Below are positions 1 through 64,000 of a DNA stretch of 64,000 nucleotides, in pieces. Numbering within the stretch: the first letter of the stretch is position 1; every line of letters begins with the position of its first letter. Source of the stretch: Octopus vulgaris (taxonomy: Eukaryota); NCBI GenBank assembly GCA_951406725.2, contig OX597835.1, forward strand, positions 1,488,001 through 1,552,000, written 5' to 3'. Made by a program: the position numbers and the translations under genes. The notes under the pieces are model-generated. The model worked only from the letters and a program-made list of their open reading frames with translations, did not search any database and had not been told where the DNA came from.

Positions 1-300
1 TCAGTAAGGCGACACTGGAAACGATCACGCTTGAATGGTGCTTTTTACGTGCCACCGGCACAGAAGCCTGTCAGCTGCTCTGGCAACGATCACGCTCAGA
101 TGGTGCTCTTAGAACTCCACTAGTATGGATGCCAGTCATCAAATTTGATTTCAATTTCACTCTCAACAGGTCTTCACAAGCAGAGCTTAGTGTCCAATGA
201 AGGAAAGTTACGCATAAGTGGGCTGGTTACACCCCTGGCATGGGCCATGGGTTGTGGTCTCACAAGCACAGCATACTTCCAAAGGTCTCAGTCACTTGTC
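1..300 (-). mobile_element. RTE LINE 3' UTR fragment
   Basis: GGTGCTTTTTACGTGCCACCGGCAC units and TCCAAAGGTCTCAGTCACTTGTC match the reverse complement of the RTE 3' end at 39700-40170 and 58655-59130. Confidence 0.7.
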
Positions 301-2448
301 ATTAGTCAATGTTAACTTAAATTGCAAATGGACTGAAACCATGACCGAGTATTACCATAGAGAAGTGTTGGATATGTTGTGCTTAATAAAGAGTGTTAGA
401 AGCAGACCAAGGAAGACATGGAGGAAAAAGCTCTGAGATTTGATTGGAGAATGGTTAGCTCTTACAGGTCAGGTGAAATGGTGATAAAAACAATGATGAC
501 AATGCTTTTCAGACAGTTGCTTTAAGCCGTTCTGAGATGAAGATCAATCATCTTAATTGCCGGCTAAGTATTCAAACCCTATCGATACTGTGCCAGATAA
601 GGATTAATTTCGTTCATATGATAATTCACGAACAGCTGTGGATGTTAAGATGCTAGCTACAAGACTGAACAATTTACTCTCAAATAGTTGTGCCTGAGTC
701 ATTGAAAAAATATTTTTGTCTCAAAAAACTTCAATATATTAGATAGTAATCATGAACTATCTAGAGCAGGGATAGGGAACCATTATAGTACCAGGGTCAA
801 CATATGCATAAGAGCCTGTGGGTGAGAGAGTACAACTGAACAGCGAAAAATAATCGTTACAAATTCCACCCAGACTCCTCTTCTCCCTTTCTTGCTAAAG
901 CAGCCATGTTATCACCTCTCTTTCCTACTTTAGCCTCTCAACACTTGGCACAAAACCACCATCACTCTATCAAGGGAACTTGTCTTACAATTTACTTCAT
1001 CTCACTAGTGTTGGTACAATGAAAAAAAAAGCACTCAATACATTCTGTAAAATGAGTGACCATTCAGGAGAGCACCCAGTTGTAGAAACCTTGCTGAAGT
1101 AGATATTGGAGTTCAACCACAGTCCTCTGGCTCTATGGATCTTGTTGAATCATCCGAAACATGTAAGCAGGGAATACAGATGTTGAATGATGATGAAATT
1201 TCTGAATATGTAACTTTTAAATTACTGTTTTGATCTTAAGATTGATTTTTAGAGTGTTTATCAGAGAGTGGTTTCAAAACAGAATATGAGTGAAATTACA
1301 TGGACAAAGGATTCCCTACTAATGTAGAGAGGTACAGCTCATCATCAGAGGTAGTATGGGAGACTGTCTGAATCCTTTCACAACCAAAAAACTTTGTTGT
1401 TCTTATCAAGAAAGTAGAATACAAACTTTTTGTCGATGAAACTTTTGATACTTCAACACTTAAGGTAGAACAATTTTTACAAGAATAAGAAAGGATTTAT
1501 CTAAATTTTTGAAGAGAAATTCAGAATCACAATAACGATTGAAAATTAAATATAGATTAAACTGTTTGGCTTTTTTTTTGTGCAGCTAGAACAAAACTAG
1601 GAGTCTGGGAATTTGCCCTCGAGGGGATAGAGTGAAGAAATTTCAGTTTTGAAAGCTAACAAACTCCTAACAAACTTTGACTTCTAAGCACAGCACAATC
1701 AAAGAATATTACTGGTCTCCAAAGTTCTGCAATTGCCATGGGCATAGCATCTTCCTTGAAACCAAATCATTGAGAGAAATCTCACAGAAAGTGAAGTTCA
1801 ACCAACTCCAATACTCTCAAATGCATCTTACCTCCATCAATAGCCTGAACTTATAGCTATGTGTCATGTTGTGAATTATTTTATATACTAACCATTACCA
1901 ACATATATACAAAACCTATTGACAGCATAAAAGCTTACAGTAGCAAGGAGACAAACCACTAGTTTTTGATACAAGCTTAATTTCTCTGCATTAAGTCTAA
2001 AATTCCCTCAAGCTTTTGTATAATAGCAGAAACTACAACACAACAAAAGTGACAACAGGAAAGGTTTTTAAATTCAATATAAATGTTTAATCAGTCTCTC
2101 CTGCATCCACTCTCTGTGTTTATCGATATTTACCAGAGAGGAAATGGTTAAGTGGCATATATAATGCTTAACGTTGTACATAGATTCCACGTAGAGTTTC
2201 AGAATGCCCTGCATTATATATTGTAACCTGGATGATGGGTGTGTGCAGATATATAATGTGTATTTTGATAAACTTCAAAAAATTCTCAACAGTGTCATAT
2301 CAGATTTACATGTTTAACTAAAACTGCGCATTTTCTATATTTTTACAAAACACAAAACAATTTAATGTAACAATCATATAATAAAAGTAACCGTATCTAC
2401 CTTAAAGTACTTTTATCATAACTATACTACAGAGCACTCCATATATCT

Positions 2449-2495
<47 letters not shown>

Positions 2496-4657
2496 ATGAA
2501 ATGTCATGACTAAGATATTTATGAAGTATCCACCAATGAAGAGAACATCACAGGAAAAGGAGAAATTAATGTTGTGTAGTGAAAAACAGTGGTCTGAACC
2601 GAAATCGGACAGTAAAGATGGATCAGCTCAGCGGGGACATCTCTGTTTACGCAGCAGATGATCGGACAGGCTTGGAGCATCAGCCAAATCTCCGTCTTTG
2701 ATAGTTGGAATATATTGGTTAATAATGCAATCCAACATTCCACTAAAAAGACGGGGCAGCAATGGCTGGAATGCCTTTGATCAAAGAAAGACCCACCCGA
2801 TCGGGGTTGGCCTGGAGTGGGGGCGGGTTATGTTATACAAAGCACAACAACAGGGAACACACACATAGCTCTTTCTCTGTCTCTCTCAATAGAATTTGTT
2901 ATCACGATCAAATGAAGGATAACAGCTATTTATATATATAAACACACGCGCGCGCGAAGATCGTGAGAAAAGGACATTTCTCACAGTCAAAATACTGTTT
3001 CGTTTGAATTAGGGAATTAAAACTTCACGAAATAAAACAATTTTTATACTAAAACAGCTCGATGACTAACAAATATCCCCCACACACACACAGTGCGACA
3101 CGGAAGAATTTCGCTATATTCTAAAAATAATGATTAATATCCATAAATAAGAAGAGATCTGGCGGTTATAAACCCGTCGCCTTTTTAATTGCTTCAACAA
3201 GAACACATCTGACATTGACAAATTTTCAGTTTCAAATCGATTTCTATAGGAATGATGATGCAAGACGAAAAAGCGAATGAGATTAGTATTGAACAGAAGA
3301 GAAGGCTGGAAATATTTAAAAACTAAGTCAGCCTTAACGATCAAGGGAAACCAATTCATACGTATAATAGGCTTGGATCAAAACTTGGAAACGAAGTCCT
3401 AAAAGTGAGGGATCGCTTTGCAGCTCAAACGCTTACATAAACTGAGCCCCGAGTTTGCATCCACGTGTGACTGAGAATGCATCAACTCTGTGTAAATATA
3501 TTTATGCTGGAGTTTTTCTTTCCTTCATCAACTTTTCTCCTAGAATATTTTTAGCAGTCTTTGCCCAGTCTATCCAGTACGAAATATCCATGGAGTGAAG
3601 CTGAATAGCATAAATAATAAGGGTCCCAGGGTAAGGAATGTGTATAATCGGTCGACATTTCAGAAATATCGGTCGGTCACTGGACACGGAAAAGTCTGGA
3701 ATAGCCAAAAGCAGGATAATGTTTTTGGTAGATCGTTGCAAGGTATTTAGAAATCACATCTTGTATTGGCAAAGAGAACGATAGCTGCGCAAAAGAAATC
3801 CTTCATCCTCAGCAGCAGCAAGATAAAGAAATTTACCATTTATTATGAAGCTAAGCTGCTGTTATTAGAACGAAGGATCATCATGGATATAATTACAACA
3901 TCCACTTTTAAGTGGGAATAGATATATATATCCACACACAAACGATAGATAGGAGAAAGAGAGAGAAAGAAGAATTGTGCTCGGATTCCACGATTCACTA
4001 ATTGTTCAGTCTTTGTGGCAAAGGAAATCGATCAATAAATCTATGAATGGTTGGCACCAGGTTGCAAGAAGGAAATGCTACAAAATAAACCGGCATGATC
4101 GTTTCTTATTCCGGCACACAGCGACGGATTGACTGGGAAAACCAGCTTCAAACCAAGAAACATTTTCGAAAGCAAACACAAGACTAAACACATTTCTATA
4201 TCTTTGCAAATTTGCTCCATTTTTTTCAAAAATACTTGTCCAATATAATAAATAGACATTACGAGATGTACTTTTCGGAGACGACGGATTCTCAGATATT
4301 TGTCGGTCAGATCAAACCATCTCCGATGTTGTTTAATAGCAAAATCCCTGATACAGTAAAAACCAGGTTTATATACACAAATGAACTTGTATTTACACAC
4401 ACATATATATATACACCTATGTGCACACAGTAAATACATACATATATATATATATATGAGGGAAACAAGAAATTCAACCAAGGTTATAGACACAAACGAA
4501 CTTATATATAATATATATATACACACACATATACATTATATCATCACATACAGTATATATATATACACACATACAGTATATAAATGTATGTATGTGTGTA
4601 TATAAGAGAGACACATATATGATGTGTCTGTGAGAGAAACAAGAGAGTTGAACTTAC

Positions 4658-4678
4658 GCTGGGCTTTCTTTTTGGCAT
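4658..4678 (-). CDS. Probable first coding exon (MPKRKPS) of an unidentified minus-strand gene running toward lower coordinates
   Basis: Minus strand reads agtcATG CCA AAA AGA AAG CCC AGC followed by a perfect GTAAGT donor (phase 0). It lies at the edge of a GC/CpG-rich non-repeat island (about 4700-5130). Confidence 0.6.
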
Positions 4679-4699
4679 GACTTGTAATGTTCCTATAGA

Positions 4700-5130
4700 T
4701 GAAGGGTTAAATGAAGGAGTGATGCGGCCTCAGAGCAGCGGCAGAAGCGGGGGGGAAGAAGCAGAGCAACGGCCGAGGCAGCCGTCGACATGATACAGCA
4801 ACAAGTTCTTTCGCCAAACAACACAACAAGACTGGCGGAATTTTGGAGCGACACGCAGCGCCATCTGCAGACCAAACACGACAACAACAAACAAGGGAGG
4901 AAACACGAGAATCGAACACAAAAACAAAGAAAAGAAGAAAAAAAAGAATATAATTAACCGGAAGTGGAAGGGAGCATTTATTGTAGGCTTGCACCACATA
5001 ATAAATGTGTAATCGGGGAGGTTTTATTGATTTTTAATTCCCTTTTATTTTTTTCTCTCTCCTCTTGAAAGTCGGTCGCTAGTTGAATCGCTGTGGTTCT
5101 CCACCGTTTCTTTATGTATGGATCCCCGTC
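4700..5130 (-). promoter_or_regulatory. GC/CpG-rich 5'UTR/promoter region with ETS (GABPA-type) site
   Basis: Locally GC-rich against an AT-rich background. CCGGAAGT at 4958-4965 and a YY1-like CAGATGGCGC on - near 4858-4867, upstream of the ATG at 4678. Confidence 0.5.
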
Positions 5131-5614
5131 GTTACTATTCTGCTGGATCCCATCCATAACCCCATAACCATTCGATCTTTAAAATATAGTTTTATAGACA
5201 TTTCTTTTCAAAATTGCTATTTTCTCTTTCACAAATCTAACCTGAAATATGTAAAACGTTAGAGAAACAAACTGATGGTGTCTCATCTAAAATATCATTT
5301 TTTTCAAGGACACTTAAATACTTCTGTAGATCCAAAATTTACTATTTTTTGCATGGAGATCCAAAAGTCTTACATGCATCCCCAGGGCTCTGATGACCCC
5401 AGACTCCGGTTGAGAACCTCTGGTTTAGCTCATCCGATTAAACCCTTGGTGGCTTTTCATCACCCTTTTCACCTTCTTATTTCAAATTCCGGTTTTTTTT
5501 TTGTCGTCTGTGAAATATTTGCTTCAGAAATTTTGTCTTTCATGCTATAGCATGTGATTTATTTGTGTATATATATAATAATAATAATAATTATTATTAT
5601 TATTATTATGTGAA

Positions 5615-5938
5615 GGCGCGTGGCTCAGTGGTTAGAGCGTCGAGCTTACGATCGTGAGGTTGTGAGCTCGAATCCCGGACCGGGCTGCGTGTTGTGTTCA
5701 TGAGCAAGACGCTTTATTTCGCGTTGCTCCAGTTCACTCAGCTGTAGAAATGAGTTGCGACGTCACAGGTGCCAAGCTGTATCGGCCCTTGCCTTTCCCT
5801 TGTGACGTGGGGAGGAGAGGCCGGTATGCATGGGCGACTGCTGGTCTTCCATAAAAACAACCTTGCCCAGACTTGTGGCTCAGAGGGTAACTCTCTAGGT
5901 GCAAGCCCATGGTCAGTGTCTGATCGAAGGGGGTCACA
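5615..5938 (+). mobile_element. tRNA-derived SINE
   Basis: Head GGCGCGTGGCTCAGTGGTTAGAGCG (A box) and GAGCTCGAATCCCGG (B-box-like), followed by a conserved body GTTGTGTTCATGAGCAAGAC. Related copies at 12420-12657(-), 21070-21322(-) and 51172-51400(+). Confidence 0.8.
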
Positions 5939-6095
5939 AAAAAAAAATTATTATTATGAGGTGGATTGTTTGAATTTACTATGCGTCGGAAAATAATGCT
6001 TTTGTGATAGTTCTTCCGACTGCATAACGAATTCAGTTCAAATTCTGCTGATGCCGACTTTGCTTTTTTCATCCTTTCGGGGTCGATAAAATAAG

Positions 6096-6276
6096 GGCAC
6101 CACTTAAATAAGGAGGTCCCGATGCATCTGCGTAACGATATGTTTTTACAGTGCGCCCTCGTTACGGTTAGTATTTAGCTTTTAGGGTTAGCTTAGTTAT
6201 GGTTAAGGTTACATAAATGCGTCGGGACCGTTGTATTTAAGTAGTACCGTTAAGGGACCTCTATTTAAGTAGCACC
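6096..6276. mobile_element. Small MITE with GG termini inserted into a SINE
   Basis: GGCACCACTTAAATAAGGAGGTCCCGATGCAT is inverted at 6217-6248, with a second right end at 6254-6276. Flanks AAAATAAG/AAGATAAG resemble an 8-bp TSD. Internal TTAGGG-like repeats. Confidence 0.6.
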
Positions 6277-6364
6277 AAGATAAGAACGGAACTAGTTGTA
6301 ATCAGCTTCCCTCGTTCTGCAACATTACTGACATTGTGCCAAAATTTAGAAACAGTTATTATTA

Positions 6365-6775
6365 AGTCGGTGAGCTTGGTCGAATTGTTAGCACTCCGGG
6401 ATATTTGCTTAACGGCATTTCGTCGGTGTGAGTTCAAATTCTGCCAAGGTCGACTTTGCCTTTCAATCCTTTCGGTATTGATGAAATAAGTACCAGTTGA
6501 GCCCTGGAATCGATTAATCGACTTAAACCCCTTCCCGAAATTGCTCACCTTGTGTCAAAATTTGAAACCATTATCATTATTATGGCAGAATCATTAGCAC
6601 GCCGAAAATGCTAGGCGACATGGCTTATAACGTTCTGAGTTCAAATTGCGCCGAGGTCGATTTTGCCTTTCATCCTTTCGGTGTCGATAAAATAAGTACC
6701 AGTTACGCACTGGGGTCGATGTAATCAGCTCACACCCTCATCCCAAGTTCCAGGCCTTGTGCTTTTAGTAGAAAC
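6365..6775 (+). mobile_element. Two tandem SINE copies (Meta-domain-like family)
   Basis: Shared core GAGTTCAAATTCTGCCAAGGTCGACTTTGCCTTTCATCCTTTCGGGGTCGATAAAATAAGTACCAG. Further copies at 12948-13165, 16340-16970 (three), 22340-22505, 24075-24215(-), 30528-30730, 51587-51800 and 58490-58655(-). Confidence 0.8.
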
Positions 6776-8745
6776 AATTTTCCTCTCCTCTTGAATTAGT
6801 TTGGTGATTCGTTTCAATTTAATGTTGTTGATATTACATTTTTATTGATTTCTAACAATGGCACAAGACTTATCAATTTTAGAGGAAGGCTGTAGACAGC
6901 TAAATCAACATACAGTTTCATTTGGTAGTTTATTTTTATCTTATCGGCCTTCTTCAAGGAAGGTTTGGAGGTAGAGTTAGCTTCCGCGGGGTTTTCTGTC
7001 AGAACATAAGCACAAAGCCTCAAAATTTAGCATTTAATTATATCACCTCACCGTCGCTTTCAACATGTCTAGTGCCCCCTTGGGGTAGTACCCCCCACGT
7101 TGAGAACCTTTGGTGTGAGCAATCAGCAGCGGTGCAATGAAATAACTTGCTTAAGGTTTTTACAAACATAAATAATTAAATTGATTTTTTTTTTCCCAAG
7201 GTTAAGAGAGTTCGTTGGAGCAAACCAAAAAATGACCTGATTCTATCGGCCCTGCAATTCTATAGAATCGACAAGGGATTGGCAAATTAATTCTGTCATA
7301 TTCAGCGTTTTTTTCCGTAAATAAACAGTGCTTGTAATTTTAGTTTTTTTTCATGTTGTTGGTGTTTATCTCTGGGTTAACCATGAAGTAGTAAATCTAT
7401 TATCAAAGATATTCTAGCTGTGACCATCCCATCTTTTTAGGGTATCTAGAACTACATTATCTAATGTTCGGTGTGATTTGTTTTAATAGGAAAGGGTGAT
7501 TTGAAGGAAATTCGGCTGTTATTTCTTGCTCAGTTCTTAGAGGTAAACCCATAAAGGTTCATTAAGTTATTAAAATAAAGGCAAGCGTTTAAAAGTCAAA
7601 ATTTTAGTTTGGAAAAAATAATGTCATGTTGATTTCTAATAATGGCACATTTTAAAATATTTGATCTATTTTAAAATAGATAAAATATTTTGGAATATTG
7701 TAAGTCGCCTTGTAAATGACATTACATGCATTTATTGACATACTTTACATAATGGCATTTCACTTATGGCAACAAAAAAAAGACGTTTTATTGAATAAAA
7801 CAGTGGATACTTTTTGGTTATCTCACCCCCATTAAAAAATTGGTGATATCTCTGAAGCAAAATTACATTAAATCAGTAAAAAATTTAACTAAGATTTTTT
7901 TCCCCTGTGACTTTTTGTCCCCGAGAATCAAAATTACAATGGTATATAAAATCTCTAACGGGACAGGAAATAAAGTCGCAGGAAAAAGTATTCAGTTTTT
8001 AAATATCTAGATTTCCAAGCCTACATGTATATGGTACTGTATATTTACTGTTGTGGTTATTTCATTTATCCTTTGACAAGCATATTGAGGGAAAAATTTA
8101 TTCGCTGAGGAGGTATAATAAGGCGAAAGCATGCTTGAAGTTATCTCCTGAAAAACGAAATTATTAAAATTAAAATAATAGTCATTCAGTTGTGTCTGGG
8201 GGGAGTTATTCTCTTTTAGTGTCTTATAATTTAACACACTCACCGGTAAAATTTCCACTTCAACACACGAACTCACACAAAGAATCTTGCAAACCAAATC
8301 CCAAAACGAAATAGTCATTCAGTTATTGTTATCTTTTTCACATTACATATTTATTACTAATGATGTTTTTAATGTTTACTACACTGACTTAATTATTGTC
8401 AGCATTCGGGTGGTCATGTTAAATTTTCAAAATATTTTGGATGGCTCCCATGTTTTCAACAACAAAGATTACAATTTTGAAATTTTTTTTTTAAAAAGCC
8501 CTCTCCCTCCACAGCTTTTCATATTTAAAAAAATTTCACCTGCCTGAAATTTTTGTTTTTAACTTTTTTGTGAAAACTTTGAGAATTCCACCTTCAAAAA
8601 TATGAAGATTACGATTCTGAAAAAAAAAAAATTATGGTTCAAAATTTCAATATTTTAATGCCAATTGCTTACAATAATCTTTCATTTTCATTTTCTGATT
8701 ATAAACTGAAAGAATACCGTTAATACCATTATTGTTTTTAATGAA

Positions 8746-9060
8746 TCATCATCATCATCGTTTAACGTTCGTTTTCCACACTAGCACGGGTTGGACGGTT
8801 CGACCGGGGTCTGGGAAGCCAGGGGCTGCATCAGGCTCCGGTCTGATCTGGCAGTGTTTCTACAGCTGGATGCCCTTCCTAATGCCAACCACTCCAAGAG
8901 TGTAGTGGGTGCTTTTTACGTGCCAGGGGAGTCTGGCATCGGCCACGATCGGTCGGTGCTTTTAACATGCCACCGGCACGGAAGCCAGTCAAGGCTGCGC
9001 TGGCATCGGCCACATTCAGATGATGCTTTTTATGTGCCACCGGCACAGAAGCCAGTCGGG
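8746..9060 (-). mobile_element. RTE-type 3' tail element with (GAT)n end
   Basis: (CAT)n followed by CGTTTAACGTTCGTTTTCCA...CTACAGCTGGATGCCCTTCCTAATGCCAACCAC. Same family at 42714-42900, 53225-53700, 59944-60180 and others. Confidence 0.8.
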
Positions 9061-10181
9061 GAATCATTAAATTTTTATGCCTTGTTGTGTACACAGTTGT
9101 ACATCTGTTTGTCGATTCTCTCATTGCTACTTTGGGTAGTTCAGTGAAGTTTCCGTTTTGCTGAAGAGGTGTATTAAGACTGGAACATGTTTAGGATTGT
9201 CTCTCAGACTTAATGCTCACAACGTTAAATATGTGGCAATGTGGTTAGGACATTTGCTTTGTAATCTCATGGTTTTAGGGTTCAATCCCATTGTGTGGCA
9301 CTTTTGGATGAATTTGGTAAATGGAAACTGAAAGAAGCCTGTCTCATATGTGTATGTGCATTTGAGTTTCCTTGTCTTGACCTTGCATAATGTCAATGAA
9401 TGTTATTAATCTCCAATATTCTGTGAAAACATGTTTGGCCATGGGAAGGAAATATTACCTTGCTTGGAAAGAGGAGAGAATTGGTAACAGGAAAGGTATC
9501 CAGCTGTAGAAAATGTCATAATGAAGTCCATCCGACACAAGCAATCATGGGAAAGTGAATATTAAAACGATGATGAATAATGACAATGCTCTGCCTTTCC
9601 AAATGTTCTTTCCTCAAAATATGGAATCACTTGCAAAGTATATTTTGTATATCAGGTTTTATTCTTTAATCCTTTAGCATTCAGATTACTCTGTTAAATG
9701 TAATGCTTATTGATTCATATTGTTTTGAATTAATCATGCATTATGTTGTAGCTTTGAGATTTCGATGGTGTGTTTGTTTAGCTTTAGAATGACATTGTAG
9801 GATAGGTGTAAGAGGTTGAATCTTGCCAGTTTGAACATAAAACAGTTGGAATATTTGAGCCGGATATGGCCGGTTTAAACATTAAAGGGTTAAGATAGCC
9901 TTGAGGAAATGGGAAGCATTCATAACCTCTCCAGACCATTCTGCAAACGTAAACTGAATGCTAACAAATCTTTGTAAGGCATTGAAATCATGTCTGTTGT
10001 TTATTCTTTGGTTTTGGTTTTCGTTGTTGGTTTCATTGTCTTTGTCCTGGGGGAGGTGGAAGAGAGAGAAAGCTTTATTAACAGACAAAGATTAGACAGA
10101 GAAGCAGATACTTAGAGTAGCAACAGAGTGAAATGGAGAGAGAAAGAAAAACAGGCAAGCAAACAGTAACAGAGAGGGAGG

Positions 10182-10650
10182 GGTACTTTTTGGTTATTTC
10201 ACCCCCATTAAAAAATTGGGTTATTTCCCCCATTTTACGAGAAATATTGGTACTTTTGGTTTTCTCCTTCAACTAAAAAAATTGTTTGACTCTCAATAAA
10301 ACAAATAGAAAAGAGAAAAAATTAATGGACATAAAAAGTGAAAAGACGAAACATCATTTTCAATTTGATAATATTTTTATAACAAATTTTTTCAAAACTG
10401 AAAAAATTCATAAACATAAAAATGGAAAAAGTTAAAGATTTTACTGAATCTGATGATATTTTTATAACCATTCATAGCCTGCCTATTGAGGTGGCCAAAT
10501 CTCAACAATATGTTGAAGTATTGAATCAAAAGGGTCTGACTCTTTTAATCCAATCTGATGTCGTCGCATTATCTTGATTTTTTTAGTGGGAAGATAACCC
10601 AGTTTTTTAATGGCAATTTTTTAATGGGGGTGAGATAACCAAAAAGTACC
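10182..10650. mobile_element. Non-autonomous DNA transposon (GG-ended TIRs, possibly Merlin-like)
   Basis: GGTACTTTTTGGTTATTTCACCCCCATTAAAAAATTG at the left end and its near-perfect reverse complement ending at 10650. Flanks GAGGGAGG/AAGTGAGG match 6/8. A further TIR copy at 7806-7842. Confidence 0.75.
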
Positions 10651-10767
10651 AAGTGAGGGAAGAAAGAGATAGTATGAATAAGAGAGGAGGAAAGATGATA
10701 CAGCACTTTAAAACAGAGGGAGGCATCAGAGATGTCATGAGATGAAGTAAAAGAGAGTGAGCAAAAA

Positions 10768-10963
10768 GGTGCTTTTTTCCTATGAAAATCCCTATTTTTG
10801 ACGATTTTTTGACTGCTGTGTCACCATTTTTTGGTGTATTTCAACCAGAAAAATGTTCACTTAAAGAGAATAACAAGCTACATAATGCAAAATTTTTACT
10901 TTTCAAAAATTCCAATTCTAAAGGGTCGAAACAAACCCGAGCAACGCCTGGCTATACTGCTAG
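10768..10963 (+). mobile_element. Helitron 3' end
   Basis: Subterminal GC-rich hairpin CCCGAGCAACGCCTGG (10936-10951), then CTAG (10960-10963) followed by T, the canonical Helitron 3' signature. The left boundary is approximate. Confidence 0.65.
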
Positions 10964-12419
10964 TTCCAATAACAAGTGTTCCAGTTGATCCGATCAATGG
11001 AACAACCTGCTCATGAAATTAACACACAGGTGATTGAGTGCTCCACAGACAAGCACAACCTTAACTTAGTTCTCAGGGAGATTCAGTGCAACACAGAATG
11101 TGATAAGGCTGTGATGATATTTTAAACCTTTTTTGATGTTTTATTTATTATTTTATACACATTTAAAAAAGAAACTGTTTATTCTTATTTTTAAATGATT
11201 TTTATTAAAATATTTTTTTGTTATAACCATCACTTCTTGCTGCAGGGATATACTCTAACATTTGGAAAGAGACTACAGTGTGTCCTATTCCCTGGCCAGG
11301 TTAAAGCCCATAGAGGCCCTAAGCACTTAAAAGATTGTGGTGCCCTCATATATAGGTATTTCAAATATAAATAATAATAATAATAAGTCGTAAAATAAAT
11401 TTCTGTTTCTTAAAACGAAACAAAATAATGTTTATTTTTGTATATTTCCATTTTATTCACATTTGAAACATTTTCTCCTAATCTTTTTAGTTGCAAAGAC
11501 TTTGATCTGATCCTCTCTGTGACACCATGAGCTCTTTGAAATTATATTCCTAATCATATAAATCACTTTGAATATTATTTTAGCAAGGTTAAAGTGATTT
11601 CTCTTATGTCATAAACCATTTACCATTTCTGTAGTGGCCACCTCCCATGATACCCGAAGCACATGCTTAATGCTGACTTATATGGTGACAATTTGCTCAC
11701 AATCTTTAAGATATAGTTATTAATCAAATTAAAACTAATAATAATGAATTTATGAGAAAGTTTCTCTTTTTCTGGAAATGTTTCACATGGATGCCACTAA
11801 AAACAGCAATAAAAAAGCCTAATTTTTGTGAAAAATCATTGGCAGATAGTTTCTGTTGTCAGTTTGACATTTACATTGATGGAACTATTCAGAACTTATC
11901 TGATAATTAAGGCTGTAAATTAATTTGCTGGCAGCAATTTAGCTGGTTTAACGTGTGTTGTATTTAAGATGTAAATAGACGAGTAGAATTAAGTATTATT
12001 GCATAACAACTAGACAGCATTTATTAAGTAAAGATTAAAATGATTTAAGTCCTAAGCTGTCGATGTTTTTGTTTCAATTGCATTTTGTTGTTTGCCCGAA
12101 CCAGATTTCACAAATTTTAATGTAAATATAAAGATGTTCTAAATATTCAGCAGGTTTAGAAGGTTCAGCCCTGGGTTACATTACATGATATTTTTTTCTG
12201 ATTACATTTTATGGTTTTCCCAACAGCTCAGGAAATGGAAGACAACAGAAAATTAAGTATATTACTATCAAAACCGTCCTCCAGGCAATCTTTCTACTAG
12301 TCATTATAAAAAGGATATAAAATACCACACACACACTCACACACGAATATATACACACATACATACATACATATATATATATATATGTATGTATATATCA
12401 TAAATAAAAAAAATGTGTC

Positions 12420-12657
12420 CTTTTAAAGCCTAGCCAGGCTCATGGGCCTGGTTTTCCGGTTTCTATGGCTATATGTTCCCCAGCTGGACGGGATGCCAGT
12501 CCTTCGCAGCGTTATTCATTTTTGCCAGCTGAGTGGACAGGAGCAACATGAAATGAAGTATTTTGCTCAAGAACACTACGTGTAGACCGGTCCAGGAATT
12601 GAAACCATAATCTTACGATCATGACGCTGACACCCTAACCACTAAGCCACGTGCCTC
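12420..12657 (-). mobile_element. tRNA-derived SINE
   Basis: Reverse complement of the 51172-51400 copy (GGCACGTGGCTTAGTGGTTAGGGTGTC head). Confidence 0.8.
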
Positions 12658-12674
12658 TACATATATATATATAT

Positions 12675-12838
12675 ATGACGGGCTTCTTTCAGTTTCCATC
12701 TACCAAATTCACTCACAAGGATTTGGTCAGCCCGAGGCTATAGTAGAAGACACTTGCCCAAGGTGCCATGCAGTGGGACTGAACCTGGAACCATGTGGTT
12801 GGTAAGCAAGCTAATTACCACACAGCCACTCCTATGCC
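12675..12838 (-). mobile_element. SINE of the abundant 'GCAGGCGTGGCTGTGTGGTAAGAAGCTTGCTTCC' family
   Basis: GGGCTTCTTTCAGTTTCC...CACTCACAAGG...AGACACTTGCCCAAGGTGCC. Copies at 9235-9345, 13795-13950, 21940-22095, 32355-32490, 44258-44400, 48688-49030, 53725-53885, 54220-54340 and 54780-54935. Confidence 0.8.
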
Positions 12839-13197
12839 TGATCACTATAAACAAATCCTTTGTGCAGAGCATTTGTCAAAAGCTAAATACTCATGTGTCA
12901 TCTTCAAAGGGGAAAGTCCATCATCATCATCATCATCATTACTATTTAAGGCAGTGGGCTGGCAGAATCGTTAGCACACTGGGTGAAATGCTTAACAGTA
13001 TTTCATCTGCCGCTATGTTCTGAGTTCAAATTCCGCTGAGATTGACTTTACCTTTCATCCTTTCAGGGTTGATAAATTAAGTATCAGTAATATGCTGGGG
13101 TTGATGTAATCGACTAGTCCCCTCCCCCAAAATTGCTGCCCTTGTGGCAAAATTTGAAACCATTATTATTATTATTATTATTGTTATTATTATTATG

Positions 13198-13462
13198 TTT
13201 AAATATTTGTTGTGCAAGATTTTTTATGTGAAGTCGTGTGTTGAAACAGATATTGTTATATTTCGGAATGGTCATTTTGCCAGTTTAGCCAATAAAAATA
13301 CACGCACTATATATTTGGTGTGTGATGAAAGAACTCTGGCCGAAATAAGATTAAGATTAATGTAAAAAATAAATAACACTGAAGCAAAGTAACACCAAAT
13401 ACATAGTGCGTGTGTTTTTATTGGTTAAACTGGCAAAATGACCATTCCAAAATATAACAATA
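13198..13462. mobile_element. Penelope-like repeat fragment with inverted duplication
   Basis: 13252-13320 is the reverse complement of 13394-13462. The same family occurs at 42908-43037 and 46020-46265. Confidence 0.55.
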
Positions 13463-13500
13463 AATGTTATTATTATTATTGTTATTAAGACAAAGTGTGC

Positions 13501-13607
13501 GATTCGATTGTAGTATATAGTTTATTGGTTGAACAATATTTCGGCAGAAAGACAAGCTTACTGTCGAAATATCGTTCAACCAATGTAATACGTATTACAA
13601 TCGGATC
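13501..13607. repeat. Imperfect inverted repeat with 47-bp arms
   Basis: GATTCGATTGTAG...TTGGTTGAACAATATTTCGGCAG pairs with CTGTCGAAATATCGTTCAACCAAT...CAATCGGATC. Confidence 0.75.
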
Positions 13608-13752
13608 AAGTTCTTCATCTCGACTGTTTACCTTCGTGAATCCCTTTAAAATATTTTTTTTTTAATAATTTCATTATAAGCAAACCTTCACACTTTATCT
13701 TTGTCTTTATATTGTCCTCCTCATCTTTCGCTCTGGTGGCAAATAAAAGAAA

Positions 13753-13784
<32 letters not shown>

Positions 13785-15617
13785 TGAATTTATGGATGCA
13801 GGTGTGGTTGTGTGGTAAGAAGTTTGCTTCCCAACCACATGGTTCTGAGTTCAGTCACACCATGTGGCATCTGAGTAAATGTTTCCTACTCTAGTCCAAG
13901 GCCAACCAAAACCTTGTGAGTGGATTTGGTAGACAGATACTGAAAGATATCTGTGTGTGTCTTTGTGTCTGTGTTTGTCCCCACCACTGCTTGACAACCA
14001 GTGTTGGTGTGTTTACATCCCAGTAATCAAGCAGTTCAGAAAAAGAGACTGATAGGCTAAAAAGAAATTAATGCTGGCCTTGATTTGTTTGACTAAAATT
14101 CTCCTAAGCAGTGCCCCAACATGGTTGCAGTCTGATAACTAGAACAAGTAAAAGATAGATCTGTCTGTGTGTCTTTGTGTTTGTTCCCAACACCACTTGA
14201 CAACTGGCACAGGTTGTTTATATCCCCAAAACAGTTTGGCAATACAGACTGATAGAATAAGTACCAGGGTTAAAAAAAAAGTACTGAGGTAAATTCCTTC
14301 AGGGTGGTACCCCAGAATGACCACAATTCTATGAATGAAACAAGTTGAAGACAAATGATAAAAGACAATGTGAGAATATTTATTTTACTTTTAGGATTTG
14401 GATGCATGTCCTGTTGTCAGCCAGGTAGACTGAGAAAAAGCCAAGATTACCTGAGTTATCTGACTGGCCTGTGGAAACAGAACAGCTCACATCAATTGTA
14501 ATTGATAATTATGGTTGCATTTATAATTAGCAAGTCAATGGCTTTGAGTAGCTTTCAAAGGAATTTTAATGAGAGAAATATTCATTAACCTTGGTCATGT
14601 TTACCTTCAGGCTCCTTGATTCAAGATTAATCCTTAAATTTCTCTTGTAGTCCTGGTAACACTCTGGCAATGTGAGGTAAACTATCTGAATATATTAGTT
14701 TTGAATTCTGAATTCTTTCTTGAAGTAAAACATTTGTTTTCCATCAAGTCCTTCACTTGCAGCTATTTCAGACAAAAATATGGTATTTATGAAGTTTCAA
14801 GTTAATTTTCTTAAATTTTTTTATAGCCATTGGCAAAGTAGAACAATAAATTGTTATATTATTCTTATTTTATTCTGTGTGTTTATAAATGTTTAAGTGC
14901 GTATGCAGGTGTGTATCAATATAAGAGTGAGTGTATATACATATTTGTGTGTATGTACAGGTTATTACTGTTTGGCTTTGAATTACCACTGACCAAGCAA
15001 TCTTATCATCAAAGATATTCCAATTGTAAATATTCTACCTACCTTTTTAGGGTATTTAGCTCTACCTTATGTAAAGTGTCCTTGCATCTTTTAAAGATGA
15101 CTGGTAGGGTATGATTTGAGGGAGATTTGGCTCCTATTTCAAGACAGGGTCATGTATGCAAAAGTGTCTGTCATAAGAGCACCTGGTACACACTGTAAAG
15201 TAGTTGGTATTAGAAAGGGCATCCAGCTGTGGAAACCAAGCCAAAACAGACTGGAATCTGGCGCAGCTCTCCAGCTTCCTGGCTCTGGTTAAACCAACAT
15301 GGAAAACATCCTTTAACGTCTGTTTTCCATGCTGATAATCTTTTCTACTCAAGGCACCAGGACCGAAATTTTGGGGGAGGGGGGAGCAGTCGATTAGATC
15401 GACCCCAGTATGCAACTGTTTGAACTCCAGCCATAAAAACCATGCCAAAGCAGACAGTGGAGTTTGGTGCGGTTCCAGGGTTTGCCAGATCTTGTCAAAC
15501 TATCTGACCAAAGCCAGCAAGGAAGACAGACATTAAATGATGATGATGATGATGATATATATCTTTAACTTGTTTCAGTCATTAGACTGTGACCATATTG
15601 GGGCACCACCATATATA

Positions 15618-15648
<31 letters not shown>

Positions 15649-16991
15649 GCATATACTCGCTAAAATGTACTGGAAGTTGTTGTGTAGCCACATGTCAGCC
15701 CCCTGATTGAGCAGCATTATGATCAAAGGTGTTTCAGCCATCTCATCTGTTTGTGTGGGAATCGAGGGGGATTTAGTTGCTGTTTCTAATAGTTTGAGTG
15801 ACTGCATAGAGATTCTCTTGCTGGCTGGGAAGTGCTGGAAGTATAAAGGCAAAAATATAAGAAGATCAATAACTGTCTTCATTCCAGAGCAAAAAATGAC
15901 AAAATATTGATTTCTTTTCATTAAGATCAGATTCCACATTTAGAGAGGGGGAAGTGGGGAAGGTAGGGAGTATTGTCAATCTATACTGGTACTTAGCTGA
16001 TGTGGCCCCAGGCAGATGAAACATGAAGTTGACTCTGACGTGATTTGAGCTTAGAAATTAGTTAAGCAAAACTGGATGGTTAATGAATCTTAGCTTCTCG
16101 TTTGTCTCAGATTGATATAATATTATTCCTTTCATTAATGTATTTCTGTTGAAATACACTGCATCATCATCATCATCATCATCATCGTTTAACATCCGCT
16201 TTCCATGCTAGCATGGGTTGGATGATTTGCCTGAGGACTGGCGAACCAGATGGCTGCACCAGGCTCCAATCTGCCTTAATTAATTTTTTTGAGAATAATT
16301 GAGAATTTAGTAAAATGACTGTCATTATTAGGTTGGTGTAAGGTGGTGAGCTGGCAGAAACGTTAGCACGCTGGGCAAAATGCTTAGCGGTATTTCGTCT
16401 GTCTTTACATTCTGAGTTCAAATTCCACCGAGATCGACTTTGCCTTTCATCCTTTCAGGGTTGATAAATTGAGTACCAGTTGTGTACTGGGATCAATCTA
16501 ATTGACTGGCCCCTTCTGTAAAAATTTCCGGCCATGTGCCTAGAGTAGAAAAGATAATTAGGTTGGTGCTTTTAAGATGGTAAGCTGGCAGAATTGTTAG
16601 CATGCCAGAAAATATACTAAGCAGCATTTTATCTGTCTCTAAGTTCCATGTTCAAATTCCACTGAGTTTGACTTTGCCTTTCAGGGTCAATAAAACAAGT
16701 ACAAGTCAAATATTGGGGTCAATGTTGTTGACTTCACCTTCCCCTTAAAAACTGATGGCCCTGTGCCAAAATTTGAAACCATTATTAAGTTGGCGTTTTA
16801 AGATGGTGAGTTGGCCGAATATTAGCTTGTCAGACAAAAAGCTTAGCAACATTCCTTCCAACTTTACATTCTGAGTTTAAATTCTGCCAAGGTCAACTTT
16901 GCCTTTCGTTCTTTAATGGTGTCATTGAAATTGACTAGCCTCCTTTTCCTAAGTTTCAGACCTTAATAATTTTTTTCTACTATAGTTTCAG

Positions 16992-17455
16992 GCAGTGCAT
17001 GCCATCAAAGTGACACTGGGGTAAAATATACGAAGCCCAGTACACCCATCATGACTACCCGTCTGATAAGGGTACACCAGGCACATGCATCACAACCATA
17101 TGTGCGCAACATGGTGATTTCATATCAAGATAAACAGTGCATGACCTTGCAGATGGGGCCCAGTTAGAATTTTCTTCTGGTCAAGTAGCCCATCCCGCTC
17201 AAAAGGTCCCTGAATAAGGATTGTTTAAGGATGTTGAATGAACCATCCATGCTTCCAAAGGGAAATTATCCAAACCTCCAAGAATTCCTTTCAACACATG
17301 GCTATGATGCTCTCCCACTACTTCTGCTCGTGATCAGAGATGCACATATCGTCAGCCACTAAGGGACATGCTCAACTGGTTACGGTCAAACAACTGACAA
17401 GCAAATCTGTGGTATTTAGCAGAATATTTGCTGAACCCCTCTTTTATGCCAAGAC
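16992..17455 (-). mobile_element. Non-coding (TAA)n-associated repeat, truncated copy
   Basis: High similarity to 47375-47928 and 60701-61061, and abuts a (TTA)n tract. Confidence 0.75.
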
Positions 17456-17488
<33 letters not shown>

Positions 17489-17489
17489 G

Positions 17490-18800
17490 CTGTCTGTCAT
17501 GCCAAGGAAAGCTGTTTGTTGTTTGCTCCTTTTCTGATTTTGTTGATTTGGCTTTGAATGTATTTTTGCTGTTCCGTCTGATATAATATATTAAGTTCTT
17601 TCAGTGCCTTCCTTTTTTTCTATTTAAGTTTCTTCTTGTAGGATTCCTGTTGTGCTGTTTGGTTATTTCCTTTATGTTAATTCTTTTTGCGAGCGCTGTG
17701 TTGCTTTCCCAGGGGGCTCTTCGTTTCACTTTTGGCTTCAAAGGTCTATACTAATTTGTCCTCTGCCACCATTCCTTCTTTTCATATACAGTCTGTTTAT
17801 ATTTGCTTTAGGGTGTAGTGCTCCATGCATCCTTCTATCCAGTCTTGATATTCCCTCCTTAGTCCATTTGAGGATGGACACACTATATCTGACCACTGCA
17901 ACTGTCCAGATATTCATTGCAGTAATCAGATCTTTGACATTCAGGTTGGATTTCACACCATCTTCACCCTTTTTTGATACACCTCGCTGACCTTGACTTT
18001 CATTTCTTTGTGTAGAATGTCACCCAGCTCCAAAATCCCTAAATATCTATACTCACTACTGTCAGGTTCACCCATAGTCTCTCCTGATAGTAGCCGCAAT
18101 CCTCTGTAGGCTGCTTTCTTCCCTCTTTTCATATTAAGTACTGAGCATTTGGTAATTCCAAATTCCATACCAATGTCCCTACCACACTTCTGGACTGTTT
18201 TGGTTAAGGAATCTATCTGTTTTTCAGGTTATCCATAAACAGATGATTCAATGGTGGGCCTTTCTTCCCACATCGGTAACCCATCTTAACATTCCAAAGT
18301 GTCATTGTTATGGGTATTAGTGTTATTACAAAGAGTAACAGAGAAAACAAGTCCCCTTGGAAGATTCCCCTTTTAATATTGACTTCTCCAAGGAATACAT
18401 TACTTGAGTACAATTTGGTTTTCCATTCTTTCATGCATCAGAAAATTTGTGATGTTGTCAGCAACACCAAACATCTGCAGGCATTCAATGGTCCAAGAAT
18501 GAGGCATCATATCATATGCCTTCTTAAAGTCAATCCAAGCCATAGACATGTTTGTATGATGTTTTTTTTCAATGCCTCAAAACTGTTTTATCGATGACCA
18601 GGTGATCCTTGCTACCCTCTTCCCACATCCTTTTTGTTCTCTTGGTAGAATTTCTTCCTGTGCCTGGAAAGGGTATGTTTTTGCCGCACATATTCCAGTG
18701 AGTATCTTCCAGATTATGTTTAGGCATACTAAGGGATGATAGTTTCCCACAATATTCCCCTTTCTTCTATCTTTCATTACAAGTGTTGCCCTCCCTGTCA
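17490..18800 (-). mobile_element. Dong/R4-clade non-LTR retrotransposon, degraded reverse transcriptase
   Basis: Frameshifted ORF pieces NYHPLVCLNIIWKILTGI, EQKGC, KRGIFQGDLFSLLLF, NHLFMDNLK, EFGITKC, YRYLGILE, HPKANINRLYMKRRNGGRG. Confidence 0.85.
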
Positions 18801-19354
18801 CCTGTTGTTGTTGTTGTTGTTATTATTATTATTATTATTACTTTATTATTATTTTATTTGCAAGAAATATCTACATCTGTCACTCAGTAATCAGACTTCT
18901 AATATTTTTATGTCTTCCAAAATTTCAATTAAAGGTGGGGCAGTCAGGTGCTATGGAGATTTATTTGTGTATGGTTTAAACATTATTTTATTTCTTCTTC
19001 TTCTTCTTCTTCTTCTTCTCCTCCGCCTCCTCCTCCTCCTCCTCCTCCTCCTCACCACCACCACCACCATCATCATTGCTATTTTGTTTAGAATTGTGGA
19101 AAACAAAATTCCTCTTCTTTCCATTCTTCAAAGATGAACAACAAAATAATTATTATTAGAAAAGAAAAAGAAAAAAATACAGTAGTTTAAGTAATTCTTT
19201 TTTTCCTGTAAAATTACTTTTCCACTTTCAAATAATTATTTTCATGACTTAAAAAAACAAAACAAAACAAAACAAGATACAAATGATATTTCAAAATAAT
19301 TTCTGTAGTTTTATATTAAACAAGTCTTCTTTTTGCACCCAGTCTCCCTCCCTT

Positions 19355-19366
19355 TATATATATATA

Positions 19367-19453
<87 letters not shown>

Positions 19454-19677
19454 ATGTATATTTATTATATATATATATATATATAATGTATATATATGTA
19501 TATATATATAAATGTATATTTACATATATATATATATATCTATATATTATATATATCTATTTATTTATGTGTCTGTGTGTGTGTATGTATATACATATAT
19601 ATATAAATGTATATATACACACACATATATATATATTATACATATATTGTATATATTATATATATCTATTTATTTAT

Positions 19678-19725
<48 letters not shown>

Positions 19726-19726
19726 T
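19355..19726. repeat. (TA)n/(TG)n compound microsatellite
   Basis: Directly visible. Similar tracts at 2441-2492, 20350-20480, 38430-38710 and 60180-60320. Confidence 0.95.
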
Positions 19727-20349
19727 TTGTAAATTCATTCAAATCAGACATTTTCAAAAACGTTTTAGAATATGCTGGGAGTAATTTCTCATAATGCACT
19801 TCACAGGTTCAATATACAAAACTAGGGGGAAAAAAACTGAAGCAAACTGCATTCGTACTCCATAAGTAATATCTTCGACATATTTATTTCAGCTTTGCAG
19901 AAAGTAATCCCTCTTTAACACACACACACATAATACATACATACATACATACATGCATGCATACATACATATATATATTTACAAAATGATAAAAAACATC
20001 TGCAAATTTTTGCAATGCAAATATAATTTTTTTTTCAAGTTATCCTGGAATGTGATGGGATTATAATTACTTTTAGTTCCAGGGCATTTCAACATAAACC
20101 AAGTACCCAATTTAGTATTAAAACCTACAGTAATTTCCAAAATATGATGATGAATGAAGAAATAAATGAATGAATAAAAGGATGAAAGCATTTTTGTGAG
20201 AGAACAACAACAATATTGTTACGAGGTAAAAAAAAAAAGTACAAACAAATCCAGTTTTCAGAAAAATCTAATGATTTCAGAAGAATTAGAGAGAAATTCT
20301 TACAGGTTCAAAAATCATAGAAGAAACAAAAGACAAAAATGAATATACA

Positions 20350-20405
<56 letters not shown>

Positions 20406-20447
20406 TGTGTGGGTATATATATAATATATATATATACATATGTGTGT

Positions 20448-20479
<32 letters not shown>

Positions 20480-21069
20480 GTGAGATAAAACTTACTTGGA
20501 AAAGGATGCATACTGTTCAGTCATATGCTAATATAAATAACACACACACACACACACATATATACACATATATATACATACATACATATGTGGGCACAGG
20601 ACGTCATGAAATGTGTACAACAAAAAATACGAAGCACGAGTACATGGAATATGAACTATTTTTTTGAACAACGAAAGACATAAATGGAAAACAAGACAAA
20701 CAGCATAAAGAACGACCCTTCATCAGTTGTTGGGTGTTTTTCTACTCTTGTATTTCGAGCATTTAACAACAATGTACGCTTTCGATAAAACAGTTGCTCC
20801 TGCAAAGCAAATTAAATAAAATTTGGGATTTTACAGAGGGTCAAAATAGGTAACACAAATAGGAAGGGCTGCTAAGCCTAAATGAGGTTGTGGTGGCGAA
20901 CGAATAAATCAAGCTAGGACAGGAGACAAACAAGAACACATCTTCCTGTAATGATCCCATTATTCATCCCTTATTTTCCTGTAATGATCCCATTATTCCT
21001 ATTTATCCTTTCAAGATGGTAGGGTATCATTTGAGGAAGATTTAGTCATTGTTTATAGTTGTTGTTTTG

Positions 21070-21322
21070 TTCGTCCCTTCTCGAGCCAAGCCCGGTTCAT
21101 AAGGGCCAGTTTCCCGGTTTCCATGGCATATAGGTTCCCCACCTGGACGAGATGCTGGTCCGTTGCAGGTGAGCTGCAAGATGCAGGAGGAGTGAGAGAA
21201 AGTTGTAGCGAAAGAGTCAGCAGAAGTTTGCCATAAACACACACATTGCCCGGTCTGAGATTCGAACCCACAATCTGCCGACCGCAAGTCCGCTGCTCTA
21301 ACCACTTGGCCATGTACCTCCA
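21070..21322 (-). mobile_element. tRNA-derived SINE
   Basis: On -, TGGCCAAGTGGTTAGAGCAGCGG (A box) and GGGTTCGAATCTC (B box), with a body ending in CCCTTATGAACCGGGCTTGGCTCGAGAAGGG. Confidence 0.8.
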
Positions 21323-24300
21323 CAGTGTTTATAGTTGGTCAATTGACTCTTTCGAAGCTCTTTCATTGACTCATATTTTAGATGTTGTTGCTGTTGTTGT
21401 TGCTTAGCCCCAGAATAATCCTGACAGAACAAACCTATCCTCAAAGCCACTCAAGTCTACTCCATCAGTTATGACCATTGTTATGATTGCAAATACAAGC
21501 AGCCAAAATGAGGTTCTTCTGAAGGATTTCTGGAGTAACATTACTTGATAAAGTGTGCACCTCAGAGGTTAGAGTGTTTCTCCAAGTGAAGCTACTACTT
21601 CTCTGAATTAAGAGATCACAAGTATGTGATTAGGACATCACAAGAAAGAATCACAAGACAGGGTCTTCAAGCTGAGCCAGCTGGCAGGAAGACCCAAAGA
21701 TGGACCGAGAGTGAGATGATTGGATAATAGCCATGGTGTTAGCTGGTCACCCTTGGGAATCCAACTGGGAAGTGTAATGACAATTCCTTCTGATAGGATC
21801 CTATGGAGAAGGAGCCTAAGGACTTTATTCACATGAACAGTGGGGTGGGGGTGGATAATCCATATGTATGTATATCTCTCTCTCTCTCTGTCTCTCTCTA
21901 TAAATAATAAATACATAAACACACACATATTTATACATAACAGGCTTCTTTCAGTTTTCGTTTACCAAATCCACTCACAAGGCTTTGATCAACCCAGACC
22001 TATAGTAGAAGACACCCAAGGTGCCATTCAGTGGGAATGAACTTGAAACATTATGGTTGCAAAGCAAGCTTTTGAACCACTCGGCCATGCCAGCACCTAA
22101 AAAATCATTTAGTAGTATTGAGGTTTTGATGAAGCTGAAAATGAGAAAAGAAGATTCTTTAAAAAATCCTCTTTAACAACATATATGATTTTAATGTGTC
22201 TAGGGAGGGCCATTCTGCCAATATAATTAACACACAGACACTGGTTCAATTCCATTCAATTATTATTAGTCAAATATTCAAATGTTTGATTTTCATTTGT
22301 CAAAGCTCTTTCATTGCTACTTGCAATGGCTATTGACTTAGTGGCATTTTGTTTGTCTTTAGATTCTGAGTTCAAATTCTGCCGGGATCAGTTTTGCCTT
22401 TCATCATTTCAGGATCGATAAAATACGTACCAGTTAAACACTAGGGTCAATTCAATTGACCCTTCTCCCAAGGCTGCTGGCCTTGTGCCAAAATTTGAAA
22501 CCAATATTGTGATGTGTCCTTAATGAGAACCAACTAAAAGGTAGACACTAGAATGAAATGTTGGCCAACAAAACCTTAAGGATGAATGGCAATCAATACT
22601 TCAAACTGAAAACCCTGAACCTAAAAAAGCAGTGCCTATGGAGTCCCTGAATCTAACGATATAGCATTTAATTGCCACCGAAAGTAAAATAATGACTTCA
22701 CTGTCTCTGAAATTTTGAAATGTGTTCATAAGTTATTAAAACACCTAAAACTTTGGATAACAGCATACAGGTACAATAAAGACGCCACAGGTAAGCACAT
22801 AAATGCAAAACAGGTGGGAAAATATAGTACTTGAATACCTAACCAGATTTTAATATTGAGCTACGCACCATAGGTTTGTCAAGACAAGAGCTCATTGTCA
22901 CTGCTTAGCAACAACAACAACAACGAGTACAACAAGGACAAGAGCAACAACAACAAACATGACAATGGCAGCGAGTCAATGATCTGATAATAAAAAAACC
23001 CAGTTTTGTTGTAATTTGCACCACTAAGCTTCAATTTTTCTGATAGATATCTGATATTCTCTGTCACTTGCTTTCTATCTGATAGATGACCCACCACAAA
23101 ATAGATATTTATAGATATTTCGAACCTCATTTATTATAGACATTTTGACACAGACATACAAGTATGCATATGCGTGTGTGTCTGTGTTTATCACAAATAA
23201 TATCCTAGCTTATAAGTTGCCCTCTGTGCAGACTTTTAAGCTTCTGTGGACGGCCAACTGGGCTTATGGCCCAAAACTAAAGACAGCTAAATAGCATTAC
23301 AAGTACAGTTCATCTAAGAGGCTTCCACACAGTTTTCACCCACCCAGTTTCATTCACAAGGCTTAGATTGATGTGAATCTATAGTGACACACATTCGAGA
23401 TGCCTTATAGAGGGATCAAACCTGGAATTATTCAGCCTTATTACATCTACATAATGGGGGTGAGGGAGGAGTGAAAGAGAGGGAGAAAAAGAGAGAGGGG
23501 GGAAGAGAGTTGGAGCAGGAGGATCATAAACTCCAGTTCCTCTCTCTAATCACTTACAGATCTGTTTTCTGTCTGCTGAAGTATTGTTCAGCATTTTACA
23601 TCTTTCTCTCTCTCTCTCTTTTTTTCCACACTCACCTATTTATATATTTATAATTTATTTGTGTCAGTTATTCAACTGCGGCCATGCTGGGGCATTGCCT
23701 TGAAGGTTTTAATCGAACAAATCGACCCCAGCACCTACTTTCTATAAAGCCTGGTGCTTACATCAGTCTCTCCCGAAGTTATGGGAACGTAAACAAACCA
23801 CCACCAGTTGTCAATCGATAGAGGAGAACAAACACAAATACACGCATAGTGTCTTCTATTTTCACTGCCGGGCTTTTGTCGGCCCTGGAGTTATAGTAGT
23901 TGGGGAGCAAACTTCTTACCATGCAGGCACGCCTGCGTCTGCGATTTCTTAGCATGTAGCCTACGATGGTTATATTTAAGACATAAGTTCCACAGTAAAA
24001 AGTCTAATGTCGGTGGTCTCATTCATAAATGTCATTTAATCCAAAGTCAACAGTTGGTGACCAAGCCTATTAATCTTTTCTTCAATAGGCACAAGGCCCG
24101 AAATTTTTGAGGTTGATTAGATCGACCTCAGTACGCAACTGGTACTTAATTTATCGACCCCGAAAAGAGGAAAGGCAAAGTCGACCTCGGCGGAATTTGA
24201 ACTCAGAACATAAAGACAGCTAACTTATTAATCAAAGGTATCCTAATCACAACCATCCCATTGTCTCTTCGATATTGCATTACGTGTCTATTATGACAGC

Positions 24301-24894
24301 GTATCGAGACGGCGGCAGGGGTGTGGAATACGAGGGTAACATTTGGCTGCTGAGTCTAGCAGTTCGAACAACCACGAAGAGGCTTCCTCGTCGGCTCATG
24401 TTTTTTTGATTGGCCCCTGGTCAACCTTGATCGAGCAGACAATAATCCAAGTCTTTCTTTTTTTATCTTGTCTCTCGTGTTTTCTTCTTCAAGTGAGATG
24501 TGAGTTCAGAGAGATTTAGCTCCTATTTCTTGTGGGGTAACCGCGATGATATTTCCGCGTTGGCTCGAAGGTTCAAGAGATCGGCGTCATAATTAATATA
24601 CCAAGCCATTAAGAATTTAATGTTGAACCCTCTTCTATATTTTGTGCTTAAATTTCTTCGGTATCTACTTTTTTCTTCGCTCATGATTATATTTTTTGTC
24701 TTGGATTTATATTTTAATGTGGAATATTTACGTAATTAAATAGGCTGTAACATTATCCTTACTGTTGATTAGTACCCGTAATATGCTCAGTTGATTTCCT
24801 CGACACTATCTTCTCCGCACCTACCGCGAAAAAGAGTAAATAACAGCGTTTTGTTTATGTACGAATTAATAAATTTGAACTTAAAGAAACCTAT

Positions 24895-24992
24895 GAGAGA
24901 GAGAGAGAGAGAGAAAGAAAGAGAAAGAGAGAGAGAAAGAAAGAGAGAGAGAGAAAGAAAGAGAGAGAGAGAAAGAAAGAGAGAGAGAGAGG
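24895..24992. repeat. (AG)n/(AAAG)n microsatellite
   Basis: Directly visible. Confidence 0.95.
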
Positions 24993-26199
24993 GAACGTGT
25001 GAGTGAAAGAAAAAAGGAAAGAAAGAATTGAGGGACGAGAAAGTATATAAATGTATGCACATATAAATATATGTGTAAACATCGGTTCTTAATTGCTTTT
25101 ATCAAGCTTTTCTTATTAATCTCGAAGACCTTTTAAACACCAAAACAAATAACGACTACTAATATAGATTTGACACAAACTGAACTGCTTTTTTTTTTTT
25201 TTTCTTTTATTCTCGTAAGGAATAAATGTAAAGTCAGTTGAATGGAGTTCGGTGCATAACTGACTAATTTAACGACCCGAGGAAAGACGAAAATCGGACT
25301 CTGACGCGTCTTGAAGCAGTCAGAAATATTTTCCTCCATTGAAAAACTTCAGGCTTTCTCCCTTTCTCTCTCTCTCTCTCTCTCTGTTCTATTAAGCAGA
25401 CTCAACGTAATGATGAAGTCCAGCTGGTCGATCGCTCGACGATGAGAAGAGGGAGACGCGGCAGATCAGAATGAGGGGAGAGATAGAGAGAGAGAGAAAA
25501 AAGAAACATGAAAAAGAAAGAGATGGTCAAACTTTCAATAAAGAGATGCAATCAAAGAAAAATATAAAAATTAACAAAATTAAATTAAAACTACTGTAAA
25601 TAGCAAATCGGCGCGTCTGCACATATTTTCTAAGTAAAGGCCGAGAGATGATGAAGTGAAGAAGGAGAGAAAGTTTGTGAAAGGTCTGTGTGTGTAGTTG
25701 GAATGAGTAAGATTGGAAGAGGTTTTAAGAAAACAACAACCATGAAAGAGAGCAAAGAATAAAAATGTTTTCTCTTGGAGTTACCTCCCTTACAACAAAA
25801 AAGTCAAAATTACTCTTCGTATTTATTCCATTATTTCACAATAGAAACATTCAAAAATGCATTCGTTGCAGCTGTAAATTTATTTTCATACATATATTTG
25901 AATTTCAAATACATTTACAATATCTTATATATCTTAATTTCATTTTATTTCCCATCTGACGTCCAGTTCCTAACATCTTTCATAAAAGTTGCCTGATCGT
26001 TGGTCGTTGTTTTCTTCCTTTTGAAAAAAATTTTTTTCGTGTTTTTTTCTTTTTCTTTCAATGAAAGACCTGTATGCTGGCTGGAAACTTCAGCTCTTGC
26101 TTCTCCGTCTTCTTTCGCCTGCACCATTCGCCCAGACACTCGCTACTTTCATAAATACAACCGTTTCTATTTCTATTTCTCTATAAAAATATTTATTTG

Positions 26200-26300
26200 T
26201 GTGTTTGTCGGGATTTACCTGCTGAGGATGGCAAGACGTGCGGATGCGCATGCGCCGCCGTATTAGAATCTTGAGGGCCGTGCGCTCGGAAAATGGCGGA
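26200..26300 (+). promoter_or_regulatory. CpG-rich promoter/5' region of the PWWP2-like gene with NRF1-type and YY1-type motifs
   Basis: TGCGCATGCGC at 26245-26255 matches the NRF1 consensus. AAAATGGCGG overlapping the start codon matches the YY1 consensus. Confidence 0.6.
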
Positions 26301-26444
26301 CGAGAGACGGGGGCACCACCAAGCCGTTTGTAAAGGCGAGAAATTACCTGTATTCATCGAGGAAGCTATCGAGGATGTCCTCATCGTGTGCTTGGAGGCC
26401 GGCGCCAAGAAATACCGCGGTGTTCTGGTCGATTCCGACAAAAG
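26293..26444 (+). CDS. PWWP2A: PWWP domain-containing protein 2A/2B-like, coding exon 1
   Basis: MADERRGHHQAVCKGEKLPVFIEEAIEDVLIVCLEAGAKKYRGVLVDSDK resembles the PWWP2 N-terminal motif (IIEDALVV...GVLMD). Donor AG|GTAAGC, phase 2. Not in the ORF track. Confidence 0.85.
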
Positions 26445-26832
26445 GTAAGCTCAAATATTTTAATTATTCTTTGGGCCAGAGCTATCGTATTGAAATGTTG
26501 TCAAAAAGTGTGACGACAGCTGACTTTTCCTGTCAGCGTCCGTGTCTGCTATTTTTGGCTATTTTCATATTTCCATTTCTCTCTCTTTCAATGTTTTGCC
26601 CTTCTTCAATCTTCTGCCCAACATCTTTGCACAACAACGGTGCCGTTGATAAACATATAGAGATGCACACACATTTTTAAAAAAACCTTCTACCCATTTG
26701 TTTTAAGTAACAATGAGTCGGTCATTCGGCTCCGACCGCCGACGAATCTGTTTTTGTGTATCAGGCGAATCATTGAAACATCTTTCGAAACTGCTACTGA
26801 ATCAGTAAGTTCCAACGGGAATGAAATAAATG

Positions 26833-26874
<42 letters not shown>

Positions 26875-26915
26875 TATATACTCTCTTATAGTATGTGTGT
26901 GTGTCTGTATTGTAA

Positions 26916-26949
<34 letters not shown>

Positions 26950-27101
26950 ATAGGTGTGTGTGTATATAGATATTTATAGATATATCCTTATTATTACTAT
27001 TATTATATGTGAATGAATGTATATGTGTGTCTGCATGGTCCCACACCTCCCAGATTCACCTATTCAGCTTAATTAAATCCACAATTTGTTTCTTGTTGCA
27101 G

Positions 27102-29385
27102 AAGTTTGCCCCACGGTGTATGTTTCCCGTTTAAAAGGGATTCCAATGATGACTCGTCAGATAGTAAAAGTGACACGAACGTTGGGTGTACCGAGAAGGG
27201 AGATCAGAATGTTCAGATCTCTGCTGCGGCCCTTCGGCATACGTACAATCAGGATTTTTCACAGTTCGGCGAAAAGGTTGTAGCATTGACCAAAAGGACG
27301 TACACTAGACATTTCAAAGACAAGACTGTGCGAAGTATTCGCCTTAGACCTCGTCAAACTCTGTGCTCCAAATGCAAGTCGGCATGCCATGACAGTGCGG
27401 CAGATCCGAGTTCTTCCATTGCTAAGAGCTCTCAGAACTCTTCACTGTCTTCTGTTTCACAATCTTCTTCAAACTCTCTTCACTCTCTTCCATCCCGGCT
27501 TTCAACACCCACATCTCTTAAACCACTACTTCTCCCACCGCCGCCGCCGCCGCCTCCACCACCCCCACCACAATTTCCAGCCCCTTTGCCTCTGACCACA
27601 CGTAACAACCAAAACACTCGAAACAACACTCTCATGTTCAATGCACGTAGTAGATCCCCACCAATAACCAGAAACCGGCAACAAAATACCCCGCTCTCTT
27701 CCCCCAAAACTAATCGGTATTGCCAACCGCCTCCTTCTCCAAAACCATCACGTTATAGTCAACCACCTCCTTCACCAAAAACTACAAGGTACAACCAGCC
27801 CCCACCATCTCCAAAAACCACACGATACAGTAGCAACCAGCCACCTCCATCGCCCCGGGCAACACGATACAATCAGCCACCCCCTTCACCTAAAAATACA
27901 TATTACAATCAACCACCACCATCACCCAAGAACTCAAGGTATGCCCAACCCCCTCCATCCCCCAAGCCCTCTCGTTACAACCAGCCTCCACCCTCACCTA
28001 AATCTTTACGTTACAACCAACCACCACCATCACCTAAGCCTCCTCATTACAATCAGCCACCACCATCTCCACGCAATTCTCGTTATAGCTTACCACCACC
28101 ATCACCTAAACCCCCTCGCTTCAATCACCCTTCTCAATCTCCTAAACCTCCACGCTTTAATCAACCCCCACAATCTCCCAGACCAGTAAGTTCCCCAATA
28201 ACCCTCCCCCTACCACAAGCCCAGGTTCAGCTGGAACCTCTGAAACTCACAGAACATCCAGAAACAAGGAGTGAGTCTCGAAAGAGGAAAAGCTCTCTGG
28301 CCGAGGAGTATGTGCCTACTAATGATAAACTGAACCCTAAATCTGAAGGACTGACCATTGTGAAATCTAGTCCAATTATAAAAATATCAGTTGGTGAGGG
28401 GACTGTGCTAAAAATTCCTCCTCGCCTTCATTCTGAAGTAGTGGATACAGACCAATCTTCAGATGAAAAACTTGAAAATAAAGAATATTCAAGTCATAAA
28501 AGATTGAAAAAAGCTTTAAAGAAAGCCAAGGAGAAGCTGAAACGGGTAGACTCTGAAAATGGTGATAAAATCTCGTCAGGTCATCACCGAAAGCACAAGC
28601 GGAAGCATAAACATAAACATGCTTGTGCGGATATAGATCGTAATTTACCAGCTCTAGGTGTTGACAAATCAAACAGAGAGGAAAATGACTTTGAAACTGA
28701 GCCGACTGATTCTGAGATGAACGACCATCAGCGGCCTCGGTTGTTATACACTTGGCGGCGAAACAGCGGTTTATCACGGGTAGAATCGGAGAGTTCAGCA
28801 AACACCATATCAGGAGATTTAAAAAATGAAAAATCCACAGTAAATCTTTTGCTTGATAATTCTTTAGAAACGAAATCGGAATCCTCAGGCGAATCGACGG
28901 ACGGTTTTAACTCAAACTCAGCTAACGGGATATCTGATTCGGACTCTGATTACAGGGATGAATATGAAGAGCAAGAATTCCCAGGGAGTCAGTCACCCAC
29001 GTCTGATTCCCTGAAACCTCTCATGATGAAAATTCAAACTAAAACTGTTACAAAAGTTGAAACTTCTGAGGGTCGTATAATTCATGTTGGAGATATTGTC
29101 TGGGGTAAGATTCAGGGCTTTCCCTGGTGGCCAGGACGAGTCCTCTCCATTACTGTAAGTACACGAGACAATGGAGTTGTGATAGCTCAGCTGGCTCACG
29201 TCTCGTGGTTTGGGTCCTCCACTATGTCACATATGCAGTGTGTCGATTTATATCCATTTTTAGAAGACTTTAAACTCCGATACAACAAAAAGAAGCGGGG
29301 TCCTTATAAAGTGGCTATAAAACAGGCAACTGTGGCTGCCAAGAGTTTCCTTGGAAATATCAAAATGGAAGATTTTGAATTGTGA
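27102..29385 (+). CDS. PWWP2A: PWWP domain-containing protein 2A/2B-like, coding exon 2 (total 811 aa)
   Basis: Acceptor TTTCTTGTTGCAG|A is in phase with exon 1 (KR-SLPHGV). PWWP2 motifs IRLRPRQTLCSKCK and IIKISVGEGTVLKIPPR. C-terminal PWWP domain VGDIVWGKIQGFPWWPGRVL...VSWFGS...PFLEDFKLRYNKKKRGPYKVAI. Stop TGA at 29383-29385. Confidence 0.92.
27715..28185 (+). repeat. Coding tandem repeat, 13 units of about 36 bp (RYNQPPPSPKxx)
   Basis: Counted from the translation. Units are diverged at synonymous positions. Confidence 0.95.
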
Positions 29386-30754
29386 CCACTATTGGTATCT
29401 TCACAGTCCCTTTCTTTTTTTTTTAAACATAGATTTTATCATCTGGATCCTATCTAATCTGTTGCTTTAGCTTAACATGGCTTTCATTCATTTGGTTCCA
29501 TTTTATTCTACAAAATGGAACCAATCTGTTGTTTTATTTCAGAAACTTGAAAAAAAAAATGAAAAAATAACAATTATCTCTTGCTCTTGTTTATCTCTTG
29601 CTTTTATTTTTTGCTTTTATTTATTTTTTTAAAATAAGAGATTGTTGATCAGAAAAGAAAATAAGGAAACAAAATTTCCTGCCAAGTTAATCTATATTGC
29701 TACAAATTATCGTTATGTAACTTGGGGTTTCGGAAAAGCAAAACAGTAAATTCCTGTAACACATTTATAGATGGAATTTTCAAGTTTATAGGTTGTAAAA
29801 AATTTTCTGTCATTGCAAAGTAAAACCGTTTTTTAAGTACACACATACTTACACAATATAAATTAGTTACACCCTATCTGTGAATTCACACTCTATTTGT
29901 CTTTCTCGATACTTATGCATCACATAACATGTGGTGTACATGTCTATCAAATGTTTATGTAGACATGCATGGAATTGGCTTCTGCACATTTATGCATGTT
30001 ACATATTCTCATATATACAATCACATTTCATTCAATACTCTAAAATTAGGTTTGACTTCTGCTCATCCTCTGGCCCTAATGGATAAACCCTTTCCTTGTA
30101 CCATTGGCCAAGTTTTCTAATCTGGTATATTTCTTATTTAGCAGGATGTAAGCATTTATTAGTCCATTCAGTGCTATTGCAAATCCTCATGTTTATAACA
30201 CTTTGTAATTTTGATAAATTACATCTCTCAAACACACACATTTTAAAATTCTTATACAAGAATTTTGTTGACAGTGACTTTGAAGTTTTGGCCATCTAAA
30301 CCATCGTTGGACTGCAATGCTTTAGGATTAGTTTTGCCTCTGTTGAGTTAAAATCGTCTTTGGGTGTGTGGGTTTGAGTGGGGTGGTAAACGATGGCTTA
30401 TCTGACCGAAAACTTCCAAGTCACTGTCAACAACATTCTTGTATAAGAATAATAAATTAGTTCTCTCCAAGAGTATAGAGTTACCCATCAGATTAATGTA
30501 AAATTGTTTCTATCATAACTGGACATTAGGGCGGAGAGCTGGCAGAATTATTAGCACACCAGACAAAATGTTTAGCAGTATTTCGTCTGAGTTCAAATTC
30601 TGCCAAGGTCGACTTTGCCTTTCATCCCTTCGGGGTCAACAGGTTAAGTACCAGTCAAACACTGGGGTCGATGTGGTCAACTATCCCCCTCCCCACAAAT
30701 TCCAGGCCTTGTTCCTATAGTAGAAAGGATTATAACTGAACATAAAGACAAACA

Positions 30755-30790
<36 letters not shown>

Positions 30791-30808
30791 CACACACACA
30801 CACTCATG

Positions 30809-30932
30809 CAGGGTGTCTTATAATGATCAAACGTTTTAGATGTAACTAGGACTGGAACAAGAGCACTTATTAAGGAGTGGACCCACAATCTCACTCCAAA
30901 TAAACTGTATCCCATCGTTATAAGACACTTTG
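30809..30932. mobile_element. Tc1/mariner-type MITE
   Basis: CAGGGTGTCTTATAATGAT ... ATCGTTATAAGACACTTTG terminal inverted repeats. Confidence 0.6.
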
Positions 30933-32773
30933 TCTAATTTCTAGATAACTCAGTAATGCTGCTGACATCTTCTCTTACAAATTCTCTGCAACTAGACTTT
31001 GCCAGTTGAACCAAAAAATGCAAAAACAAAAATTGTTGCTTTACACATTCAGATGTTTTAATATGAAATGAATCCAAGGCAGGAATGAATAAGAGTTTGG
31101 CTTAAGTTCATTTGATTTGACTTCTTTTTTTTTTTTCCAGTCTTTCAGACATGTACAGTTGGTTAGTGTAAGTAATGATCTCCTTGCAAGCTGAGCCTGC
31201 AACCTGGTTTCAATTCCCAGTCGGGTGGAGGTCATTTCACTTTATGCTGCTGCTGCTGCTGCTAACACCCTTGAGATGGGCGTCAATGTTACAAGATCTA
31301 ACTTATAAATCTGAGGCCTTGTGTCTGTAAATTTTTGTTTTTATTGCATACCAGACCCCTACTGGACTGGATGTAACATGTAAAGAGTTCTACTTTATTG
31401 GAGGAAGAGAAGGGGCCGGGGTCCTGCTTGATAAAAAGGTGAATATTTTTTGCATAAACATGTGAATTGAAAAATAGACCTTAAATTTTGTACTTATTTA
31501 AATACAATTTGCACAGAACTATTTAGGCAAAACTTTTTTGAACATGTAAATTAGTGTTAATTACATCTACCTTCACTGACTTGTTTGACACATTGAGTTA
31601 TGTGTTACTCTAATACAATTACTACATCTCACCCTGTGATTTGTTTTCTAATTCAGGTTGTTTTGACCATCAATGTTCAACCGGACCTGTTGTTTAACTC
31701 TTGGTCAATCCTGATTGAGTTGCTCTATTATCTTAGGCAATCCAGCTGTGACCATCCAGTTTTATTTTCACACAATATCTAGGATTACATTATCCAGTGT
31801 GTCCTTCCTTTGAAGACAGTAGGGTGTGGCCTGAAGGAGAATTTCTAGATATTTCTCGGCACTCCTATATTTTGAGGCCTGTTCAGTTTCCTTTTGAATG
31901 AAGAAAGTTTCCTTGAGTTGAACAACCACATTCAGTGTGTAACAGCATATGTAATTTGGAAACTTTTTTGTTATCTGTCTCTTATTGATTTTATTTTCAC
32001 TCCCTTCCTACATATCCAATATCCCATTTAGGTCACACATGGTGCTATAATCTTTCATCAGTGTTTCTCAATCACAAATTGCTGTTTAGATCTAATCCTT
32101 GTGTATTTATTTGTTTAAAAACGTTCTCTGATTTTTCTCATCAGAGCAAACACTTTGAGTTTTTTTTCTAGATTTTATATAAGTTAAGGTTTTGGATTTT
32201 ATACATCTCATTCTTTATTATTATTATTTAAATTGTATATTTTGTTGCTGTAAACATTATTTTTGAATGGGTACAATGGAGATTTATTCCAAAAGAATAA
32301 TTGGAAACACATGGAAATAGTTCCAAATAAGTGAAAGCAAAAACCCATCCATTGGTGCAGGCATAGCTGCGTGGTTAAGAACATATGGTTTTGGCTTCAG
32401 TCCCCGCCCCCTGCAGGCAAGTGTCGTTTGCTATGCCTCAGGCTGGCCAAAGCCTTGTGGGTGCATTTGGGAGACAGAATTGGAAAGCAGCCGATTGTGT
32501 GTGCATACGTGAGTTTGTGTCTTGTTTTGACATTGTATAATGGTTGTAAATGAGTCTGACTGTCCCATAAGACATGTTCAGCTTTAGCCATGGGGAAACA
32601 TTAACTTGCTTGGAAACTGGCAAGGATTGGCAACAGGAAGGGCATCTGGCCATAGAAAAATCTACCTCCAAGAATTCCATCTGACCCATGCAAGAATGGA
32701 TGAGCAGACGTTAAAAGGATTTGAAAGTTGAGAATAGCTTGTCATGTTTCAAAACTAGGTGAGCCTTGTCTCC

Positions 32774-32814
<41 letters not shown>

Positions 32815-35800
32815 ATATTAGTGGATATCGCTGCATGTTAAAAATTTTACCAAGTCTGAGCCATCATTACATGTGTAATTTATGCCATGTGTAACAAAAC
32901 CTGTCTTCTTGCTGATTGTAAACTATATCTTACTGATTAGGGTTTAGCTACAGTTAAATATGGAAAACTTTTCAGTTCTATTTTTAATAAGGCTCAGTCA
33001 AGCCATGACTTTTGTAATATTTCCATCTGTCATAGGCCAACTGCTTCACATGGGACTTTCTGAATGGCATAGCTGCTGAAAAATTACCCTAACCCTACCT
33101 GATGACGAATGATGTGTCATGTGGCCTGCCTCTCGAAAAAGATTGCCCCGTGTCTGGGTGAACCCTTTAGCATTCAAACTTCTTTGTCAAATGTGTTGCT
33201 TATTTATTCACATTGTTTTGAATTAGTCACGAATTATCTTGAAGCTTCAAGATTCCAATGGAGTGTTTGTATGTTTTTAGAATGACATTGTAGGGTAGGT
33301 GTGAGAGGTTGGATCTGGTCAGTTTTAACACAAAACAGGTAGAATACTTGTGTCAGATATGGCCAAATTAAATGCTAAATGGTGAAGTAAACAAGACAGA
33401 ACTTTAGGGTATTTCAGGTAAAATTCTCAGAAAGAACATTACCTATTCTCAATCTTTGGGAGACAGAAGTTACTATGACACAATGTAAACCAGTAACCTA
33501 AGATTTAATTGTTTGCTACCCTTTTAACTTGGTTACTTCACTTTTTACAGTTTTTAATTAAATTGAGTTTGAATCTGTTAAACTATTTCTTGTATCTCTG
33601 ATAGAATGGTCGAGTTGGTCTGTTATCACACAACCAGCTTCTGTATCAGGAGTTTCAACTTTACAGATTTCTGTTCACTTCTGATAATGGGCTTTTCTGC
33701 CTGAAATATATATACACAGGTTATTTAGCTTTTCCCATTTGCATTGTTAGAAACTCTGTCTTCATATCATCATCATCATTCAACATCCATTTTCCATGCT
33801 GGCATGGGTTGGATGGCTTAACAGGAATTGGCAAGGCCAGGGGCTAAACCAGGTTCCGTAGTCAGTTTTGGCTTGATTTCTATTGCTGGATGCCCTTCCT
33901 AATGTCAACTACATTACAGACTGTACTGGGTGCTTTCTATGTGGAATCAGCACTTACATCAGTGCTTTTTATGAGGCACCTCTCTTTTAGGATCTCAATA
34001 CACCACAAATCTTAGTCTTCTGCCATCTTCACAAGGTTTGGCATTTTGAGCTTAGCTTTCATTATTTGTTAGTTTTTACTGTTTTTTCAATTACTTTTAA
34101 AAATGAATTTAGTAGAATGCCTTTATTATTAAGCTAGTGTTTCGAAACAGGGAATTCTGATAAACAGTTTTAATTTTAGATAACTTTACATCAGGAGGTT
34201 TGTATTGTAGAACCAAGGGCGACCTCAGACTGATCAGTATCAAAAAGGTTAGAATACGTTGCTGGTATTTTGATGGTTTCTGAGCAAGGCCCAGAAATTA
34301 CATCTGTGTGTACTCAGTTCACTTGGCTGTTTAGAATAAGAAATGACCTAAGGTCTTTTGTCTGCAGAAAGCAGTAAAGAGAGAAACCAGTGCTTACCTT
34401 TCTCAAGAAAATTCTGTAGCTTAGTCTTTCTCAACTATTTTTGTTCCCACACCCAACCTCAATTTTTTACAGTTAATCATGCATCCCACCATATATGGAC
34501 AAGCTAATCATCATCATCTTTTAACATCTGTTCTCCATGCCTGGCCTGGGTTCAACAGTTTGACAGGAGTTGGGCTGCCTAGGCTTGATTTGTCTGTTGT
34601 GGCATGGTTTCTACAGCTGGATGCCCTTCCTAATGCCAACCACTTTACAGAGTGCACTGGGTGCTTTTATGTGGCACCGGTACAGTCATTTTATTGAAGC
34701 TAAGAAAACTTCATAAACTTACTCAGAATTTCACATACTTGTTCAACAGATTGTTGTGATAATACAAACTAATAAAATAATTCATAAATTGTGAGTATAT
34801 GTGTTCATGGATATCAATTTCAATACACACACACACACACACACACACATATCACCCAGTCTAATCGTCTGTACCACTTCACCTATATTCAATTTCTCCC
34901 TTTATCTTGAAGATGTATCCTGACATATCCACCACCATCTCTCTCTCTCCATTTTTATCTTTCTCCTTAAGGCTCTCTTTCTCTCCTTTCTTCTGCAGTT
35001 GGGTATCCTTGGATCTCTACAGCAAGACACCTATCCCTACCCTTCTATTATTCTTTTAATCTCTCAACTAACACAAAGCCAATTCCCTTCCAGTTGAGGG
35101 GACTTTGTCTTGTCTTGCAAGTTACTTGGTGACCCAACCAGTGCTGGTGCTACAAGAAAAATGTGCCCATTAGTACACTCCATTAAACAGTTGGCATTAG
35201 GAACGGTGTCCATCCATAGAAATTCTTCCAAATCAAACAACAGAGCTTAGCACAACTTGTGTCAAGCTGTCTGCCCCATACCAAACATGGGAAACAGATG
35301 TTAAGTGATTATATAGATATATATATATATATATATATATAGATATAGATATATGCATAGACACACGTTTTATCCATTTGTTACTTTGATACGTATTCCA
35401 TACTCTGAAGTAACCCCCACCTTTAGAAACACTAATGTAGATTATTCAACCACAAATATGCCAGCAATTATCATTAATTTAATATTGTAAATATTATTAT
35501 TGGTCAGATTGTAGATTTGGCATAATTTTGGAAGAATTCAATATGAATTATAAGACATTAAGATCTGGTGAGTACAAGGTGACGATGTTTGTGAAAGAGT
35601 AAGAAGTATTAATATTTTAGCTCTACAAACATTGTGCATGTGTTATATTTTAAAATGTTTCACTTATATCCTGGTGTAGAACTTGGGCTTCAGAGTGAGG
35701 CAACAGTCAAGTAGAGAGCAATAAGGAGAAAAATGAGATGGCAAAAGAATAAAGGATTATCCTATGAACTTCATTTGCTCACAGCTTTCTCTGCTATAAG

Positions 35801-38507
35801 ATGCAATGGACTTAGAGTTGAGTGCTTGAAATACGAAGCAGAAACAATTGTAAGCTAATGAAGTTCATAAGAGAATCGTTTGTTCCTTTTTCATCCCATT
35901 TTCTCATGTATTTATGTAAATATTCTCCTTAACTTGGATAACTCTGATTGGTAGACATTACCACTTTTTTGGCTACTTGGTAATATATAAGCACAAGGCC
36001 AGTGTTAAAGGTATGTTTGTATTTATGTATGCTTCTATGCATGCACAAACTCTATTACGTACATATATATATTTATACATATACATTTGCATGTATATTA
36101 TCACTGTGTCGATCAGACTATCAGATGTTGTACACTGCTCATCACAATGTGCTTCCTTGATTGTTGTAGCTTTCATATGATGCCACTCCACTGGCTAGGT
36201 GGACACAGATCAACATTGCCTCTGAACAGAATGCCAGTCTGTTGTAGGCTTACCCATTTACAGCTGAGCAGACTGGGCCAACATGGAATGAAGCATTTTG
36301 CTCAAGAACACCATCTGGAAAGCGAAACTGCAATTTTGCAATTGTGAGCAAAGCACCCAAACCACTGGGCCACATCCCTTCACCTGAATATATTTTATAT
36401 AGGTGATGTGTTGGCAATCAGTAGAACATTGAGCAGAATACTTTGTCTAGCACTCTGTGTACAGAGTTCAAATCCTACTGAGATTAATGTTATATTTTAT
36501 CCTTCAGAGGTTGATCAAGTCCCAGTATTAAAGCCTATTCACTCTCCACAAGAACAAATTGGCTGTGTCCAATCCTGGAGCGGGGTGACTCCACTAGGTT
36601 TAAAATGTTCAAGACATGTCACAATGGTGTCCCTGTGACTCCATCAGGAGTTGAGGGCCTTACATTCCTTTCTATATACTTGTCTTTATATTTCTACATA
36701 ATGATGCCTGCACACAAACAGAAGGTTCCTATTAGCATCTTCTATATAAAACTTTATGTAGGACAAAAGTTATTTTGAATTGCACACAGATGTATATTTG
36801 AAAGTTAGGGCATTGCTCTAGGATTTTATTTAGGTTATTGGCCATAGGGTTCATCAGTTTTTGAAAAAAATCATAAGAGGAAAACTCAGTTTTTAATATT
36901 TTAAATATTTCCTGTACTTTGCACCTGGATTCAGTTACCTTAACTCTTTTTTTATGATCATCATCAATCAGTATATTTTCTATGCTGGCATGGTTGGACA
37001 GTTTGATGGAACTGGTAACTCACAGAGCTGCACCAGGCTCCAGTCTGTTTTGGCTTGGTTTCTATAACTGGATGCCCTTCCTAACCCCAACCGCTCCATT
37101 ATGTGTACTGGGTGTCTTTTGCATCTCACTAGCACGGGTACCATCAACATGTCACCAGCATGGGTGCCTCTAACATGTCACCAGCATGGGTGCCTTTTAC
37201 GTGTCACCAGCATGGGTGCTTCACGTGTGTCACTGGCAATGTCCCTATCTGATTGACTAAATAACATAACGCATATGTATGCGCAAAATGGTTGTAGGGG
37301 TATTTTACATCCAACTCACAGATGCTCTTATTATTTAATTATGGCTATACTTGGGCACTGCTTTGAAGGATACAGTCAATATTTTTTCAATATTGACTTT
37401 ATTTGGGGGAAGGTTCATGGTCTTTGCAGGCCCAGTGAGACCAGTTCCAAATCATAGCTACAAAGAGTACACGTGCAGAGTGGGATGAAAGGAACTGCAG
37501 AGGATCAATATTTTGGGGAGAGAATGAATGGGTATAGTAGTGGATGTGGGGTTTATGGGTAGACATAAGAGGAAGGGACCCGAGTGAACAAGGAGGAACT
37601 GAATGAAGCTGGCACAAGATCAGTAATCTCCGAGAAGAAGAGACCTCTGTAGTTGCAGAAGAAAGGGCAGAGAGAGAGAGGAGACAGTAGGTGAGATGTC
37701 AGATGAGTGGTCTTTGAAGGAGGTCGAGGAAGTTTGTGTGAAGCAGCAGCACCTTCCCAGAGCCAGTTCTCCATTTAGGGCTTTTGCTGCAGGTTACGAA
37801 TTGGTGGGGGAGGGATAGGGTTCAAAGAGTTTCCTGACTTTAAAAAGATGGCTGTTATTTTGTGATGCAGTCTTTCTAATGGTCTGAATACATGACTGAG
37901 TGGCATTTAATCTCAGGACACAAAGAAAGGTAAATAAAGATCAAGGTGTTTTACCTAGGGCTGAAAATTCCACCACTGGCCAAGAACTGTATTTATACAC
38001 AAACATGCATGGTTACTAGCTAACAAGGAAGCTCCTATGAAGTAGCAGGACCTGCGAGATATACAACTACTGTTATAAAAAGGGAAAGATGTCCCTAGTA
38101 CACATAAAAAAAGTGCAATGATTATAACTGAAGTATTACAGATAATAGGTCCACCTGGTCAGGATCTTTGAGCTACGCAAAATATAGGTATTTCGATTAT
38201 TATCCTCATCACCATTTTAGCATCCACTTTTCCATGCTTGTATTGGTGAAATGAAACCTTTTGGGGCAGGTTCCTCTACTGACATAGGCACATCTTGTTG
38301 CCAAACCAAACATGTTTCTATGTAACTTAATATGTCTCCCAGTTTGTCTAACAATGAACAGTGGGAGCATACTTCCATGTTGCATTGTAAACCAACAACA
38401 TTATATACGAACAGTTGTCATACACATGTATGTATGTATGTATATGTATATATATGTATGTATGTATATGTATGTATATATATATATATATATATATGTA
38501 ATGTATG

Positions 38508-38541
<34 letters not shown>

Positions 38542-38711
38542 TATGTATGTATATATATATATATATGTATGTATATATATATATATATATATGTATGTAT
38601 ATATATATATATATATATGTATGAATGTGTATATGTATATATATATAAATATGTATATATATATACATGTATATATATAAATGTATATATACATGTATAT
38701 ATATATGCATA

Positions 38712-40276
38712 TAGGCGTAGGGGTCCACCAAGTATCAGTCCTCAGCCTCGTCTTATTCATCATAGTCCTCCAGGCAATAACAGAGGAATTCAAGACAGGA
38801 TGCCCCTGGGAGCTCCTCTATGCTGATGACCTTGCTCTAATTACTGAGTTACTGTCAGAACTAGAGGAAAAGTTTCAGGTGTGGAAGCAAGGATTTGAAT
38901 CGAAGGGCCTTAGAGTGAACTTAGCTAAAATCAAAGTCATAATAAGTAGGAAGGCAGACAAAGCACAAATCCCTTCAGGTAGATGGCCCTGCTTCATCTG
39001 TAGAAAAGGCATAGGTAGAAACTCCATAAGATGTACCCAGTGTAAGCTATGGACACAAGAAGTGCAGCAATGTCAAAGGAAGGCTAACTATGAAGATAGG
39101 TTTTGTGTGTGGCAAATAAATGTTCAGGGGCAGTAAACACTGAAAATGTGCAGAAAACAGCTTGTATCACATGCCAGGGGCAAAACCTAGAAGTAGTTGA
39201 TAGCTTCCGTTACCTAGTCAGTAGCAAGAGTAGATGCTCTGAGAGTGTAGCTGCTAGAATAAGAATAGCCTGGGCGAAGTTCAGAGAGCTCCTACTACTG
39301 CTGGTAACAAAGGACCTCTTGCTCAGAGTAAAAGGTAGACTGTATAACGCATGTGTGTGAACAACCATGCTACATGGCAGGGAAACATGGGCTGTGACTG
39401 TTGAGGACATGCGCAAGCTTGTAAGGAATGAAGCCAGTATGCTCTGCTGGATGTGTAATGTCAATATGCATATACGACAGAGCTTAAGTGCCCTGAGAGA
39501 AAAGTTGGACCCAAGAAGCATCAGATGTGGTGTGCAAGAGAGACGACTGTGCTGGTATGGTCATGTGGTGAGAATGAATGCGGACAGCTGTGTGAAAAAG
39601 TGTCACACCCTCACAGTTGAGGGAACCTGTGGAAGAGGGAGACCGAGGAAGACCGGGGATGAGGTGTTGAAGCAAGACCTTTGAATGTTGGGCCTCACCA
39701 AGACAATGACAAGTGACTGAGACCTTTGGAAATATGCTGTGCTTCAGAAGACCCAGCAAGCCAAGTGAGACTGTAACTGTGGCCTATGCCAGTGCAGCAT
39801 AACCAGTCCATTTCAATCATTGAGGAATAAACTGCATTTGCGAAAACCTGTTGAGGCAAGTGAAGTTGTTGTGGCCGATGACGGTACCACCTGATTGGCA
39901 CCCGTTCTGGTGGCACGTAAGGAGCACGATTTGAGCATGGTTGATGCCAGTGCCGCCTGACTGGTGCCATGCTGGTGGCATGTAAAAAGCACTATTCGAG
40001 TGTGATCATTGCCAATGCTGCCTGACTGGCTCCTGTGGCAGTGGCATGCAAAAAGCACCATTAAAGCGTGACTGATGCCAGTACCGCCTGACTGGTCCTC
40101 GTGCCAGTGGCATGTAAAAAACACACCACTCGGAGTGGCTGGCATTAGGAAAGGCATCCAGTTGTAGAAACATTGCCAGATCAGATTGGAGCCTGGTGCA
40201 GCCTCTGGCTCTCCAGACCTCAGTCAAACCATCCAACCCATGCCAGAATAGAAAGTGGATGTTAAACAATGATGAG
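38712..40276 (+). mobile_element. RTE-clade LINE, 5'-truncated and degraded, with 3' UTR and (GAT)n tail
   Basis: [87 protein letters not shown]. Frameshifts and stops are present. Confidence 0.9.
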
Positions 40277-40324
40277 ATATGTATATATATATATAATATA
40301 TATGTATCTTTATATATATATATA

Positions 40325-41325
40325 TCATCATCATCATTGTTTAACGTCTGTTTTCCATGCTGGCATGGGTTGGATGGTTTGACTGAGGTCTGGAGAGCCA
40401 GAGGCTGCACCAGGCTCCAATCTGATCTGGCAATGTTTCTACAGCTGGATTCCCTTTCTAACGCCAACCACTCCAAGAGTGGGCACTTTTTATGTGCCAT
40501 CAGCACAGGAGCCAGTCAGGTTAACCTAGCATCGGTTACGTTTGGATAGTGTTTTTTCTTTGCCAAGGCACGTGAGCCAGTCAGGAGACCCTGGCCACAC
40601 TTGTGATTTTGGTTTTACTTGACTCAACAGGTCTTCTCAAGCATCAAGAGTACTCTTAAAAGGGCCGGACATTTAACACAAGCATCGGCCATGGCTGCAA
40701 TCTCACTTTAGTTTCTGGGTCTTCGCAATCACCGCATATCTCCAAAGGTCTCGGTCTCCTGTCTCTGCCTCTGTGAGGCCCAGTGTTTGAAGGTCATGCT
40801 TCACTGCCTCATCTCATGTTTGCCTGGGTCTATCTCTTCCACAGTTAGGGTGTGGCACTTCCTCACACGGCTATCCTCATCCATACTCGACACATGACCA
40901 AACCAGCACAGTCATCTCTCTTGCACACATTTGATGCTTCTTATGTCCAACTTTTCTCTCAGGGTGCTCACACCCTATTGTGTTTGTACACTGACAATAC
41001 ACATCCAGCAGATCATACTAACTTTATTTCTTTCAAGCCTACACATGGCCTCAGCAGTTACAGCCCATGTTTCACTGCTGTGTAGCACGGTAGTTCATAC
41101 ACATGCATCATACAGTCTACCTTTCATCCCGAGTGAGAGGTCCTTAGTTGCCAGCAAGGTAGGATCTCCTTGAACTTTGCCCAGGCTATTCTTATTCTAG
41201 CCACTACACTCTCAGAGCAACCATTCACACTACAGCCTTATTCACCTAAGTAGTGTAAGCTATCAACTACTTCTAATTTTTCCTCTTTGCATGTGATGGA
41301 ATCTGTTTCCTGTACATCTTCAGTA
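40325..41325 (-). mobile_element. RTE-clade LINE 3' portion, inverted relative to the 38712-40276 copy
   Basis: Reverse complement of the 39140-40276 sequence, starting with a (CAT)n tail at 40326. Confidence 0.85.
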
Positions 41326-41390
41326 AGTTTCAATACTTACTTCAGTAAGTATGAAAGAGGTTTCTTGTACATCTTCAGTATTCAATGTAG

Positions 41391-42340
41391 GTTATGGTCT
41401 AGTCACTCACATAGTTAACCAGGTGATACATTGGATGTACCAGGTGGTACACCCAATGATTGGTGTAGCAGCACCATAGTCAACTGCTACAAAGGTAAAG
41501 ATGATGCCTTAAATAGAAATAATTACAGAGGTATCAAATTGTTGGATCAGGTGATGAAAGTCATGGAGAGGGTCATAGCCCAACTAATTAGGGAGAGAAT
41601 CAGTCTAGATGGGATGCAGTTTGGTTCTGTGCCAGGGAGAAGCACCACTGATGCTTTATTTCTGGTAAGGCAGCTGCAGGAGAAATACCTAGCCAAAGAC
41701 AAACCTCTGTACTTGGCCTTTGTTGACATGGAGAAAGGCTTTGACAGGGTCCTCCAATCCCTTATCTGATGGTCAATACGGAAACTAGGGATAGACAAGT
41801 GGTTGGTGAGAGCTGTTCAAGCTATGTGCAGGGGTGCTACCAGTAAGATGTTGGTTGGCAATAAGTATAGCAAAGAATTCAGGTTACAAGGAGGGGTTTC
41901 ACCAAGGATCAGTCCTCAGTCCCCACCCTGCTCTTGTTCATCATAGTCCTACAGGCAATAAGAGAGGAATTCAAGACAGGCTGCCCCTAAGAGCTCCTCT
42001 ATGACCTTGTTCTTATAGCTGAATCACTACCAGAACTAAAGAAGTTTTAGGTGTGGAAGCAAGGTCTAGAATTGAAAGGCAAAATCCTGAGTTTTAATAA
42101 GTAGGAAAGCAGACAAATCACAAATACCTCAGGTAGATGGCCCTGCTCGATCTGTAGGAAAGCCATAGGAAGAAATTCCATAAGATGTACCTGGCGTAAG
42201 CTACGGACACATAAGAAGTGCAGCAATATCAGAAGAGAGTTAACAGAAAAACTAGTTTTTGCACAGGTATGATTAACACTAAAATTGTACAGAAAATAGA
42301 CTCCAGCAAATGCTACTGGGGAAAACGAGAAGTAGTTAAT
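41391..42340 (+). mobile_element. RTE-clade LINE reverse transcriptase fragment
   Basis: PNDWCSSTIVNCYKGKDDALNRNNYRGIKLL...MQFGSVPGRSTTDALFLVRQLQEKY...AFVDMEKGFDRV, then HQGSVLSP. Disrupted. Confidence 0.9.
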
Positions 42341-42907
42341 ATACATATATAGGGAGAAGTACAAAAACTGGAGCAAACAGAAAATACAAACTTAGAATGT
42401 CACTAAATTCTCTTCAGTTACTGTCTTAAGGATTGCACCAATTTCATGCCTTTTACGATAATATTGCTCCCCTCTGGCAGTGTCAGCAATGACAAGCCGC
42501 TAGGAAATAACAAGAAAACAAACGAGGGAAATAATGAGAAAACAAACAACATGACAGAATGTGAACATACAAACAGAAAGGAAAATAGTTAAATATCATA
42601 CAAGCAACATAATACTCAAGATGAGATGAATAGCAAATGGACAACGGCTGAGGATTGGCATCATGCCTTGAAACTTGGAGTACCAAGGAATTTGAATCAA
42701 ACTGTTTTGATCTATCATCATCATCATCATCATCATCATCATTAATGTCCGCTTTCCATGCTAGCATGGGTTGGACGGTTCAACTGGGGTCTGGGGAGCC
42801 CGAAGGCTGCACCAGGCCAGTCAGATCTGGCAGTGTTTCTACAGCTGGATGCCCTTCCTAACGCCAACCACTCCGAGAGTGTAGTGGGTGATTTTATGCA
42901 TACATAT

Positions 42908-43037
42908 ATATTGTTATATTTCGGAATGGTCATATAGTGTGTTTTTATTGGCTAAACTGGCAAAATGACCATTCCGAAATATAATAATATCTGTTTCAAC
43001 ACACGACTTCACATAAAAAATCTTGCACAACAAATAT
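42908..43037. mobile_element. Penelope-like repeat fragment with short inverted start
   Basis: TATTGTTATATTTCGGAATGGTCAT is followed by its complement ATGACCATTCCGAAATATAATAATA. Same family as 13198-13462. Confidence 0.55.
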
Positions 43038-44526
43038 ATAAACGTACATACATACATACATATATATATGTGTATATATATATATCATCATTATCATTTA
43101 ATGTCCACTGTTCATGCTGGCATTGGTTGGACAGTTTGACCAGAGCTGGCAAGTTGGGGAGCTGCACCAGACTCCAGTCCTCAAGTCTGATTTGACATGG
43201 TTTTCTATAGCTGGACGAGGCCCTTCCTAATGCCAACCACTTTACAGAGTGTACTGGGTGCTTTTATGGCCACTGCACAGGCTCTCTTATGCCATGTTGC
43301 ATGGGTGCTTACATGGAGCTGCATTGGTGTTTTATGTAGTGCCACTCAGGCACTTTTCATGACACTGCTATGAGTGCTTTTTAAGTGGCACTGACCCAGG
43401 ACTCTTGCAGGTCAATCCCTAACACTTCTGCCATGGAGAACAGGTCTTCTTGAGTACAGCAAGGCACCAAGTATCTTCTCCCTTTCAACTCAATATTTAC
43501 ATTATGTTATTTATAGCTTTATGTGCTTCAAGGTCAACTGTTCCAATAAAGGTAAGTGTTTCTTGATAACTTTCATTCACTGTTTCAAAATACATTCAAG
43601 CAACAGTTACTTCAAGAGGAAACAAGCTTTGGGTTACCCTGTGTAACACGATTTTTGTCCTTGGGGAGCAACTGTTATTTCCTGTTTACTTCCTCCCAGA
43701 AAATATGGAAAATGCTAATATTTCTTTCAAACTTCATTTTTCTTACATTTATTCAAACTCCACAGAATCCCTCTCAGCACATGGCTTTGATGCTCCTCTA
43801 CTATTCCTGCTCATGATCAAAGATGCACATATTGTCAGCCACCGAGGGACATGCTCAAGTGGTTAAGGTCAAGCAACTGACAAACAAATCTGTGGTTTTG
43901 AGCTGAATATTTGCTATTATGATATTCCTGCTTCAACAACTCAGAGCTGAATCTGTCTGAAATAGAAAATAGGTCAGTTTCTAAATATTGATATGCAGGT
44001 CACAAAAACAAAGTTTGAAGAGAGTAGTAGTCATTTTGTTTGATTTTTGAATAGGAGCAAATAGGAAATAACATTTATTGACTAAAGACAAAAAAAAAAC
44101 CTTTTAATTTTGTTACACAGGGCTATCAGCTGAAAAAGCAGAAATGGGAAATTCAGTGTTGTGGAAATTACGAGCCTTTCAGTTATACTCTACTAAGGAA
44201 TACTCCGCATTTTCCTAAGGAGTTCTATAATTTATCACATCTAAGTGAATCAATTGCCATGTGGTTAAAAAGCTTGCTTCTGAATCATGTAGTTCCATGT
44301 TCAGACCCACTGTTTGGCACTTTGGGCAAGTGTCCTCTAATATAGTCCCAGTCAAAGCCCTGCGAGTGGATATGGTAGACTGAAACTGAAAAAAGGCCCA
44401 TCATGTGTGTGTGTGTGTGTGAGTACAGGTGTGCATGCAGGTAAGTTTGTGTTGCCTTGTCTTGACATTGCAAACCAGTATCACCATCATACAAAGGAGT
44501 TTTTCGTCTTCAATATTTTGTGAATA

Positions 44527-45930
44527 TGTAGCAAGGGCCATCAAGGCTAAAGGGAACAGGGCAGAGTTATATTCCCTCGTTCGGTTGTCAGTAGGTGGCG
44601 CTTTGATGCTACTTCTGCTAGAGAGGTATAAGATCCCTTGTTGAATATCCAGTCTTTCTCTTTTTCTGTTTCCCCTTCTGGGCAGGCAGCTTATGACTGC
44701 CCACACAGCTAGGACCGCTAGCTCTCTTTTATTCCTGGCCATGACAACTACCACGCTATGTAGCTAGAACAATGCTCACTCTCTATTCTTCCAGCATGAA
44801 CCTTTAACCCTCAATGACTACTGGCTTAATTACTAGCCACACCGACTGACTAAATTCACTAATGAGGGAACAAACAGTTTGTATACCTTTGTTACACATA
44901 ACCTTGTCTGAATGTTGTTTGTTACATACACATACACACAACACTAAACAAATGAACCAGACTAATGCCTGATTCTATCCTAAAATGCTGAGCCCAACAT
45001 GCAAATATTCACGTGGAATATTCTCTCAAAGAGAAATTTGTGTGGAGTTGACATGTGCCTGATTCTTCTTCCTCACTGTTTCTAAGACGGCCTACTTGAA
45101 ATGGCATATTTTTCTTCTTCGTGCCTATCCTTATCCAACATTTCCTGTACCCAGGAGCAACATGCAGCATTCTTCTATTCCCATTTTTAGCGGTAATGTC
45201 TATCTCTGGTTTGCTCAGGAAGAAGCTTACTTTGTGGTGAGCAATATTCAGTCCAGCCGGCAGCAACTAAACATTTTACTCAACACCATTCCTTTTGCTT
45301 TAGCCATTCAACTCAAAGACCTGATTACTGATACACTACACAACATGACTTATTCATCTATAAAGTGCAAAGTACTTCGTAGGACGTCTCTTTCCACAAA
45401 GCACCATTTTCAGACTCTTATCAATGACGAATATTTGGGAAACAGAAGACTGACAGAATTTCATTGTCGCATCTGGGACCTACGTGATGTAGCTCCAGAA
45501 GACAGTTCCCTGCTTAAGCAGCCCTTTTTCCTGTGCTTACCCCCACAAGTTCAGGCAATTTTGGTGCCCATTGTCAACGGAAGTTCGGTGGAACAGATTG
45601 CTAATTTGGCTGATAAGATTATGAAATTCTCAAGAAATTCGCTTGCGGCCGACAGAATCGTTGTTGTGTCTTCTCCATTGATGGCTACATCTCCTACAGA
45701 CTGCATCTCTACTCAGTCAGCAACTTTAGAAGCCATTTTAAATCTGACCAAGCAAGTCAAGAGGTTGTGTCCATCCCAAAGTTTCCAGCATCACAGTTAT
45801 TCAACCAGTCATAGCCAGAGTTCTTTGTTGCACGCCTTGCCACATGATTTTTGTTGGTATCATGACTGTTTTTTTGCAAAGGCATGGAAATACCTTCCAC
45901 CATGTTCGTATGTGTGCCAGGAAGATACAA
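44527..45930 (+). mobile_element. Ty3/Gypsy LTR retrotransposon remnant (gag with probable decayed 5' LTR)
   Basis: ORF 45096-45980 has PIFSGNVYLWFAQEEAYF, QLKDLI, YSSIKCKVLRRTSLS, LGNRR, LKQPFFLCLPPQVQAIL, LADKIM and CWYH..F..KAWK..PPCS, typical of invertebrate Gypsy gag. No pol follows. The LTR boundary is uncertain. Confidence 0.75.
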
Positions 45931-46019
45931 AAGAAGATATAAACAAATATTACAGGCATCCCCCCATATACACACACTAAATAAACATAGACGCACATAG
46001 AGATATACGCATGCACAAA

Positions 46020-46265
46020 TGAAGACATACAATAGAAATACAAAACGGCTGACGGTTAGTAAGGAGAGACACAAATAAGAAAGAAGAGAAGAAAACAAAG
46101 GACCACTGATGCGGTCACAGGAGTGTGACGAAAGAACTCTGGCTGAAATAAGATTAAGATTAATGTAAAAAATAAATAACACTGAAGCAAAATAACACCA
46201 AATATATAGTGCGTGTGTTTTTATTGGCTAAATTGGCAATATGTATATTCCGAAATATAACAATA
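46020..46265 (+). mobile_element. Penelope-like terminal repeat fragment
   Basis: Shares GAAAGAACTCTGG...TAAGATTAAGATTAATG...CACCAAATATATAGTGCGTGTGTTTTTATTGGCTAAA with 13320-13462, and carries a hammerhead-like motif. Confidence 0.55.
46100..46144 (+). ncRNA. Putative minimal type I hammerhead ribozyme (variant core)
   Basis: CCA-CTGATGCG-GTCACA(GGAG)TGTGAC-GAAA-GAAC-TC-TGG: stem I CCA/TGG, 6-bp stem II, GAAA and a UC cleavage site in the right order. The core has CG where canonical CUGANGA has A. Confidence 0.45.
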
Positions 46266-47374
46266 TATATATATACGTATGTATGTATATATTATATATA
46301 TATATATTAAATGAAGAAAACTGCTTATTAATTAGTTATAAGTATATAATTTTTACTGAAAGAAGGCAATTATTAAATTCTACTTTCTGTAGAAAATTCT
46401 TTAAGATTCCAATTATGATATATCTTTATCAAAATGTGATTTGAAGTCTCTTCTATTATAGAAGATTTCAGCTGCATGATTCAGTCCATAAACTAATTTT
46501 AATTCACCACAAGATAGCATAATTTAAAATCCTGTACTGCAAGAGAACTTTTTTTTTGAATGTGCTTTCTCTAACAGTTGCCATCTTTTTTTTTCTATTC
46601 TCCTTAGTCTTTCTCTTTCTCTATCTTTATAACATTTTCCTTCTCAGTTTTATCCTTACTTTCTTTCTCTGCATCACTGTCCCTCTTTTACTCAACTCCC
46701 GCTATTCAGTTGCTTACATTAAAAATAAGGGATTACAAAGATTTTCTTTGTGACACTTTAAGAAAATTTTTATACCATATCTATTTATCTTATCATTACA
46801 TTCTTTGTATTTCCAGTTCTATTCTTCTATACACAAATGTATAAACCATGGTCTTTTGAATAGTTTCTGTGACTAAATCATCAACTTTGCATTTGTTGTG
46901 TAGTACCATATTGATTTCTTTTAGCATATTGATTACAATACAGGAACACAATATACATTCTGTGCTATTTGTTTCCACATTAGAATTTCTCAACTCAACA
47001 TGTATTGATAAATAACCACCCAGAGGGCAGTGTTTTACTAGTACATATATATGTATGCATAATAAGGCATATATATATAGAGAGAACTATAATCATTATA
47101 CATACATATAAATACACTTACACAGATATATGCTTATATTTATACTCACATATATATTACACACACACACACACACACATTGTCAACTTTGTCTGCTGAA
47201 ATAATTGAGAAAATTATTTTCTCCTTCCACTTACAGTACAATACATAGTTATGCGTTGCATCTGGAATCATCTAAGATTTGCCCTATAAATATGCTTCTT
47301 CTTCTTCTTCTCATTATTGTTGTTGTTGTTATTATTATTATTACTACTACTACTACTACTATTATTATTATTAT

Positions 47375-47928
47375 GTGAGAGAGCAGTGCATACCATCAAA
47401 GTGACACTGGGGTAAGCTATACGAAGCCCAGTATACCTATCATGACTACCCGTCTGATAAGGGTACACCAGGCACATGCATTAAAACCATATGTGCACCA
47501 CATGGTGATCTCATATCAAGATTAACAACATCTGACCTTGCAGGTGGGATGCAGTTAGAATTTTCTTCAGGTTAAGTAGTCTATCCTACTCAAAAGGTCC
47601 CTGAATAAGGGTTGTTTAAGGATGTTGAATGAAACACCCATGTTTCCAGTGGTGAGTTATCCAAACCCCAAAGAATTCCTCTCAACACATGGCTATGATG
47701 CTCCCCCACTACTTCTGCTCGTGATCAGAAATGCACATATCATCAGCCACTAAGGAACATACTCAACTGGTTAAGGTCAAACAACTGACAAGCAAATCTG
47801 TGGTATTGAGCAGAATATTTGCTGTAGCCCATCTTTTATACCAATACAAAACAATGTACCTGATAACACTTCCAATCAGTTAAGATCAGAAGCCATGAGA
47901 GCCACAGCCTGGTACTGCATCAGGGCAT
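47375..47928 (-). mobile_element. Non-coding (TAA)n-associated repeat, longest copy
   Basis: Embedded in (TTA)n on both sides and closely similar to 16992-17455 and 60701-61061. Confidence 0.8.
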
Positions 47929-48633
47929 TTATTATTATTATTATTATTATTACTATTATTATTATTATTATTATCATCTTTATTGTTTCTATTTCATTTG
48001 CCAGACTTCTAGTTTGCTCTTTCTGTTTGGTTTGATGGCAAAATAGCATCCCTTTTCAATTAATAACTCATTTTAACAGGGAGAATTTTCACTTTAGAAT
48101 TATTAAAAATATTTCTTTTTTTTTTCCACATTTTTTAATAAAAAAACAAAACAACTTCTAATAAAGAAAAAAGTACAATACAAAAGCATTAGCATTTTTA
48201 TTTTTGTAAATTGTGAGAAAAAGAAGCAAAGAACATCTTCCTTTCTAAAACTTTCTTAATTGCCTTCATAGACATCTACTTTGAGGACTACGCTAAAGCA
48301 ACAGGCTTTTATCATTTGTCTTTTGTCTTTTGTCTCAAAGCAATATCAACTGAAATGATCACTTGAGGAAAAGAAAAATGGACGATGGTTGTGTGTGAGC
48401 AATGAGAGACAGAAAAAGAGAAAGAGGATGAGAGAGAGAGAGATAGAAAACAGTTAAGTGGAAGAAAAAGGGAATTAGAGAAGGATGGGGGAAGAAAACA
48501 GTATGGTTATTCAAAATGATTCATTGAGGAATCATTCTAATACAAACACTTTGAAAGATAATGAAAGTTATTCTAAACACACCGACATCAGTTGTCAAAC
48601 AATGGTGTGTGTGTGTGGGGGGGGGTGTGACAA

Positions 48634-48687
<54 letters not shown>

Positions 48688-50204
48688 GATGGGCTTTTTT
48701 CAGTTTCCGTCTACCAAATCCACTCACAAGGCTTTGGTCGGTCTGATGCTATAGAAGAAGACACTTGCCCAAGGTGCCACGCAAAAAAGAAAAATATAAA
48801 CACACTAACACTGGTGGGGGGCAAACACAAACTCAAAGACACACATACACGTACACACACACACACATACATGTACACACACACACACACACATTTATGA
48901 TTGTTTTTTTTTTTCAGCTTCAATCTACCAAATCCACTCACAAGGCTTTGGTTGACCTGAGGCTATAGTAGAGGACTGAACCCAGAACCATGTGGTTGGG
49001 AAGCAAGCTTCTTATCCCACAGCCATGCCTAAACTTACTTATTGTTGTCAGATTTAATTTCTGTCTTTGTCAATATTACGAAACAAGAAAAAAAGTGTTT
49101 ATTTAGAAAGTGAGAGAATCGACATACAACAAATATCTGGGGTACAGACATTGTAAACGAACTAAACATACAAGACTGAAAGGAGCTGAATTCAGAGGAA
49201 CATTAACAATGATTATCAAATTACAGTTTGTTTGTTTTTTTCTCTTCTTTTGGCTCAGTATTTCTCTGTTGTGTACACTGGGAGGGGAAAACATACACAG
49301 ATTAGCTTAATATTGGTAATAGAACAGCAAAATGAAAACAGAATTATTACTGAGACATTAGCTTTCACTGCTGTAAGCAGGACCATTAAGAAATGAAACT
49401 CCATTTCTGTTTGCTTGGCATCGCATGCAGAAAACCATTATTCAGTTGATATTAAGCACAATGCATTAAGTAAATGTAATGAAAACTGCATCTGAGAGAC
49501 TAATCAAGAAATACTCCCAACAGTTGCTGGTTCTCCATAAAGCTGTAGAGAAAACCATAATGGAACATTGCTGCTGCTATGTGCCACATGAACATCTGAG
49601 GATTATGTAGAAGAAGACTATCTGGTCAAATGACATGAGTTCATTTGCCAACACACTTCAAACTGTAGCTCCCCATACATGCTGTCTCCTTTCTCATTGA
49701 AACTAACTCACTCTGAGAAGTCTTTGTTCCTCTCAACAAATGACTTCAATACCATCTTCATCTAAGTCCACTTGTCATCCATGCCTGCTTTCTACCTCAG
49801 GCCCTGAACAAACATGGAGGGTCGTTAGATCAGAACAAGAGGAAAATAGAATGCTGGGAGAAATATTTTCTTTGAAAAGAGAAAATATAGAAGAGGAAGA
49901 AAGAAAATGTCCAGTCCTTAGAACATTGTGCACGAAAAGAAAGATGAGCACGTGAGGAAAAGAAAAATGGACGATGGTTGTGTGTGAGCAATGAGAGACA
50001 GAAAAAGAGAAAGAGGAGGAGAGAGAGATAGAAAACAGTTAAGGGGAAGAAAAGGGGAATTAGAGAAGGATGGAGGAAGAAAACAGTAGGGTTATTCAAA
50101 AAGAATGAGCCAATTTCATAACACAATGTTTTAATAAGGAAAAGCAATAGAAAACTCCAGCTAAGTCAGAAGTATTTACTCACAATCAACTTTTATTTCT
50201 TGTC

Positions 50205-50310
50205 TTACAAATGTTCAATGTGGCCACCACCACCTGCAGCACAGGCAACAACAATGCAATAAAAGAATTCCTCCCAGATGTGTGTCAGCATATCATGATC
50301 CACTAATTTG
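50205..50310 (-). mobile_element. Tc1/mariner transposase C-terminal remnant
   Basis: Minus strand translates DHDMLTHIWEEFFYCIVVACAAGGGHIEHL*, the typical GGH(F/I)EHL ending. Confidence 0.6.
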
Positions 50311-50399
50311 ATCATTGTTTCCAGAAAGGGAAATTGAAGATATCATATTTAGTGGTGTTAGATGTTGACACAGTTATAAAAGAATTTGAGCAAGAATAA

Positions 50400-50760
50400 T
50401 CTTGCAAATACTTCTGAATAAATGAGAGCTCTGGCATTCACTATGCAAGCATGAAAGAGAAGGTCAAGAAGGAATGTTACAGCAGAGTTCAAGCAGTCCT
50501 AAAATCTGGTGTTAGCCATAAATCCCTTTGTGGTTCCAGTTCTTATAGTTTCAAAGTGTTGAACTAGAACATCAGCAAAATAAGGAAAATTGACCAGAAA
50601 ATCCGTAAGCTGCTGACTTGCAATAAGACAGACACAGATCATCTTTACCTTCTCAGAGCTCAAGGAAGTTGAGGTTTGATCCAAGTTGAAATCTCTTACA
50701 AAACCACTACAATTGGACTGGCTAAATATCTTGAAACATCTAACAACTGGATTCTAAAAC
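50400..50760 (+). mobile_element. Dong/R4 LINE fragment
   Basis: Broken frames give INESSGIHYASMKEKVKKECYSRVQAVLKS, IRKIDQKIRKLL, DHLYLLRAQGS.GLIQVE and TTIGLAKYL. Confidence 0.65.
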
Positions 50761-51814
50761 TTTGTCTCTCCAAAGATGGAATACCCAACTTTCAGAGTCT
50801 TCACTTGATATGATGCACCAATAACTGGGATATCTCAGAAACAGGGATCAGAGACTATTTTTTACCATTCATTATGTAGCCAAATTTAGATTGAATTAAT
50901 GAACTTGAAAGTCCTTGTCATATCTTGCCTAATTGTCTGCCTTTCCTTACTACTTTAACCTACACCTACTGACTCAAAGGGAAGCCACCTTTAGCCGTTT
51001 TGAACAAGACAATCACAACCATAACTTCAACGGCTGCTCAAACTAGAACTTTGGTGGCACACTTATTTGAGCCCTCACAACACATACCTATAAGTTTTGA
51101 GTCACCCTGAAGAAAACTCCTCATATCCCCACCTCTCTCTCTATATATATATATACATATAAATATATGTGGAGGCACGTATCTTAGTGGTTAGGGTGTC
51201 AGCATCATGATCGTAAGATTGTGGTTTCGATTCCTGGACTGGACAACGCATTGTGTTCTTGAGCAAAACACTTCATTTCACATTGCTCCAGTCCACTCAG
51301 CTGGCAAAAATGAGTAACACTGCGATGGACTGGTGTCCCATCCAGTTGGGGAACACATACGCCATAGAAACCGGGCCCATGAGCCTGGCTAGGCTTTAAA
51401 AGGGCGCATTTATTTATTTTATTATATATATATATATATACGTGTATAGTTTACTTTTCCATTAAGGTAAGATCAACAAAAAAAGTACTCCATCTGGTGA
51501 GAGATAAATATTGTTTAATGCACCAGTATATAGTTATGTACAATAAAAAGTTTCATACTTTGAAGATATTATCTGTGCAGGTTTAAGGCATTGAGCTGGC
51601 AGAATCGTTAGCACGCTGAACAAAATGCTTTGCAGTATTTCACCTCCAGCAATATTGTGAGTTCAAATTCCGCTGAGGTTGACTTTGCCTTTCATCCTTT
51701 TGGAGGTTGATAAATCAAGTACCAGTAAAACAACAGGGTCAATGTAATTGATTATCCCCCTCCTGCAAATTTCAGGCCTTGACCCTATTGTAGAAAGGAT
51801 TATCTAAGTAGGTA

Positions 51815-51916
51815 TTTAAAACATACCTGGTGTCTCCGAGTAATCTTCAGGCTCTGGGCATATGGCCATGTACCCAGAGCCTGAAGATTACTTGGAGACA
51901 CTAGGTGTGGTTTAAA
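51815..51916. repeat. 102-bp near-perfect palindrome
   Basis: 51-bp arms around a GG|CC centre at 51865/51866, with 6 mismatches by my count. Confidence 0.9.
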
Positions 51917-52401
51917 ATCTGCATAGATATCTTCAATGTTTTTGCTCAGTGTGCTAACGATTCTGACAGCCCCCCCCCTTCACAGATTCTAAATATTGGT
52001 TTGTTGACAGTGTCAAACAGTGTTGCTTGCAGCTCACTACAAAAACACGCTTGGACTTCTTGACATGTCTTAATTTGTTTCACAATCTTTGTACACAAAA
52101 GGCTCGTTCAGACAGCATCATTTATTTCCAGTTCTCCAGGCTGTTTGTTGTTCAATTGACAAGAAGATTTATTACTTTACTTGGACACGAAGCAGGACTG
52201 ACATCAGGGAAAGCATCCAGCTGTAGAAAACTCTACCGCAACATACTCTTGTCTGATCCATAAGGTCAGAAAATTGACCGGTTCTTACTTTATGGACTCT
52301 GGAAGGTTGAAAAACAAAGGTGACCTAAAGAGGAATTTGAATCCAGAAAACAAATATCAAAACCAATAAACAAAACAAGACTTTAATTTAAAGAATTAGG
52401 T

Positions 52402-52598
52402 TTAAGATTTGGTTTCTGTTTTCTGTAGAACTAAGATGGTGTTCCAGCTTCCGCAGTAAATATCAAGCTGCTCTGGCTGGCATTTTAAGGAAGGAAGATG
52501 TTGATCTTGTACATAAGTGAGACGGTCTCTGTTATAACAATCTCCCAGACCCAATTGACCATAACCATTCCAGCCACAAGTAAATAATTTACAGCTAT
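52402..52598 (-). CDS. RCCD1: RCC1 domain-containing protein 1-like, last coding exon
   Basis: Acceptor CTTCTTTCAG|AT (phase 1). NSCKLFTCGWNGYGQLGLGDCYNRDRLTYV...DIYCGSWNTILVLQKTETKS* matches the RCCD1 C-terminal repeat (WG.GKYGQLG...CG.WNT). Not in the ORF track. Confidence 0.88.
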
Positions 52599-52649
52599 CT
52601 GAAAGAAGAGAATGGACGATGTAGATGGCATCTCACAAGAAATAATGAT

Positions 52650-52792
52650 GACTTATATGACATGTCGTAATAAACACTTATATGTCATAAGTATATATGA
52701 CATGTCATAATAAGTGTCATAAATATATGACAATATATAACATGTCATAATAAGTATCATAGACATATGGCGATATATGACAAGTTATAATA
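52650..52792. repeat. Degenerate minisatellite built on palindrome TATGACATGTCATA
   Basis: Several ATATGACATGTCATAATAAG-like units. Confidence 0.7.
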
Positions 52793-52843
52793 GAAACTTA
52801 ATATCACAAATCATATATCACAGGTATATAATAATAATATATA

Positions 52844-52922
<79 letters not shown>

Positions 52923-54136
52923 CAGCCCAGAGATAATAACCAGTCTGGGACCAGCATCACAGAGAGCGTCACCGAAGACCCTGGTACCACCACCATGATA
53001 ATGAACAAACCATACATACAGATAGGGTGATCAGGCCTGCAATGTAAGACACTTACCCAAGGTTCTATGCAGTGGAAATGAACCCGGAGCCATGTGGTTG
53101 GGAAGCAAGCTACTTACCACACAGCCACACCTGCACCTGTAGGTATGGATGGGTGTGATTTTACTTAGTTTGACATATCTTCTCAAGTACAGCAAATCAC
53201 AAGCCCTGGTCCACACACACACACATCATCATCATCATCCTCATCATTTAATGTCCATTTTTCCATGCTGGCATGGGTTGGACGGTTTGTCTGAAAACTG
53301 GTAAGCTAGGGAGCTCCACCATGTTCCAATCTGATTTGGCATGGTTTCCATGGCTGGATGCCCTTCCTAATGTCAACCACTCCAAGAACGTAGTGGGTGT
53401 TTTTTATAATCCACTGGCATGGGTGCCAATTATGAAACACTAGCACCAGCCACAACTACGATCTCACTTGGCTTAGCAGGTCTTCTCAAGCATCGTATAT
53501 TGCCAAAGGTCTCGGTCACTTGTCACTACCTCTGTGAGGCCCAAAGTTCAAAGGGTGCTTTTTACGTGCCACCAGCATGGATGCCAGCCCTGTACACTGG
53601 CATCAGCCACAACTACAATTTCATGAGACCTGATGGGTCTTCACAAGCATGGCATATCATCCAAAGTTCGAAGGGAGCTTTTTACATGCCAGTTACACAA
53701 CACTGGCAATATACATAAATACAAAAAGCTTCTTTCAGTTTCCATTTATCAAATCCACTCACAAGGCTTTGGTTTGCCTAAGGCTCTAATAGAAGACATT
53801 TTCCAAAGGTACCACACAGTGGGACTGAACCCAGAACCATGTGGCTGGGAAGCAAGCTTCTTTCCACACAGCCACTCCTGTGCCTATCTAAGAATTTTAA
53901 TTTGCATCCTTATGATTCGGAGTTCAATCCTTCTGTGCAGCCTTTTCTTTGACCAAACATCAACTATTCCCAAGCAACATGATATTTCCTCATAGCTAGA
54001 CATAGGTAGACACAGAAGATTAAAAATGAAGGACACCACTTGCTTGATGATGATGATGATGTCTGCTTGCAACTGTCATGTGATGTCAAGATAAGAAGAC
54101 ACAAATGCATGCACACACACACACACACACATGCAT

Positions 54137-54186
<50 letters not shown>

Positions 54187-54941
54187 ATACACATACACAC
54201 ACACACTCATATACAAACAGGCTTCTTTCCGTTTCCATCGACCAAATTCACTCTCAAGGCTTTGCTTGACTCAGTACTATGGCAGAAGACACTTGCCCAA
54301 AGTGTCACACAGTGGAATTGAACCTGGTACCATGTGGTTAAGTTCCACGGAGACGCTTTTGGGGTGTTTTTCTATTATAGCAACATGAATACCTTACAAA
54401 GTGTTCACATCACTAAAAGGGAGATAAATTACCATCTCAAAAAAACCCAAAAAAGCATTAATCCAATCATTTGATTAAGATAAAATATATACTTGATTAA
54501 TTACAAAAGTTGATGTAATAATTGACAATTATGACAGACACCAGTGAACGAATAAAAGAATATTCCAGGTTCTAGCAACTTTATATCTTTTATATTTTAT
54601 ACTTTACTTGTTTCAGTCCTCAGACTGTGGCCATGCTGGGGTACACCTTGAAGGATTTAATTGTACAAATTAACCCCAAGACTTATTTCTTTTAAGACTA
54701 ATACTTATTCTAACAGTCTTTTTTGATGAATCACTAAGTTATGTAGATGTAAACAAAATGCACACACACACATATTTGCAAGCTTCTTTCAGTTTCTGCC
54801 AACCAAATACACTCACATGGCTTTGGTTGGCTCAGGGCTACAGTAGAAGACACTTGTCCAAGGTTCCATGCAGGGGAACTAAACCCAATCTGTGTTTGGG
54901 AAGCAAACTTCTTACCCCACAGTCACACCTGTGCCTATATA

Positions 54942-55452
54942 CCGTAAATCCTCGAGTATAGTCCGCCCTTGAGTATAATATGCAGGGGATTTTTAAGGGG
55001 CTGTGCCTCTGAAAACCTAGACCTTATGTATAATATGCACCCCTTCTCTAACTTGAGTCAAGGAGGTCTATATACTGTCCTTGGTTTGTAAAACTGTATA
55101 CGGTAACGTCTTTTATTATTTTGGTATATATAACATAATGCAAACGTGTAGCTTTTTTGTGCATTTTGTTTGCAGAAAATAAAGAAATAACAGTAATAAC
55201 GTTTAATAAATGATGCTTACTGCAAGTTATGGATGATTCTTTTATGACTTCATTGCTTTCAGGCTTAGCTTAAGGTATTTTCACGCCCGACATCACAAAA
55301 TGCATCTGAATAAACATTGCCGGACAACAAATAGAGACTCGGACATTGCTTAGAAAATGATTTTCATTTTTAACCTTGTATATAGTACGCACTAGAGATT
55401 TTGACCTTTAAATTTTTGGAAAAAAATGTGGATTATACTTGAAGATTTACGG
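54942..55452. mobile_element. Tc1/mariner (pogo/Tigger-like) MITE with TA TSD
   Basis: TA|CCGTAAATCCTCGAGTATAGTCCGC ... GTGGATTATACTTGAAGATTTACGG|TA. Confidence 0.8.
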
Positions 55453-55485
55453 TATGTAAAATCATATGTAGAAGTTTATACTTAC

Positions 55486-55713
55486 TTGTAAGAACAGCAG
55501 TATGGCGTGCACCACATGCGACTTTGGCTACAACAATATCCTCTTCCTTGTCATCAGGTGGCAGCACTAAATATGGCAGAGCTTGAATTGTTACAGCATC
55601 GTTCTTTTCACTGCAATCGTCAGTAATTTTAAACTCATGATCCAAATTTTTCCTACACAGGATGCCAAGTTGTCCACATTCATTCCATCCCCACATGTAC
55701 AAATCTCCAAACT
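55486..55713 (-). CDS. RCCD1: RCCD1-like internal exon
   Basis: TTTGGCAG|AG to A|GTAAGT. EFGDLYMWGWNECGQLG...KVACGARHTAVLT is an RCC1 repeat. Phases match both neighbours. Confidence 0.9.
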
Positions 55714-55839
55714 CTGCCAAATACAAAAAAGAAAAATAAGAGTTGAAACAGATTATCATCCTTTTATGTATGCTTTCCAGGCTGGCATGGGTCGGATGGG
55801 TTGTCTAAGTTTGAGTCAGTTCATACTTGAAGTCACTTC

Positions 55840-56993
55840 TCTTCTAGATGGGTCAGGAAATGCATCCAGAAAAGCTAGACAGAAGAACTAAGAAGGAATT
55901 CAATATGAATGGAGGACTCCACCCAAAGGCAGGATTAGCAAGATTATACTTACCTAGAAAGGAGGGTGGAGGAGTGTTAATATCAGTAGAAGACTATGTG
56001 GAGTTAGCTAGAGTAGATATAGACTCAAGCGTAGGTAATAGGGAAAAAAGTTTATTAAAAGCAAGACATAGGGAAACCAAAAACCTAAACAAAGTTAAAA
56101 ACCAGAAAAAAAGAACAGAAATAATCTGATTGGCAGGAGAAGGCATTCCCAAAGATGATTGCAGCAAATAGTAGTAGTGAGACATGGTTATGGTTGCAGA
56201 AAGGAAGGAAAGAAAGGGAGACAGAAAGTTTGCTAGTAGCAGCACAAGATCAAGCATTAAAGACTAATTGGATAAAAGACAAGACAGGCAAAAACTAAGT
56301 AGATTCCCAATGTAGATTATGTAAGTCAAAAGAGGAAAGCATTACTCATATAGTAAATGAATATAGCATTCTGGCACAGAAACAATACAAGAAAAGACAT
56401 GCTAACCTAGTGGGAGTAATCCACTGGGAGTTATGTAGAAAGCTAGGATTTGAATGTACTGATAAATGGTATGAACATGAACCTAGTAAAGTATTAGAAA
56501 GAAAGAAATATAAGAATTTGTGGGACTTTAACGTTCAGACTGACAGAGCAATAGAAACTAGAAGGCCTGATTTGGTAACAGTAGATAAAGCGAATAGAAA
56601 ATGCCATTTAATTGACTTTACAGTCCCAAATGATGAAAACATTAATGTGAAAAGTATGGAGAAAATAGCAAAGTACCAGGACCCAGCCATTGAATTATAG
56701 AGGCTATGGGAAGTACAGGTAAAATGTATCCCAGTAGTTACAGGTACATTAGGAACTATCCCTAAAGATCTGAAGAGATGGATAGAGGAAACAGGCATAA
56801 AACCCAGTTTAATACAGCTCCAGAAAACAGTGTTATTAGGGACAGTTAAGATACTTAGGAGGGTTTTGGGCATCTAAGGTTACTTGTTGTAGCCCAATAG
56901 GAGGGTTCTTGGCATCTAAAGATGTTAGGGTTCTTTTCTTTTCCAACAGTCTAATCTGTTGAGTGTATATGAAAATAATAATAATAATAATAA
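55840..56993 (+). mobile_element. Dong/R4 LINE 3' part with restriction-like endonuclease and (TAA)n tail
   Basis: LHPKAGLARLYLPRKEGG, AAQDQAL, CRLC knuckle, IHWELC, KWYEHEP, LWDFNVQTD, RRPDLV, IDFTVP, EKIAKYQD, LQKTVLLGT; then a short 3' UTR and (AAT)n. Confidence 0.88.
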
Positions 56994-57130
56994 TTTTTCT
57001 ATAACAGGCACAAGGTCAACAGTTTTGAGGGGAGGGGGCATCAATTACATTGAGCCCAGTACTTGATTAGTACATATTTTATTGATACCAAAAGACTGAA
57101 AAACAAAGCTGACCACAGCAGATTTGAATA

Positions 57131-57164
<34 letters not shown>

Positions 57165-57669
57165 GTGTATTGTACAGAATGTTCATTGTACATCTCAACA
57201 AAGACTGAAGGCTGCAGCATCTTCAATAAGCTGACAAAAGAGGCAACGAAATACAACAATGCAACATCAACAGAAAATATGAGGTAAGTTGTGGAAGAGG
57301 GAGATGCAGGAAGACATGGGATGAAGTATTGTAGGTTGATCTCAAAACGCTGAACCTTACAAAGGAGATGAGAGAGGACCATGATGTGGGGTGCATTGCC
57401 TTATTTGGAAAGAGCTGCCCACCACAACAGAATTGAGATCCTAAAACCAAGGTTCCACATAAAATAGCACTGGTGCTGCTGCCAAATAAAAAGCACCCAG
57501 TACACTCTGTAAAGTGGCTGGAGTTGCGGTGGGCATCCAGCTGTAGAAACCAGGCCAAAACAGACTATGGAACCTGGTGTGGTTCCTGTCCTTGCCAGTT
57601 CCTGCCTAGCTGTCAAACCCATGCCAGCATGGAAAACGGACATTAACTTAGTGTTGAAGATGATGTTAC

Positions 57670-57794
57670 CTGACACTGCAGCTGAATGCCAATTTCCTGA
57701 AGCTATTAGTACCATTCTGACACCTTCCAATGCTTCAATAACTTTGGGTTGCCCACAGATGTCTTCTGTGGTGCCATCACCAGTTTGTCCTCGG
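57670..57794 (-). CDS. RCCD1: RCCD1-like internal exon
   Basis: TTTTGACAG|C to G|GTAAC. SRGQTGDGTTEDICGQPKVIEALEGVRMVLIASGNWHSAAVS aligns with the RCCD1 GQLG...EALQG...AAGGWHS repeat. Confidence 0.9.
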
Positions 57795-57870
57795 CTGTCA
57801 AAATAAGAATTAGAAATATTCTAACTTTCATGTAATAAATATGAGTACGTTAGACATAATTTTATTTTCT

Positions 57871-58207
57871 TTGTATTGACGAGTAATATTCATAGCTACT
57901 TTAACAACATTGCTGTCCATTCGAGTGGACTGTGATTTTTTTAACCCCAAGAGGATATCTCTAGCTATCATCACTAGTAGACGAGGTACCCAGGACTGAG
58001 GAGTAGCAAAAGTAGTCTGAAACCAGGACTGGTCTACTGGTCCTGTCACTAGGAGATAGTAGAAGTTCACTCCCTTGCTTGCCATTTTATCAGATGCAGC
58101 TGCACACCGTTAACCAAGATGTCCTCTTGGGGTTAAAAAACTGCAGCAGAGTCCATTCGAATGGACAGCCATGTTAAAGTGGCTACGAATATTACTTGTC
58201 AGTGCAA
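57871..58207. mobile_element. Fold-back MITE with inverted arms of about 90 bp
   Basis: TTGTATTGACGAGTAATATTCATAGCTACTTTAAC...TTAACCCCAAGAGGATATCT pairs with AGATGTCCTCTTGGGGTTAA...GTTAAAGTGGCTACGAATATTACTTGTCAGTGCAA. Confidence 0.8.
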
Positions 58208-58654
58208 CTACAGTATTGATCTCTTAGATTTTAGAACTGGCATTTTTGCTTATTTCTTTGAAATTGTTTTAGTTTAATGTTGAACCTGAGTATAACTGGA
58301 TGTGGAGACAGAATAGGAGAACTTTTCTAATATCAACCTGTCTGGGATTGCTTCTAATTCTATGATGAAAAAAAAAAACTATCCATTTTGCAGTGTTTGT
58401 ATTTAAATTAAAATCATAATTTCATACGAGAGTGTCTTCAAGATGTGTTTCAAACAGACCAGATTAGTAATAATAATAATAATAATAATAATCCTTTCTA
58501 CTGGAAGCACAAGGCCTCAAATTTGGGGATTAAGTTGATTACATCGACCTCAGTACGTAACTGGTACTAATTTATCGACCCCGAAAGGATGAAAGGCAAA
58601 GTTGGCTGCAGTGGAATTTAAACTCAGAACATAACGGCAGATAAAATACCGCTA

Positions 58655-59297
58655 AGTGACCAGGACCTCTGGAAATATGCTGTGCTTGAGAAGACTCGGC
58701 AAGTGCAAGTGAGACCATGTGGCCTATGCCAGGGGTGTAACCAGCCCACTTATACATACCTTTCCTTCATTGGACACTAAACTCTGCTTGTAAAGACCTG
58801 TTGAGGTAATCGAAATCGAAATCAAATGCAGTGACTGGCATCTGTTGCTAGTGGAGCGCTAAGAGTAGCACACATGTGAGATCGTTGCCAGAGCAACAAG
58901 CTGGACTCTGTGCTGATGGCATGTTAAAAACACCATTTGAGCATAATTGTTACCTGTGTCACCTTACTGGCACTTGTGCTGGTGGCACATAAAAAAAACA
59001 TTCGAGCGAGGTCGTTGCTAGTGCAGCTGGACTGGCTCCTGTGCAGGTGGCACATAAAAAACACCATTTGAGCGTGGCCGTTGCCAGTACCGCTAGACTG
59101 GCCCTCATGCCGGTGGCATGTAAAAACACTCACTGCACTCTCAGAGTGGTTGGCGTTAGGAAGGGCATCTAGCTGTAGAAACTCTGCCAGATCAGATTGG
59201 AGTCTAGAGCAGCCATCTGGTTCACCAGTCCTCTGTCAAATTGTCCAACCTATGCTAGCATGGAAGGCAGACGTTAAACAATGATGATGATGATGAT
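58655..59297 (+). mobile_element. RTE LINE 3' UTR with internal tandem units and (GAT)n tail
   Basis: Matches 39710-40276 and abuts a truncated SINE at 58490-58655. Confidence 0.8.
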
Positions 59298-59324
59298 ATC
59301 TATATATATATATATATATATATA

Positions 59325-59856
59325 TTATCAGGTCATCCCATAAGTTCTGTCTGAATTTTGAATAAAGAAAATAAGTGATCAAATGTTATATTTAATTGAA
59401 ATTTAATCATCAATGTACTTTCCCTGATTATCTATGACTTCCTTCCATCTATTTACAAGCTTTTTAATCCCATCAATGTGAAACTCTTTTGGTTTCCATA
59501 CGAAGAACTCTGAAATGTCAGTTTCGACCTCCTCCTGGCTTGCTAAAGTTATGCCCTTCAAATGATTCTGTAAACTATGAAACAAATGGTAGTCTGAAGG
59601 AGCAAGGTTGGAAGAATAAGGTGGATGAGGAATTTTTTCCCAACCAAGCTCTTTGATCTTCTGTGATGTGATCTTTGCAGTGTGGGGTCGTACATTGTCC
59701 TGATGAAACATCACTCCTTTTCAATTCACTAAAGCAGGTCTTTTTTTCTTTAAAGCTCGGTCCAAATGCTCTAATTGCTGACAGTAGACTTGAGCATTGA
59801 TTGTTGCATTAGGTGGTAACAATTCAAAGTGAATTACTCCATTGCAATCCCACCAT
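59325..59856 (-). mobile_element. Mariner transposon 3' half (DD34D transposase pseudogene plus TIR)
   Basis: VWWDCNGVIHFELL, HQDNVRPH and HPPYSSNLAPSDYHLF, with an in-frame stop at 59721-59723. Likely TIR TTATCAGGTCATCCCATAAG at the lower end. Confidence 0.9.
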
Positions 59857-59893
59857 ACATACATACATATATATATATACACACACATATATA

Positions 59894-59944
<51 letters not shown>

Positions 59945-60178
59945 CATCATCATCATCATCATCATCATCATCGTTTAACGTCCGTTTTCCGCGCTAGCAC
60001 GGGTTGGACGGTTTCGACCGGGGTCTGGGGAGCTCGGGACTGCCCCAGGCTCCAGTCTAGTCTGGCAGTGTTTCTACAGCTGGATGCCCTTCCTAACGCC
60101 AACCACTCCGCGAGTGTAGTGGGTGTTTTTTACGTGCCACCTGCACAGGTGCCAGAGGGGTCTGGCATCGGCCACGTT

Positions 60179-60220
<42 letters not shown>

Positions 60221-60253
60221 TATATATATATATACATACATATATATATATAT

Positions 60254-60294
<41 letters not shown>

Positions 60295-60421
60295 CATACA
60301 TATATAATATATATTTATATATGCAGATATACGTGTGTGTACTCTAAGTACAAACGATGTAATTAGCAGACCACATAGAACACAGTAAGAATGACAGGAA
60401 TGAACTATAGAATCAACAAAC

Positions 60422-60587
60422 CTTCCTGATCCATAGGAAAAAACAGAACCAAAGTCAGACAGCATTAATACGTGATCTACACCACAGGCCACAGATCTGA
60501 TGGCACACCCCAGTGACAGAGGTTTGCATATGTATTCTATAGATGACTGATGGTAAACCGGACTAATTTCAACCGGAACATTCTCTT
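60422..60587 (-). CDS. RCCD1: RCCD1-like internal exon
   Basis: TTTATTTTGCAG|AA to AG|GTTTGT. ...KPLSLGCAIRSVACGVDHVLMLSDFGSVFSYGSG is an RCC1 repeat. Phase 2 joins the 57794 exon. Confidence 0.88.
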
Positions 60588-60700
60588 CTGCAAAATAAAG
60601 AATAACCTTTCACTTTTAAAAAAACAACAGAGAAGGAGATGGTGAGGCACCTCAATAATAAAAATAATAATAATAATAATAATAATAAGAAGAAGAAGAA

Positions 60701-61061
60701 GGCATCTCTGATCACGAGCAGAAGTAGTGGGAGAGCATCATAGCCATGTGTTGAGAGGAATTCTTTGGGGTTTGGATAACTCACCACTGGAAACATGGGT
60801 GTTTCATTCAACATCCTTAAACAACCCTTATTCAGGGACCTTTTGAGTAGGATAGACTACTTAACCTGAAGAAAATTCTAACTGCATCCCACCTGCAAGG
60901 TCATATGTTGTTAATCTTGATATGAGATCACCATGTGGTGCACATAAGGTTGTAATGCATGTGCCTGGTGTACCCTTATCAGATGGGTAGTCATGGTGGG
61001 TATACTGGGCTTCGTATAGTTTACTCCAGTGTCACTTTGATGGTATGCACTGCTCTCTCAC
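60701..61061 (+). mobile_element. Non-coding (TAA)n-associated repeat, 5'-truncated copy
   Basis: Reverse complement of about 47375-47735, ending in GCACTGCTCTCTCAC plus (ATA)n. Confidence 0.8.
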
Positions 61062-61092
<31 letters not shown>

Positions 61093-61109
61093 TGATAACA
61101 ATAATAATC

Positions 61110-62440
61110 AACACTGGATAGAAGGACGAGAAAGTTGATGACGTTGCATGGGGCACGACACTAAAGCAAACGTAAACAGACTGTAAATGAAAAGAAAGCG
61201 GAGGGCTAATTAGTATAGAGGACTAATTAGTATAAGGACTAATTAGTATAGAGCATTGTATAAGGAGTGAAAGGAGAATGCTTGCTGAGTATTTGATAAA
61301 TAGTGATGAAGACCTGCTGGAATATGCCGTGATAGTTATGGGTGTAAATGCAGATGAAATGATGAGCAAGGAAAAGTTTAACCAAAGAGCTGAGGAGAAG
61401 AGAAAAGAAGAACTTCTTGAAATGAGAATGCATGAACAGTTTGAAAGAAATACACAAGATGTTAAGGTTATTACAACATCGTGGGTATGGCTTGAGCGAG
61501 GTGATTTGAGGCGTACCACCAAAAGCCTGATCATTGCTGCACAAGACCAGGCTCTCACTACCAATTCCGTGAAGTGACTTCTGACACCCAGAAAGGCAGA
61601 AATCTGTGGAAAGAGTGTGGAAATTATGACCCACTTGGTAGACGTGAAAGCCTTATACAAAAAGAATACAGGCGACGCCACGATAAAGTTTGTGTATCTT
61701 CATTGGTTCTTATGTCGTAAATACCAATATGAAGTAACAGAGAACTGGTATGAGCATGTACCAAGTAAAGGTATGCAGGAGGATGGAAAAGTAACGATAC
61801 TCTGGGACTATGATTTTCAGACAGATCGTTTAATCGAACACCGTTGGCCGGATATTGTCATATTGAATAAGAGAGATAAATACTGTCACATCATTGATGT
61901 AGCCATACCAAATGATGTGAATGTTGTGAGTAAAGAGGTTGAAAAAAATCACCAAGTACTCTGAGTTGAAAGTGGAAATGGCAAGACTGTATGGAATGCG
62001 AGAGGGTAATGTAAAAGTGATACCAGTGGTGATCAGAGTGTTGGGCTCATTCCCATTGAAACTTCAAGACATCTTAAGGTGACTGGAAATCCCATGCAAG
62101 ATTGATGTCTTGCAAAAAGCAGCCTTATTGGGTACAGCACACATCATAAGGAAAGTAGTATCTGTCTGAGGTCCTTGTTGCAACTTGACAGATGACCAAA
62201 GTCTCTGGTGCATTTTTACCTACACTGTATTACAAAGGAATAATAACGATGATGATGATGATAATAAGTGGGAAATACAAAGGTTGTGATCAATGAGGAG
62301 AGTAGATGTGATACCAATAGTAATTGGTGCACTTGGAAGTATCAGCACTCAACTACCAACATGGCTAAAAAAGATTGGTACAAGTGTAAAAATAGAAAAC
62401 CTACAAAAATCAGCATTGCTGGGAACTGCAAGAAATTTTC
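61110..62440 (+). mobile_element. Dong/R4 LINE fragments (one long, one short 3' piece)
   Basis: MHEQF, SWVWLERGDL, IIAAQDQALTTN, LHWFLC, WYEHVP, ILWDYDFQTD, RWPDIV, IIDVAIPND; a second piece has VIPIVIGALG...LQKSALLGTAR. Confidence 0.85.
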
Positions 62441-62467
62441 ACAATAGCATCATACCCAGCAAAATAA

Positions 62468-63520
62468 TCTTCTATACTATAAGAGCCACACCTGTCCGTC
62501 CGTCCAAAGCCATCAGCAATTAGATCATAGCTTCCCAAAGTGGGCAATATCGCCCACCAGTGGGTGATTTCAACTTACAGGTGGGTGATGGGCGAATTTG
62601 TAGAAAATGGTGGGAGATTTGAGATTTTGGTGGGTGATATGAACATTTTGTGGGTGACAATGAATTTTTAGAAATTAAGTGCTTTTACTGATATCTAGGT
62701 ATGCCTAGAATAAGGATGCACTTTTATCGATTTGACTACTCACACGAGACGTCGCTTTGTATTTAAAAAAAGCAGACTTGCTAATCGATTGAACATTTTT
62801 GTCACCGTCATTGAGATGGTTGTCATGTGTGCTGAAAATAGCAGCCAAGTAGGCCTAAGCTTTAAATCACACTCCACCACAAATTTTTTTAGTGTTTGGC
62901 ACAATCATATGAAGTCCTGCGTATAGAATTCAAATTTGCAAAAATTTTCTGTAAACTCCGAAAAATAAAAAGTTATGAGGAGTTATATATTGTGCATAAT
63001 TCTGTGACTTCATATCAAAAGCACAAGAGCCTCATGGAAATGTGTTGCCATCACTGCAATGCTTTGGTGTTTATTGGAGAGTGTAGAGGAGGAACAATGA
63101 ACAATCCCAGTTTTGGTATTTGCTGTAAATCAGGAATGATAAAAACTGAAAATATCCCTGAGTTACCGAACAAACTTGCTGATCTCTTTCTTTCTGATAC
63201 TCCCAAAGCAAAATATTTCAAATGTAATATTCGAAGGTTCAACAACATAATGGTAATGTGTTCTATGAAAGCAGATGACACTTCAATACTGAGAGGAATT
63301 ACAAATTACAGAATACATAGAATTCTTTATAGATTTATTGGAGTTCCTAGAAATAGGAACAGTCTTGTCTAGCTTACAAATGTATTTCTATGATCATGAA
63401 GAACAAATAAGAAGACGAACGGAAAGAATGCCTCTTAATACAAAGCAAAAATTCATTCTGCTACGAGATCTGCTGGAAATACTGACAATCTTTTCTATCT
63501 GTGGAGAATAATAAGTGAAC
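62468..63520 (+). mobile_element. Helitron 5' part with degraded Rep/Hel N-terminus
   Basis: A|TCTTCTATACTATAAGAG 5' end followed by (GTCC)n. ORF CHHCNAL...FGICCKSG...FKCNIRRFN...YRIH..LYRFIG, then frameshifted QMYFYD, typical of the Helitron N-terminal region. Confidence 0.8.
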
Positions 63521-63591
63521 TTGGTTCAATAAAGCAACATAGTCTAGAAACAAAATATGGTATATTTTTAGAAAGACTATTTGGCACATAC

Positions 63592-63828
63592 CACTGATTG
63601 CAACACAATTCATTTCTTTACTATGGATTTGCTTAGGTTTGAAGATTTCCACACCTTTCAATGAAACGTGCATAAAGCGGCCATGCCGCCATTCTTGGAG
63701 AGTTGAATTGGAGTCCATCATGATGAGATGTGATGACAACACAGAAATGGTTGTGGCTTGTAAAGTGGGCTTAACACTGGAATCAAGCTTATCAGGACTG
63801 AAGCCACATGTGATCAATCGGTGCTGGT
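63592..63828 (-). CDS. RCCD1: Probable upstream RCCD1-like exon (gene start outside window)
   Basis: CCTATATTTCTAG|AC to G|GTATGT, open frame QHRLITCGFSPDK...NCVAIS. The phase 1 donor joins the 60587 exon in frame. The sequence is less diagnostic than the other exons. Confidence 0.7.
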
Positions 63829-64000
63829 CTAGAAATATAGGAATATATCTTCATTTAGTAGGGACCAAAATGGCCAGTTAACCAATTTGTTACCATAATT
63901 CTGTTGATATACACAGCTTTTATGTGAATTAATTTTGAAAATAAAGAATTAGTAAAATAACTGATTATTAAGCTGGTATTTGAAAAATAAATTAACCTGT

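Follow-up and report, generated by a model that had tools for sequence, protein, structure and literature searches.

The PWWP2 orthologue of Octopus vulgaris harbours a tandem array of 13 units with the consensus RYNQPPPSPKxx, encoded at positions 27715-28188 (+) of the 64,000-nucleotide stretch of DNA that was analysed (the window), in the open frame 27073-29385. The array is collinear with that of a cuttlefish orthologue, its Ser-Pro-basic core is under purifying selection, and all of its Ser-Pro sites score highly for CDK1 and ERK2. We tentatively favour, at somewhat less than an even chance, that the array is a basic disordered chromatin-contact arm that would act as a phospho-dimmer, loosening PWWP2 on chromatin.

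The array and its units

The original prediction had placed a 13-unit array between the conserved motifs LRPRQxLCxKC and IIKIS. Both the array and its placement hold, the flanking sequences being LRPRQTLCSKC (27343-27375) and IIKISV (28375-28392), with an end at 28188 in the present register compared to 28185 before. The units are spaced by 12 residues in 11 of the 12 steps and by 14 in one, which contains a two-residue insertion before unit 4. SP(K/R) is found in 13/13 octopus units, PPPSP in 11/13 and a Ser or Thr at +4 in 8/13, which reproduces the motif counts given earlier. When the residues were shuffled 20,000 times, SP(K/R) occurred 1.3 times on average and at most 7 times, compared to 13 times in the array, and the lag-12 identity stayed at or below 0.30 compared to the observed 0.68. 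As the shuffles never reached either value, the array is not due to chance. Tandem Repeats Finder detected a 36-nt period in part of the array.

The array corresponds to residues 256-413 of the protein. These 158 residues include 24 Lys/Arg, 14 Tyr/Phe and 58 Pro (37%), no Asp or Glu, and only three aliphatic residues, as would be expected of a disordered chain in extended form. The computed net charge is +24, and approximately -2 to +4.5 with 13 phosphates. In an alignment-based model, where the array is represented in only two of 57 rows, the pLDDT of the array was 44-53 and that of the PWWP region mostly 86-96; a single-sequence AlphaFold model had a mean pLDDT of 40.6. The low model scores of the array may count as weak evidence for disorder.

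Upstream of the array lies a poly-proline run (27535..27570, +) of 12 Pro, nine in cuttlefish. A degenerate 'unit 0' (LSSPKT; 27694..27711, +) has its Ser 12 residues before the Ser of unit 1 and is absent in cuttlefish. We also considered an origin of the unit by amplification of the conserved sequence RxTYNQ..PQPPPR, but a Pro run follows the Tyr in only 15/101 homologues and this origin is unsupported. In another frame of the same strand, a His-rich open frame of 173 codons (27668-28189, +) overlaps the array; it is likely a by-product of the Pro-rich codons.

Gene structure and transcripts

The host gene has two coding exons and a joined product of 811 amino acids. Coding exon 1 (26293..26444, +) starts with the ATG at 26293 and encodes a conserved N-terminal block; residues 1-57 are 91% identical to the cuttlefish protein P0121. 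It is followed by an intron of 657 nt (26445..27101, +) of the GT..AG type, with the ends GTAAGC..TTGCAG, and by coding exon 2 (27102..29385, +), which extends to the stop codon and lies in a frame (27073-29385, +) that is open for 770 codons. The splice joint 26445-27101 was present in contigs of five of the eight runs examined, out of 23 runs listed (X1, X5, X16, X7 and X11). In X5, X7 and X11, which belong to three studies, one contig each runs gap-free across the joint and the entire array, and exon 2 is likewise gapless in single spliced contigs. These contigs show that the array is not spliced out, an outcome that would have spoken against the original prediction; it is coding and retained in spliced transcript contigs. 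The runs X15, X19 and X20 were without the joint and covered the intron sequence, like DNA. We deduce expression from the spliced joints in contigs, none of the runs being recorded as RNA.

Two variants were found within the array across runs, at 27819 and 27852, and both are synonymous. The array of the near-identical protein P0002 differs by a single replacement, which brings unit 2 closer to the consensus. A genome search returned one strong copy of PWWP2 and one weak PWWP-like match; PWWP2 is a single-copy gene.

Two further joints were seen in run X16, each in one contig. In the first, a second GT..AG joint (26804-27102) leaves the 5' 360 nt of the intron in place, and an in-frame stop in this part directly follows exon 1. 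This form, seen in one run only, is possibly an unproductive isoform. In the second, a sequence from contig C24 (L011 1501-1535, G000:C24) is joined at window position 27702, near the start of the array. A short C run is common to both sides and there is no AG acceptor, so that this joint is most likely a template-switch chimera.

Elsewhere, the window contains two exons of an RCC1-repeat gene (55436-55804 and 57404-57820, -), a high-copy repeat at approximately 30400-30760, a reverse-transcriptase fragment (RVT_1; 38681-39133, +) and a DUF7041 frame (45063-45977, +). The latter two are likely remnants of mobile elements.

The host protein

The assignment of the host to the PWWP2 family was confirmed. 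The PWWP domain (29089..29337, +; ORF residues 673-755) matches Pfam PF00855 with an E-value of 1.7e-12. A profile of 57 homologues had human PWWP2B (4LD6) as its best PDB match (E 8.4e-61; next best 2e-19), and the hit list of homologues was filled by named PWWP2A/B-like proteins. Within the domain, FPWWP at 724 and SWFGS at 752 have the spacing reported for the human residues F666, W669 and W695 (PMC6191444). Judged from these residues, the F/W/W aromatic cage for H3K36me3 is present, and binding to this mark is predicted.

In vertebrates, PWWP2 directs the deacetylase core MTA-HDAC to active chromatin. The contact of human PWWP2A with MTA1:HDAC1 has been attributed to an R/QPRQ(V/L) motif (PMC6143588). 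The octopus sequence LRPRQTLCSKC (27343..27375, +) is a candidate match to this motif, with a Thr in fifth place, and adds a CxxC; RPRQT, shared by octopus and cuttlefish, agrees at four of five positions, and L-R-P-R and CxxC are invariant across 57 aligned rows. The block from SAAALRHTY to CSKC (27205-27375, 52 residues) is 100% identical between octopus and cuttlefish, and the PWWP region 97%. This block is likely the MTA-HDAC contact surface.

Further downstream, a block with the ends IIKISV and VLKIPPR (28375..28425, +) has nearly invariant columns and is predicted to form a beta-hairpin, with strands in the model. We take its IKIS...VLKIP sequence to resemble the ET-domain- or PP1-binding motifs of the hydrophobic-Lys-hydrophobic type. 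A basic helix and His/Lys run follow (28498..28620, +; model helix H460-482), and this basic region likely has a role in nuclear or nucleolar targeting.

In the internal region of human PWWP2A, a part termed IN is reported to bind linker DNA and a part termed IC to bind H2A.Z nucleosomes (PMC6191444). The H2A.Z binding cited in the original prediction cannot be transferred from vertebrates to octopus, because it maps to the very part of the protein that differs here. PWWP2A has been called vertebrate-specific (PMC6191444) and chordate-conserved (PMC6143588); orthologues with RPR(Q), CxxC and a PWWP domain are present across molluscs, an annelid and arthropods.

Conservation between octopus and cuttlefish

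The cuttlefish orthologue contains 14 units in the same order, and the whole protein is 85% identical to that of octopus. In both species the Ser, the Pro at +1 and the Pro at -3 are invariant and the residue at +2 is always basic, so that SP(K/R) is present in 27/27 units. Pro is found at -2 in 26/27 units and at -1 in 23/27, Tyr or Phe at -6 in 24/27 and Arg at -7 in 20/27; PPPSP is present in 12/14 cuttlefish units. The SP motif is thus conserved in this relative; a highly variable array without SP conservation, which would have spoken against the original prediction, was not seen between the two species.

Matched units of the two species share 9.8 of 12 residues compared to 7.9 for unmatched units, and none of 20,000 permutations of the order reached this score. 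In addition, the 14-residue step, the sequences YYNQ, HYNQ and YSLP and two RFN units occupy corresponding positions in both species. The collinear units and the shared oddities indicate that the array is older than the split of octopus and cuttlefish and has not been homogenised since. This split has been dated to 285-340 million years ago (PMC10925132).

Among the octopus units, mean pairwise differences at codon positions 1, 2 and 3 were 0.25, 0.22 and 0.60, respectively. The far greater divergence of third positions indicates purifying selection on the protein. The pN/pS ratios, computed between octopus units within the species and rough since pS is saturated, were lowest in PPPSP (0.075), higher in the 10-residue core (0.20) and highest in the two spacer residues (0.87). 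Neutral simulations with about the same third-position divergence kept SP(K/R) in 0.5 units on average and at most in 4, and diverged equally at all three codon positions. The codon-position differences and the pN/pS values between units both support the selection at the protein level that was suspected from the octopus sequence. The array is 86% identical between the species in ungapped columns, compared to 74% for the other linkers (Fisher p 0.004, for sites that are not independent). The conserved blocks of the protein, with 91-100% identity, lie above the value of the array. Part of the conservation of the array would accordingly belong to the background of a slow-evolving protein.

Distribution among homologues

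The homologue set comprised 120 proteins listed out of 130 found, and the array was present in two of the 120: P0002, which is 99% identical to the octopus protein, and P0001, which clusters with P0121, a named protein of Sepia (Acanthosepion) pharaonis. It was absent from the other 118 listed homologues, which represent chiton, bivalves, snails, annelid, arthropods and vertebrates; bivalves, gastropods, arthropods, hemichordates and two vertebrates are identified by name, the chiton and annelid proteins by their clusters. The density of [ST]P[KR] per 170 residues was at most 5 in these 118 proteins compared to 14 and 15 in the two carriers. For 99 of the 118 non-coleoid homologues both ends of the linker could be set; it has 55-368 residues there and at most one PPPSP. 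Long linkers without an array are therefore found outside coleoids, and linker length alone is not special.

A search with the array against 1.84 billion representatives gave 32 matches with P0002 as the best. Of the 31 others, 24 were inspected; none was a PWWP2 protein and none contained PPPSP[KR]. A search for more cephalopod orthologues with the array plus flanks (202-644 aa) returned P0002 only, one for shorter proteins returned nothing, and two metagenome scans gave no relative. None of these protein or metagenome searches brought up an orthologue from squid, vampire squid or Nautilus. P0022 was considered as a stand-in for Nautilus and rejected, as it clusters with a chiton protein; in a FastTree phylogeny it is sister to the coleoid pair with a support of 86 and a long branch. 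In the octopus genome itself there were seven other matches to the array. Six of these, once translated, proved to be simple repeats with no relation to the array, and the seventh adjoins one of the six. The search of the representatives also showed P0142, an unrelated protein of 663 aa outside any Pfam family, with 18 SP(K/R) in near-identical 12-mers ending in PPSPK.

Among the homologues seen, the array is restricted to two lineages, octopus and cuttlefish, and on this basis it appears to be coleoid-specific. Wide spread in invertebrate PWWP2 proteins, which would have contradicted the original prediction, was not observed among the listed homologues. The expectation that vertebrates lack such an array agrees with chimpanzee PWWP2B and fish PWWP2A, neither of which contains it.

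Kinase motifs

The Ser-Pro sites were scored with human kinase matrices (PMC9876800, supplementary table 2), three of the approximately 300 kinases being used in full, so that further proline-directed kinases may fit as well. As background served 1,095 S/T-P sites from 118 homologues, which are not proven phosphosites. All 27 sites were at least at the 90th percentile for human CDK1 (medians 98.3 and 98.8) and ERK2 (medians 99.8 and 99.7), whereas 0/27 reached this level for CDK12 (medians 79 and 85). As far as human matrices apply, the predicted fit to MAPK- and CDK1-type kinases is thereby borne out. With regard to CDKs, this agreement extends to the CDK1 score and not to the full consensus, given as S/T-P-x-K/R (PMC12982290): the basic residue is located at +2, and Lys or Arg at +3 occurs in 0/13 octopus and 0/14 cuttlefish units. 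The array nevertheless shows the many S-P sites in favourable context (P-x-S-P, matrix score) by which multisite CDK/MAPK clusters are recognised. The N-terminal columns seen of the CDK9 matrix hardly favour Pro at -2 (1.32). We discarded DYRK1A and HIPK2 as principal kinases since both prefer Arg at -3 (8.09 and 6.74, respectively), which is present in 0/27 units.

Two other motif assignments did not withstand the comparison of species. Priming for GSK3 had been proposed from the Ser or Thr at +4, but this residue is present in 3/14 cuttlefish units compared to 8/13 in octopus, and only three of the eight octopus sites have a counterpart in the corresponding cuttlefish unit. Similarly, the LRP5/6 motif PPPSPxS/T is found in only 3/13 octopus and 3/14 cuttlefish units, with one at a shared unit.

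Possible functions of the array

In the mechanism that we tentatively prefer, the array in its unphosphorylated state would contribute numerous weak contacts with DNA or nucleosomes. Phosphorylation of one site after another by kinases of the CDK1/2 or ERK/p38 type would neutralise the charge of the array, and PWWP2, together with the MTA-HDAC partners predicted for it, would then be held less tightly on chromatin. We infer here the disorder of the array, its contact with DNA or nucleosomes, its phosphorylation in vivo and an effect on HDAC recruitment. The linker net charge is positive in 11/11 homologues scored. The coleoid array also occupies the part of the protein that corresponds to the vertebrate internal region, reported to bind linker DNA and nucleosomes (PMC6191444). 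Against this mechanism, all 27 units lack both a genuine SPKK motif and the complete CDK consensus. Furthermore, the conserved Y-N-Q and the fixed order of the units are superfluous for pure charge and point to a specific reader.

A second explanation is a CTD-like docking platform on which phosphorylated S-P units, periodic Tyr and Pro runs would recruit WW-domain or Pin1-type readers, so that phosphorylation would bring in partners instead of abolishing DNA contact. WW domains and Pin1 read pS-P and PPxY. The invariant S-P, the periodic Tyr/Phe, the poly-Pro run upstream of the array in octopus and cuttlefish and the unit-specific variants, which include one PPxY and two PPxF and are ordered alike in both species, are in agreement with docking. 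However, the units have no likeness to the heptad, a canonical PPxY occurs only once per species, the sites fit CDK12 poorly and the CDK9 columns seen hardly favour Pro at -2. We consider docking possible but not probable. It is compatible with the phospho-dimmer, and both can be true.

The array could also be a stiff Pro-rich spacer or a phosphorylation-independent ligand that sets the distance between the MTA-contact region and the C-terminal modules, the S-P being kept for its effect on conformation. The Pro content, the wide range of linker lengths in the 99 non-coleoid homologues with expansions that lack an array, and the slow evolution of the entire protein are all in accordance with this. 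It leaves unexplained, however, why the Ser is kept in 27/27 units while the Pro at -1 is kept in 23/27, and why the kinase context is near-optimal, and we regard it as rather unlikely. Should the array be a spacer, it would amount to a lineage-specific repeat of the usual sort within a disordered linker.

It is less probable still that Tyr and Arg act as stickers that gather PWWP2 into condensates on chromatin, to be dissolved by phosphorylation. An Arg-aromatic pair recurs every 12 residues (Arg at -7, Tyr/Phe at -6) and model confidence is low, but there are only 14 aromatic residues in 158, the Pro content is high and the charge is of one sign. High Pro and one-signed charge disfavour self-condensation in the absence of nucleic acid. 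Finally, a relay of LRP5/6 type or primed by GSK3, linking PWWP2 to Wnt/GSK3 signalling, is suggested by the frequent PPPSP and the octopus +4 residues, but it is very improbable and already largely refuted by the cuttlefish sequence, the spacer positions being near neutral and the host being nuclear by family and no membrane receptor.

Extending the phospho-dimmer further, PWWP2 might have acquired at the coleoid stem a repeat phospho-dial through which ERK and CDK signalling would exert direct, graded control over a NuRD-type deacetylase module. Signalling, such as that of neuronal activity, would thus be linked to histone deacetylation in cephalopods only, with each unit preserved for approximately 300 million years. 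We consider this scenario speculative and improbable.

Significance

The PWWP2 family, the annotation of the cuttlefish gene and the multisite proline-directed phosphorylation of disordered linkers were already known. The array itself appears to be undescribed so far. No literature joining PWWP2 or PWWP2A with octopus or cephalopods was found, in a search that did not cover subscription journals or bioRxiv supplements. Searching for nuclear PPPSP repeats with proline-directed kinases surfaced Wnt/LRP reviews, and a search for PWWP2 phosphorylation in mitosis gave nothing on the subject by title. Novelty in cephalopods has mostly been looked for in expansions of gene families, whereas here a candidate regulatory novelty that can be tested cheaply lies inside a core chromatin gene.

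Comparison with known systems

The octopus protein shares with vertebrate PWWP2A and PWWP2B the aromatic cage of the PWWP domain, the RPRQ with CxxC, the IKIS block and the N-terminal block. It differs from chimpanzee PWWP2B and fish PWWP2A in possessing the array. The internal region of human PWWP2A, reported to bind linker DNA and H2A.Z (PMC6191444), has no evident likeness to it.

LRP6 is an example of PPPSP motifs phosphorylated by GSK3 and MAPKs (PMC8134664). As in the PPPSPxS motifs of LRP5/6, the PPPSP core of the array is repeated and could be phosphorylated by proline-directed kinases (PMC8134664). Unlike these motifs, the array mostly lacks the second Ser/Thr, has a basic residue at +2, is strictly tandem and belongs to a chromatin reader.

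With the C-terminal domain of RNA polymerase II the array has in common the tandem repeat, the periodic Tyr, the invariant Ser-Pro and the location in a nuclear protein. The repeat of that domain is a heptad of the YSPTSPS type. In contrast, the unit of the array is a 12-mer with one acceptor, and the array is internal, strongly basic and a poor fit to CDK12, with units that are conserved individually.

Sperm histones of sea urchins and hydrozoans are likewise chromatin proteins with tandem Ser-Pro-basic motifs that arose in single lineages (PMC9903204). There the motif is reported as SP(K/R)(K/R) (PMC9903204), whereas a second basic residue is found in 0/27 octopus and cuttlefish units, which moreover are 12 residues long and contain Tyr, Asn, Gln and three Pro. 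In these histones, phosphorylation of the SPKK repeats has been reported to block DNA binding (PMC9903204). The array itself is not SPKK; by analogy, the sperm-histone repeats may serve as a precedent for the principle that phosphorylation of tandem Ser-Pro-basic motifs switches off contact with DNA.
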